A program made the translations under genes and the position numbers. The notes beneath the pieces are model-generated. The model saw only the letters and a list, made by a program, of their open reading frames with translations, searched no databases and was not told the DNA's origin. 64,000 nt of DNA from Bigelowiella natans CCMP2755 (Eukaryota > Protista > Cercozoa), in NCBI GenBank assembly GCA_000320545.1, contig ADNK01003121.1, forward strand, positions 20,062 to 84,061, read 5' to 3'. Below are positions 1 to 64,000 of the stretch, piece by piece; the stretch's first letter is position 1, and each line of letters starts with the position of its first letter.

Positions 1-171
1 CGTGAGAATATAGTGTGTATACGTGTGTGTGTGTGTATGTGTGTGCAATTTTTACGAAGAAAGTGGGAAGCTGTACATTTACATTTCTATGCGCAATACT
101 GCTACTATTACCACTACTACTACTACTGCTGCTACTATTACTACTACTCCTCTATAATAATGGCCACCCAC

Positions 172-640
172 CGCTGCCGTTTCCAGAGAGACGAGAAGTT
201 CCTTGAACGATACTGCTCCGTCCTTTTCATGTGGTACACGGTTAGGTTTAATATGAGCAACATATGCTCTAAAACCTCTGCTTCTCTCAGGCATTGTCAC
301 TCTACGATAGACACTACCGCATCTTAAAACAACAACAACACCTTATTTTTGTCGTATTTTCGAACGAGATCCTCCAGGCCAACCTCTATAGCTTCGCTGC
401 ATTGCACGTAGATCACATCCACCAAACAAATCAAATCCGTCACACAGTAAGTTAAAACACACATGCCTATGAAAATTCGAAAGTTTCTGGGGCATCTGCT
501 GTAACGACAATATGGTATAATCCTCTGATATAATTTGGATTTCGATGATAAGAATGAGAGTGCACATGGTGTGATGATGGTAATGATGCTGATGGTGCCC
601 GTTGAAAATATTCCGTGCTTTTTCAAATCCTTCATATTTT
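172..640 (-). CDS. EF-hand calcium-binding protein, 5' part (runs off the left window edge)
   Basis: Joining the exon ending at 342 (..EDLVRKYDKNK) to exon 222-172 (DGAVSFKELLVSLE) across GT-AG intron 341-223 gives a canonical EF-hand loop DKNKDGAVSFKE. Start codon uncertain. Confidence 0.55.
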
Positions 641-896
641 GGATTTTTGGATGCATATCCCAAAATAAAACACGAAAAAAACCCAGAGGGGGGGATGGGG
701 CACGTACGTGTTGGAGATAACTCCGTTCCGATCTACGTCAATACTTCCAAACCAGGCCTAAAAAGGTTAATCAAATGTGTTAGGGTAGTTACTTCTTTGT
801 CAAATGTATAAATAACGGTACTGTAAGGGCTTCAAGCTCATCTTTGTCCCATTCGTGGGTAGAGTGAACGTGTTGCATTTTGTATCCTGGCAATAG

Positions 897-3100
897 ATGT
901 CAACGCCCCAGCCAGCGGCAAGACGGCGTTTCCCGATTTTGAGCGCCTCTAGAAGATATGCTGTGCAACTAGGAAGGTATGGACGTCCCGATGAAGGAGC
1001 CAAGGAAGCAGCTCCAGAGGCCAAGTCGAAATTCAAGGGATTGATTCGGAGGGGAGGCGGAAGAGGACAACCGAGAGAACGAATCAAAGAGAGAAGCCAC
1101 AAATCAAGAAATGAAGCCGATATCTAGATGACGACTTGGGTAAATCGGAATGTCGCAAGATATATGACGAACAGTTGGCATTTCTTCTCTGCGACATCAG
1201 TTGTACACTTATAAACAACTATCCCGGTTTGGTCCGAATTGTAACAGACGTTATTTTTTCAATTTTTCCTTGCGACAAGGAAATTTATCCTTTTATCGAA
1301 TTAATTGTGTCCATTTCGCTGGTAATCAACGAGTGAGTACTATCCCTTCCCGGCCCTCGTAAAGCCTCGTAAGGGACGCAGAAGGGGGAACGATCTTGGA
1401 GCTTCTTTCTCACTTCCAGAGAACAACATGAGCTTACCACGTAAGGAAAACACAAATAAGAACACAAAATTGTGTTGATGCTTTAGCGAGTCCTCATGTA
1501 AACCACTACTTTCTATGGTGCGAGTTGGCTTGTTGCTGTTCATCTTATCACACACACAAACACGCACAATGTTCTACTCGCAATCTGATCTTCATATGCT
1601 CGATTTGCTTAACTATGCAGGTATCGGCAGCATGAGACGTGCTGAGAGTCCAATCCCAGGGGTGAGAATGCCAATGAGTGAGGAGGAAAAACAACCCATT
1701 CTTTTCTCATGCTCTTCTTCTCTGAGAAGATGATTTATTTCTATGCCTCATCGATGTTCTCACTTTGTCTTCATTGCCACAACTCCTGCACCACCCCCGC
1801 CTTGCGAATCATTCTCTCAATAGGCTCGGAATTCATTGGGCAGAGTATCTTCTTTGCGACGATCTGGACTACAGTTACGTTGATATTTTCGCAAGTAACC
1901 CACCGTCTCTTGACAGTTGATACATCGTTTAATAGAATATCCAACTCTCCTCGAAGCTCTCCCAGGAGTTCTCCAAAGCTGACACCAAGGCGCCTTAGCC
2001 ATAACGTATGTGCTGGGGGGGGGGAGGAGACTTCGCCAGCTCTAATTTTTCTTCGAACTAATCAGCTAATTCATATCTTCTCGCGATTTTTATAACAAGT
2101 GCATACAAGCGTTGAAGGCAACGACGACGTTGATGTTGCTGCTACTAATGGCTTCTGCTTTTGCTCACATTTTCCGCATCTGCATTTTAGGTACGAATCG
2201 AAACGAACAGCCCTAGAATGAGCATGAGAGCGCTAAGAACATCGGTAACAACAACTACACTCTGTGATGAAAAAACGAGGATTGATATGTGAGATTGATT
2301 TATGTTAGTACCGCCACCCATAAATGCAAGAGAAGCCTATTCGCCCTGCAGAAACAGAATCCCCTCCCTATGCCTGCTCCCCTCCCCTCCCCTCTACCTG
2401 GATGGATTGATTGGTACTAACCACGGAAATATGATTAATCTCAGCCTCCCAGCGACTCAGCGCTACAGAAAGATGCAAAGAGGTATGATGATAGCCTCGA
2501 AGCGCCAATAAGCAGTGATTTTATCCCCTCCAACCAATCATTTCACCCAACGATGGCTATCGTACCCATATGTTGTTTTGTTTGCTCACCTCTGTTCCTC
2601 TCTCATCACAATGTAGCAGCGCAACTAATTCGCGACGAAGGGCGACCGAGAGGGCTCATAGCCTTCTGAGTCCTGGTGGGGGCAGGTATCTATCGTAGGC
2701 GTAGCAGTCTTCAAACATCGAATCAGCACTCTCGTTGCCTCCAAGATTCTGATGGAGAGATAAAAGCAATTTTACCATGCATCATTGATCTCTTCCTTCT
2801 TCGCAGATACAAGCCAGCCTCCCCGGCAAGAAGACTGTCAGAAAACACATCCTCTCAGTTTGGGTAATATGATACAGTACAATTCGACTTCGCATGTCAA
2901 GTGGAGGGGGGGGGGGGGGGAAGATGAGGGAGTGAGAGGAACAAGATGCGTCGAATCCGAGCCAAAGCTGTAGTAGTAGTTGTAGGTAGTAGTAGTAAGT
3001 AGGCCCCTCAATGGGAAAATGATCATCTTGATGCTGTTCCATTTATTTTAATAGGAAAATGTCGATTGGAGGGAACTCTGCCTCGAGGAGAAGGAGAGGT

Positions 3101-3142
<42 letters not shown>

Positions 3143-3360
3143 AGAATATGCATGCTAAGCTCAATAATATTGAGAATATGCATGCTAAGCTCAATAATAT
3201 ATTATATTTTTTAACCCTTGTGTTTCCCTATTATTTTGTAAATAACGCTATCCAATCTTATATTTTTTTTGGTACGTGACGCTATCTAGTCCTATATATG
3301 ATGTACCGTTCTTTCCCAATTCTCGTGACCATGATACTGTTAACACGCTAAAAGCTCCTA

Positions 3361-3394
<34 letters not shown>

Positions 3395-3419
3395 AAAGAG
3401 CAATTGTGTAGTAAGTCTA

Positions 3420-3460
<41 letters not shown>

Positions 3461-3613
3461 TGGGAGCGTATCCCTAATTTGCACGTAACGGTGTTGTTGA
3501 TAACCAAACTCAGGTCTCTTAGGTTCTCATTTAGCAGGTTGTATTATGATAACAACAAATACATGCACACGCGAGTTGTACGTGTGTGTTTAGGAATATG
3601 TGCAAGCCACATT

Positions 3614-3656
<43 letters not shown>

Positions 3657-4571
3657 TATTCCATTACAAACTATTTCGCCATGCATTGCGAGTATTAGCT
3701 TAATTGTTTCACATCACATCACTGCCATCGTTTCCACCCACCACCCACCCATCCGTGCATCCATCCATTATCCTTAGAGAGGGGCAGCAGCAACAGCCCT
3801 AAATCCAACACCAATTCCCGGAATAACTCTCCTGCAAGGAGTTCCTTCAACGTGCCTTCTAGGCTGCGCACAGGTATCATTCATTCCCATGCGCACTCGG
3901 CCGAAGCTAGGCACCTGCTTTGCCGTCTTTCTATCTTGAAGATTCAGCACACCCGACATGGCTGCTTTTTGCAAGGGCGGGTGCTAATAGCGACATGATT
4001 GCCCTTGCTGTTTTTGTTGTTTTTGTTGTTGTTGTTGCTGCTGCTGCTGCAAAGGCTCGCCTTCTGGATGGAGGAGTGATTCCCGTAAAGGTAAACAACC
4101 GAGGCCTTTGCTTAGAAAAATAAAACGAAACAGAATCACTCCCAAATGCACGTGTGGTTATCATAGAGATAGATGTACTCACGGCCTCCCCCTCGTTTGC
4201 CTCTGCTCCCCAAATTAAAACAGCCTCTCCTCACAAGAGAGCATCATCACCAGCTTCCTTCGGAAGGTCTGCAAGAGCTACTTTAGCTGTTCCAGGCCGC
4301 TCGAAAAGGGCCTCTTCCCCTGCGGCCTTGAAACGAAGTGCTTCCCCGGCTGCTTCAGGAAGTATTGAGAAATGAATAGCAACATATGCAAGCGCTAATT
4401 TGTCCTCGTTTTATAATGCTAAGATGCATGCGTTTTCCGCCGCCTTCTCGCCTAGATTATCCCCCCCCCTCACTCCTCCTATGCATACGATCGTTTCGTT
4501 TTTTAACAGTTTCTCTTTTTAAATGCACAACTGCAGGGCCGGGGCCATTAAGGACAATGAGCCTCGGGTGA
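897..4571 (+). CDS. Multi-exon Ser/Arg/Pro-rich low-complexity protein of unknown function
   Basis: GT-AG-bounded exons with SP/RS-rich translation near 1916 (ISNSPRSSPRSSPKLTPRRLS), 2191, 2807, 3778 (GSSNSPKSNTNSRNNSPARSS), 4173 (KRASSPA repeats) and a final exon ..GPLRTMSLG* ending at 4571. 5' end uncertain. Confidence 0.5.
3139..3198. repeat. Two-copy 30-bp tandem repeat next to a (TA)n tract; each unit is an imperfect palindrome
   Basis: ATTGAGAATATGCATGCTAAGCTCAATAAT x2; ATTGAG/CTCAAT arms. Confidence 0.85.
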
Positions 4572-4781
4572 ATCGATTATTCCATTCTATGTTATTTTAG
4601 TAGAAAGCGATTGAGGAAGCTCCGAGGAATGATATAATCCCTGCTATGATAGCTAGATAGTAGAGGGGAAAGAAGGGAATTTTGCTTGCCATGCCAACCT
4701 GTGCTCGTCATAGTTAATTTTGCTTCAAAGGACTTCCAGTTCTTTAAACCGGATTTCCGATATCATCATGAACTATAATAT

Positions 4782-4814
<33 letters not shown>

Positions 4815-4960
4815 TGCATCATTGAAGTCATTAGCATGCACATACTATCTAAAATTCCCTTAACTCACGGGCACTATTCGGGGTAAGTAACTTGAGGTAA
4901 CATTCTCTGTTGGGTTGATCTGTCTTCTAAGGAGCCGGATTATAAGAAAGGGGCAAGAAA

Positions 4961-5545
4961 TGAATGGAGGGAAAACTCAACGGGTGACTGACTGCTGCTT
5001 TGCAGATCACCACATGCATGCCAAATGATCGTTGTAGTATTTTTCTTCCTGTGAAGTCATCATTCATTTCGCTAACAAAACGGTTTTCCTCAGATGTTCA
5101 GCCTGTCCCAGTTTAAGTACATTATCCATCAATATGAGAGGTGTGTAGTAGTAGCTGGATCTCCTTCCCCTCCCGGTTTCTAGACGTCGTCACCATCATC
5201 ATCGTCATCGCCATCGTCCTCTTCACCACCGTCACCATCCCTGTGGATTGATTGATATCCTAATCACGAATATAGTGAGCTCAAGACTGGAACAGATGGA
5301 ACTGTTACAGAGTAAACCTGCAAACAAATTGCTGATATGATTTGATGATGATGATAATGATGATGATGCAGCTATTAGAGAGACACACACGCACAAGCAC
5401 ACACACACGCACAAGCACACAGACGTTGTCTTTTGCCCGTCGCCGCCGCCGGCATTTCCTTTCTCTTCTTCTCATAAACTATTATTCAGGGATACGCTTA
5501 TTGAGATCCTAATGGCGTTCGGCATGGACCACCAAACAGCCTTGT

Positions 5546-5587
<42 letters not shown>

Positions 5588-6734
5588 ACTTGTAGCCGCC
5601 AATCAAGTGAATACTGCCAATAAGTTCAAAGCGAAGTGCAAACAATTAACGTCGATTCTCTCAGCGATCATCGCTAAATCTGGGTCGATTCCGTTAATGT
5701 TTCTTGCCGTCGGAGTATTGCGATGTTCCATCATGCCTTTACAGCCAACTTATTATAGTCTATCTTGAATTCTGCTGCACAGTGAGGAGGCGCATTATTT
5801 CTTCGAGGTCAACGACGTCACTAGCAGCGGCGTGGTGAGAACACAAACATCATATAACTTGTCACATCGGTCTAGTAGTTCATCAAGTACCGTCGGGTGT
5901 CCTCACGACGGACGCTGCTAGTTGGGCAAGCACATCGCAACGATTTGATTCCCCACCCGCTACAAAGGTTGACGTGGATGAGTTCTGCACCGAGTACGTG
6001 AAAAGACAGAATTTCAAGTACGTTGCCCCACCATCATGATTGCGTCGCATCATAACGATGAGGCGCGAAATGGCATGTCTTCGTCTATTCGAATGGCGTG
6101 CCTTAAAATAAGCAATATACACTCCCTAACATTTACACCACCGAAGCTCGATTTTCGTCATGTGGGGTGCACACGTTCCACACGCGCAAGTGTGATATTT
6201 GGATGGGAAAATGCACCTGTGGCCTTACTGTGATGATGAGCTGATGTTGCGCTGTACAGGCTGATCAATTGCATTCGCAAGAACTTCGTGCATATAGACG
6301 TGGATTCGAGCCATTCCATAGAGAAGGAGGTACTTAACTCCTAGTCACAACTTTGATAGATACCAATCGTCGCTGCTCTGTTGAAACCCCAAAGAGGGCA
6401 AGCATGGTCCTGCAGCCCGAGAATCGAATACATGTCCGGTCTTTTTTTCATCGGTCCATGAGCCCACCACGGATGGATTTGTTTTTATCTTTATCACAGG
6501 AGCTCATTCAAGTTTTGATGGGTGATACCGACTATAACTTCACTCATCACGAAGCCGTTGACCAGGTGGGTGCGGACGGCATAATATACACAAACTTGAG
6601 AGACAACAACCCTTCCCATTTCCTCTTTTATGCATTCTAGATGAAGTAGTTGTGTCGACAGTTTGGCAGGTTTTTCCTCCGCATCCCTGTTTGACTACAA
6701 AACACGCACGCACACGCACGCGAACACGAACACA

Positions 6735-6771
<37 letters not shown>

Positions 6772-7005
6772 GACTTGGCTCACCGATTGGGCTCGCTAAC
6801 TATGTATAGACTTAGCCAGGTGGCTCACTGCTGCTACCTTTGGATTCCCCCCACTGTTACTTTCTCTTCTGTGAAATATGTAGGTGAAGATGATTTTCAA
6901 GGAGGTTGACGAGAATGGCGATGGTACTATGTAGAATAGGTTACGTTTCCTCTGTTTACCATGCTAATTCAGTGGTATGTGCTCAGCTTCATCCGCAGTG
7001 GTGTT

Positions 7006-7044
<39 letters not shown>

Positions 7045-8118
7045 CGGTTGTCACGCATTATCGTGTGCATATCATTTATTTCGCACTATTTCTCCTTCAT
7101 CCTCTTCACTTGTTTCTTCTTCTTCTTCTTCTTCTTCTTCTTCTTCTTCTTCAGGAATGCTAACAATCGAAGAACTGGAGGACTGGTATGCTGCCGAGGC
7201 ACTGAGAGCAAGAAAGAAAAGAGAACAGGTAGCCCTCCGTCCCTCTCTAAGATGTTAACTCAAATTTGGCGCCTTCTTCGTAATGGCTGCACTCCAAAAT
7301 ATACGCGATTGCTGGCATGTATGTGCATGAATACTGGCGATTTGATTCGTGCACAAATCATAGGCAATATTAGCTCGAAGGCATTTCAGAATTGGACAAA
7401 AGTGTATGCAGGTGGACGCGCTTTATAGTTGCGGTGTACAAGTCGTAGTAGAGTGTGTGTGTAAGGGAAGAGAATAATGACACTGGTATTATTGGCGTGA
7501 AGGTCCCGTCTCTCGTTGATATATCCTCCTATTCATCTCTCCGCTTTATCTCGCTTTCTTATCTCCCCACCCCTTCCCCTTTATCTATCTCATTGTTCCT
7601 CTTCCTTCTGTACGTCATAACTACGTACGTGCACGCACCCAACACCCAACGCAAAGCACAAAGCACACAGAAAGAAAGATTCTTTCCTCGCAAGTTGCTT
7701 ATCCTCATACTATCGCTGCCTCCCTCCCCCTCCCTCCCTCTTTCAGCAAGTTCATAAGGAAAAGAAAGGAAGCCCCAAGGGTACTATCTAGCTCACTCCC
7801 TAAGAGAGATAGCAATGCTCTGTATTGAATTGAAAGCACATGAGATTGCAACCAAAAAGAACTGTTGTCAGCGATAGACTCGAATGCAGTTTCCGGTAAG
7901 AAATGCCGTTGGCTTTCTGATTTAGCCTCACGGCCGGTGGACTAAAAACTATCGATGTTTTCCGATGTTTTCCGTTCGTCTTGAAACGTTTATAATTTCG
8001 ATGAATGTATGCTGTTCAGATCTCATGAGGCAACAGACTTCACACGTTAGCAACCTACGACTCTTCACACGTTCTTTCTATCCGGTATGTATGTTCTAGT
8101 TGTTGTATTAGGATTTTC

Positions 8119-8156
<38 letters not shown>

Positions 8157-8377
8157 GTTTGTCTCCCATGTTAATGAAAACCGATTTATGATTAAAATGA
8201 AGAGGGCAGGAACCCGTCGTTTGAGTGTGTGCTGGCACCTATGTGGGTTGTATTGCATATTTTCCTTCCTTCTTCTTATTTTTCCAACTAGGTGGAAGAC
8301 ATCTCTGAAGAGCAGAAGGCAAGACAGTTGAAAGTAATCAGTCCCTCCCCCTGCCCTTTTATTCTCTTCTCTCTTTC

Positions 8378-8419
<42 letters not shown>

Positions 8420-8653
8420 CCTCCCCTCCATTGTGCTACTTCTGTACCAAATGTGGGGTGTAGCCACTTGAATATACCTGGCTATCACGCTTTTGAATGG
8501 CAGCATCTTCTAGTAGCATAGGCGCTGCTGGATTTACGATGATTTCTTGAGTTTCTCCTCATTGGTTATCTAATTTCATCAGCATGAGTTGGACATGATG
8601 AATCTCGATGACTTCGGAAATGCGAACACAGAAATCCCGGTATTTATGCAAAT

Positions 8654-8700
<47 letters not shown>

Positions 8701-8857
8701 GCCCCCCCTTTCTATGTACAGGTGTCTGGGTGTGTGCGCGCGCTCGTGTGTGTGGGGGGGGGGGGTGTGGAGGGAGAGGGTGGGAGGGTTAGCGTATTGG
8801 ATGAGAGTGTTCGTCGTCTACGCTTCTACCTTTTCTAAGCATTGAGCGTTTATTATA

Positions 8858-8890
<33 letters not shown>

Positions 8891-9834
8891 GATATATGCT
8901 ATTTATAAATCAGGTGATCATATCGATCTTCAAAAGAAACTACCCGGAAGTGCGCGAAAGCTTCCTTTACTATAGTTCGCTCGTATATGCCAACACGCCA
9001 GCGGAGGTCACTTACATCCAGAACACGCTCGCCTTTCAGCTACTCCGATGCGACATGATCATCACCGTTTGTTTCCAATCACATCGTGAACGTCTTTACA
9101 TCCTCGCTCACTTTTGAAGCTAATTCTCTCTCTTCATTCCACACGGCCTTCTTCCAGCGCGTTGCGGTTGATTGAAATACACCGATGTTTCTCTCATTTA
9201 TTTTCGTTTCCTCCCCTCTCCCGTTTGGTTCTATTATTCTTTGGGTGTTTGAAGGCGAATATCATCCACATGGACCAAATGAAGCATATGATGAAGGATG
9301 CAAAGCTTATGGTTAGAGCTAACGATCGCTAGCATTTCTTTCTCGCGACGGGCTTCCTTTTCCTTGCATAGTTTTCCTCCTCTATGCTATTTTCAGCAAT
9401 GTTCCTCCCCAAATGCTCGTGATGGCCGTGGACGCTCTTCATTTGTGTTGTGCTCTGTTTGCTATCATTTCAACCAAGGTCAAATCCTGGGATGTGGAGG
9501 AGGAGATTCTGACGTTGAAGAAGAGGCAAGGTATAGTCTAGTAGTGGTAGTAGTAGTAGCAGTAGCAGTAGTAGTAGTTGTTGTTGTAGCGTACAAGTCG
9601 TAGTGGAATAAGGAAGAGGAAGTAGAGCTGGTTTTATCAACCGTGTGAAGGAGAGGGGCGGACAGCACATCTTCGTAAGGATGACATAGCGGAGAGAATA
9701 GTTATCCTCTGAGCCTGACGAGAGTACTACTCATTTATTCGTCTCAGTGTCTTTGGGAGAAGCAGGGTCTTTCGGAGTTCATGGTCTATCACTCGACAAA
9801 ATTTTGCCTGTCTATGTGTTTTTAAGTAGTGTTG

Positions 9835-9881
<47 letters not shown>

Positions 9882-9910
9882 GTGTGTGTATGTGTGTTGT
9901 GTATGTGTAT

Positions 9911-9948
<38 letters not shown>

Positions 9949-11916
9949 AATGAGACACACAAAAACATCGAATAAATCCATCTGAATCGCAGTACATCCC
10001 GTACCGATCTAATCTCTCGATGTTGTCATAAAGGGGTGAATCGAGCTGGGTTCATGGAAGTTCTCGTAAGGTTGTTCCCCAACACTTTTTAGTGAAATGC
10101 GTGTTTTTGGAAAAGAAAGGCCGGGTTGTGATGATTGGTACCGAATTTTGTGGTTTGCGCACAGGGTCGCCGCCATGCACTCCAGAACTCTTTCCAAAGC
10201 GAAGTTGGACACCTCGGACTGGTACTGGACGAATACATAGCATTAAATGCCATAAGAAAGGAGATGACTTTGGAGTGTAGAGTCGAGGCCGAGAGTCCGC
10301 ATTAATAATAATAATACTCGGTGAAACAAAAATGGGATGAATACAAGCAAATTTGAGGGGGGGGCAATACAATAATGGTTTTTACTCCGCGACGCAAAGA
10401 GTAGTAGCAATACGCTCTGGTCGTTGCTTTGGCTTAGGAATCAAACAACAGCTCGTTAATAATAAATAGTATCCTCTTTTTTCTGTTTATCACGTTCTCC
10501 AAACTACCAGGCTACTAGAAATCCTACAGAAGCACCTTCGCGACAAGGTGCTAAAGCCGAGATGGCAGGAGTTCCAACTTCGGTATCGCTTGAGGCAAGA
10601 GGCAGTGCAAAAGGTATTTGCGTGGAAGTAGCAGTGTGCAGATAGGTGGATAGTTGTTGGGATATATATGAAAATGTATTTTTCCTTCTACGTGTATACA
10701 CGTGGTTGTCTCTTCCAGGTTTATACGAAATACATGGATAAACTTTGGCGTGTATACAACAAATACGCAATGAATGTCGGGATCGAAACCAAATTGGTAC
10801 ACTACCACCATTTGTCATTCATTGCCATTCTCTGCTGAAGCATCAAACCAAACGTGCATTGGCGTGATCTTCTGGGCAAACGCAATAAGGAATGAAGCTT
10901 TATTCGCATCCAAAACCGCCGTTTTTCCCCCCTAAGTAGAGGGCAGGATCACAACAGTCCCTTTGTTCAGTTTCGGCAGATTTTCACTTCCTCGTATCCG
11001 CATATGTAGGTGCATCCAATAAACACTACTGGTTTGTTTAAGCTTTTGAAGGTACTGGTTATTAGCTGATTTCACCTGATAATTGTCGATGTTTTGAGCG
11101 ATATGTCGTAAACTGGATCATTGAGATGTCACACAAGCTTGTTGTATTTTATGAAAACTTCCAAGTCCGATGCGAACGTGTAGATACTACGACACGAATT
11201 GCCAGTATTCAAAGATAACGATACATCATTTGACCGACAGGACTGTTTTCCAGAAGTCACATTTACCAAGAAGGATTTCGTCCATTGGTTCGTTCCAAAA
11301 CTATTCTTTCTTTCTCTGATTGTCACTTCCATTCTTTCCGTTTGAGAGATTACGTCTACATGCGCTAAAAATGCTCTTCAGTGAGATTGATTAATTCATG
11401 CTCTTCAGTCGCATTTTCCTTTCTCTTCTGATGTGGCCATTCGTTGTATTCTTTTTTTGCCAATATGTGATATTGTACCACCAGGTTTATGATGAGTCGG
11501 GAAGAGGCTACAGGCGATGGCGGAGCGCGAGAGTAAGTGTCTAAACTAATTTGACGGGCAATGGATTCGTTGACCTCGTCGTAGCAATTCGTAAATCGAC
11601 AACGTTGTAACCTCTACCCCTTGTTCAAATACTATGCTGCAGCCGGCGAAGTGGCAAGATCAATGGAGCAGATGTTTATTGGAACGAATTCTTGGAGGTC
11701 CTTGCCCGAATGGCCTTATACCATCATCCAAAGGTTGGTTTGTAGCGCAATAACGGCACAATTTTCGATCGTATCATTACCAGAGTACAATGGATATGTT
11801 GTTGCTTTCTATCTCAAAAACAACTTTCTTTCATTCAAAGTCAATATTTATTTGGTTTTCAGTCGACCATAGCAATCGCCCTCGAAGCCTTGCTCAGCAA
11901 AGGAAAACTCAAATAA
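4961..11916 (+). CDS. Large multi-exon EF-hand domain protein
   Basis: Stitched exons give EF loops DVDSSHSIEKEE (about 6298-6502) and DENGDGMLTIEE (about 6908-7172), plus later EF-like helices (VYTKYMDKLWRVYNKYA at about 10719; VYWNEFLEVLARMA at about 11693). Last exon STIAIALEALLSKGKLK* ends at 11916. Several middle exons and the start are uncertain. Confidence 0.65.
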
Positions 11917-13146
11917 TTCCATAGTTTGCCTTGTCAGTGGTTATAGTCTCTTCGTCGTCGAAAAGTGTTGATATGTTGTGAATCGCTCTGCGTCACTGAT
12001 ATGACTTTCATTCTTGTGTTTAAGTGTCATGACTTTTTAACCAACATTCATGGATGTAGTGTACATGTGCATAGTTAAATATATGTTTGAAGTGCACAAA
12101 GTCGCATGTAAAAACATTCTGGGAAAAACCGCGATTGTCTTATTCGCTAGAACAATGTAGTTTTCTTGGCAAGCGCAGAAGCATAAAATAGTAAGCCCCC
12201 ATGCTGCCGCGGTAACCATGTTCCGCACAAATCTCGTAATGACATATTGCTCTAGCATAATAATGTGCACATTAAGCAATGCCACAGGGAACATCTTTCA
12301 TATGGTGGTGCGCCAAAACAGTAACAATACAACTGCTACTATCACTGCTACACCATGCACAACTACCTTTTTCCTACACAATACCCAATTATGATTGGCC
12401 ACCGCACTACCTAAAATAATAAAATCCAGCATTTCATTGCAACGCACACACGCTGCACCATTGCACCATGTATTTCATGTGATAGAGAAATCTATGACAA
12501 CACCATAATTAAGGGCATTTTAAAGCACATTATGCACAAATTGCATTTTGCACCATATATTCGTAGAGTGTGTTTATTTTTTGTACGTGCGATGCGTGCA
12601 CGCTAGCACGCATGTATGTGAAGCGTGCCCGCTTGGATTATATCCGTGCGGTGATGATAATGTCGCGAATGTGCGCATACTGATACCATGTGGTGTATGC
12701 TTTATTTTTTGCACAATTGAGACGGATGTTGTGCATTGGTGTGTTTGTTAATTTGTAAATGCTAGAGTTGTGCCCTGGCTAGTTCCACAATGGACAGATA
12801 GACATGCCAGTAGTCTCAGCAGATCATGATCGAGCTGCATGCAGCCATGCACATCTTAGCTTCGTCACTTAAAATGAAATTAACGGGAAACTATGTACTA
12901 AGGGCTCCAGTTTTCAAGTGTATGTTCTACCCAATGAGACTACACATCTGCATACACGTTGAATTTGTATCACACAAGAGCTACTGTAGGAAATATTTTA
13001 GTGAAAATGCTTACACACTAGTCTTATAAATGAACATAAGGTTTGTATTTCATCATAGAAATCTCTCTATATCCTGTTTCGGTTTCTTAGATTCTTATCT
13101 ATTTTTCTTTTCTTAGATCGCACTTAATGAAATGGACAAAGAGTGT

Positions 13147-14068
13147 CTACATCATCACGCAGCACTGACTTTTTACTGGTGTGTCAATGATGTCGTCTGC
13201 TATTTTTTTATCCACAGCAATAGGGGCGACTTGATCTCCAACAGATGCTTTTACATACCTGTCGTCTTTTAATTGGCTGAATCCCTCTCTACTCACCCAG
13301 AACCATGTTTCCTGAGTTTTGTCCCAAACAACAACAATGTTGCCTTTTTCCCGTTCCTCGTTGAGTTCATCAATCCGTTGTTCTAAGATTTTGGCGATGC
13401 GGTAGTAGCCCTGTTTCCTGACCTCTGCTTCTTCCTTATCTTCTAACTTAGTTCTAATATTCTTGCCTTCGGTTGTGTCCGTTTCCATGGCCTTCATATC
13501 TTTCTCCATTCTCCCGAGCATCTCCGCCAAGTCTTTATAGTCTTCAGCTGTGCCGCCAAAGTCATCTGGGATGATTCTCACAAGTGTGTTCATTCCTGCG
13601 ATCTCAGCTCCTATCTTAGCGAGGAGGACAACGTAACTCATGTACTTTAGCACAGGAGCAATGGCAGCCAGTGTTTCCCCCGGAAACCCCACAGTCGTCT
13701 TGTGCAACACACGCCGTTGAGCACCTTTGATAAGCATCGGCGTTTCATCTAGTATATAGACAGTGTATCTCCTCACCAGATCCATCTTCTCACCGGCCTT
13801 CTTCACACACCATTTTAATTTTCCCAAGATCCCATTCCATTCTTCGCTCCAGTCGTCACCAGGTACAATGAGCACGCTGCGTGGGGTTTTGCGAGCCTGG
13901 TCTCCAACGTCATCAGACACCATCACAATCAGCTTGGCGAGTTTGTTGTAGTGGTCCTGAGCATCCTTTTTAAGGCGCTGTTCCAGGTCTTTGATTGCCG
14001 TTTTCAGCTCTTTCACTCCCCCTATTATGTTTTCCTGGCCCGCTTTGCTTTGATGTACTGATATCAGG
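13147..14068 (-). CDS. Long single exon (about 305 codons) resembling the C-terminal region found after Roc-COR in TORNADO1/Roco-like proteins, ending in a CaaX motif (CCVMM)
   Basis: 289-aa ORF that extends upstream to an acceptor TTGACAG at about 14069. Coiled coil, then PRSVLIVP..W..YILDE..H..GFP..IAPVLK pattern. The family call is from memory of the motif, not a search. No upstream exon identified. Confidence 0.5.
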
Positions 14069-14889
14069 CTGTCAAAGTTTGCGGGAGCGGAATCAAGTCA
14101 AAGTTGTAGTATATTGCATGCGGGGGGTTGCTGGTGACGATAATGCTGAGAGAGGTAGAGCGACATTCGAAATAAGAGTGAAGAAGTGGTTTTAGCCATC
14201 CTAAAGAGTAATCCCCACATGCAGCGTGCATGATAAGCATGTTATGATTGTCTAGATGTTGCATGTCGTATATATCACCATCCGCAATACTTCACATGGT
14301 GGCATTTATTAGCAGTCATACATGTAAGTAGCATGAGCCTGCTAAAGCAAAATCTAGAAAATGCTGATACGGATCGAATATATCTAAAACTCAATTAATT
14401 GATACGAGTAACTTAGATATAATAATGTTTGTAGTGCTTGCAGCGCGGCAGAGGCATGATAGCGTGAGGGGCAATGCCAGGCGTTTATGTATGGTCAATC
14501 CCCTGCTGCTTTGGACTTTGCTAGTTTGGATGTACACACACGTACGTATCTTTATCTTTAAACATTATGCTAGCATGACTAACCGCAGCGAATGTACGCA
14601 TGCCGGCGACCAAAGGCAAAGAAACATGATGCAACAGTGATTGTCATGTAGAACATGCTAGCAGCATGCCTACTACACTCATTCGCATATGCACCACAAT
14701 AATCCGCCAGACTAGCAGAGCTAGCTAGCCAGCATCGAATGTGCACGACCGCCATGCAGCAGTGGCAACATCCAGCGCTAGCCATGTTTAGATGTTGTTA
14801 GACGTTTCTTGCGTGATTGCAAATTGAACTGGTTAACCAATACATTTCTTGCAATGATGGCCATGATGATGGTCGTGCGATAACTGAAA

Positions 14890-15804
14890 CTACTCGTCAT
14901 GCATTGCTTGCGAACAGCCTCCATTTCCAGCCGGGACACAGGCACAAAGGCGATGACGATTTTGATTTTGCATTGGTATTTGGTCACATTTAAAAGTGCT
15001 GAACAACCTATTTGCTGCTGTGCCAGAACACTGGAGAGATGTCGATGTTTTGCTCCCGAGCACTTGAGGAACCGCCCCTCCAGTTCCAAAGTTGGTGCTA
15101 TAACTGCTACAACTATTTGCACAAAAATATAGAACCATTTCCAAACATCGGTTTGATATGAGATTGCAGCGTTACAATCTAATTTTTTATAGAAAAAGAC
15201 TGCTAGAATTCTCTCCAACTTTGGCTCACAATTAGGCAAACTTTCGAACGTGAAAAATACGAATTAACATCCAATCTCTCTCGCAATATCATCCAAGTAG
15301 ACCTTGGCCATCCAAGACTATTCAGAACTTGATTCATTTCAGCTAGTGTATCAACTTGTGGGTTGAGGAGATGTAGAGCTTCCTCCGTGCATCTATAATC
15401 AATCTTTTCACAAGCTGTCTTACAAGTGTCGTCAGCATCGGCAACGTGCCATCGCGGATGGCAAGAGCAGGTCTGTTATCAAGCATACCAAACAATTATT
15501 CAATCGATTCCTCATCTCATTTCGAAAGAAAAAATCCCTTGGCAACATACCCGTTTGGTTATAGGATGCGAAGAGCACGTCTCGCCTTTGTACTCGAAGT
15601 TGACCTGAAGGGTTACGTAGTCGACGAAGCAACAGGAATCATCCGCCACGGTTCCAAATGTATTGTGAAACTCGATGCTTGCAGTCGGGCCAGAGGCGGT
15701 GAAGGTCACCGACTTCGCCAGAAATTCAGTATCGCTGGGAGTTCCAGTGAAGAGAGTGCTTCCTGCGGATGAATACAAATCATAAGTGTGAGCTTATAGA
15801 TTCT

Positions 15805-15846
<42 letters not shown>

Positions 15847-17137
15847 GTTTGTGTTCGAGTTGACGAAATACTTCATGTGGAATTTATTTATATCTCTCCA
15901 TCTCAATCCCCAAATCCTAATATTGTCTCAATATTATGGGTGAGCAGACCTCCAACTTTGACTGAGAGTGTACATTTAGGAAAACTTGGACGCGTCGCGT
16001 AAAGAAATGAGATCTTATACGACATTCCTGGCGTGACTGAAACAGTCTGCTTTGCAAATGCACCAAATTTCTTCAAACCCATATACTGGTTTCCAGAATA
16101 GGAATTTAGTCCGCCGTAGGAAGGATTGTTTTGTGGAATTAAGCGCGTTTCTTGGGTTGTCCAGCTATTTGGTGAAGCGGACATGTGGGAAGTCACAGCT
16201 GGATATTCGAATCCACCATTAAGAAGCGGCAGAAACGATTCAAAGTGGTCAGCGCTTGAGCCAGGAAACGATACGGGGCTGAATACTGGAGTGCTTGGAC
16301 CGCTTGCTCGTTCGTTCGCGCTCTATCAAACATGAACATGATGACTTAGTTTATTATAGAAGGAATTTCACAGTAGAACCATAGAAGTAGCTGCGTGGCT
16401 ACTACGTTGCGAGTATGCATATGCTTGCGAGCCTTTTCTCTGAGCGCGGCAGAGCAACAACGTACCGATGCTGTCAGGTAGACATTGTTATAATTTCCAC
16501 ACAGCGCCTTTATCGTCACCGCTCCCGAACCCGCACTAGGTGACATCTGAAACGACACACGACCCATCATCGAAAATTTCTTATTCGTAACTGAAGTACG
16601 AGATGGGCATACCCAAGTGTATTGCTGCGTTGTCACTTTGGAGTCCATACTTCTGCAAGTTGGGGACGAGCTTGATCCCCCAGAAGTAAGAGTACCAGCG
16701 GATACCACCTTGAGTAAGGACGAATAAGATGTTGTCAGAAACCACAGTGCTTCCTCTGAAGACACACACGGGAAACAACGAGCTTACGAGCTTGTTCGCA
16801 AGTTGGAGACCGCCGTGTTGTACTGTGATAGTGTAGCTGGTAGAGGTGGAGTACTCAGTAGGAATGCCACTCATCGAACACTTCGTTGCATCTTCCTGCA
16901 ATTAGAGTGAACTTAGATTTACGATCCTCCTAGGCAGAATTATAGACACGACGTAATAATGTGACACGACGTAATATTATGTCTATTATCGGAACTCACC
17001 TCCAAAGCTGCTGCATTCATATGTCCAAAGCTCTTGCCCCTAAACCAACCGGCTGCATTGCAGTCGTATCTTGACGGCCGAGCCTCAGCGCCACTCAGAA
17101 AGACGAAGCAGAGGATGGACTGCAGCGCTGCAGCCAT
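14890..17137 (-). CDS. Secreted or surface protein: signal peptide, Reeler-like domain, DUF642/galactose-binding-like domain, Cys-rich C-terminal module
   Basis: MAAALQSILCFVFLSGAEARPSRYDC signal peptide; YTWVCPS..GAVTIKALCG; GNQYMGLK..AKQTVSVTPGMSYKISFLYATRP; TCKTACEKIDYRC..VPQV..C..RHRLCAC. Confidence 0.6.
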
Positions 17138-17319
17138 GGCTGGGGTTCCCACGATGCGATTATCTTCTGCGACTTGTGATTTCCTTGTCGCAGTTAATTC
17201 ATGCACTGCCAAATTTACACTGGGATGATGTACAGGTGCTCGTTATTGCCAGAGATTCACATTTCTCTTGCCTTGTCTCTGCAGTTACAGCACGGTACTT
17301 TTAAGTCGATCGGAGAGTA

Positions 17320-17710
17320 GATTCGAGTCTCAGGAGAGACTCCCAAAAGTCGGCTTGCAGCTTGCCGCTGCCTTCAGCCAAATGCCTCTGCAAGTCGTCA
17401 AAATTTTCTCTTTCCTCTGAGGCAGATGGAGGCGAAACAAGCCCTTCATTTTCCTTGGTGGCCTTGTTGATTCGGGAGGAAGTGAATCGAATGGTTTGGC
17501 ACTTTTGATGACCTGCCTGTCTAGCTGTGTCAGCTGACAAGCCAGCGGGTTTTTGTTTCACAGAATCACTCCATCCATTCTGTGGCATTCATTCATGCAT
17601 TCTCAACTGCCACCATGGAAACGCTTCAATTCATCATTCATGTGATCGCACACGCCACGCAGGACCACCAGAAGTGAGTTTGCGCATGCTCGCGAATGTC
17701 CATGCGGATG
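17320..17710. other. TpA-depleted degenerate island (probable decayed repeat)
   Basis: About 390 bp with a single TA, which lies in CTAG at 17521. Confidence 0.7.
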
Positions 17711-18050
17711 TAGATGTACTCGCTTATGCATTGCCGCGCGCATGCAACACGCACAGTCCAGCTAGAGAATGCACAATTGTTATACATATTGTAGGACGTT
17801 GATGTTGTTCAAAATCGAGATTTCAATAATCATCAGCTGCAGTTACGGCAGTGATGACAACGTCTAGAACATCTTGTGCGTTTTGCGCAAGGCTTATAGG
17901 CTAGTAGGGCGCCATTGACATTAATCACTGCGTGCATGCATCCATCCAACGGCCAACGTGAGTAGATCCACAGCTTAGGTGAGAGCATACTGTGCGAATT
18001 TGCTCATAATAAGGTCACAAACCTGGCTTTCATCATATACTCATACTAAG

Positions 18051-19352
18051 CTATCCTTCAGCAATATCGCCGCACAAAGGCATCTTCAATTCTCCATTGT
18101 AACTGGTAGCCCCAGCTCCCCGCTTGTGAACCTGTTTGGTTGTAACTTGAGCGGTAGTGGCGAAAATCTTAATGGTAAATCATGGTACTTCATAAAACGA
18201 AAGTTCATTATCATCGATTGCGAATCATTTATCGTGATCATAGTTACCGCTAGTGCCTTTGGGTCAATAATGGGAATATCCGTGCTTGCACTGGAAACAA
18301 AGACACAAGGGAAAATATGCGAACAATAAGAATTTACAAGTGAGAATGGTTAAAATTGGCTGCGAATATGATTACCTGAAAAGATTAATTTATTTAAAAT
18401 ATATATATCTATATAACTATCCCCTCACTAGTTCCTTCGAACTATTCCTCTATTGTTCCGTACGTCACTTAGACAAAGACAAATACATATATTACGGGTA
18501 GCCGCCCCGAAGAACTCGAAAGTCTTGGTAACTGTCTCCAAAATTGTTGTCATTTTCATCATTCCGCCTCAGCCACAAAGAGGATGAGGATGAGGATGGA
18601 CCTACACAGAATCAAGGAAACATTCAATATAAGGCAGTGTGAGTTGGTTTATCGCTTTATCAAAATAACAGCGCTACTGTTGTCACTACAACTCCCTTCT
18701 ACTGCCCCCATTGTTTCTTCTTCTCCTACTACAGCTCTTCATCAATAGTTGTACCGTTATTGTTCTTCCTTGCCTTCTTCATATATTTCCTCCCTTCTGT
18801 GCACGTACGCATAAATTACAAAACATTAGTAAATAAGCTTCGGAGAGTGATCAAGGTTTCTGCTATGATCAATGCCCTTCATTCATGCAGAAAGGGAAGA
18901 AAAAAACACCGAGATGGAATTATTACTTTTGCACGCAAGCAACTGGCTGCTGCTACTGCCATCGCCAATAGTCACCCGAGAAGATGATGAAGGGGAGCAG
19001 CAAGAGCACAATGACAGGTACTTTCCGCAGACAATCTGTGGAAAATATCACAGAGAGGAGCAAGCGGGGGGAGGGGGAGGGAGGAGGAATCAGAACTGAA
19101 ATACACATTTGAGGTTGTTGGTTTCCTCCTACCAGTAATAAGCACACGAGCAAGACCATTCGAATGGTTAGATCTTGATAATTCTCATCTAAGCACTCGA
19201 CTAGAATGAAGTAACAGCAGGGGAGGAAGCGGCAATAGCAGCAGTGGAGAAGAAACACATTTATCTGTTAGAATGTGACTACTACTACGACTGTGGAACA
19301 ATTGAAATAGGATGTGGCGGCATGGTAATAAGGATGATGATGATGATGATAG

Positions 19353-19386
<34 letters not shown>

Positions 19387-19954
19387 AACCTAGAGCTGCA
19401 CATGCAAGCCCGAAGAAAAAACCGGCGACAACTTCTTGTGATCGGTGCCCTGATGAATAATACGTATGATGGAAGGCATTGATTCGTAAACGACCATCAG
19501 ACAGATAAATAAATCAATAAACAATTGGTAATATCATTCTGTATGGTGTTTAGTCCTGCCAACAACACCTCTGCTTTGTTCAACAATACGATGATGGCAA
19601 ATAAAGATTAAAGAGCTCGAATCTTCGTTATTGGCTATAATTTGAAGATCTTCTTAGGGCATTAAATACCACCCATCCCACCCCCTTCTTCCTTATATTA
19701 TAAATCAAATTCTCATTACCAAGTTTTTCTTTCAGAGGGGACTGCCGCAAATTTTCGAACATCTAAACATGAACATAATGAACAACAATGGGAGGGGGAA
19801 GCGAAGCGTAAAAGTCGATGCCACCACCCCCTCCTCCCCCCTTCACTCCCCATTCCCCTTTCATCGAAGCAAGTAAGGATGCATTACTCTCATTGTATTC
19901 GTGCTTGTTGCCCGTCGTAGGCCGGCATTCTCCATCCTCACCACCTGTGCGTGT

Positions 19955-19994
<40 letters not shown>

Positions 19995-21840
19995 TGTATG
20001 TTCATAGTGCGGAGACAAAAAATCATCGACAATTTTTCGTGGTAAGAAGTCATGACTTTTACGATCGCCGTCATTACGACTATTCCCTGCTGCATGCTAC
20101 TGGAGTCGTAGCTTCCAACAACAATCTCTCATTATAGCAGTCCCCATCCCCCCCCCCCACTCACAACACCTCTGCTACTACACTCCAAATACTACCGCAT
20201 TGATAAATCTTGCATGTCGTGACGCCGCCCACCGTACTCCCATTGCGTCGTGTGCTTTTCATGACGTGAAAACAAAACGTAACTACACGCATAATTCGCT
20301 CGTGTTTAGGTGTAAAACCACCCCAACAAGGCAAATATCGGCTAAATACGGTATATCCATTGAGCACAAACAAGGAGGGTGGTGGTACTACCGATTACAA
20401 GGGTAATAATGGCGGCTAGACCGAAAAGATAGCTGTCGAATCCGTGATGTAGCCCTATTGTCATCACCTGGATGGTGTGTACGTTGTCTTCAAGAGGAGG
20501 AGGAATAGGAGGGGTATGATGATAAACTATCACTGATTCTATAAGAACTAGCACTACTGCCCTAATCTACTACTTAAAACATACCACAGCGCTACAGCAT
20601 GATGTGTGAGAGCTTGGCATGCCTCCCGCCTTGAAGATAATTAGATTAAGTGGGTTATTACACTTGATGACATTCTGGTGAAGGGGTGTTAATATAAATT
20701 GCCGCCTTCTTTACCTCTCCTACTCTCCAGCACTCCCAAGAAACACGTCTCAAATAAATCCAAGACAGCAAAGAATGCATGGGTGCCTTTACCACCTACT
20801 CAGCAGGTAAATTTTATGTTAATAGCCTAATATCATTGAGAAGTGTCGCAGCAAACGCCGTCCATGTTACTACATAAACCGTGCTATGTGAGTACTACGG
20901 TACAAAGACAATAGCTGCTGCTTCGACTCACTTACTTGGGTGAGTAAGCATGTCGTCAACCCCACTATGAGGACTCTATTGTTGATCAACACCCACAGAT
21001 CTGATAGCAAATCACGATGCTGTTTTGACTGGCTACCCCCATTCGCACCAAAGTGCTGCTGCTTCTGCTGCCGTTGCGTCTGGGATGATGATGATGTCGG
21101 CGATGATGATAACGATGAATCGTTGCTAAATGCTTTTGACGATAGAACTTCGCGCAAAAAGAATGGAGCGCCCAGCATGGATTTTGACAGAGCGTCTCCT
21201 TGTGTGAGAGGGGTAGGAAGTTGACGAAGATGGCTCCCCGTCAGAATGTTGTTGCTTATCATTATCGAAGACAATCCCAACATAGCCTGGAAGAAGAAGG
21301 AGAAGGAATAAAGAAACGGAAAAATAGGTTGAATACTCAAATGATCATGACAATATGGAAATCTAAATGTCGGTGTCAAAAGAGATGGAGATGTAGTTAT
21401 TACCACCAAGATAACAACAGAGCAGCCAAATATAAAACGGGGGTTGTCTGTTCTACATTTCCCGGTAGGAGCATCCTCTGCTATCGGAGTTTGGAGACCT
21501 ACTTCGTCGCAATACCCATCAAGTAGACTGTTGCTTCTGTCCCGAAGAAGGGGCCGATACAGAATAATTGTACTGCGAATATCCGTTGAATAATAGCCCA
21601 TTTTGCCTGATGGTCGTTCCCTGTTGCAGTTAAGAGTGATACCAAGAATGAAAAATGTATCGCACGGAGGCTGTAGAAAGTGTGACGATTACCTTCAAGG
21701 GCTAGTTTGTAGCCGGGAGAAAAGGGCAGCTGGTGCACAAACTAACACCTATTTTCATCATCGTTGTTTTTGCAATAGTGAAACCATCGAGAGTGCGAGC
21801 AAAAGGTGACGGCGAACAAGATTTTTGCGTGCATTATGCA
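18051..21840 (-). CDS. DUF212 (acid phosphatase/vanadium haloperoxidase-related, divergent PAP2, YuiD-like) membrane protein with long N- and C-terminal extensions
   Basis: Exon motifs NNRVLIVGLTTCLLTQVVK, AGGMPSSHTS (about 20600-20630), IGLHHGFDSYLFG, HDAMGVR and HRSQEVVAGFFFG match the family pattern GGMPSSHSA..GF.S..F..YDA.GVR..GH...V.AG. Ends approximate. Confidence 0.8.
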
Positions 21841-23002
21841 TGCTTCTTACACAAGAGCTTGTAGCTAGCCTCACCTACAACGTGCTCGCTTGGCAGCCAT
21901 ACCGGGACATCCTTTCTCTTGGCCAAGAGCACACCCCCACTAGAGGTTTTGGTTTGTGCAAAGAAAGGCAGTTTCGATGCTGATCTTTAGGATGTTTTCG
22001 GTGCAACTTCATTTCAATATTTTATATTTATAAATAAATATACTTTATCCTCTTCGTTCGGAAAGAAGCTTAACAAAATTCCTCGGTAAAACTACCTAAT
22101 ATTTAGATCATAGTCATATGAGTATGGAATTACCTATAGAGCCTTCCGATTGGTGCATGAACTTAGACGATTTTATCCCTGTTAATGAATGATGTTGAAG
22201 TCGTCAATAATGATCATCCTTTATTTTACTTCTCGAAAGCATTCCTCAAGAGCGTAAAGCAAGCATTAACTCTTAAAACCCCCTTCTTCTCGCCGATGAA
22301 AATGTCGACGTCGAGGGGGGGTCTAAAATAGTCTAAAATGTAGGGGTTAGTTCCAATGAGACTTCCTAGGACTTCGTATATTTTTCAGATTATATTTTTC
22401 GATACTCCACAAATATTAATTGTGAAATTGTCCAAGCGTCAATGAATATTCACATTCTTTATTCTTTTTATATTATTTTTAAATATTCTTCGATTAAAAA
22501 TTTCTAATCCCAATATTTGAAAAAGTGCAACATGTGAACAGCACTTGTTTTAACAGGCCTAGTGCTCCGATTTGACCAGTACGACATCTGTATTTGGAGG
22601 ACGTACAAGAAATTCAGGTCCCAAAAACGGGAAAAGAATGCAGTGATTGGCATAGTTGTTCGCTGTAGTCTTGGGCCGTCGAGCGGAAACTAGGTTCGCT
22701 ATAACGACAACAACTCTAAGTCTGACCCGCTGTTGGTGCATAGGGATACAGATGTTTTCGGGGTAGAAAAGTCCAAAAAAGGAAAGAATGGGAACATGCT
22801 AAAGTTCTTAGCATGTTTCAGGTCAGGAAATATTTAATCCTAGAAGGAGCAAGCGGCGATCAGGACGAAAGCTCCTCCAGCAGCCACGGGAGGAATGCAG
22901 GGGGGCAATGACGACAAAAGTAGCGCTCAAACTAGTCAAAGAGAGAAAGTTAGGGAAAGCAAACGAAGGTTTGTTGATAGGTTATGAAAAATATGTTCGT
23001 GA

Positions 23003-23761
23003 ATGATATCTCCACGTTGCAGCTCGGAAAGCAAGATGACCGAGGAGGATTCCAGCACTCATAATGACAACGGAGACTCCAACCCTGAGCATGGGAGTGG
23101 ATATCACAAAAATGCTGATCAAAACAGTGATGAGTATGGCTACAATCCAAAGAGTGAGGAAACGGCCCCTCCGGTAACCATAAACAAGAAAGGAACGAAG
23201 AGGCAATGGAGCAATGGCGACGAAAGTAGTGCGCAAGCTCAATCTAGCCGAAGGAAGAAAGTTCGGAAGGACGAACCAAGGTTTCTCGATGTGATATAAT
23301 AACATGCTTGTGAGTTGACAATTATACGATCTTACAGCAGCTCGGACAGCAAAAAGGCTGAGGAAGTTGACTATGGAGAATCGTATGAACCAGAGTACGG
23401 GGGCGATTATAACAGCAATGACGACGATAAAAGCGGCGATTACGGCTATAACCCAAATGATAGTGAGTCTTGATATATAGAATGCTGGTAGTCTCTTTCA
23501 TTTCTGATGCCAAGCTGTAACGAAAGGTGGTGACTACAATGATGATGCGGGAGGTCCAGATTATGGCAACAATGATGGTGATGGTGGGGATGGTGGTGGA
23601 TATTACCCAGAAGCTGACTACGGAGACGCTCCTCCCACTCCACCTTCTCTCGATTCCCAGTCTGCTGCTGCTGCTTCAAATACCGATAATGCATGTCGTC
23701 ACATGATAAGGGGGACGGGGGAAAGTCAAAGGCTGAGAGAATGATGGCGAAAATGGGGTAG

Positions 23762-23800
<39 letters not shown>

Positions 23801-24377
23801 ATGCGTGTGCATACTATATCAGAATTTTGATTTTCCTCTTCGTTCGGAGAGACATTGTTCCGAAAAACATAATTTTCCAAAAAGGAACACACACACGCAC
23901 TCTCTTACACATTTGTTGCGCCCAGGTATAAAAGCGGTATGGGGCTTGGGCGTGCAGGTCAGGGAAGGCTGAACCCGGTTTTAGAGAGCACCCAAGTCTC
24001 GCGACAAGGCCTTGGCTTCGCAGCTGCTCGAGAGGTGATGATTGAAATTATATCTTGGGCAGAGGAGGGTGTGTTGTGAATTCATGTCCTTTGATGGAAA
24101 AGCCCTATCCCATTGCTTTAAGTTTTACATCTTTTGCCGCATACGATACCGACTAAATAACAGGAGATGAAAGAAGAGCTCGATGACTCACAGGATGCCG
24201 ACTTAGAGGTAGTAGTTGAGATCTATTTCATTTGTCCGACATTGCAATGACTGGCACACGCAATTGGAGTGTAGAAAGGAGAGATTATTGACTTGATAGC
24301 AATCATCAACTCTTGCACAGGTGAGTTGGTGATGGTGATGAATGTGGATGATGGCGATGATGATGATAATGAAAATG

Positions 24378-24414
<37 letters not shown>

Positions 24415-26272
24415 GGGCGTTGTGGAAGTTAATGTTCAGCTTGAGGTCAAGTGGGCTCCGGAGGATACTGGACCAGGTAAATGGTGATGATCATGATAAC
24501 GAGGAGGATGATAAATCACATCATGCTGCCAGTATTCTTAATATTTCGACTATTGGTAATTGTTAGTTCCTCAAAGAATTCCTCGAGAATGGATGGTTAC
24601 GGTACTAATAATAACTCTCCTCCCCGTGCTACTGCTGCTGCTGCAGCTAATGATACTTGTACTCATGTCGTATAACAATGAAGTGTCCATTTGAGTAACT
24701 ACTAGTAGTAGTAATAGTAGAAACCGCTGTTTTACACATCAGCATTTTCTTCAGATGCCAAATAATACTCAAGATACACAATCCATTGTATGTAGAGCGA
24801 CCTTCATACTTACCTTCTTCGTGGCTGTTACCATTCACATCACAAATCGTTTAAAAACTACTCCTGTTATCTCTTCTTCTACCTGCAGGGTAGTGATATA
24901 ATGTTTGAGTCTTCTGAAGTCACCGAGTTCAGGAAGCAAGAAGCTCAAAAACAGCATTTGCATTCCTCGTCGAGAAACGTTGACAAGGTCGAATGAGCTG
25001 CCCTTACGCTCGTTCGTTTGCTAAGCTCTGAAGCATTTTCATTATCAGCTGTTCTCATGATACCCATGCCCCCCCCCCCCCCATGAATAATTAAATATCA
25101 CTATTTCGTATGGAAAATGAATCGTTCTTTGTAGTGACCGATATATTTGTCATGCAGGTGCCCCCTCCTCCAGGCTATTACTGCCGTTTGTGCGATGTTC
25201 TTCTCCTAGAATCAGCGTCGCCGTCACTGCAGAGTAATAGTGGCAACGATGATGATAGGTCTGAATAAGCATACGCTACTGCACGTAGCTGAGTGGAGCG
25301 CCAATGAATCATCTTGCACACAATCAGCAGCATCGTAGTCATAGCAGTAGTCATAGCAGCCACACACAGTGCAAAACTGAATAACTATGATACGCAGCAC
25401 ATCATTCCAATTTGTTAGTGAAGAACCTTCATGGTATAATATATATCGAGAGGATATTTTGCTGACATATTCGTCTCATTCGTAAACTGAAAAAGTACTA
25501 CCAACTCTATTCTTGCTATTTTCATTTTATTATATGTGTACGCCTCCCTGCTGCCTCTTTTCTTAGAATGTCGTCGTTGAAGGCAAAACTGGCGGAGCAC
25601 GAAAAGAGCGATTTGCACCAAGAGCGAATGCGTGTTATGTGCGGTGAGGATGATGAGATAATACATGACAGATAGTTTTGACGGTGATGATTATGATGAT
25701 GACGATGATGATGATGATGGTCGTTATCTGGACTCGAGCAATCATCATCGATCCTCGATTGCGAACCAAATATTAAGCATGGAATTTCGGGAATCAAGCC
25801 TCTTTCCTACTTCGCTTACGAGTGTATCGTCGTTTGTTGTGTTGCACTGCATTCTAGGCGAGTATGGCTCCATCGCCCTGCAGAGAAAAATCTTCACAGC
25901 AAAGTCACGCTTTGATGACATCGACGATAGGACATTCCGAAACGCTAGGTGAGGAGTTTATGTATGCTGAGTAGTGTAGTACCTTAGTGCCTTACCTCCT
26001 CCTGCTGCTGTGCGCATATTAATCGATGAGAAGATCATCCTATCAGCTCTATTTCCCTCATCATAATTATTTCCATTTGGCTTTCTCCTCCTCCATCGCC
26101 CATTTTTCGTCCATGGAAGAACACGATCCAACCCTTTTGAGCTGATAAAGAAGGAAGGTTAGACAAAGAGTAGAAGAAGAAAAACAAAACGAAAAAGAAA
26201 ATAATGCTGCAATAATGGCCATCACAATTTTCGTTGCTCATTCCTTGTTTCCCTCACCCACCCACTCTCACC

Positions 26273-26327
<55 letters not shown>

Positions 26328-27073
26328 ACACACACACACACACACACACACCCTTACTTACTTACTTTATATATGATCACATGCTCGTAGCGTAACTCAA
26401 GGTCATTTGTCTCACTAGAATTTTTTGTCATTCATCACCACCATTGCCATTATCATCGTCGTCGCCATTGTCATCATCATAATTATCATCATAATCATCA
26501 TATCCAATGGTCGCAGGTTTCCAAAACCGGGCTGCCTTGAAAATGGCTGAGATGGACGCGATGACCAAGCGCCTCTTCACCTTGCAACCTCAGGTATACT
26601 TTTCCCATTCAAGTAGCATCGTTTGACTTTTTGTGATAAAGATGATGCCAAAGAGGATAACGATGGTGACAGTGAGCATGATGATGACAATGATAGTGAT
26701 GATATTTTTAACTAAGAATTTGGAAGCACGTGAACGAATGAAGCGACCAGGAGGGGAAAGGCGGCCAGTGTATTTTGCCGACATTTGTGCAGGACCTGGT
26801 GGATTCAGCGAATTCATGCTAAGCGTCCTCAAATGGAGGGTAATACTACTACTGGTAGTAGTAATAGTGGCTTGCTCTCGTTTCATCATTTCACGACCAC
26901 AATGACGTATGTATGCAAACAACCTGCGGCTGTAAATTTGCGACAACGTAAAACCAATCAAATCACTTCCGCATGGTCCTCCTCCTCCTCCTCCTCCTCG
27001 TCCTGCTTCAGGCTAAGGGCTTTGGCTTTACCCTGAGAGGGAGCAACGATTTCAAATTGTAAGAAGAAGAATG

Positions 27074-27104
<31 letters not shown>

Positions 27105-28320
27105 ACAAAAAGCAATGCCAACTCAGAATATCGATTCCTAACGCATATTCTCCCATTACCAGTGCCATATATCATGTGGACCTTGATGATAAGCTATCAC
27201 CTCTCCCTAGCTCTACGTCCCTCCCCCCTCTTGCAATATCACTTTGCCTGCCCCTCTGCCTGTCCCCAACACTATTTATATGTATTGATTATTGATTGCC
27301 GATGATTAGATACAAATTCAATCCGAGCTCTATCCCACAAGCTTTCAGGGCATTCTACGGGGTACTTACTACTAGTAGCAATTGCAGTGTGCCAGCAGTT
27401 TTGCTTGAATGCATTGGCGATTTCCTTGTTTCATTGCATTCGTTGCCTCTGCTACTACTACGTCGCTGCTGGGGTATGGTATGACACATACCGATGAGCG
27501 AAGAGAAGATGACGTACACACCGCCCATCCTTTATTGTTACCACATCATCGTCGCATCAGGTGGATGATACCGGAGATATAACAAAAACAGCTAATATGA
27601 GGGACTTTCAGCGGAAGGTAACTGCTACCACTCACATACCGTCTACACGTGGGTATGAATCATCACTAGCCAGCCGTTGATTGAGAAAGGGGGGGGAGGG
27701 GGGAGGGGGGGGGGGGATGGATGGAATACTTCTGGGTCATCAACAAGCATCTTCTAGGGATTCAATGGGACTGAAAATGGAGGGGTGCACATGGTACTTG
27801 CTGACGGGGGATTTTCTGTCCGGGGAGGACGAGAGAATCAGCAAGAATTGCTTTCACAGCAGCTGGTGGGTGGGTGGGTGGGTGGGTGGTGTGTATCGGT
27901 CTAACAACAACCAAATAGTAGAGTAGGAGGAGGAGGAGGAGGAGGGGAGGGACGATGGAAGTATATGGAGTATTTGTGATTATATTTGTAATATCAGTGT
28001 ATACTATGCACCCAGGTTCTCTGTCAATTCACAACAGCTCTAATGACATTACGTAAAGGTCAATTGTTTCTCCATAGCAGATATATCCCACCATTATCAT
28101 CATCATCACCATCATTATTTCTCTCGATGAATCAACAACAATAGCACTAGCAACACCATCGTTATCGTTCAAAGCGGCTATGTGCTTCTTCTTCTTCTTC
28201 TTCTTCTTCTTCTTCTTCTTCTTCTTCTTCCAGGGGGCACGTTTGTGTGCAAGTTATTTGATACGTTCTTGCCGTTCACGGTCCATTGCATGTACATACT
28301 GAAAAGGTTGCTATCAAATC

Positions 28321-28352
<32 letters not shown>

Positions 28353-28500
28353 AGGGACGAAATCGATAGAAATAAAGAGAGAAAGGGAGAGGGGCAAGGG
28401 GGGGAGGAGGCGGAAGAGAAGGCGGTACTCTTGTCATGATGATGGATGCCCTTGTGTAATTCCAGCTAAATCGATTCTATATATATATAAATATAATAAT

Positions 28501-28540
<40 letters not shown>

Positions 28541-29345
28541 CGCCGTCACTTCTCAACAACAACTGGCTGCCATACGCACACACGTCGTTGCAGCACAGAA
28601 AACATACACCCGTAACAACAAACATGTGCTATTCCACTATTGTTATTTTTCCATGTGCTATTATTCCATTATTGCTGTTTTTCATCAGGTGCTTCCGCAA
28701 ATTCGCCCTTCTCAAGCCGAACCAAAGCCGCCCTGCCAACTCGGAGCGATATGCTCTTTTTACAGGTCTAAAGGAAGAAAGACCAAGCGCTGTCATTGAT
28801 TACCTCCTCGCCGTCAACGACACGATGAGCGACTTCAGAAGGAAAAACGAGAAGAAAAGAGTCACAAGACTGGTATATCACTATTATTCGCTGTGTGATG
28901 TAAGATGTGGCCATGAGCGAAATACTATTCTTTTTGTTTTTCATTCAACCGCTGTTCTGTGCTACTGTCTCAGCCAATGGGTGCATCATATATAGCAGCA
29001 GTAGTAGCAGTGGTAGTAGTAGTAGTGGTAGGGGTAGACCATGGTGATGATTCGAGAATATAACCTCTCATTAGCAAGAGCAATGAAACTCAGACAATAA
29101 CTTGCTCTCCCTCCTCATAGCACAACAACCAGTTATGATGATGATGATGATGATGATGATATTAAGTCGATAAATAAATAAACACTGCAGGTGCCTAAAT
29201 CGGAGATGGATAAAGACTTTTTAGAGTACGTGAGAGCCTGGAATAACAGCAATGCGAAGCGGCAGATCATGTCCTTAAACAAGCTCATGAGGTCTGTCTT
29301 GGCTACTAGCTATCGAAACTAATACTACTGTTACTGCTAGTGCTG

Positions 29346-29379
<34 letters not shown>

Positions 29380-29549
29380 ACCTACTTCTACTAAAGGGTC
29401 ACGGAAAAGGGGTATTATCTTGAAGTCGAGCTACTCAACAACTAAGTTCTTTCTTCCTCTTTTTCTTCTCTTTCTTCTTCTTCTTCTTCTTCTTATTGTG
29501 ATGCTTAGATTCATCCTAGACCGCACTTTGCCATCCGATAATCAGGTGC

Positions 29550-29583
<34 letters not shown>

Positions 29584-29875
29584 AAGTAGAGGAAGATGAT
29601 CTACGGCGACGAGAAGAAAAAGAAGATAATGATCACTATGCTGCAGCTTAATAGAAAGGTTGATGAGAGAGGGAGAGACCTCACATCTAACCCTCACTTC
29701 CTCTCTAATATGATATACATATATTTTCATGTAATACATTTGCATTTTAGGAAAAAATACGGCAAGAATGCGTTACATTTTGGGGTCTTTCCTCCTCCTC
29801 CCCCTCCCCACAAGATCGTCATTTTGAACGGAAACAGCAGCAACAACGCACACCCCCCGTAACGATTACATGACT

Positions 29876-29907
<32 letters not shown>

Positions 29908-30043
29908 AACACGAAGAAGAAGAGGATGATGATGAAAGAAGGATAAGTAGTAGTCGTTGTCGCAGTAGTTGTAAGTGTTGCATAACAATATACTATTATC
30001 ACTATTAATAATGATAATGATGATAATACAACTGCTAATATTT

Positions 30044-30081
<38 letters not shown>

Positions 30082-30444
30082 ACTACTACTACTACAACTC
30101 AAACAACAACAGCTTCGTCAATTTGGACAAGAACGATGGAATGAAGCTATTTTATGCAGCAAACAACAGAGGCTATCATCACAACGCGCCTGTGCGTGAT
30201 CCGTGGAGAAGGGTAATAATAATGCGAAGAAGGACCAGCATATTCTCACCACGGGGTGCCATGTTTATGATTCGTCTTGTGTCTGAATGATGATGACAAT
30301 GATCAATTCTCTCCCTCTACATATGTTTATTTATTTATTTATTTATTTGCATACATAGGATGAGAATGCTCATAAAATCCGTCAAACTATGGAAACAGAA
30401 TGTCTGGACTGGCGACTACAGGTTCTGTTGTTGCTCCCTTACAT

Positions 30445-30478
<34 letters not shown>

Positions 30479-30837
30479 CTTGATCACATCAACCCATTCA
30501 TGATATTCTTTGACCAAACAGGTACCGTTCGGTACTCAAGGAGGCAGCAGAGGCAATAGCTCATCATCATCATCATCATCATCGTTCGCTGAAACGCTTC
30601 GTAAGGCAAAGACGTTCATGCACAATCCCAGGGAATGGTTTTGCTATCGTCTTCCATCCGGAGGACAACGAACGTATCTTTTAGGTAGAACAAGGGCATG
30701 AGCCAGAACAGGCACCAGCAATAGCACCAGCACATCAGCAGCAGCCTTAATACCATTCAGTCATTCATATTTTTCGCACATATGTGGCGCTATTTTCAGC
30801 CTAATACTAATAATATGTGCCCCCTCGCCTTCCCGCG

Positions 30838-30888
<51 letters not shown>

Positions 30889-32784
30889 TTCTCTCCTGCT
30901 GCTTCATCACTGATTTCAACGTGGCCGTTGTCAATTAGCTACTCCAAGTGGAATAGTGATGGAAAATCTCGACGCAAATAGAGGAGGAGGAGGAGGAAGA
31001 AGACAACGGTTGTAGTAGTAGTAGCAGCAGCAGCAGGAGGAGGAGGAGGAGGAGGAGGTGAAGGAGGAGGAGGATAGAGAAGCAAACAAGCCTATTTATT
31101 AGATGAGTAGTTGTCGCTTTGAAAGGAAATGTTTCTCCTTCCACGACTAATGATATATGATTGTTTGCATTTCCTCCTCACCCCCCTCCTCCCCCTCCTC
31201 CACCTTCATCTCTTTCTTTTGCTGATGCTGTTTGTTGCCCCCCTCCTTCCTATCTCCCCTCAATGCTCCGACAACTGCTATCACAATATAAAACCTGCTT
31301 TTACTTCTACTTACTACTACTACCACTACTACTACTGCTGCTGCTGCTGCTGCAACTACTAATGGCACAACCAGAAGGTTTCAACGGCTTGCTGTCCGGG
31401 TAGTAATCATTGTTCGCTTGCTAATCTGCTGCTGCTGACACGAGGATAGGATAAATAGTAGTAATAGTCGTAGTAGTAGTAGAATATGGCAGTCGCTCAC
31501 CCACTCCATTTGCGTTGTTACAACGAATTGGGGATTATTTATTTGTCTGATGTGAGTTCCCAATGCTGCTTGTTATCATTTTTAATCACAACGTTGTAAG
31601 TTGGGGAGGCATCAAGGCATACCCCCGGATACAGTGCTAGAAGTTGTCGTATGTGGGCAGTATATCTATGCCATCGACGCCTTGTGTTTAGGCGGTGATT
31701 TTAATGTAATAACGTAATAATGTAGTAGTAACAATAACAATCTGCAAGTATTTACCATTCACTAGAAGAAAACACACGCGTGGATGAAGGAGGGGAATAA
31801 GAGCAGTATTGAAGCCATCCACCATCGACACACACACACACACACACACACATACACACACACATAGGTATACACTAACACGCATTACTGGTATGAATCT
31901 ACACTATTATAAATATTTGCTCACCTACAACAATGTATTAGCGTACGTCATGAATGTTTGTGTGTGTGTGTGTGTGTGTGTTTGTGCGTGTGTGTGTCTG
32001 TGTGGGAATATGTGGGGTTATGCTTTTTACATCATAAGATTTGGAGAAGAACCTTCAAGGAAAGGAAAGAGCTCCTGCGTTTATTTATCGATAGGTATTG
32101 ATTATCATCATAACCATCACCATCAGATATCATCACCCTAATCCTGCTTTTCCGTCCTTCTCAATGGTATTTTGCATTCTCGATATGTTTACCTCGCGTC
32201 CATTTCCACACACTTCTCATACGCATGTGTTGTGTTGCTCAGCATTAGAGGTGGGGGTGAGCTGATTGCCCTAAAGTTCTCTCCGCCAGAGCACCTCTTC
32301 CAATTCATTGACGACCAGCAGTTTTTCGCCGCCGACGATGGCCCGGAATCAAGAGCTTTGAGCATTTATTTTATTCGTGACAAGCCCAAGCCTAACAAGA
32401 GCGTGGAGTTTCACATGGCAACAAATGGGTATGCGAATTCTCCCTCCCCCACAGATCGATCGATCGATGAAGAAGAGTATGCAGCAGCAACCGGTTTTGT
32501 ATGGATTGAACACTTATTGTGTACTGCTAATGCTACTGCTACTACTACTACTACTACTACCACTGATGCGTTGTAGTATGATATATCAAAAATCATCGTA
32601 TGCGGGGATCATAACATTTGTCTTTGTGTTTCTAGTAATGTGGCTAAATATGCATTAAAGTTCGTGTGTAGATCATACTGTTTTTGCTGCTGGATTAATA
32701 AATAGAATCTGTCCACTGAAGACGCCACTGCGGGAACTCAGGGATATGCTGTACAAGCTTCATCAAAATTCCAAGCGAAGATGA
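23003..32784 (+). CDS. CMTR1: Cap-specific mRNA (nucleoside-2'-O)-methyltransferase 1 (G-patch, RrmJ/FtsJ MTase, C-terminal domain)
   Basis: G-patch AERMMAKMGYKSGMGLGRAGQGRLNPV..QGLGF; FQNRAALKMAEMD; YFADICAGPGGFSEF; VHMVLADGGFSV; GGTFVCKLFDTF; KPNQSRPANSERY, which supply the K-D-K-E tetrad. Stop at 32782-32784; start approximate. Confidence 0.93.
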
Positions 32785-33416
32785 AGAGCTATTGCTGTTT
32801 TGAACGGAGATAATACTGTTGGTATTTCATGTTCATTACACCCAAAAGAACCTGGATATTTGGCGACGACTACAGGTAGCAGGGGCTTTCGAAAAACAGT
32901 TTCAATGAAATTCTGAAGCAGAATACTGTTTCATATGTATTTTTCGATTTAACGCGGGAAGTTTGTGCGTCAACTGCTACATACGCACATGGTATGCGTC
33001 ATGCTAGAAACTAATCCAAATGTTGAGACGAGTTGCACTGGGCCGTACGTGCTAGCGTGTGTCGCGCCATGTACAAATAATATCGCTTTGAAAAATAAAA
33101 TATGCATGCCGTGTTAGCATGATTCGAATCCGTGCAGCCTTTACTAGTTTAACTTGCTTTATAAAATGTTAGCATTGGCATCACTTGTCGCAAGTTTATC
33201 GAATGCATGCATGCGCTGTTGTCCACAATTAAGTGTGTATGTACGCACACACATGTCTTTCGCAAGATATGACAAGCAACCGGAAAATTTTATTGATTCA
33301 TTACATCCGTCTTATATGCGCTCACGTGCTAGCTTCTAGCAGCGCAGAGGTCGTTCGTTCAAGAAGCGAAGCTTTAGCACCTTTGTGTGTATTATCATCA
33401 TCATCATCATCATCAT

Positions 33417-33904
33417 CACGATTGTTTGCGGATGTCGTCGGATATCCCTGACAAGTCAATTGGAGGCCGTAGAACAAGTGATTCTGGTGGCCGCACTTGC
33501 AGTGTAAGCTCCGAAATATCCTTTTTCAGCTTTGAGAAATGCTCGAGATCAAAGCCCTCTTCCTCACAAATATGCTTGATTCGGCGCTAAGATACAGTAG
33601 CATTATGTTACGGGAATGAATAGCATTACGCTGCCATTCTCTTAACTTGCAGCATCAGCGCGATTAACACTGTTGTCGTCGATCTTATAAAAATCATCAA
33701 ATGCACACATCTAATACTACACTGCTTGGCCTATTATTATTGTACCTCCGTTACTCTTGATATGTACCCAGGAACCTCGAATTCAATTCCAAAAAATGCG
33801 ATGTAAACGATTGCGAGGTTACCGAAGAAGATCCCGTATAGATACGTGACAGGCTCCATAATGTCCCTGATTGATAATGATAACATTAGCCATCGAATAT
33901 AGAG

Positions 33905-33938
<34 letters not shown>

Positions 33939-35577
33939 CTATATGTGCGGCCTCTGTGAGAGGCGCTGCCACCATTAGCACTATCGACTACTGGTACCTT
34001 CCTACTCTAATCATCGAAAATATGTCGTTATTATTATTATTACTACTATTACCATCCCAAAGCAAAGTCACCGTCGCTGTAAACCAGATACGCGAAGAAC
34101 GAGTACTTCGCAGACAACACGCTGATAATGCCCATCACGTGCATTTGCGCGTACCTTAAACAACACCCATAACCAAGATGAATCAATAAGCAAATCTAGA
34201 AACAGTGAATCGATATCCGAACAATCCATTGTAGCATTCGTCATTAGTATTGAGATGGGAAGAAATGAAAGAACCTTTTCGCTCTTCGGGCAATGCTCGA
34301 GTACTCACGCTCCATCTCTGCATATTCACCTGTCGGGTGAAATATTAAGTGTGATATTTCATCTACCCGCTGCAAGTAGTCGTAGAAGCCCTTTCTTTCT
34401 CCTCCTGGTGCTGTTACTCTTCTCGTTCACTATACACCTACTACACTATCCTCTCCTTTCTTCCCCCACCCCCCATCGCCTTTATTATATAGAAGTACCT
34501 TCCCGTTGATGCAGAACTTTCCTTTCATTTTCGAGAAGTTTTAAATCTGGATCTACTTCCCTCAGAAGCTCGTCAATGACATTCATTGGGCGGAGATATA
34601 GCATCTACGACCATAGTATAATACCATGCAATAGAATACATAGTGAATCATGACGAGTCAAGCAGGGCGACAAATTTAATTACTTGATATTATTTATTTA
34701 CCTTGTCCTCGCCACCGTTCATTGTGCTAGAACGAATCTGCAGCATGATGCATTAGAGAAAGAGACGAGATTATAAAATAAAGTTGCAGTTGCTGGTTGT
34801 ATCAATGGCAATAGAGAATTTAAAATGGGGTGGTTTTTCATTAGTATTACAAGAATGAGGGAGCTCTCGAGCATTCCTGCTACCCTGTGGCCCTCCTAAA
34901 ATATATCCAAATATCATCTTGAGAAAAAAAAACAGGCAAAATACATAATAAACACCTTCTAGCTCATGTTTCACTATGTAACAAACAACATCAAAGCAAA
35001 GACCGATTCGTCGAGGCCATATTCCCGGCAGATATCCAGGAAGTCTTGAAAGGATATCCTTGGAGATACATTCTCATTATATTCTTCTAGTGCCTAATGA
35101 TCAATCATTAGATCGTAACTCGTCACCCATTCACTCGTGCATGCATGCATGCAGCGTGTGCTTATCAACGTGTTCTTAATCAACGTGAGCAGAGATCGAC
35201 ACCTTGCGTATGAAAATGACCCGACGCTTGACGAGTAGATCCTTTATTCCTCGAATTCCTTGACATTTGTCAACGTCGAGCGAACCAGTAGACAAATCTG
35301 ATGAATATGAAAAGTAGTAGATGATCGATCATCGTATGCCGGTTCTGGTCATGTCCTAGTTTTCCAACATGCAAGAAATAGCTTCACCTGGCGTTGTGGA
35401 GAACTTTAGTCTTGCTCCCCCGAATATCATCCCTGCAAAGTTTTTCCTACCTTGGTGGTGGTGGTGGGAAACAATGCGAGCTGAAGACGCTGGAGGAGAG
35501 AAGCTGGAAAACAGCGATGTTTGGCGACGACCAAAATATCGCTGAGAAGCCGTTCGTACCAAGCGCCATACCATCAT
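33417..35577 (-). CDS. MCU: Mitochondrial calcium uniporter pore subunit
   Basis: Arg/Ser-rich presequence-like N-terminus MMVWRLVRTASQRYFGRR; YLRP motif; coiled coil; two TM helices flanking WDIMEPVTY, which is split by the intron near 34050-33867. Confidence 0.9.
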
Positions 35578-35912
35578 GCACGCTCCCTGTCCGCTGCCTC
35601 GACAAAAGTTTCAGCAGTTCTATATCGTACTACTCCAAATTTGATACAGAATCGTACTGTGGGGAGGAAGCACTCAATCTGATCGCTGAGTGAATCAAGG
35701 CAGGTGGCGTGGAAATGCGATTCAAACAACAATTATACTCCTAGCAAACAACAGTTTTTATTTTCTTGTCGCATTTCATATCTCTCCTTTGCTTTCGACT
35801 TCATTGTCCACAATTGCACAATCTCCAAGAATCTCTCGAGGTACGGCAGCATCTCCCAGGATCTCAGATTCGACCGTTGATAACACAGCGTACTACCCTG
35901 CAAATCAACGTG

Positions 35913-36724
35913 ATGGGAGAGGCACTGTCGAAAGAAGAGCCCCTCAATGCTAAGCAGGTGAAAATCTTGTTCCCTAGATCTCTGGCCATGTCCTATTCAT
36001 CTTTGTCCAAGCTAATATGTATGTTGCCAATAGGCTGCGGTTATTGCAAGGCGAGTTGGCGAGTTCTTTACAATCTGTGCCGATAAGCTAGGTTCTGCTT
36101 GAGTTTTTACAAGGAAATATCAGCTGCTGACGTGTTTTTTTAATTATCTTAGAAGATAAACCGAAAAAAAAGGGTTCCTCTTCATCTGGAAAGCGCACGC
36201 CAAATCCATATCAAGTTTTTCTAAAAGAGTCGTTTGCTAAAAGTTCTGGGAAGGGGGAAGCTTTCTCGGTCAGAAAATAATTGGTTAAAAGAATGCATGA
36301 ACTATATCTTGAAGCTTCCTACAAATTAGGATCGTTCCAAAGCTATTAGCAAAAAATGGAAAGGCATGACAGAGGAAGACAGAGCTCCTTACGTGAAGAG
36401 AGCACAAGAACTTAAAGAGGAAAAGAAGGAACAGAATAAAAAAGAAAGTGCGGAAAGTGAAAAAGAGGTTAGTATCTTTACACTATACGTTGCCTCTCAG
36501 ACTGTAATATCCTAATTTTCCAAAGAAAACCTCGCCACCTATCAAGACCCCTGATAGCAAAAAGAAAAAGAAACGCAAAAGGGATGAAAAGGGAAAATCA
36601 AGTAATGAAAATATAGAATTTACCATATTTTCTCATTGTTTATACTAACTTGGACACTATTTCTCCAGCGAAAAAGAAGAAGAAAAAGAAAAAAAAGGAA
36701 AAAAATTTGTCTGAGGACGTCTAG
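35913..36724 (+). CDS. HMG-box protein with Lys-rich C-terminal tail
   Basis: KRTPNPYQVFLKE..SKAISKKWKGMTEEDRAPYVKRAQELKE across short GT-AG introns; ends KKEKNLSEDV*. Confidence 0.85.
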
Positions 36725-37339
36725 AATAATTAATTTGTCTGAAGACGTTTAGAAGTATGCTGGGTATGAGGAAACGTAGCCTATTGCATCCAGGTCAAGC
36801 GAGCAATAGTTGCCCGCTCCACCACCGACAATTGCCAAGGATAATTTATGATGATAAAGGGATTGAGTCATTGATTTAACCACATGTTGTACACTAAGTT
36901 GAAACAGAATTTTTAAAATCATACAACGCCGTATGTCTGACGTAATGCATAATCTCACGTTTACGAGGAAATACATCTGTCTCGAAGACGGATGTGAGGA
37001 ATGTACTAAATATTTTCAATGGTTATTCTAATGTAGCTGTGCAAAGCTGCGGTATATAGTATAGCTAACCAGACTAGCAGATATAGAGGACCTTATATTG
37101 AATATATACGCTACCATATGACCACAATGATGTTGCATCGCTATAGCTAGCCAGATTGCAATGAACGCCCATATCCATTAAGCATTCCGTACGCAATGGG
37201 ATTGATTATATTGGTAGTAACTATGCTAGTTGGTTGCATTTAGCTCTAGAGCTAGCTAGCTAACAAGTCTAGTTGTGATGATGATCGCGCGACGGTATCT
37301 AGACATATATGTACCTATGCAGGAGGAAGGATGCACACA

Positions 37340-38420
37340 AAAAACAAGCCTTGTGGAATATAACACTCAACCTACAAGGAAAAATAAAAAGAAAAGAATG
37401 TGGCAAATGTTTGGGCTTATGGTTTGACGAAAGATTAACTTTCGAAAAGCAATTGCATGGAAAAGGAGGAGATTCTTACTCAGGCTAGCAGGCTGTGCTC
37501 CACACGATCTCACATGCCGTTCAATGTGAGATTGAAGTTTTACAACACGTGGTTCACAGCCACAAGCAGACATGTCGCACCCACATGGAGGTCCAAAAAA
37601 AACCTCAAAATAAAGCAGCTAGATTCCATGGAATCACAAACACTCAAAAGAGTGCTGGGATTACCAGGATCTATTGTGCTATTTCCAACGACACACCCCA
37701 TGTACTAGCGGCAACGTTGCCACCGCGTCATCGAACACAAGTTCAATGTGCTAAGACATGGTTGCGAACCAATGCATGGGTGGAGGATGTTGATGGCAAC
37801 GGACACGTGGTGGAAGAAGAAGTGCTCAATTGGAGCTCTTTCGGATGCCACGTTGAATCCTTGCTGGAACACAAATGGCACAACACAACTAGGTCGTGGA
37901 ACAGAGTGTCCTTGTACCGACGACTCAGTTTGATCACGACCAAATTGCTTGGAGCGGAACACCCCACAACACGTGCTGATGACAAGACACTGAAAAGGAA
38001 ATTGAATGCACACAACAAACCGATCATGCGGAACGCGGCATCCAACTTCAAAATGAACTGGAGCAAAGAGGGAACCAAGGCCATGCATTTGAAAAAACTT
38101 GACTTCATGCCTGGCCCTCGGACAACAGGAATCACATTGAAGCTACCAAGCATTGCCACATCATGGATGCGCGCCATTTGTGGTGTTGGCAACATTGGAA
38201 CATTTCTGCTGTCCAGAGGACAACGCACAAAATTGGAAGCAACATGCGACACATGTAACACACTGCAAGACATGGACCACATTCTGCAATGCAGGAAATG
38301 CGGACCACAGAGACTCAGATTCAACAAACAACTGACGGCGATCATGGATCGCAATGATGAGACATGAACCACGCGCCTCACAACCGCAGAAAAAACAAGT
38401 CGAGAAGCTGCGCGCAAAGC
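37340..38420 (+). mobile_element. 5'-truncated, frameshifted non-LTR retrotransposon (LINE) remnant: RT thumb region and C-terminal CCHC zinc knuckle
   Basis: GKCLGLWFDERLTFEKQL (KYLG-type motif, 37402 onward); KFYNTW..RHVAPTW..LDSMESQTLKRVLGLP; CDTCNTLQDMDHILQC. Motifs fall in different frames. Strongly TpA-depleted. Confidence 0.8.
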
Positions 38421-38961
38421 GCGACATGCTAGACCAAAACATGATGCATTCACATGCATGCGCCATGCTAGCATGTGACCAAGGAAACAAACGGATGCAA
38501 TTTAAGCGCTGTAGCCGCTGCATTGCACAGCTACATTAGGATGACCATTGAAAAAATTTAAACATTTCATTACATCCGTCTCACCTATATAGGTCATTCT
38601 AGCATTGCATTTGTGTGTATACTACTGCTCTACTGCTAGACATTATCATTTACTAGATCTAGAAATGTGCGCGAATGCAGCAGCACGCACTTCGTATCGC
38701 TAGATCGACCATCACAGATAAATAGAATGCGCCACGCTATATATATGTGCATGACCGGAATATTAATGCACATGCTAGTTGCTAGGTTTAGAAATAATGT
38801 GTCTATGATGGTTATATCAAATAGCTTGCTATGCTTCCATGGTGCAAGGCTGTAGTACGCAGCCTGCTGCTATGCATAGTGTACCATCCACCCCTAAGTC
38901 CTGATAATTTGCGAAGAAAACCCTGCATAGTACCTCTAGATGTAATGCCGCCATTCAATAA

Positions 38962-40930
38962 TCAATCTTGGTCTTCTTCTTCGTCAACTATTACCCGTCT
39001 TCGCTTCCTTGCATGTGGCTTTTGTTTCTCACTCCCCTCAACAGAAGGAGGAGCCTCATCTTTACTACCCTCAGCTTCATTGATATTACCATCACCTACA
39101 GTTTCTTCGGCCGCTCTTTTCACACCTTGCTTCTGCCCTCCATCTTCTATCTCATCATCATCATCATCCTCATCATCAACATCCAGGCTCAGCGGTGCGT
39201 CGTCATCTTGCTCATCGTCATCAGCATCATCATTCCCCTTGCCTCCCTTTTTATCATCATCGGCACTGTTGTCGCTTGTCCCAACGATGTTGGTGGTAGC
39301 AGTGGTGGTGGCAGCAGTATTCGTGTTTAACGAATCCTCCATATGGTCGTCGTCATCATCATAGTCTTTTGGCCCTCTTTGTGTTGCCGCAATTTCTCCC
39401 CCTAACTCCTCCTCCTCCTCCTCCTCCTCCTCCTCCTCTTCGCCAAAGATCTGTGTCTCTCCAACAACTTCTTTCCCCTCATCATCATCATCATCAGCAG
39501 CATATTCTTCTTTGTCCATTTCCATCATTCCTTCTTCTTTCTCTTCGTTTCTATCATGATCAGCTTGTAAAGAAGAGCCACCTTGACCGTCTCCTTCATT
39601 GGTTGCGCTGAAGCTTTCATTTTTCTTCATCGGGACCTCTGTGCTACCATCCACTGAAGCATTAGCAGCAGCAGAAGTGCTATTGGGATTAGCGGTTTCT
39701 CCCCCCTCACCTTCTCCCCCTTCTTTTTCTTCTGCTGTGGCTGAGGCACCCGCAACTGCTGCTAGCTTCTCCTCCTCAAAACGCTTCATTTCGAGTTCGT
39801 ATTGCTCCTCACGCCGCTTGCGCTCTGCCTCCCTGTCTTCTTTCTCCTTTTTGCTGCATCATCATCGTAGTGAATTGAATAAGACGAACCAGGCGTTAGA
39901 AAAAGGATCACAACAGTAGTAATCGATTAGCTCATCATTGTACCACATGCCACAATACACACAGTAACACAACAACAATAACACCTTCTCTCCTCTTCTG
40001 CCCGCTCTAGTTCTTGCGCTTTCCTCATCTGTAAGATTATATGGTGATGCCATTAGTCAGTCACGTCGCTTATCAGCAGCCCTATCATTCTCCACTCAAC
40101 GTGGGTGAGTAGGCTAAGGTAACATCATCATCATCATCATCATCTTCATCATCATGTATAAAGAGAAGAAAAGTACAGCAAATAAAACAAATATGTATAA
40201 TGTTTGTGTGTGTGTGTGTGTATGTGTGCGTGTGTGCTTTTGGTATATTGGGAATCAACAATAATATATCTTCATTCTAAGGTTATTTATTAAACTATAA
40301 TTTTCTGCCTCCTTCTCTCCCTCCTCCTACAGTTGGACACTGACCCCCCTCCATTTTCTCTTTCTCTCCCTCTCTCTATCTCTCTTTCTTTGTTTTAGTT
40401 ATTACCGTTTCTTCTCGAATCTTCCTCGCTGCGTTCTCTTCCTCCTCTTTATCAGCCTAAAATGCATAGTAGACAGTAGGGTAGCCAACCAACCAAGTTA
40501 ATAACATACGCTTTTCATCATCTTTTATGTACGATTGTGGTCGTTCGTTGATTATTCCGTTGATTGTATGTGAAACACCATCCTCCTCATCATCAGTATC
40601 AAATTCATAGAAACAGCTAGCTGCGCTGCTACCACAGAGAGCATAGTTAGTTGTTCATTCGTTGTTTTTAAACCTGCCATCTTTTCACTGTTTCAAGCCC
40701 TTTGATGCAGTAGTTGTAATGAGTCAAAGCTCTCTCTGCAAGGGCGCTGGGAGCTTCTTCCTTATCAGCCTCCTCGACGGTAGGAGCAGTAGTGTCCTTC
40801 GCTTCCCCCGAGGTTGCCTTTGCCGTTTCTGCTGCTGCTGCTGCGGCTGTGCATGTTGCGTGCACTTTGTGATATACATCAGCTGCTTGCTTGGTGACCT
40901 TGATCGCCCGTAACAACTACGCACCAGTAT

Positions 40931-40964
<34 letters not shown>

Positions 40965-41653
40965 CACACATTCGTCAGGAGGGGCAGTACTTGAAGGATG
41001 TGGATAATGATGACGATGATGATGATGACTAATATGCAAAGTGCGTATGTGAGTATAATAGTACCTCTTCCAGCGTGCAGTGATTATTGACCCTTCTAAC
41101 TCCATCATGTTCCAATGCAATTCCTAGATTGTACCATAGCTGCGAGTTCCTTGGGGCCAAATGGAGGGCCTTAGTCAGTGCAGTCTTACATTCCTCTGTG
41201 TTCTCTGCAAGATAGTGTGCTTTGGCGATGTACAGATACATCTCCACACGGTTGAGAGAGTCTGGAAAAGAAACCAGAGCATGCTCGTACGATTGAACGG
41301 CGTTGGGATATTGCTTCAAATGGGTGTAGACGTGCCCCAAGTTGACCTAAAGATGGTGGTGGTGGTGATGGTGGTGGTGGTGACGGCAATGAACGATTAT
41401 GATCATAATGATGATTAATATTATTTTGATCATGATAACAATCAAGCTTGTGTTATTACAAATTAGATACTACATCATACCCATGCTGCTGGCATATCCT
41501 TTTCTGCATCTTGGACTTGTTTAAAGACCTTCTTTGCTGCCTCGACTTGCTTAAACAGAACCAGAGCAACTCCCATTCCTACCATAAAAGTATATCATCA
41601 TTATCAATGCCAGGAGGAAGAGGAGGAGGAGGAGCATAGAAGGGGGGGGGGGG

Positions 41654-41700
<47 letters not shown>

Positions 41701-42036
41701 TGGCACGTTAAACGCATCCTCTGCTTGGTCAGGGTATGAATGATTAGCAGCAATGGAATGAGGCACAAAATACGACAAATACCGTTGAATACATTCTACT
41801 TTTCATTGATAAATGCAAGCACACATTACATCCTATTTGTCCACTACCGTTGGCAGCATAGATGTTTTTCGGATCTCTTTCGATTGTGGTTTGGAAGATG
41901 TTGTGTGCCTTTTGGAACTTCTCCTTCTTTTCCTGAGAAGACACGTAGGCACGCATTGTTATGGGGATTAGGGACCCGACCATCAGCCCCCCCCCCACAC
42001 ATGTACTTACACGTGGATTACTACTCGCTACTCCTC

Positions 42037-42085
<49 letters not shown>

Positions 42086-42778
42086 GATGTGGTAGTAGTG
42101 AGACAAGGTGCAAAAAGGAATAGTAGGGAGAAAGAGCGAGGAAAAGAGCGAGGAGACAAGGGCACAGGAAGAAGAAGAAGAAGAAGAAGAAGAAGAAGAA
42201 GACTACTCTTTCCTACTTCTCTCTAAAACTAGTCATCATGAGGTTATGGTAGGTATACGCTTTGAGTTAATCAGCACCACACTACCCCCCACCTTCTCTG
42301 TGCTTCCTTTTAGTGACGATCGGAAGTAAATGTCTGCAAGAGCTAGGTTTGCGTAGCAATCATTCTTCGATTTCTTCGAGGACTTGACGATATCTTGAAA
42401 ACACTTCTCTGCTTTCTCAAGCTCGCCCATTTCGAGGTATAAGTTTCCAAGCAGCGACAGAGCGTCCAAGTAGCTACTGCTTCTGCTGTTTGTGCCGGGT
42501 ATCACCCTTTTTACTTTGTTCTCTATTGTCTCCAAAGCTTTTTTGAAGTGGTGCTCTGCATCCGTATACTCCATGGCCACCTTAGAAACGAAAAGGAAGA
42601 GGGAAGAGAAGAAGAAGTTGGTGCATATGCGGCGGGATTTATTACTCTGCTGGCACTTCGTCAGGGGGAAGGAACTATCTTTTGTTTATTCTATTAGTTG
42701 CATATTAACTCTCCAGCCGTTACGGGTGTTGTTGTCATTATTATCGTTATTCTTCTGCCCATCCATCCATCCATCCAT

Positions 42779-42811
<33 letters not shown>

Positions 42812-45673
42812 TTACTACCTGCTTTACGCATCCGAGCCTTAAGTGGGCATCGATATACGATGGATACTTTGCGCTTATGTCTTTGTAAATCTTCTCCGCC
42901 TCTTCAAAGTCCCCGCTGCGTTCCGCAACTAGTGCGGTATTGTATTGGATGCTTGCTAGTATTGGCGGTTGTGATGATGAAGAAGAAGACGATGAGGAAA
43001 CAGCAGCCTCATCCTGCTCGATCTCCATCTGTTAGCAAAGAGCAGGGCAGTGTTAACTAGTATAAACATAAAAGTATACCATACAGCCTCGCAAATACCA
43101 ACAGCAGCAGCAGTACCAGTACTTGTAGTAGTAGTACCAGGAATCATAGGAAAAACACAAAATTTTCCCCCTCCTCCTCCTCCTCCTCCTCAATTGCTAA
43201 TCCCTTAACAATCACCACACCACAACAAACTACAACCTATCATTGACCTGGTTCGTGGTATCATCTTTGCTGCTGCTGCTGGTACTTTTTGGCACATTCT
43301 TGGTATCACCGTCTGCATTGTTCTTAGGACCATCATTAGTGTTGCTCTGAAGCTGCTGCTGCAGAAGTTTTTCTCTGGCTTGCTTGAAGGCACTTTTTGC
43401 TACTTTCGATTTCCCAAGGAGATGCTTGAGAACTCCCACGTTATTCCACAATTGATACGGAAGCTCTTGTTTTTTTTCAGTAAGCACTTTAATTGCCTTG
43501 TCATAGTGCTCTAAAGCCACAACCGGATTGATGCGCTCATAGCTCTCTGCCAGCTCCACAAATAGGCTGGCATCGTTCGGAAAGTACTTGACAGCCTTGT
43601 GTAGCAGCTTTTGGCCTTCCTTGAACCGTCTCTTGCCAAGGTATAGAGAGCCAAGGATTCGCATTGCTTGGTGATTCTCAGGATGACCATGGAACACTGA
43701 TTCCATGCACTTGATGGCCTCGTCTCTGCGACCTTTAAGTACATGAATTTGGCCAAGACCGAATTGGGCGAGGTAGTGTTTTGGGTTTTGCTCAACAGCT
43801 TTTGCATACAAACGACCGGCCTCTTTAATAAAATTCTGTTTCTGCGTTTGATCTTGCTCCTTTCCATTGTTTCCACCCCGTGCATGATAGCATCGGGCGA
43901 TCTGATAGTAAGCTTCTGCACGCGTACGGGGGCTAGGTGCAAAATCAAATGCACGCCTTGTAAGTACCTGCAGATTCGAATAGAGTTGAGTTGGTAACTT
44001 GAAATATGTCAAAAAATGTGAATATATACATATGATGATGTGTACATGAAAACCTCCTCCTCTACCCCCTCCATCAACTCCTACCTCTCTATATACGATT
44101 GTATTGCTTCTATTAAAGACGACTTTGATGTAATGATGCTACCTACCTCGACGGTTTTATAGTTCCCGTGATAAAAGTTGACGAAAGCTAGAAGATTGCA
44201 CAGCATTGAATTTGTCGGGTCCAACCGATACGCTTTTTTAAGAAGCGTAATTCCCTTTTGCACTGCTGCGACGTCTTTGTCTTTTTGATTTATGAGGCAA
44301 TTAGCAAGGCACACAAGGCCTACCACGTTATCGGGTTCAAGACTTAACACGCGTTCGAATGCTTGGCGTGCACGTGTTGAACGACCTAATCGATGTAGAC
44401 ACATTCCAATTCCATTGCGAATACCCACGCAACCGGGGTGTAAACGAAGAGCTTGGCGGTATATTCTAAGCGCCTCCTTATAGCCATCTTCAGTGTTTCT
44501 GTGGAACTGAGTGCAAGCACGTCCCAACATTGCAGGCACGTTTTGAGGGTCCGCTTGAAGGGCATTTTTGAAGGTTTCACGAGCATCTCGGTAGCGTTTT
44601 TTGTGAAACTGAAGCAGCCCACGTAGAACAATAGTGTACCCATTTTCTGCATTGGCCTGTAAGCTCTCGTTGATGTCGTTGGAAGCGCTTGTTTCGAGAT
44701 TCATGAGCTTTTTTTTCTTCTCATCTGCTTGCTGACGAGAGTCGGTGGATGCAATGCAGATCTTCATGGCCTCTTCAATAGAGCAAGCTGCTCGAGCATT
44801 TCTAAGCTTGACTTTATTCTCCCTGAAGCGAGATATCTCCTGCCTGACCTCCATTTGATATTTCAGTGGGACTGAATCTCGAAGATATGCGAACCTTTCC
44901 TTGAGCCGGTCGGTAAATACTTGTTCAAAAGCTGAATATAGTAGTTCAAACTATTACCCACGTGCAACTGCGTGTTTCCGAGGTTTCAATACATTTTGTG
45001 ACAATTTCCAAGTTTCGAAAGCTTATTGAAAAGAAAACAGAGAGAGGGGGGGGGGGGGGGAAGGGAGATACTATCACAAAACAAGCACCTGGCTCCAGAG
45101 AGTTCGTCAAAATATCTTTAAAGGCGTCATAATTGCCTCTTTTGTAAAATTCGTACTGGAAGGTTTTATCAACAAAAGAGGCAAACAACAGGTTAAAAAA
45201 CATGATACAATTTCAACCTACGATACGTAAAGCGTGTTTGCCAACTGGCTATCTATAACGAGACGGTTGAGTCGTCGCATGGCAGCAGCAGCAGCAGCCC
45301 TAAATATTAGTACCCCGACTTGGAGCCATGTGTCCTGCGAACTCATCTCCATGGCAAGCAATTGATTGATCATATCTAATCGATCAGTATTGAAATCTTC
45401 TTCTCCAATCTGTGCGTAATTTATGGAGGCATTTTAGGTAGATAACAAGAAGCAATGCGGGAGACCATGGGCGCTAAAATTACTGATAATCATCTTTCTG
45501 TTTCTGATTATAGAATGTATTCTATGTGGTAACAACTTTCGAATTAGCAAACTCACCACTACAGCCATGGTATCATCCACACGGACAAGAATTCCACGAT
45601 GACCGCCTTCTCCTTCCACATTTGCTGCTGCCACCGTTTCGGCTACAGCAGCAGCTGGCATCTCATTCGCCAT
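38962..45673 (-). CDS. CTR9: RNA polymerase-associated protein CTR9 (PAF1 complex, TPR repeats)
   Basis: Many TPRs with CTR9-typical segments (ALRIYRQALRLHPGC..GIGMC; YIDAHLRLGC; DPKNIYAANG; NLGHVYTHLKQYPNAVQSYE; HLAP....WYNLGIA) and an acidic tail ending KRRRVIVDEEEDQD. Confidence 0.92.
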
Positions 45674-46082
45674 CGCGCTCTCCTGCTACGGTACTACCAA
45701 AGTGAGGAGAGACGAGAGGAGAGAATATGAACAGCACAGCTGAGGAGAGAAGATGGATCTATCTGTCCTCCCAGCCTGGGTTCTTGCGGGGGGAGTGTAG
45801 AGCCCTTTCTCGATCTTGGAGGCCTTTTACCGTGTCGTCCCTGAAGAAAGCCAGACAATTTCGTTCATTTTGTATATTTGTCGTTATAACAAAATGAAGG
45901 CGAATATTCATATAAGAGAGCATGTTTTCGAGTAAAACCTGTGTTTTTTGGTGCATTGTTGACGTTTTCGGCTAATAGATCTAATTAACAGAGGCATTTA
46001 TCCCCGCCATCGCCCAACCTCTCAACCTAAATCAAAGAAGACAAGAGGAGGAGCGGACCTCCGGCTGTACCGCCCGCTTTAC

Positions 46083-46850
46083 ATGATGGAAGCACATAGG
46101 CGTTTGTTTCTTATACTGATGACATCCGTGGCGTCTGTTTTCGCCTTGTTCATCTTACTGGTGTTCTGCATCAAGGTGGTGAAGAAAGCCACGTCGTCGT
46201 CAAATTTCCAAACAACACGAAACTTAACTTTGGGTGGTGAAGTGACGCGCTGGAATTGCAACATAAAATCACATCCTCCTGGCAAACAACTAAATTTATA
46301 TCTTGCAGTGGCTAAAGCGCCGTTTCAAAGGCCGTCGCAGCACGAGGGATACAGCAGATCTTGCCAAAGCTGATGTCACATTTGAAGATCATCAACGGTA
46401 GTTTTGCTTCCGATTGGAATTGAAACTATGCGATCTGCTACTTATGTTATGTTGTTATCTTGTTCATGCGACAATGATTTATCAGACTAACGTGCATTGC
46501 CATTTGTACTAGTCGAATGAAGAGATATGCTGTAATGCGTCAAGTATTCCGAGTAGCTGTTGGGATTATGGGGTTCACTCTTGTAACGACTGCTACAGGA
46601 CTAGTTGGGTACTAATGATATGTTTCCTCCCTCAGAAGCCTTTGATAATTCGCCATAGAATAACACACCCTTTCTTCTTTGTTGCTTAGTTTCGTCTTAT
46701 ACTACGGCTTAAGAGATGCGTTGCCTTTAGTTATAACCCCAGGAACATGTAATTCTAGTTGTTTATTGCACCTAACGTATCGTAGCACTCATCACTCACG
46801 TAAACTTCTAGGGTTATTTCTTGGGCATCAACTCCTAGCTTATTTTCTTG

Positions 46851-46894
<44 letters not shown>

Positions 46895-48166
46895 GCAATT
46901 AAAAACTAATCAGACCCTAATAAGTTGATGGTGGACAAATCGTTTCCCTACTGTTAGCAGCATCAATGACTCACTCATCACTACTATGTAATTAATGAGA
47001 GATTCATTCAATATTAGCTGGCAATATTCTCTTCAACTACTACATGTGTGCTTTCACTAACCCTGGAAATATCAACTCGGATCTTTACAAACGTGCAGGT
47101 AGTAGCAATACCCCCCCACCTAGAAACACACAATTGACGCGACGTGACCTCCATCTTTCGTATTCTCATGTAGCCAGTCATCGGCCCATCTTAGTAGTAC
47201 GTACTCTAACATCAAATACTAATTGGTAGTATCCGAAGGCCAGGCAAAGGGAATGATACCAACAATAAGGAAAGAAATAGCATCTTCCCTAAATAGTTGT
47301 GATAATGGCAGCACTGCTACTACTACTGCTACTACTCCTATTAGTAGTAATTTAGCTTCCACCGGCACAACCGGCCTGGATCACGTAATGATCTCTATCA
47401 AGTATCCAGCTACTGCTGCTACTACTACTACAACTACAACTACTACTACTACTACTACTAGTTCCACCATTCCTACAGCGGCATCGTCGTCATCATCCTC
47501 TTTACCAGCACCATCTTCAGCATCAGCATTATCATCAACAAGCTCAACAAAAATGTCGCGAACAAGAAGCAGCTGGTCGCCGAAGCAACCTACTAATTAC
47601 CATCATCGTAGGAACTACCATCAGAGCACCGAAGATGACGTAAAAGGAGGGAGAGGGGGTTTAAACGGCAATAACAACGCGTTGGAATGGCGTCTTTGTG
47701 GGAGGTTTGGAACTAATAAAACCAAATTATCCATTACGACACGAAGAAGCAACGACGATGATACAACATAAAACCACCTTGTAAATCATGCCCTTTTTTT
47801 AATTATTATCATCACCAACACCTCCCTCAACATCATTAGCAGCAGCATCATTTCTAAGTTGGCTGCTTAAATTTACAGATCAGGCCTTATCAAGCCCCCA
47901 AGAGCACACTACGATAATGTTAGCGGAATGGTTGTGAGAATCTAGTACACTGTATAAAATGACTACTACTAGCTCTCAAAAGTCTTAGCAATGAGTGCAA
48001 TGCTAGTTCTTCGCTCAGTTTCAGCTTTCACCCACATCAAACGGCCTATTATCTAAAGCATAGTTTGATACGATGTGTTGTTAAGTGTTGAATGAAACGA
48101 TGGATGATTGTCTTAATTTTGGATTAGATCGTCCTCAATATGGATCACTTCTGCCCATGGGTGGGA

Positions 48167-48201
<35 letters not shown>

Positions 48202-49099
48202 AGTAATAGTTTAGCTTCTCATGTGTCAATGCCCTGCTGTCGTTGTTGTTGTCGATAGTCCAGCTACTACAGTGAGGTATCCGCCATTGAAAGGGACGGT
48301 ACATATGAAATGAGTTTGTTGACTTTTGTAGTGGTGATGATGATCGATTGATATATAATATACTGATTTTACTTTTGTTGACTTAGGTGGCAAATACAAT
48401 TGGCTATGCGAATTACCGATACTTCTTGTTGATGCTCTTTTGGACTTTCGTAGGTAAGAGTAGCTTTGACCAGCTCTCATCCTGGAGTTTAATTTCTTCC
48501 TCTGTAAATACAACAGTGATATAACTACTACTGTGGTTCTACTAATTCTACTACTCTTGAACAGGGTGTGCATATGTCGTCTTGATGCTTACTCCACGTG
48601 TTTATTATTACGGAATTGGATCGAAGTTATATATCCTGGTCATCTACGTTACTGCTTTTAGCTTTTCGGGTAATAGCGGTTGTCATCGATCAATCTCTCC
48701 ATCCCTCCATCCTTCCTTCGTTATTTTCTTCTTTGTTATGGTCTACCATCTTCCTTGAGCTCTCACAAATTCCCTTTTTTACACATATATATTCCCCCCT
48801 CCCCAAACAGTTGTCCTTACTATGTTTCTAGCTTTTCATTCCTTCCTGATATCCACTGGGCAGGTAGTATGTAGTATGTAATCATGTTATTATCTTGTGA
48901 CAAACGGTACTGTGTTTTCTGAAGCACCAGCATACGTGAAGCGAAAGCTCTTCCTACTGGCTGCTTGCATCAATCATAGATTTTTTCATGTCTAACCACC
49001 AGACCACCATTGATTTTTGGATGAACTTGCGGCAACGTGCTATTGCAAAACGTCAAAAAACGAACACTCCCTGGGGTACATGAATGATGCAAAATAGAC

Positions 49100-49136
<37 letters not shown>

Positions 49137-49798
49137 TTCATATAAATATACATGTATCTTAAATTTCTCATAGATATTCCTATCCTCCTCCTCTCTGTCT
49201 ACTAAAACTTCCCACTTTTGGCCTCAGTCCTCCTATGATGAGCAGTAACAATAATACAGCTACTTACCACCGTTTATTCTGCTACTGGTGATTCTACTAC
49301 AACAGAAAATCCGTTTGATTTAGGGATGAGGAGGAATTGGGAGCAGGTACTACTACTACTACTACTACTACTACTTACTACTACTTACTACTGCTGCTGC
49401 TACTATTCTACTAGTAGTAGTATAGCAGTAGTAGAGACAAGAAGCCTCTAAATAACACATTCAGCGGCATTCTGTTACGTTCATAAATGAGATATTTGAG
49501 AGGGTGTCTGTAGCGTAAACGCATGAGTAATGTATAATCACAGGTTTTTGGACGTGTACACTGGAGTCGAGCCATATTGCCAAGTGAGTAGTCAATAGAT
49601 TGAAGTGAGTTGGAAAAGGGTGGGGTAGGAAGAAAATGTAACGCTTTACAGGCTATGTAAAGGCCGAGCTGACAGATAATCTATTTTGACGATTTAGGTC
49701 TCAGACGGCCTCCATGGCCTCCTTACGCAACCAAACAAGATTTCGATAACGAGCAAGTGGAATTCTATGACCATGATCATCCTCACAAAATTGTATAG
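46083..49798 (+). CDS. DHHC-family protein S-acyltransferase (DHFC variant)
   Basis: NIFFNYYMCAFTNPG; KPPRAHY; MDHFCPWVANTIGYANYRYF; NPFDLGMRRNWEQVFG (PaCCT-like). Stop at 49796-49798. Confidence 0.88.
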
Positions 49799-50749
49799 CC
49801 GAGCTGAATACGAGCAGCTGCGAATAACAATCAATTCTAGAATAATTGTACAGCTACTACGCTTACCTACTACTCGCAGTGATGACCTATTCATTATGAA
49901 TTGCGTCTAGCAGCTAGCCAGAGATGCTTGTGCTATATGTGGCTATCTATCACTATTTGTCTCTGATAAACATCAATGACACTCCATCGGAATCAACCTG
50001 AAATGCCCTGAATAGGCTGTTCTGTCGAGTTCTGTCCAATTTAGATCTACCAGTCTAGAGGTACCATGCTGATCGTATTCGCGCTCAATGCAATGTGCAA
50101 GTTTCCCCTGCTACTAGCATTGCATCGAGCGCATTGCACTCATTGGCGACAGTAGCGTGAATGTATGGAATAGATGCTGCGTGCAGCGCTGTGCTCACAA
50201 TTAAACTGCAGCGAAAATTTATTAAACGCTAAGTGTGTGATGCGTATACATGCTGCTACGGACATACACAACAAATACAAAAACAATCCACACAGCGAGC
50301 GTGCACTTTCGCCTGGACAAGTGGATTTAGAGATGTCGTCGATCATTACAACAACAACGTCCAAGGCGACATTTCCCTCGCTAGTTTGGCGCTCCGCTCA
50401 TCTTGCGTGCGAGTGAGGAAACAATAAGATTCGGTTCGATTCGATTGACATTGCTGCAACATACACATGTACGTACAATATATGTGCGATACGATCTTAA
50501 TTACAACATCATATAAGCTACTGTATGCCTTCCAAGTTGTGTTCCTCGCTACTTTTCACTGATCATTACAAATTTCCAGCAACTGAAAGGCAAATAAACT
50601 TACCGCACATAGCTAGAGCGGTACAAACAATGACAGAGGTAGAACAGAGCAGAGAAAGAGAGAGAGGGAGAGAGAGAGAGAGGGGGGGGGGGGGAAGGGG
50701 GGGGGGGGGGACATGTGCCAATGTGCAGTCTACGGTTGCATGTATTTCT

Positions 50750-51217
50750 TCACTCGTCCTTTTCCTTTGCTCCCGACGTAGGCGCTTCCCCGCACATGGC
50801 GATCCCAGTGATCAGGATAATCAAAGCAGGGATGATTGTGACGCATGACATCAACAGAGCCGCAGTCACCGGCGAGGACGCGCCCATGGGCATCTTCTGC
50901 AGCTCGCTCCCGTTATTGTCCTTCAGCAGCTCATTACTCTCTCCATATGCAGCCATGATAGCGTATGCCAGTGGATTGTCAATTCCCGCAATAGCCGCCA
51001 GTAGAGCGGTGATCGTTTTCATCATGGGGGAGAGCCCAGAGTAAGGAAGTGCAAAGGCGATCATGAAAAGCATCGTTCCGTTGTGTGCGAGCTGGTGGTG
51101 ACATCCGCGGAACGCAGCGTATCCTGTGGCCAGGGGCGTGTTTCCAGCGAAGCCGTACACGCTGGCGACGAGGTATTCGAGGAAGGCGAGGATGTACAGG
51201 GACTTCTGCGAGTCCAT
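50750..51217 (-). CDS. Intronless small multi-TM membrane protein resembling styrene-oxide isomerase (StyC) family heme proteins
   Basis: 155-aa ORF. RGCHHQLAHNGTMLFMIAFALP and AGIDNPLAY align by eye with the StyC pattern R.H....LNGMM....AF.LP and .G..N...Y. Confidence 0.6.
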   Translation of the reverse strand: MDSQKSLYILAFLEYLVASVYGFAGNTPLATGYAAFRGCHHQLAHNGTMLFMIAFALPYSGLSPMMKTITALLAAIAGIDNPLAYAIMAAYGESNELLKDNNGSELQKMPMGASSPVTAALLMSCVTIIPALIILITGIAMCGEAPTSGAKEKDE

Positions 51218-51299
51218 GGTGCTTTGCTGATGGACAAATCTAGATCAGGTGCAGAGGAGGGAGGTAGGTGTTCGAGTCGATCGGATTCTTAAATGCAAG

Positions 51300-52360
51300 A
51301 GAAGAACATAGGACAATCTCCAAATGCGTCATGCTCATTTCATGAAAATCTTTAGGAAAATTGCTCTCAATCATGTTTTTTTGGCGGGAAGTGCTCCGGA
51401 TTGAACGAAAACAAACGCAGGAGATTCCAGACCGATTTCCAGGCACATGTTGATTGAGGCAATCACGATGTCGCTGCTTCAAAATTGGGGTTCATTTCAA
51501 TGTAAATTCAGAAGAGTCTCGGTCGCAACGTTGGGTCTGTTCTTCACCGTGTCACTGGCTGTGACCAATCTGCCTGTGGCTTGGACCTGTTGATCAACTT
51601 GGACCAGTCCCATCCGAAACTGGTTGATGTTGACCTCAATCGCAGAGTCAGGGCTCAGCTGTCCGCCAATGGCAACTTGTGTCGCAGCTTTTACTCGTTC
51701 GTCAAACCCGATGCCCCAATCTGCAAATCCAGAGCCTGGGCGAGGAGCCACATTGGAAGGCCTGCTTCCAGATTGTTTGAGTGTTGCCTCGATGATTGGC
51801 ATGACAATTCAGGTGTGTTGCTCAAACTTCAGCTCCGTGCTGGGACTCACGAAACTGAGGAGCACAGGGCTAAAATTTGCAACTTGCCCCCCTCTTTCTC
51901 GGTGTGTCCTCTTTGCAATGCTGAAGTTGTTCAAAGTGTCAACCACCTCATCCATCATTGCACTCACTTGAATGCAGAGAGATGCAAGCTTCTCTCGCAC
52001 ATGAGATCAGTTCTGGGTTCAGCTTCTTCCCTCCACTCTTCATTCTTTGACGCTCCAGACTCCTCCAAAACCAAAATTCTGCTGGGGGCCCCCTCAGATG
52101 ATCCAATCGTGGATCGTCGTGTGGACATGGCCTTCAGGAAGTTTTTGCTCAGAGTGGACGTCTTGCGCCGTCAGAATTTTGCCACCAGTGTCATTGCTTC
52201 TCAATGACCAAGTCATGCCATTTGGCAACCCAGCTAGTTGATCTGCTGGTCACAGTCCTCACTGAAATCAGTTCGAGGCACTGCACTTTGCACACTGCAA
52301 GTGTCTTGCTACACTTTGGAAATGTAGTTTTTCATCATTGTTTCATTGTTTCATTGTTTC
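51300..52360 (+). mobile_element. 3' end of a non-LTR retrotransposon (ORF2 C-terminus with CCHC knuckle, 3' UTR, simple-repeat tail)
   Basis: LKLQLRAGTH..CPLCNAEVVQSVNHLIHHC....ER..ILLG; stop at 52207; 3' UTR ends in TTCATCATTG(TTTCATTG)n at 52331-52359. Confidence 0.8.
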
Positions 52361-52465
52361 TCCCTCTCTTCGGAGAGGGTCATCCGCAAAAATTGGAACG
52401 ACACAGAGAAGATCAGCATGGCCCCTGCGCAAGGATTTGTGCACGCACAAATCGAAATTGTGCAT
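52361..52465 (+). pseudogene. U6: U6 snRNA-derived sequence (degenerate copy or SINE head)
   Basis: 5' stem-loop CCCTCTC-TTCG-GAGAGGG, then AAAATTGGAACGAcACAGAGAAGATcAGCATGGCCCCTGCGCAAGGAT..CACGCACAAATCG. ACAGAGA box at 52403-52409. GA replaced by TTGTG after AAGGAT; no oligo-T terminator. Confidence 0.92.
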
Positions 52466-52565
52466 CTTCACTGAAGCCAGTTCAAGGCACTGCATTTCGC
52501 ACTTTGCAAGTATCTTGTCACACTTTGGAGATGTGGTTTTTCATCATTGTTCATTGTTCATTGTC
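52466..52565 (+). repeat. Second, diverged copy of the LINE 3' UTR and tail, fused to the U6 3' end
   Basis: Collinear with 52258-52359 (CACTGAA..AGTTC.AGGCACTGCA..GCAAGT.TCTTG..ACACTTTGGA.ATGT.GTTTTTCATCATTG). Confidence 0.88.
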
Positions 52566-53800
52566 TCGTTCTCTCATTGGTTCCTTGGAAAAGAAGGAAA
52601 GCACCACACGTGCCACACTTGCAAAAGTTGAACAAATGATTGGAACGAACGTTGGTGCACGGCCTCCCATGCCAGCACGACCGGCCAGACAGGAGAAGAA
52701 GCTAGCAGATCATGGCCATCTTGTCCCGAAAAAGGAAACTTGAAAATTGAAGCCAAGTTTGATCGTCGATCATTGAGTGATTGAGTGGATGGCATTGGAC
52801 CGTGGACGTGCGCACATGCGACAAGCATGACACACATTGCACGGGTTGTGTCCATCGAACATGCCAGCATGTCTAGATGTGTGACTGTGGACATGCGTGC
52901 ACGACATGCTAGCACTGGAGCATGACAGTCTAGCAGTGTGAGCCTGGTGATGTGCATTGTGTGCACCAGTGTGATGTGTCCATTGTTTGGTTCATTCATT
53001 CGTTCAGCACACCTAGACACTTCCAAGTGGACGTTCAGCAGGATGAGCTGCTGGCAACCACTCCTCTGGTCCAGTGGTCCTCCTGGGATCCGATGACTCG
53101 TCAGTCGTGCTTGCACACTCATCAAAACGCGTGATGATGTTGCACATGCATGTCCACCATCGTGAGCTAGTGAGTGATGTGTGTGCGGACATGTCTGGCT
53201 AGCTGGGTGTGCAGGCTAGCAGGTGCTTTGCAGTGTGTGCAAAGCAGGATGTGCGATTCACAGCCAGACAGTGTTGTCCAGCAGTGCCAGCAAACTTCGT
53301 TGCCGTTCTAGCGTTGGCTTTTTGTGAGAAAGCCGCCAACGCCTGAACCCTCGTGCGGCGCAGGTGTTTGGATGTGCGACGTCCCACAGGCGGCAATGAC
53401 TCAAACGTGTGGATTGTCAGAGCCAGAGAGCTAGAGAGAAACCCAGCAACAAACAACGATGAGAGGCTGCCAAGCCAGTCAAAATGAGGCGCAAACCTGA
53501 AATTTGACACGGCTAGACGACAGTGTGCATGGAAGAACATGCATGTGACGTCTAGCTCCAGACAAGCACGTGGACATGCTGTCATCTGCCTACCTCTAGA
53601 CCTCTGGCCTAGCAGCTGTGCCCCTTCTAGCTAGCTAGACTTGGATCGATGTTCAATTCAAACTAGCAAAAGTGACATCAGCACTAGCAATGAGCGAATG
53701 CGGCACAATTGTGATGCACAAATGTGCATGGATGAGCATTGCACGAACTTTTCGTGGAGCTGCGAGGCACTCGCTGATCCTCACATGTAGTGGCCTGCTA
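52566..53800. other. Degenerate TpA-depleted, CTAG-enriched island (probable decayed repeats)
   Basis: Manual count for 52520-53760: 20 TA, 19 of them inside CTAG. Confidence 0.8.
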
Positions 53801-53896
53801 GCCTGTCGTACATGATGAAAGGTGACTACTCATTGTTGACCATGCCATGTGAGTCGGTGTGCACGCGTGATGGTGATCGATATGTCTGTCATTTGC

Positions 53897-56485
53897 TCAT
53901 TTTTCGAGAGCTTTCATCGTCTTTTTCGCCACAAACGCGGTACGACTGGCACGTCTAGTACCTGCAAAACAGAATTGTAGTAGTTGTGATGATTCAATGC
54001 ACACATGCTATCACCTTCGCTCTCTCAGTCTAGTGTGGCGTTTTTTGATCAGTCATGTAGATAGGAAGAATTAGAAATATAATCAGCAGCATGTTGAATC
54101 GAAAGAAAGATGTCACTCACGAACAAGTCTTCTGCTAGGATTTATCTCCATGTTATGTTTTTACGTGTTAGTTTATGCACCAGAACTAACACATTTGCCG
54201 GGCATTTTCAAAGTTTCATTACTTTGGTTTTTTGGGGATATATTTTTCTTCCCAGCACGAATTTGTGATACTTTCTTCGTAGCTTTTGCTTTCTTCTCAG
54301 ATGTTGGAGCAACCTTCGAGCTACGCATAGAATTTTTGCCTGCAGGTGAAGCACTTCTAAATCCTAATACAACGTTGAACAGAAGATATAAATAGGATAT
54401 TTAACATCCAAAGTGAGACGTGTCGTCGTGTCTTTATCATGCAATATGAATATATGTCACCCAAATAGACAAAGTATCAGGATATCATCATCATCATCAT
54501 CATCATGATATGATGTTAATGCTGGTGAGACCGAATTCAAAGCCTAGAGAGTGTTCATCCACTTCCACTTGATAATAATCTACGAAGGCTGGTACATGTT
54601 GCCTACTAACTCTAACTCTAACGTCGTGATTACCTCGGGTAGCAGCCTTGGAAGGAGTACGTGACGTAGCAGCAACAGCAGCACTATCTTCACCTTGCCT
54701 TGTTGGACGGGGGTCCATTGCGTTTTTGCTTCCTCGCCTCGGAAGATTGGGTTGACTATCCTGCAGATTCTCTGTGCTACAGCAACAAAAGAATGATGCG
54801 ACAAAACCTCTGCTACTTTTATTATTACCACCACCACTTCTCTTTCTTCCCCGGAGTGTTGTAATCAGATCATCACGTTCAGCAACCATTTTCTTAAGCA
54901 TTTCAATCTCATCTCTTAGTTTGAGAATGAGGGCATCCTTAGGGTTCATGTTTTTCCTTGCATTGTTCTTGATCATTTTAGCTCGAGTAGCATATTGCAG
55001 GGTTGATATTGTTTCATTCACGTTCCGATCGCACTGATAAAGAGCAGACTCCTTCTCAACAGAGATATTATGAAAATGGAAAGCACTGATTACCCTGCCC
55101 TCCTCCCCTTTGTATCTATCTCTCATTTCCTTCATTTTTTTATTTTGGTAGTCCTTGTGAATAGAACACCACTCTACTACAATGTGTCGTTGTGCGTTAA
55201 TAAAATAGATACTATGTTTGTAAATCCTCCCTATATTTCTAACGATCGTGGATATGTGAAAAATGTGCGTGCGTGTGTGTCTGCGTTTAAAACCGGGTTA
55301 ACATTAGCAATCATGAGCGTGTGTGCGTTTCCTCCCAACGAATCACACAACAGCTTTGTTAGTGCAGACTCACGATATGGAACAAACGGTTTCTTTCCGT
55401 CTAGAGATGGAATATGCATCATTATGGTTTGTTCAGAAAGCATAGTAGTAGTAGTTGTTGTTGTTGTAGTAGAAGCTAATGGATGGTAGTAGTGATAGTT
55501 TACAAAGAGAAGAAAAATCGAATAGTATATCAGATCCTTGCATCCCAAAGCCGAACAACGGGTAGGTACCCACATTGTTTAACACATTACATTCGTTCAA
55601 TTATATCACGTGAATTTTAGTCCTAGGAGTCATTGTCGCATATATCACGCTGCTTGAGTTCTCTATTATCATCGTCATGTCCGTAGTTTTAGTACATGCG
55701 CTACTACTACTACTACTATCTTACTACCTTTCCTGATCGATGTCAGAGCTGATATCACATTCCCAAGCGTGTTGAGCGAGAGGTTGATGCTAGCACTCTC
55801 CTTTTGCCTCGCTGCAGATTGGTTTTGAAATCTTTCTGATCCTGCAAGATCTACCTGTTGTATGAGTATGAGTATGAGTGATAATGATACCGTATTATCT
55901 CCGTGATCCACTCCACAGAACAAATACTATACTCACACGCACAAGTTGCAAATCCGCTCTTTGAAGCAAGGCACTAATTCAAATGCTCTCTTCGTTCCCC
56001 CCTTCCCCCCCCCCCCCCTCCCCCTCACTCCATTGTCCTACCAAATTTAGCTTCGATGACACCACACTCATCAAATCTTCCTCTGTAGGCGATCCTCTAG
56101 TAGGTAATTAATAGAAGTGTGAGTTGCAAGCAGTCTAGGGCCTTCCTTCTTTGTTCTTTAGAATACATATAATAGTAATAATAATAATAATAATAATACA
56201 TGATAATGGGTTGCTGTCGCCCTACATCTACTACTACTACTGCTACTTCTAATACCACCACCACCTTTCAAGATATAGAGAAAGAATACTATGTGAGCGA
56301 CTCGATGTTGCATTTTGATTTGTAGCCGCAACAGTTCGACGCTTTCATTTCCAGTTGTTGGAGAATTATTTGTACAACAAAGTGTGTGAATGAATGAATG
56401 AATGAATGAATGGGCAGATAAATAGTCATCACGGTATGTATGCACAGTCAAGATCAAAAGAAAAAGGAAAGGGAGAATCATGGAA

Positions 56486-56522
<37 letters not shown>

Positions 56523-58745
56523 TAAATCATAATTAGAAACTATATTTAATTATTTTCTGTACTGGTGGGGAGGGAATATCGTTGGTCGCGCAGGGGAGTA
56601 ATCAGTATGGTTATAAGGATAAGCGAGCACATACTCATCATCATCATTATCGTGATGATGATGATGATGATAATAAAAAAAAAACGTGACTACAATGATT
56701 GGAAGTTAGCGTCGTTCATTGTAGAAGCCGATTTACATTGCAGTCATGAGTCTCTCATCACAAAGCTGTAGTATTATTCAAAGTTCTCCTTACTTCATTT
56801 CCGAAGCTGATAAGGTCTTCCACTTGCTCCACGCAAGTAACAAGATGCTTTGTCAACTAGAATGAGAGGGGAGGGGGGAAATAGCAAACATGTTGTCTGA
56901 GACGTCACCATCTACATTAGAGCTAATGCTACACAAGTGGGGATTTGATGGTGCTTATGATGCCGAGGTTGCTACTACCTGTGGAACGAAGAACCCTCCT
57001 GCTCTTTCCTGTCTAATCCGTAACCCACTCTTAGAATCTAAAGGCTGCGCCTCTTTGCTCAACAAGTCCCTAACCTAATCACGTCAATGTGAGACTAATC
57101 AATGCGTGAGCATGATGATACTAATGATGATATTATGATAATGACTATCTTGAGTATAAAGAACAACTAGAGATTACTAATACAGGGGGAAAAGACAATA
57201 TTGGAAGACAATAAATGACAATAAGTGTTGAGAATCCCAATGATTGAATAAATAATGTTCTCTTATACGATACACGACTAGGACATTACATGGAATGATT
57301 CATTTTATCAGTTCTTCTATATTTCTCGGAACTGTTATTATATGTTCCTCATGCTGCTGCTGTATAAGTATTGTAACCCAACTACCATCACAACCACTAC
57401 CACCATCGGTACTGCCTACTACCTGCTACCTTTTCATTATAAATTTCGAGGAAGGACACCATTACTACAAACTTGGTATTATCTTGAGCGGACGTTGTAG
57501 TTATATGCTGCAATAGGGCATGTTAGCATTAACTCAGGAGGAGGAGGAGGAGGAGGAGGAGGAGGAGGAGGAAGAGGATGAGGGGGAAGAGTAAACAATT
57601 GGATGCAAGCAAATTGTTGCCAAATGAAATTGTAAGTGATGTCGAGTTGACGTCCCCATTCTACTCTCTGCGATATTGATATAGGAATAAATTGATTGAA
57701 TATCATCTACCGTGTGGTAGATAATATTCTTATGTGAGTGAATGATGATGCCTGGGGCTGACTTCGTATATTTGCTTGATTGCTCTAGGTGTAACTCCTA
57801 ATTGCGATTCATCATAATCCTGAAGAATAATTTATCAACATAGGTGTGAGATGACAAAGAAGGCTCCAATATGATACTGCTGCTGTTGCTGCTACTGCTG
57901 TGAATTTAGCTTCTGACAGAATTTGATTTAACTGAGCCTATCATTATTTTGTGGTCTCACACCTCCTTTTTTTCTTCTCTACATCATTGTCGCAACAGTT
58001 GAACGGAACTACGAAAATATGCAAACGCACATCCTTTCTCCCCATCATCGTGTGAGTCTTCCCGCTTGAAGTTTGGCCATATGCGAAAATAGTCGAGTTA
58101 AATCCCTAAAGAAAAATACAGCGAAGATAGGAAAGAAACAAACTAGTAAGGCTTATAGATATAGTCGTCAATTTGTTTGCCTTGAGCCAACGACTTTGTG
58201 CATAGGCTATTCATACTACGATTTTTAACACTTGTTTGAGAACAACCAACCTCAAGGTATCGGGCAATCATTGGCTGAACTGCTTTATCATAAACCTAGC
58301 AGTAGTAGTAGTGCGGCGATGATAATAGATTATGGCAGTACATGCAGCTGGATAATATGAAACATGTTAAGACCTCTTCTTGTTTTGATTTCTTTGAAAA
58401 GACGCTATCGAAGTCGAATTTGCGCCAAGATGACGTGTCATTCTGAGGCAACGAGTAATTATCATTTACTCTTGTAGACCTTTAGGATATGATCATTATG
58501 TTGTTCTTTCTTAATATCAATTTGTACCAGCTTGCATCCACGATTTTCATCGCACACTCGAATGCTACAGTCAGCATGAGACGCCTCAACAACGTTCTTG
58601 CATTCCTACAGCGAGTATGTGTTTCAAGTATTCGTACAAGCTGATCGAAAGTAGTTACCTTGGATTCACTACGAATAAAAGGCCTACACCTCACAACTAC
58701 TCGTACAGCAGCTGCTTCTCTCCCGTCGTTAGTAGCAGCCACCAT
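53897..58745 (-). CDS. N-terminal-motor kinesin
   Basis: VRVVVRCRP; [20 protein letters not shown] (P-loop); SSRSH; VDLAGSER; [15 protein letters not shown]; [18 protein letters not shown]; [17 protein letters not shown]; coiled coil. 3' end approximate. Confidence 0.93.
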
Positions 58746-58941
58746 CCCTGCCGGGAAAATCTGTAATACTCTCCTTGAGAACAGCTAATCAATGAACATA
58801 TCTCTGCAAGGAGGAGGAGGAGGAGGAGGAGGAGGAGGAGGAGGCTACTGGACTAAATAACGGCAAGGTAGTCGTCTGACGACGGTAGCCACCGTCTACG
58901 GCACAAGCACAAATCTGAAGGAATTTGGGCGAATTTCGACG

Positions 58942-59054
58942 TGCGACAACATGATAAGCTTGTCGCCCAAGGACTACCAGACAACTACGGAATCAATTAC
59001 GTTGAAGAAAAGCATGCTAATTTCAACATGCGACAATACTTTTTGATTGTCGCC
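58942..59054. promoter_or_regulatory. Two copies of the spaced palindrome GCGACAA-N10-TTGTCGC in the divergent kinesin/pseudouridine synthase promoter
   Basis: 58943-58966 and 59030-59053: identical arms, identical 10-nt spacing, unrelated spacers. Function inferred. Confidence 0.5.
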
Positions 59055-59136
59055 TATGCAGTAGGTGAAAGATGACTCATAACGAGGAACCCCGAGTTAC
59101 CCCCCTCAATTGCTGAACGATGTATTGGCTTAAGGA

Positions 59137-60420
59137 ATGAAAAAATCGTCATCGATTAAAAGCAAGAATCCACGGGACGTTGATGATGTGAAGATCCATC
59201 GTCCCTCCCTTCCTAAACGCCTCAGAAGTCGTCTCATTCATCTGCTGCTATAAAATGAATACTTAGTTCGTATACTTTGCAAACATAATACGTATTTATA
59301 CTCACTCATCCTTCTAAGCCTTGCTCCCTTTAATTTAATATTATGGTTCAAAGTGACTGCACATCTTAAGGGTGCTGTTCGTTCTTGCTGCAAACAATTT
59401 CTATGGTAGGAGGGGGGTTGGATAATAGTACACGCGACAACAGCAGCATTGGTGATGGCCTCAAGGAATTTAACGACACTACTGACAATGTCCCTGACAT
59501 CGAGATAGTTTACTTGAGATCTGGACATATATGTGTCGTTGATAAGCCACATGACGTCTACATTGAAGGTGTTGTCCACACTTAACTATTATTGTATGCA
59601 TGTATATGGTACATCATCTTCTCGAATCAGGCAGAATACTATACAAACGGATCCTCGAATATCTATCACCACGACAGATTGATTGATTTTCAATTTTATA
59701 CATTTGTTACTATCTCTCCAGTCATCTGCTCCCCTTGTTGATATTCATCTTACTATCTGCACGGTTATGTGTGTTATGGAACTTCTGCTCACTACTGCTA
59801 CCACTACAACTCACGGCATGCTACCTGACAGCTGCTTGTGTCCTTATTATCACGTAGGTAACAAAAGTAACGCTACCGTAATTCAGATGGCAAAGGTAAG
59901 CCATATTCTTGATAATACAACAACAATTACATATAATGTGTAAGTACTATCGTCGCGTTTTGGCGTGCCATTGAGTCCCTCCCCCCTCCCTTTCGGGTAC
60001 AGCAAACACAAATTTCTCACAATTATTGTGAGGAAGATGATGGAGGAGGAAGTGGTTAAACATTAATACAATATGAATTTTGATATAGTTACAGTATATG
60101 TGATGATATTATCCTTCGCATACATTAGAGAAAGTTGCAGCAATTGCATCGCAGCGCCCACGACAGCAGTACCAGTAAGCCAACAGCTGAAACAGGAAGA
60201 GCTTCTTCCCCATGCATGATCAACTCTTCAAAGTCATCATCAGCTTCTTCATCAACAGCAGCAGCATCATCGTTATCAGCAGACAAGCAATACAAATACT
60301 TCCACTTCATGAACCGACTAGACTTTGCTACTAGCGGGATCATGGCGTTGGCGCTGAGCAAAGAGGCAGCTGCATCCGGGACTGAATGCTTCCAGAATAG
60401 AAGAGCCAATAAAGTCTATG

Positions 60421-60457
<37 letters not shown>

Positions 60458-63456
60458 TAGTACCTAGTATTAATATGTTCTGTAGTTGCTAGATCTGTAA
60501 GAATGATGATGATGATGATGATGATGATGACGAAGCACTAGTGATAATACTAAAGTACACTAGGATGTTTATTATATAATTATTAATATTATTATCATTA
60601 ACCACAAGCATGTGCAAGTACACCTCCGTAATGAAATTCAGCAATCTAGACTACATAGAGTAATTCTCACACAATATTATATATTATCTTGGTTTTGTGT
60701 GTTGTGACGTGACAGTCGCAGTCGTAGAGGGACACGTGCCGTTGTCGTGGGATCATGGTTGCTTGTGTTCGTGTTGTATGTACATGATGGTGAAAATGGC
60801 ACTAATAGAAGCAACAGAATTTACATTTTTTTTGTAAAATTATAACTATTCGTTAATATCCATTACGGTTATAATACACCATCATCATTCTTCGTGTCTT
60901 CTTCTAGGCATCTTTGTGGATCATCCACTCGTGCAAAGCCCGGAAAATAATTTTACACAGATGATTGTAAGTGCCGCAGTAGAAAGAAATAATATCTAGT
61001 AAGTATGATGATGTTCTTCACCTGTTTTAAGTGGTGTTGTTGTGTTGTGTTGATATTATAATGAAATAGGGCAATACATCTCTACCTGGGCGTCCTTGTT
61101 TGACTCAAATTGTAGCAGTGGAGAGGAGTTTTTTGAAAGGAGGCCATAAGGTACTTGTTCAAAGTATGTATGTGTATGTATATGTATGTATGTATGTATG
61201 TTGTACCAGCTCTCTTGAGAACAAAACAAGTAGTTGACCACACAGCTATTAATAGACTTTTAAACTATAACACCGATAACTACGACGAGGAGAAGGAGGA
61301 GTAAGGAGAAGATGTTGACATTCATGATATCATAGATCATCATCATCATCATCATCATCATGATGTGTGTGGTATGGTAGCAACCCATGGTAATAGTACT
61401 TGTTTTTTTGTTGACACAATATTCATTATTATTATCCATCATTATTAAGGTCTCTAAAGTGTTAGTATGGCTTCGATCCGGCCGTCGTCATCAAATCAGA
61501 GGTAGTATTCCTATATGATGACTACAAGAAGAAGAAGAAGAAGAAGAAGAAGAAGAAGACGACGACGAAGGAGAATCAATAGCCTCTCTAAATGCCATCA
61601 GTAGTACCGCAACAGCTGCATGATTTGAGGGAGTTACTAAGTCAATTAGTGATAATGACATCATCCTCTTGAAGATACATATTGATAGTTCCAATCCATT
61701 TTCTCTTCGCGCTCGTTGCCACTTTTCTCCCCCCCCCCCTCTTCCGCATCATCCTTCCCCTCCCCCTCCTCCTACTCCTCCTCCTCCTTTATTTTCCAAT
61801 AAAGGTGTGTCTAAGATACTACTCATACTACTACTACTACTACTACTCCCGCTACTACCCATAACCCTAATATATCATGCCCACCCCCCTCCCCCACCTT
61901 TCATTAATAACAGTGCATCTAGCTTCGATGGGGTATCCGATTGCTGGGGATGTTTCTTATGGGTAGCAATCATCAGTCACCGACTACTACTTCTTCTATT
62001 ACGACTATTATTACTATTATTAATAAGTCATAAATGTACTACTACCATTCTCTAAAATCATCCCTCCCTATCTTCTTTCTGTAATGTAGAAGAAAAAGAG
62101 AGAGGTGATTACTTTTTAATAATAGCTAGGTACTGGTTCTCTTTATCCAGCTTTATCATCATCATTTCTCAGGATACTTTATTTTACTAAAGTATTGAAG
62201 CTTTGCCTTAATGATCGCTATTGTCTTTGTGTTACAAAGGGGCTCGGAGTTGTCCAAATCTCTACCCAGAATGTGCCTCCACGCATGGAAGCTTATCATG
62301 CATCTTGCCAACAACACAAGAACTCTCAGTAATAAAAATAATAACAATATTAGTAATATTAATAATAATAATAATAATAATAATCGATACAAACATGATC
62401 ATCATCACCATCATCGATCTGGTGCATTTTTACTGAAACTTAATGGCCGAATGGATTAGAGCAAAAAAGAAGAGTGCGGAAGACAATATGATGCTGATAT
62501 TCATATATGGAACCAAATTGTTTGTATTTGACAACGATGTGTATACTACTACTACTAATTGTGGCAAATAAATGTGCAAAACTATACTGTTGGTACAGCC
62601 AAACGAAGCTACAGCTCCATACGCTTTTCTACGGTTGCCTGTGAGTCGAAGGACCCCTTTATGGTGATCATATCAGCAGCAAACCAGCTCCTAATAATAC
62701 ACACCCACACATCACAACATCAAACATCACGCATAATCATACTCATACTTACTACTCGCACAAAAATCAAGCTAGCTCTTCTATGTGGGAGAAAACAATG
62801 GAAAGCAGAAGAATGAGCTGCATGATATTAAATCACGAATATTTGTGCTCAAATATGAATACTTGTACCTCCTCCTTACCATCATGAGAGATGGATGCTG
62901 CCCACACACACCTTTTTCTCTCTCGCTGTTAATACTCCGCTACTAGCTCCTCACCCCTCCCCCACTTTATTGATAAACACATCTTCTTCTTTCACATAAA
63001 TCATAATTCATTTCTACGATATTTTTCCAGGATCACTTTGGTTTCGAGAGGACTTTAAACGAGACGTCGTTAGATGTGGCTGCTGCTGCTGCTGCTGTGG
63101 CTACTGCATTTGGTATTAGAAAGAAGAAGGGGGAGGAAGGGGAGAGGAAAGTATACGAGAAGAAGATAGAATATTATGAGCATGAGCTTCCTGCTGCTGC
63201 GCCATTAAAGACGACGATGGGAGAACACACAGCACCACCAAAACCACCAGCACCGCCACCAGCAGCAACAGCACCTTTAGCTTCGATATCATCGGTTCCA
63301 GAAGGAGGTCCTTTTAGAAGCGTCATAAGGTGGGAGAAGATGATGTGCGATGGCTGGCAGTATAGTCAGCATCAGCACCAGCACCAGAGCACTAACTCCC
63401 ACCAGCCTGAAGAAGATCATACAAATGCTGCAACTTGCTCAAGTAAGGAGTTGTAG
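59137..63456 (+). CDS. RluA/RPUSD-family RNA pseudouridine synthase
   Basis: IVY....ICVVDKP; FMNRLDFATSGIMALA (catalytic Asp); KVY.AVVEG; SGRRHQIR; ASMGYPIAGD; PRMCLHAWKL; KDPF. Confidence 0.9.
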
Positions 63457-63478
63457 CTATGTTGTGATATAGATTATG

Positions 63479-63514
<36 letters not shown>

Positions 63515-64000
63515 TGATATTTGTGATATACCATCACAGCAGCAGCATCATTTGTAGTTACTACCGTCGTATTTAGAGCAATCAACAAATACTATTAATG
63601 CATTTAGTAAATACACAAGAAGAAAAAGAAGAAAAAGAAGAAGAAGAAGAAGAAGAAGAAGAAGAAGCACTTCTAATCATGTGTTGTTTCCTTTATAGCA
63701 ACATAGCTGCTCTTTCTCTAACTCCCCCCCCTCCCCCCACCCCCCTCTCTCTCTGTCACTTTCTTTCTCTTTCTTCCACACACATTCTTGCTACATTTGT
63801 GAAATGATGCCAGACATCGATAAGCACATATTTTATTTGCTATTGGCTGCTGCCTTTATACTGACTCTTATGATTCTTTTCTTTTGGTTGTATTAATTTG
63901 ATAATTATGATATTATCAAGATACTACAACTACTACTAGTAGTAGCTCGCCATATATTTTCCCCATGTGTGGCGTCCACCGCACCTGCACGGTACAGATC

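Follow-up and report, generated by a model that had tools for sequence, protein, structure and literature searches.

U6/L1 chimeric retropseudogenes of mammals are reportedly known from the work of Buzdin in 2002 and of Garcia-Perez in 2007. U6/LINE chimeras have been a main source of insight into the template switches and RNA ligation that accompany LINE retrotransposition. Excerpts from Doucet 2015 (PMC4476161) report U6 chimeras with L1 in mammals and with L2, RTE and SINEs in platypus, opossum and Anolis, and in these excerpts U6 switching is regarded as a general property of non-LTR elements. The same excerpts describe 'stringent' LINEs of the L2 type, which recognise their own 3´ structure and prime on the tail repeat, and give small target-site duplications (TSDs) for L2, which has a simple-repeat tail (PMC4476161). 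Tripartite chimeras with three retro-copied parts arranged head to tail and the LINE 3´ end last have been described in Magnaporthe (WEIRD-MgSINE-MGL) and in mouse (B2-U6-L1) (PMC2104539). No U6/LINE chimera outside vertebrates was found in the literature searched.

The U6 fusions described here, from Bigelowiella natans, share with mammalian U6/L1 a promoterless U6 whose 3´ end is fused in the same orientation to a 5´-truncated LINE, variable junctions, and a product that is dead on arrival. In contrast to the mammalian chimeras, the LINE part ends in a 3´ module with predicted structure and a 7–8 nt repeat tail instead of poly(A), the TSDs are very short, and the host is a chlorarachniophyte alga and not a vertebrate. 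As far as the excerpts of Doucet 2015 describe them (PMC4476161), the U6-L2 and U6-SINE (Mon-1, AnolisSINE2) chimeras of platypus and Anolis likewise have a 'stringent' partner with a simple-repeat tail, TSDs of 1–9 bp, short LINE parts and a 5´-truncated U6, the last seen here in one copy (C2031). They differ in that four of the five U6 parts are nearly full length in the alga.

The locus lies in a 64,000-nt stretch of contig ADNK01003121.1, hereafter the window, to which all coordinates refer unless a locus is named. It begins with a 5´-truncated LINE copy of the family termed LINE-A, whose homology to other copies starts at 51521. The C-terminal coding part of ORF2 (51521–52207, plus strand) holds a reading frame that is open from 51581 to a stop codon at 52205–52207, and a Cys/His motif in this part is read as a putative CCHC-type knuckle. 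The 3´ UTR follows at 52208–52332 (+), and its last ~80 nt, from ~52253, form a conserved 3´ module. The copy ends in tail 1 (52333–52360, +), a complete LINE-A tail with an 8-nt unit that consists of CATCATTG, two TTTCATTG units and TTTC. Most of the simple LINE-A copies displayed carry this type of tail, some of them with one or two substitutions. A U6 snRNA retrocopy (52361–52464, +) begins directly after tail 1 and leads through a junction zone, TCTT (52465–52468, +), into a second 3´ module (52469–52541, +) that is 5´-truncated at LINE-A position ~736 of 839. Tail 2 (52542–52563, +), composed of CATCATTG and two TTCATTG units, closes the composite. The two LINE ends form an 87-nt direct repeat (52256–52342 and 52465–52551) with 85% identity, and both ends terminate in short tandem repeats. 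Upstream of the composite, a GA-rich run followed by G-runs of at least 13 nt occupies 50642–50715, just upstream of a minus-strand ORF (50750–51217), and a similar tract lies at 45028–45065.

The LINE part that follows the U6 aligns to LINE-A positions 736–837 in the same orientation and ends in a repeat tail, and its closest relatives belong to a second subfamily, A2. Tail 1 is 92–96% identical to other LINE-A tails. Tail 2 is 90–95% identical to A2-type tails and just 82–85% identical to LINE-A tails, and its 7-nt unit is the one usual for A2 copies, compared with 8 nt in LINE-A. A2 tails are also found on longer ORF-bearing LINE pieces that are 70–79% identical to LINE-A as far as position 49, and these longer pieces encode related ORF2 ends. 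The two tails therefore differ because they derive from two LINE subfamilies, both of them autonomous lineages as judged from their coding parts. An origin in two subfamilies means that the tail differences are no evidence of a separate non-autonomous element, and the first-pass annotation, which had read them as the mark of a separately evolving element mobilised by this LINE, is corrected on this point: tail 1 belongs to LINE-A and tail 2 to A2.

The U6 copy matches Rfam RF00026 at 52362–52471 (+) over the full model (1–105) with 61.2 bits (E 5.5e-13). Alignment to the canonical genes places the homology from 52361/52362 to 52464–52468, and both Rfam and BLAST identify the copy, which lacks the first 2–3 nt and the oligo-T end. 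The Rfam match and the 85% similarity of the flanking tails agree with the initial description of a near-full-length U6 between two LINE 3´ ends, whose coordinates were correct. BLAST identity to the canonical gene is 91%, which corresponds to 9% divergence. The GA-to-TTGTG replacement noted at first pass was recovered in the alignment, where canonical GATGACACGC has become GATTTGTGCACGC. This replacement produces a perfect 9+9 inverted repeat (52434–52453, +) that is absent from the canonical gene at locus L001, and the change would best be understood as a templated (snap-back or quasi-palindrome) mutation and not as a feature of a variant U6. The base of the stem-loop is broken and no T-run terminator is present. 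The absence of the oligo-T end, also noted at first pass, holds, and the four other retrocopies retain 5–6 T directly before the LINE part. The 100 nt on the 5´ side of the U6, in the position of the canonical promoter, are LINE UTR and tail, and the CCTGGAA and GGCCCAGG motifs of the canonical genes at L001 and L002 were not found upstream of it. Judged by its identity to the canonical gene, the TTGTG replacement, the T run and the upstream motifs, the copy does not qualify as a functional snRNA gene. It is a pseudogene without a U6 promoter that was dead on arrival.

A search of the assembly (91.4 Mb in 3736 contigs, so that counts are lower bounds) with the covariance model and, by BLAST, with canonical U6 returned the same set of exactly eight U6 loci, three canonical and five decayed. 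The canonical sequences, on C2301, C719 and C980, are identical over the common ~110 nt and score 90–97 bits, and the five decayed copies show 80–95% identity and 44–85 bits. The genome also contains five U2 matches. At L001, a canonical U6 is placed head-to-head with a U2 gene ~385 bp away (922–1116 (-) and 1501–1612 (+)). CCTGGAA lies ~66–68 nt upstream of the U6 genes at L001 and L002 and of the U2 gene at L001, and GGCCCAGG lies ~53 nt upstream of U6 in both loci. The position of these motifs suggests an external promoter, which would be lost in a retrocopy. The third canonical-sequence U6 (L003, 1400–1700) is 100% identical, has none of the common upstream motifs and ends in 4 T; (TA)n repeats flank it on both sides and a tail-like TTTCATTGTT lies ~60 nt upstream. 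This U6 could be either a retrocopy of very recent origin or a gene that uses another promoter.

All five decayed U6 copies are fused at their 3´ end to the 3´ part of a 5´-truncated LINE, and every junction is different. In the window, a U6 without its first 2–3 nt and without the T run joins LINE-A position 736 of 839. C1748 joins a full U6 to LINE-A position 792, and C1043 joins a full U6 to LINE-A position 484 (377 bp, 75%). In C2031, a 5´-truncated U6 is followed by ~600 bp of a second family, LINE-B, that ends in the same heptamer tail. In C283, a U6 without its first 2–3 nt is joined to the LINE-B 3´ end ~130 bp before its end, with a degraded tail; within this copy, which carries an insertion, the junction lies ~200 bp from the end. 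When 52361–52565 was compared with the whole assembly, its junction was found once, and every other match was confined to one half, U6 or tail. The variable junctions across the five loci point to sporadic chimeras rather than a SINE, following the test that the first-pass annotation had itself proposed. Its reading of the locus as a U6-LINE chimera is thus upheld, since each of the five non-canonical U6 copies continues into a LINE 3´ end at a junction of its own. The alternative that it had offered, a U6-derived SINE family, is not supported, given the single-copy junction, the total of eight U6 loci and the variation of junctions elsewhere.

The C1748 unit itself has three parts, a 78-bp LINE-B end, the U6 and a 45-nt LINE-A end. 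The 78-bp LINE-B end is 100% identical between C1748 (L005, 1414–1491) and C2031 (L004, ~2140–2217), oriented with U6 on the plus strand. Outside these three parts, C1748 has a possible 11/13 direct repeat, CACAGGCAACTGC / CACAGCCACCTGC.

The decay of the U6 copies is concentrated at TpA dinucleotides. Among the ancestral U6 TpA sites in the five retrocopies (window, L004, L005, L007 and L008), 19 of 20 are destroyed, 18 of them through transition to CpA or TpG. Bases at TpA sites are mutated in 19 of 40 cases, compared with 18 of 447 elsewhere (Fisher p 1.6e-13). C2031 carries only four substitutions in 79 nt, all at TpA sites, and in the window copy all four TpA sites are now CA or TG. Outcomes differ between copies at the same TpA site, so the changes are independent. 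The depletion extends over the composite: TpA observed/expected is 0.09 in 51521–52585, compared with 0.82 for the window. TpA-specific T/A-to-C/G hypermutation has been reported for Bigelowiella natans (2026 preprint, doi 10.64898/2026.01.13.699255), and the TpA loss in the U6 retrocopies matches it. Because the ancestral U6 sequence is known, the five copies record the TpA-to-CpA/TpG direction cleanly.

The partner LINE is abundant, with at least 150 LINE-A-related fragments listed by the genome search. ORFs of 542–663 aa in the longer LINE copies contain RVT_1 by Pfam, which indicates that an autonomous RT-encoding LINE is probably present in the genome. Pfam detected no domain besides RVT_1 in these longer copies, and the 431 aa that precede the RT gave no endonuclease domain even with an E cutoff of 10. 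A language-model atlas points to LINEs with an APE-type endonuclease, which serves as a lead only, and in a PDB sequence search with the LINE RT the only matches, weak ones, were R2 reverse transcriptases. The 3´ module (52253–52332 in the window and 16 other copies) is predicted by RNAalifold to fold into hairpins. Six predicted pairs persist although both of their bases have changed, as in the first hairpin, where a G-C pair has become A-U; the last ~100 nt of the LINE are likely to be a recognition structure for the reverse transcriptase. This module is common to the LINE subfamilies and to a short unit of ~190 bp. The ~190-bp unit was seen twice, at 88% identity, in L020 (~1695–1890, -) and L033 (~1075–1266, +), in both cases behind other tails, and consists of a ~90-nt body that includes CCATTCTTGATTCC and the same LINE 3´ module. 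Its identity could be that of a short, non-autonomous LINE partner, or it could correspond to the UTR of a further, third subfamily.

Simple LINE insertions are flanked by TSDs of 4–6 nt and lie in targets that look like the tail repeat; one LINE copy is inserted in an CATCCATCATTG site within another LINE. Such behaviour fits a 'stringent' LINE that would, by analogy with the L2-type elements described in excerpts of Doucet 2015 (PMC4476161), recognise its own 3´ structure and prime on the tail repeat. The LINE ends are also frequently stacked. Among the 82 LINE tails in loci L010–L063, the part of the genome covered by this count, 19 have a 5´-truncated LINE piece on the same strand no more than 60 nt behind them, and none of the 82 has a piece on the opposite strand there. 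In the stacks inspected visually, the left tail is complete. The position of the U6 unit behind a LINE tail is thus normal for this genome.

On the evidence of the alignments, the locus is very probably a sporadic U6/LINE chimeric retrocopy, a new LINE cDNA placed behind a LINE-A tail. In this process, the LINE reverse transcriptase would start target-primed reverse transcription on the 3´ tail of an A2-subfamily LINE RNA, copy ~100 nt that correspond to the predicted structured 3´ module, and proceed onto U6 snRNA, either by a template switch at the 3–4 nt microhomology or on a U6 already ligated to a LINE RNA fragment. The resulting U6 unit would be laid head-to-tail behind the complete tail of the 5´-truncated LINE-A. 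Stacking of this kind could arise if tail repeats prime the next event, or if the enzyme, on reaching the end of one RNA, continues at the 3´ end of another. The promoterless product would then decay, with four TpA sites edited, a templated replacement leading to the perfect hairpin, and the oligo-T lost. Several observations run contrary to this account. There is no clean TSD around the unit of U6 and tail 2 alone, because tail repeats occur on both sides, and the one outer repeat spans just 5–6 nt. The U6/module junction lies no more than a few nt from the 5´ edge of the conserved module, at the point where the ~190-bp unit has its body attached as well, and a non-random origin of the junction is possible given this coincidence. 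Finally, the window and C283 copies agree in their 5´ start and in all four TpA outcomes; chance agreement at the TpA sites is ~1 in 16, and a common mutated source for the two copies is possible.

How the U6 came to be joined to the LINE has two candidate answers, between which sequence alone does not discriminate. The junction zone TCTT fits either the end of U6 (CCTT) or the start of the LINE module (TCCT), and when the canonical U6 3´ end is set beside copies of the module, the window copy shows an overlap of 3–4 nt. This microhomology and the missing T run are a better fit to a template switch than to a junction made in RNA, in which the U6 3´ end would be ligated to a LINE RNA fragment by an RtcB-type reaction and the product reverse-transcribed without a switch. 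The four chimeras in which 5–6 T, the ending that a mature U6 would have, precede the LINE part point the other way, and ligation of U6 to L1 RNA has been demonstrated in human cells (PMC6789731). We regard RNA ligation as rather unlikely for the locus.

The architecture of the locus, with a small-RNA head, a LINE 3´ module and a repeat tail, is that of a SINE, and its 3´ part comes from the partner LINE. A U6 head with the ~100-nt recognition module and tail could in principle be mobilised as a U6-headed SINE or a proto-SINE at birth; the head is attached no more than a few nt from the 5´ edge of the module, as is the body of the ~190-bp unit, and snRNA-headed SINEs exist. SINEU of crocodilians, with U1/U2 heads, shares the snRNA-derived head and LINE-type 3´ part but forms multi-copy families of fixed architecture (PMC4494074), in contrast to the single copy in the window, and the other U6-LINE fusions have other junctions. 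The canonical U6 upstream motifs are absent as well, and the copy is decayed. A nascent SINE is accordingly very unlikely, and the single-copy junction, together with the differing junctions of the other fusions, leads us to reject a U6-headed SINE family. Least probable of all is a genuine U6 gene struck on either side by an independent LINE insertion, the scenario that the first-pass annotation had named as its own refutation. The single-copy junction agrees with such a history, but both LINE parts lie within 0–3 nt of the U6 ends, a LINE tail takes the place of the promoter region, the same fusion pattern recurs at four other loci, and the U6, at 9% divergence, has a disrupted stem-loop base and lacks a terminator. 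The decay of the copy and the absence of the canonical upstream motifs rule this history out.

For the preferred reading of a sporadic chimera, the number of integration events is a separate matter. A candidate TSD, GTCTC, is present on the left side at 51516–51520 (+) and recurs on the right side at 52563–52567 (+), where it is followed by tail-like target sequence to ~52585; with the next G it becomes a 6-mer, and alone it is a weak match. This GTCTC(G) repeat of 5–6 nt is the only one that brackets the whole composite of LINE-A, U6 and tail 2, and its size is near that of simple LINE-A TSDs (4–6 nt). It is quite possible that the composite is tripartite and arose in a single integration, for which the enzyme would have copied the A2 module, jumped to U6, passed from the U6 5´ end to a LINE-A RNA at its 3´ end, and copied 840 nt of the latter. 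Consistent with this, tail 1 is complete with the U6, minus 2–3 nt, directly behind it, tail 2 has the normal full length with no remnant of an 8-nt-type tail behind it, and C1748 shows the same layout with its possible 11/13 outer direct repeat. The mouse genome has tripartite B2-U6-L1 chimeras with TSDs, in which, as here, U6 occupies the middle position, and in the fungal chimeras the RNA is a different one (PMC2104539). The Magnaporthe and mouse examples differ in that TSDs of 14–16 bp prove a single event (PMC2104539), whereas just a 5–6 nt repeat is present in the window. No direct repeats of at least 6 nt were found around C1043 and C2031. A second insertion that re-used the target at the border between tail and TSD predicts the same picture as the single event; the outer repeat would then be the LINE-A TSD, and a 5-nt repeat is weak. 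A single event with two jumps and a second insertion at the tail/TSD border fit equally well. More broadly, the window composite, C1748 and perhaps most of the stacks, which make up ~23% of the tails counted, may have formed in single events by serial end-to-end template jumps, with U6 as a favoured intermediate, a possibility that we put forward as somewhat doubtful.

A pseudogene is the appropriate annotation for the locus, rather than a U6 gene or a SINE, a correction of modest practical value. Its novelty is that a kind of U6 chimera known from mammals and a lizard occurs in a distant eukaryote, with a partner LINE that carries a module of predicted structure and a heptamer tail. All decayed U6 copies in this genome are chimeras, which suggests that the special association of U6 with LINE reverse transcription holds for eukaryotes in general. 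If serial jumping is true, the stacks would not be nested insertions, the LINE of this alga would be a natural system of very frequent template jumping, and the affinity of the LINE machinery for U6 would be older than animals.
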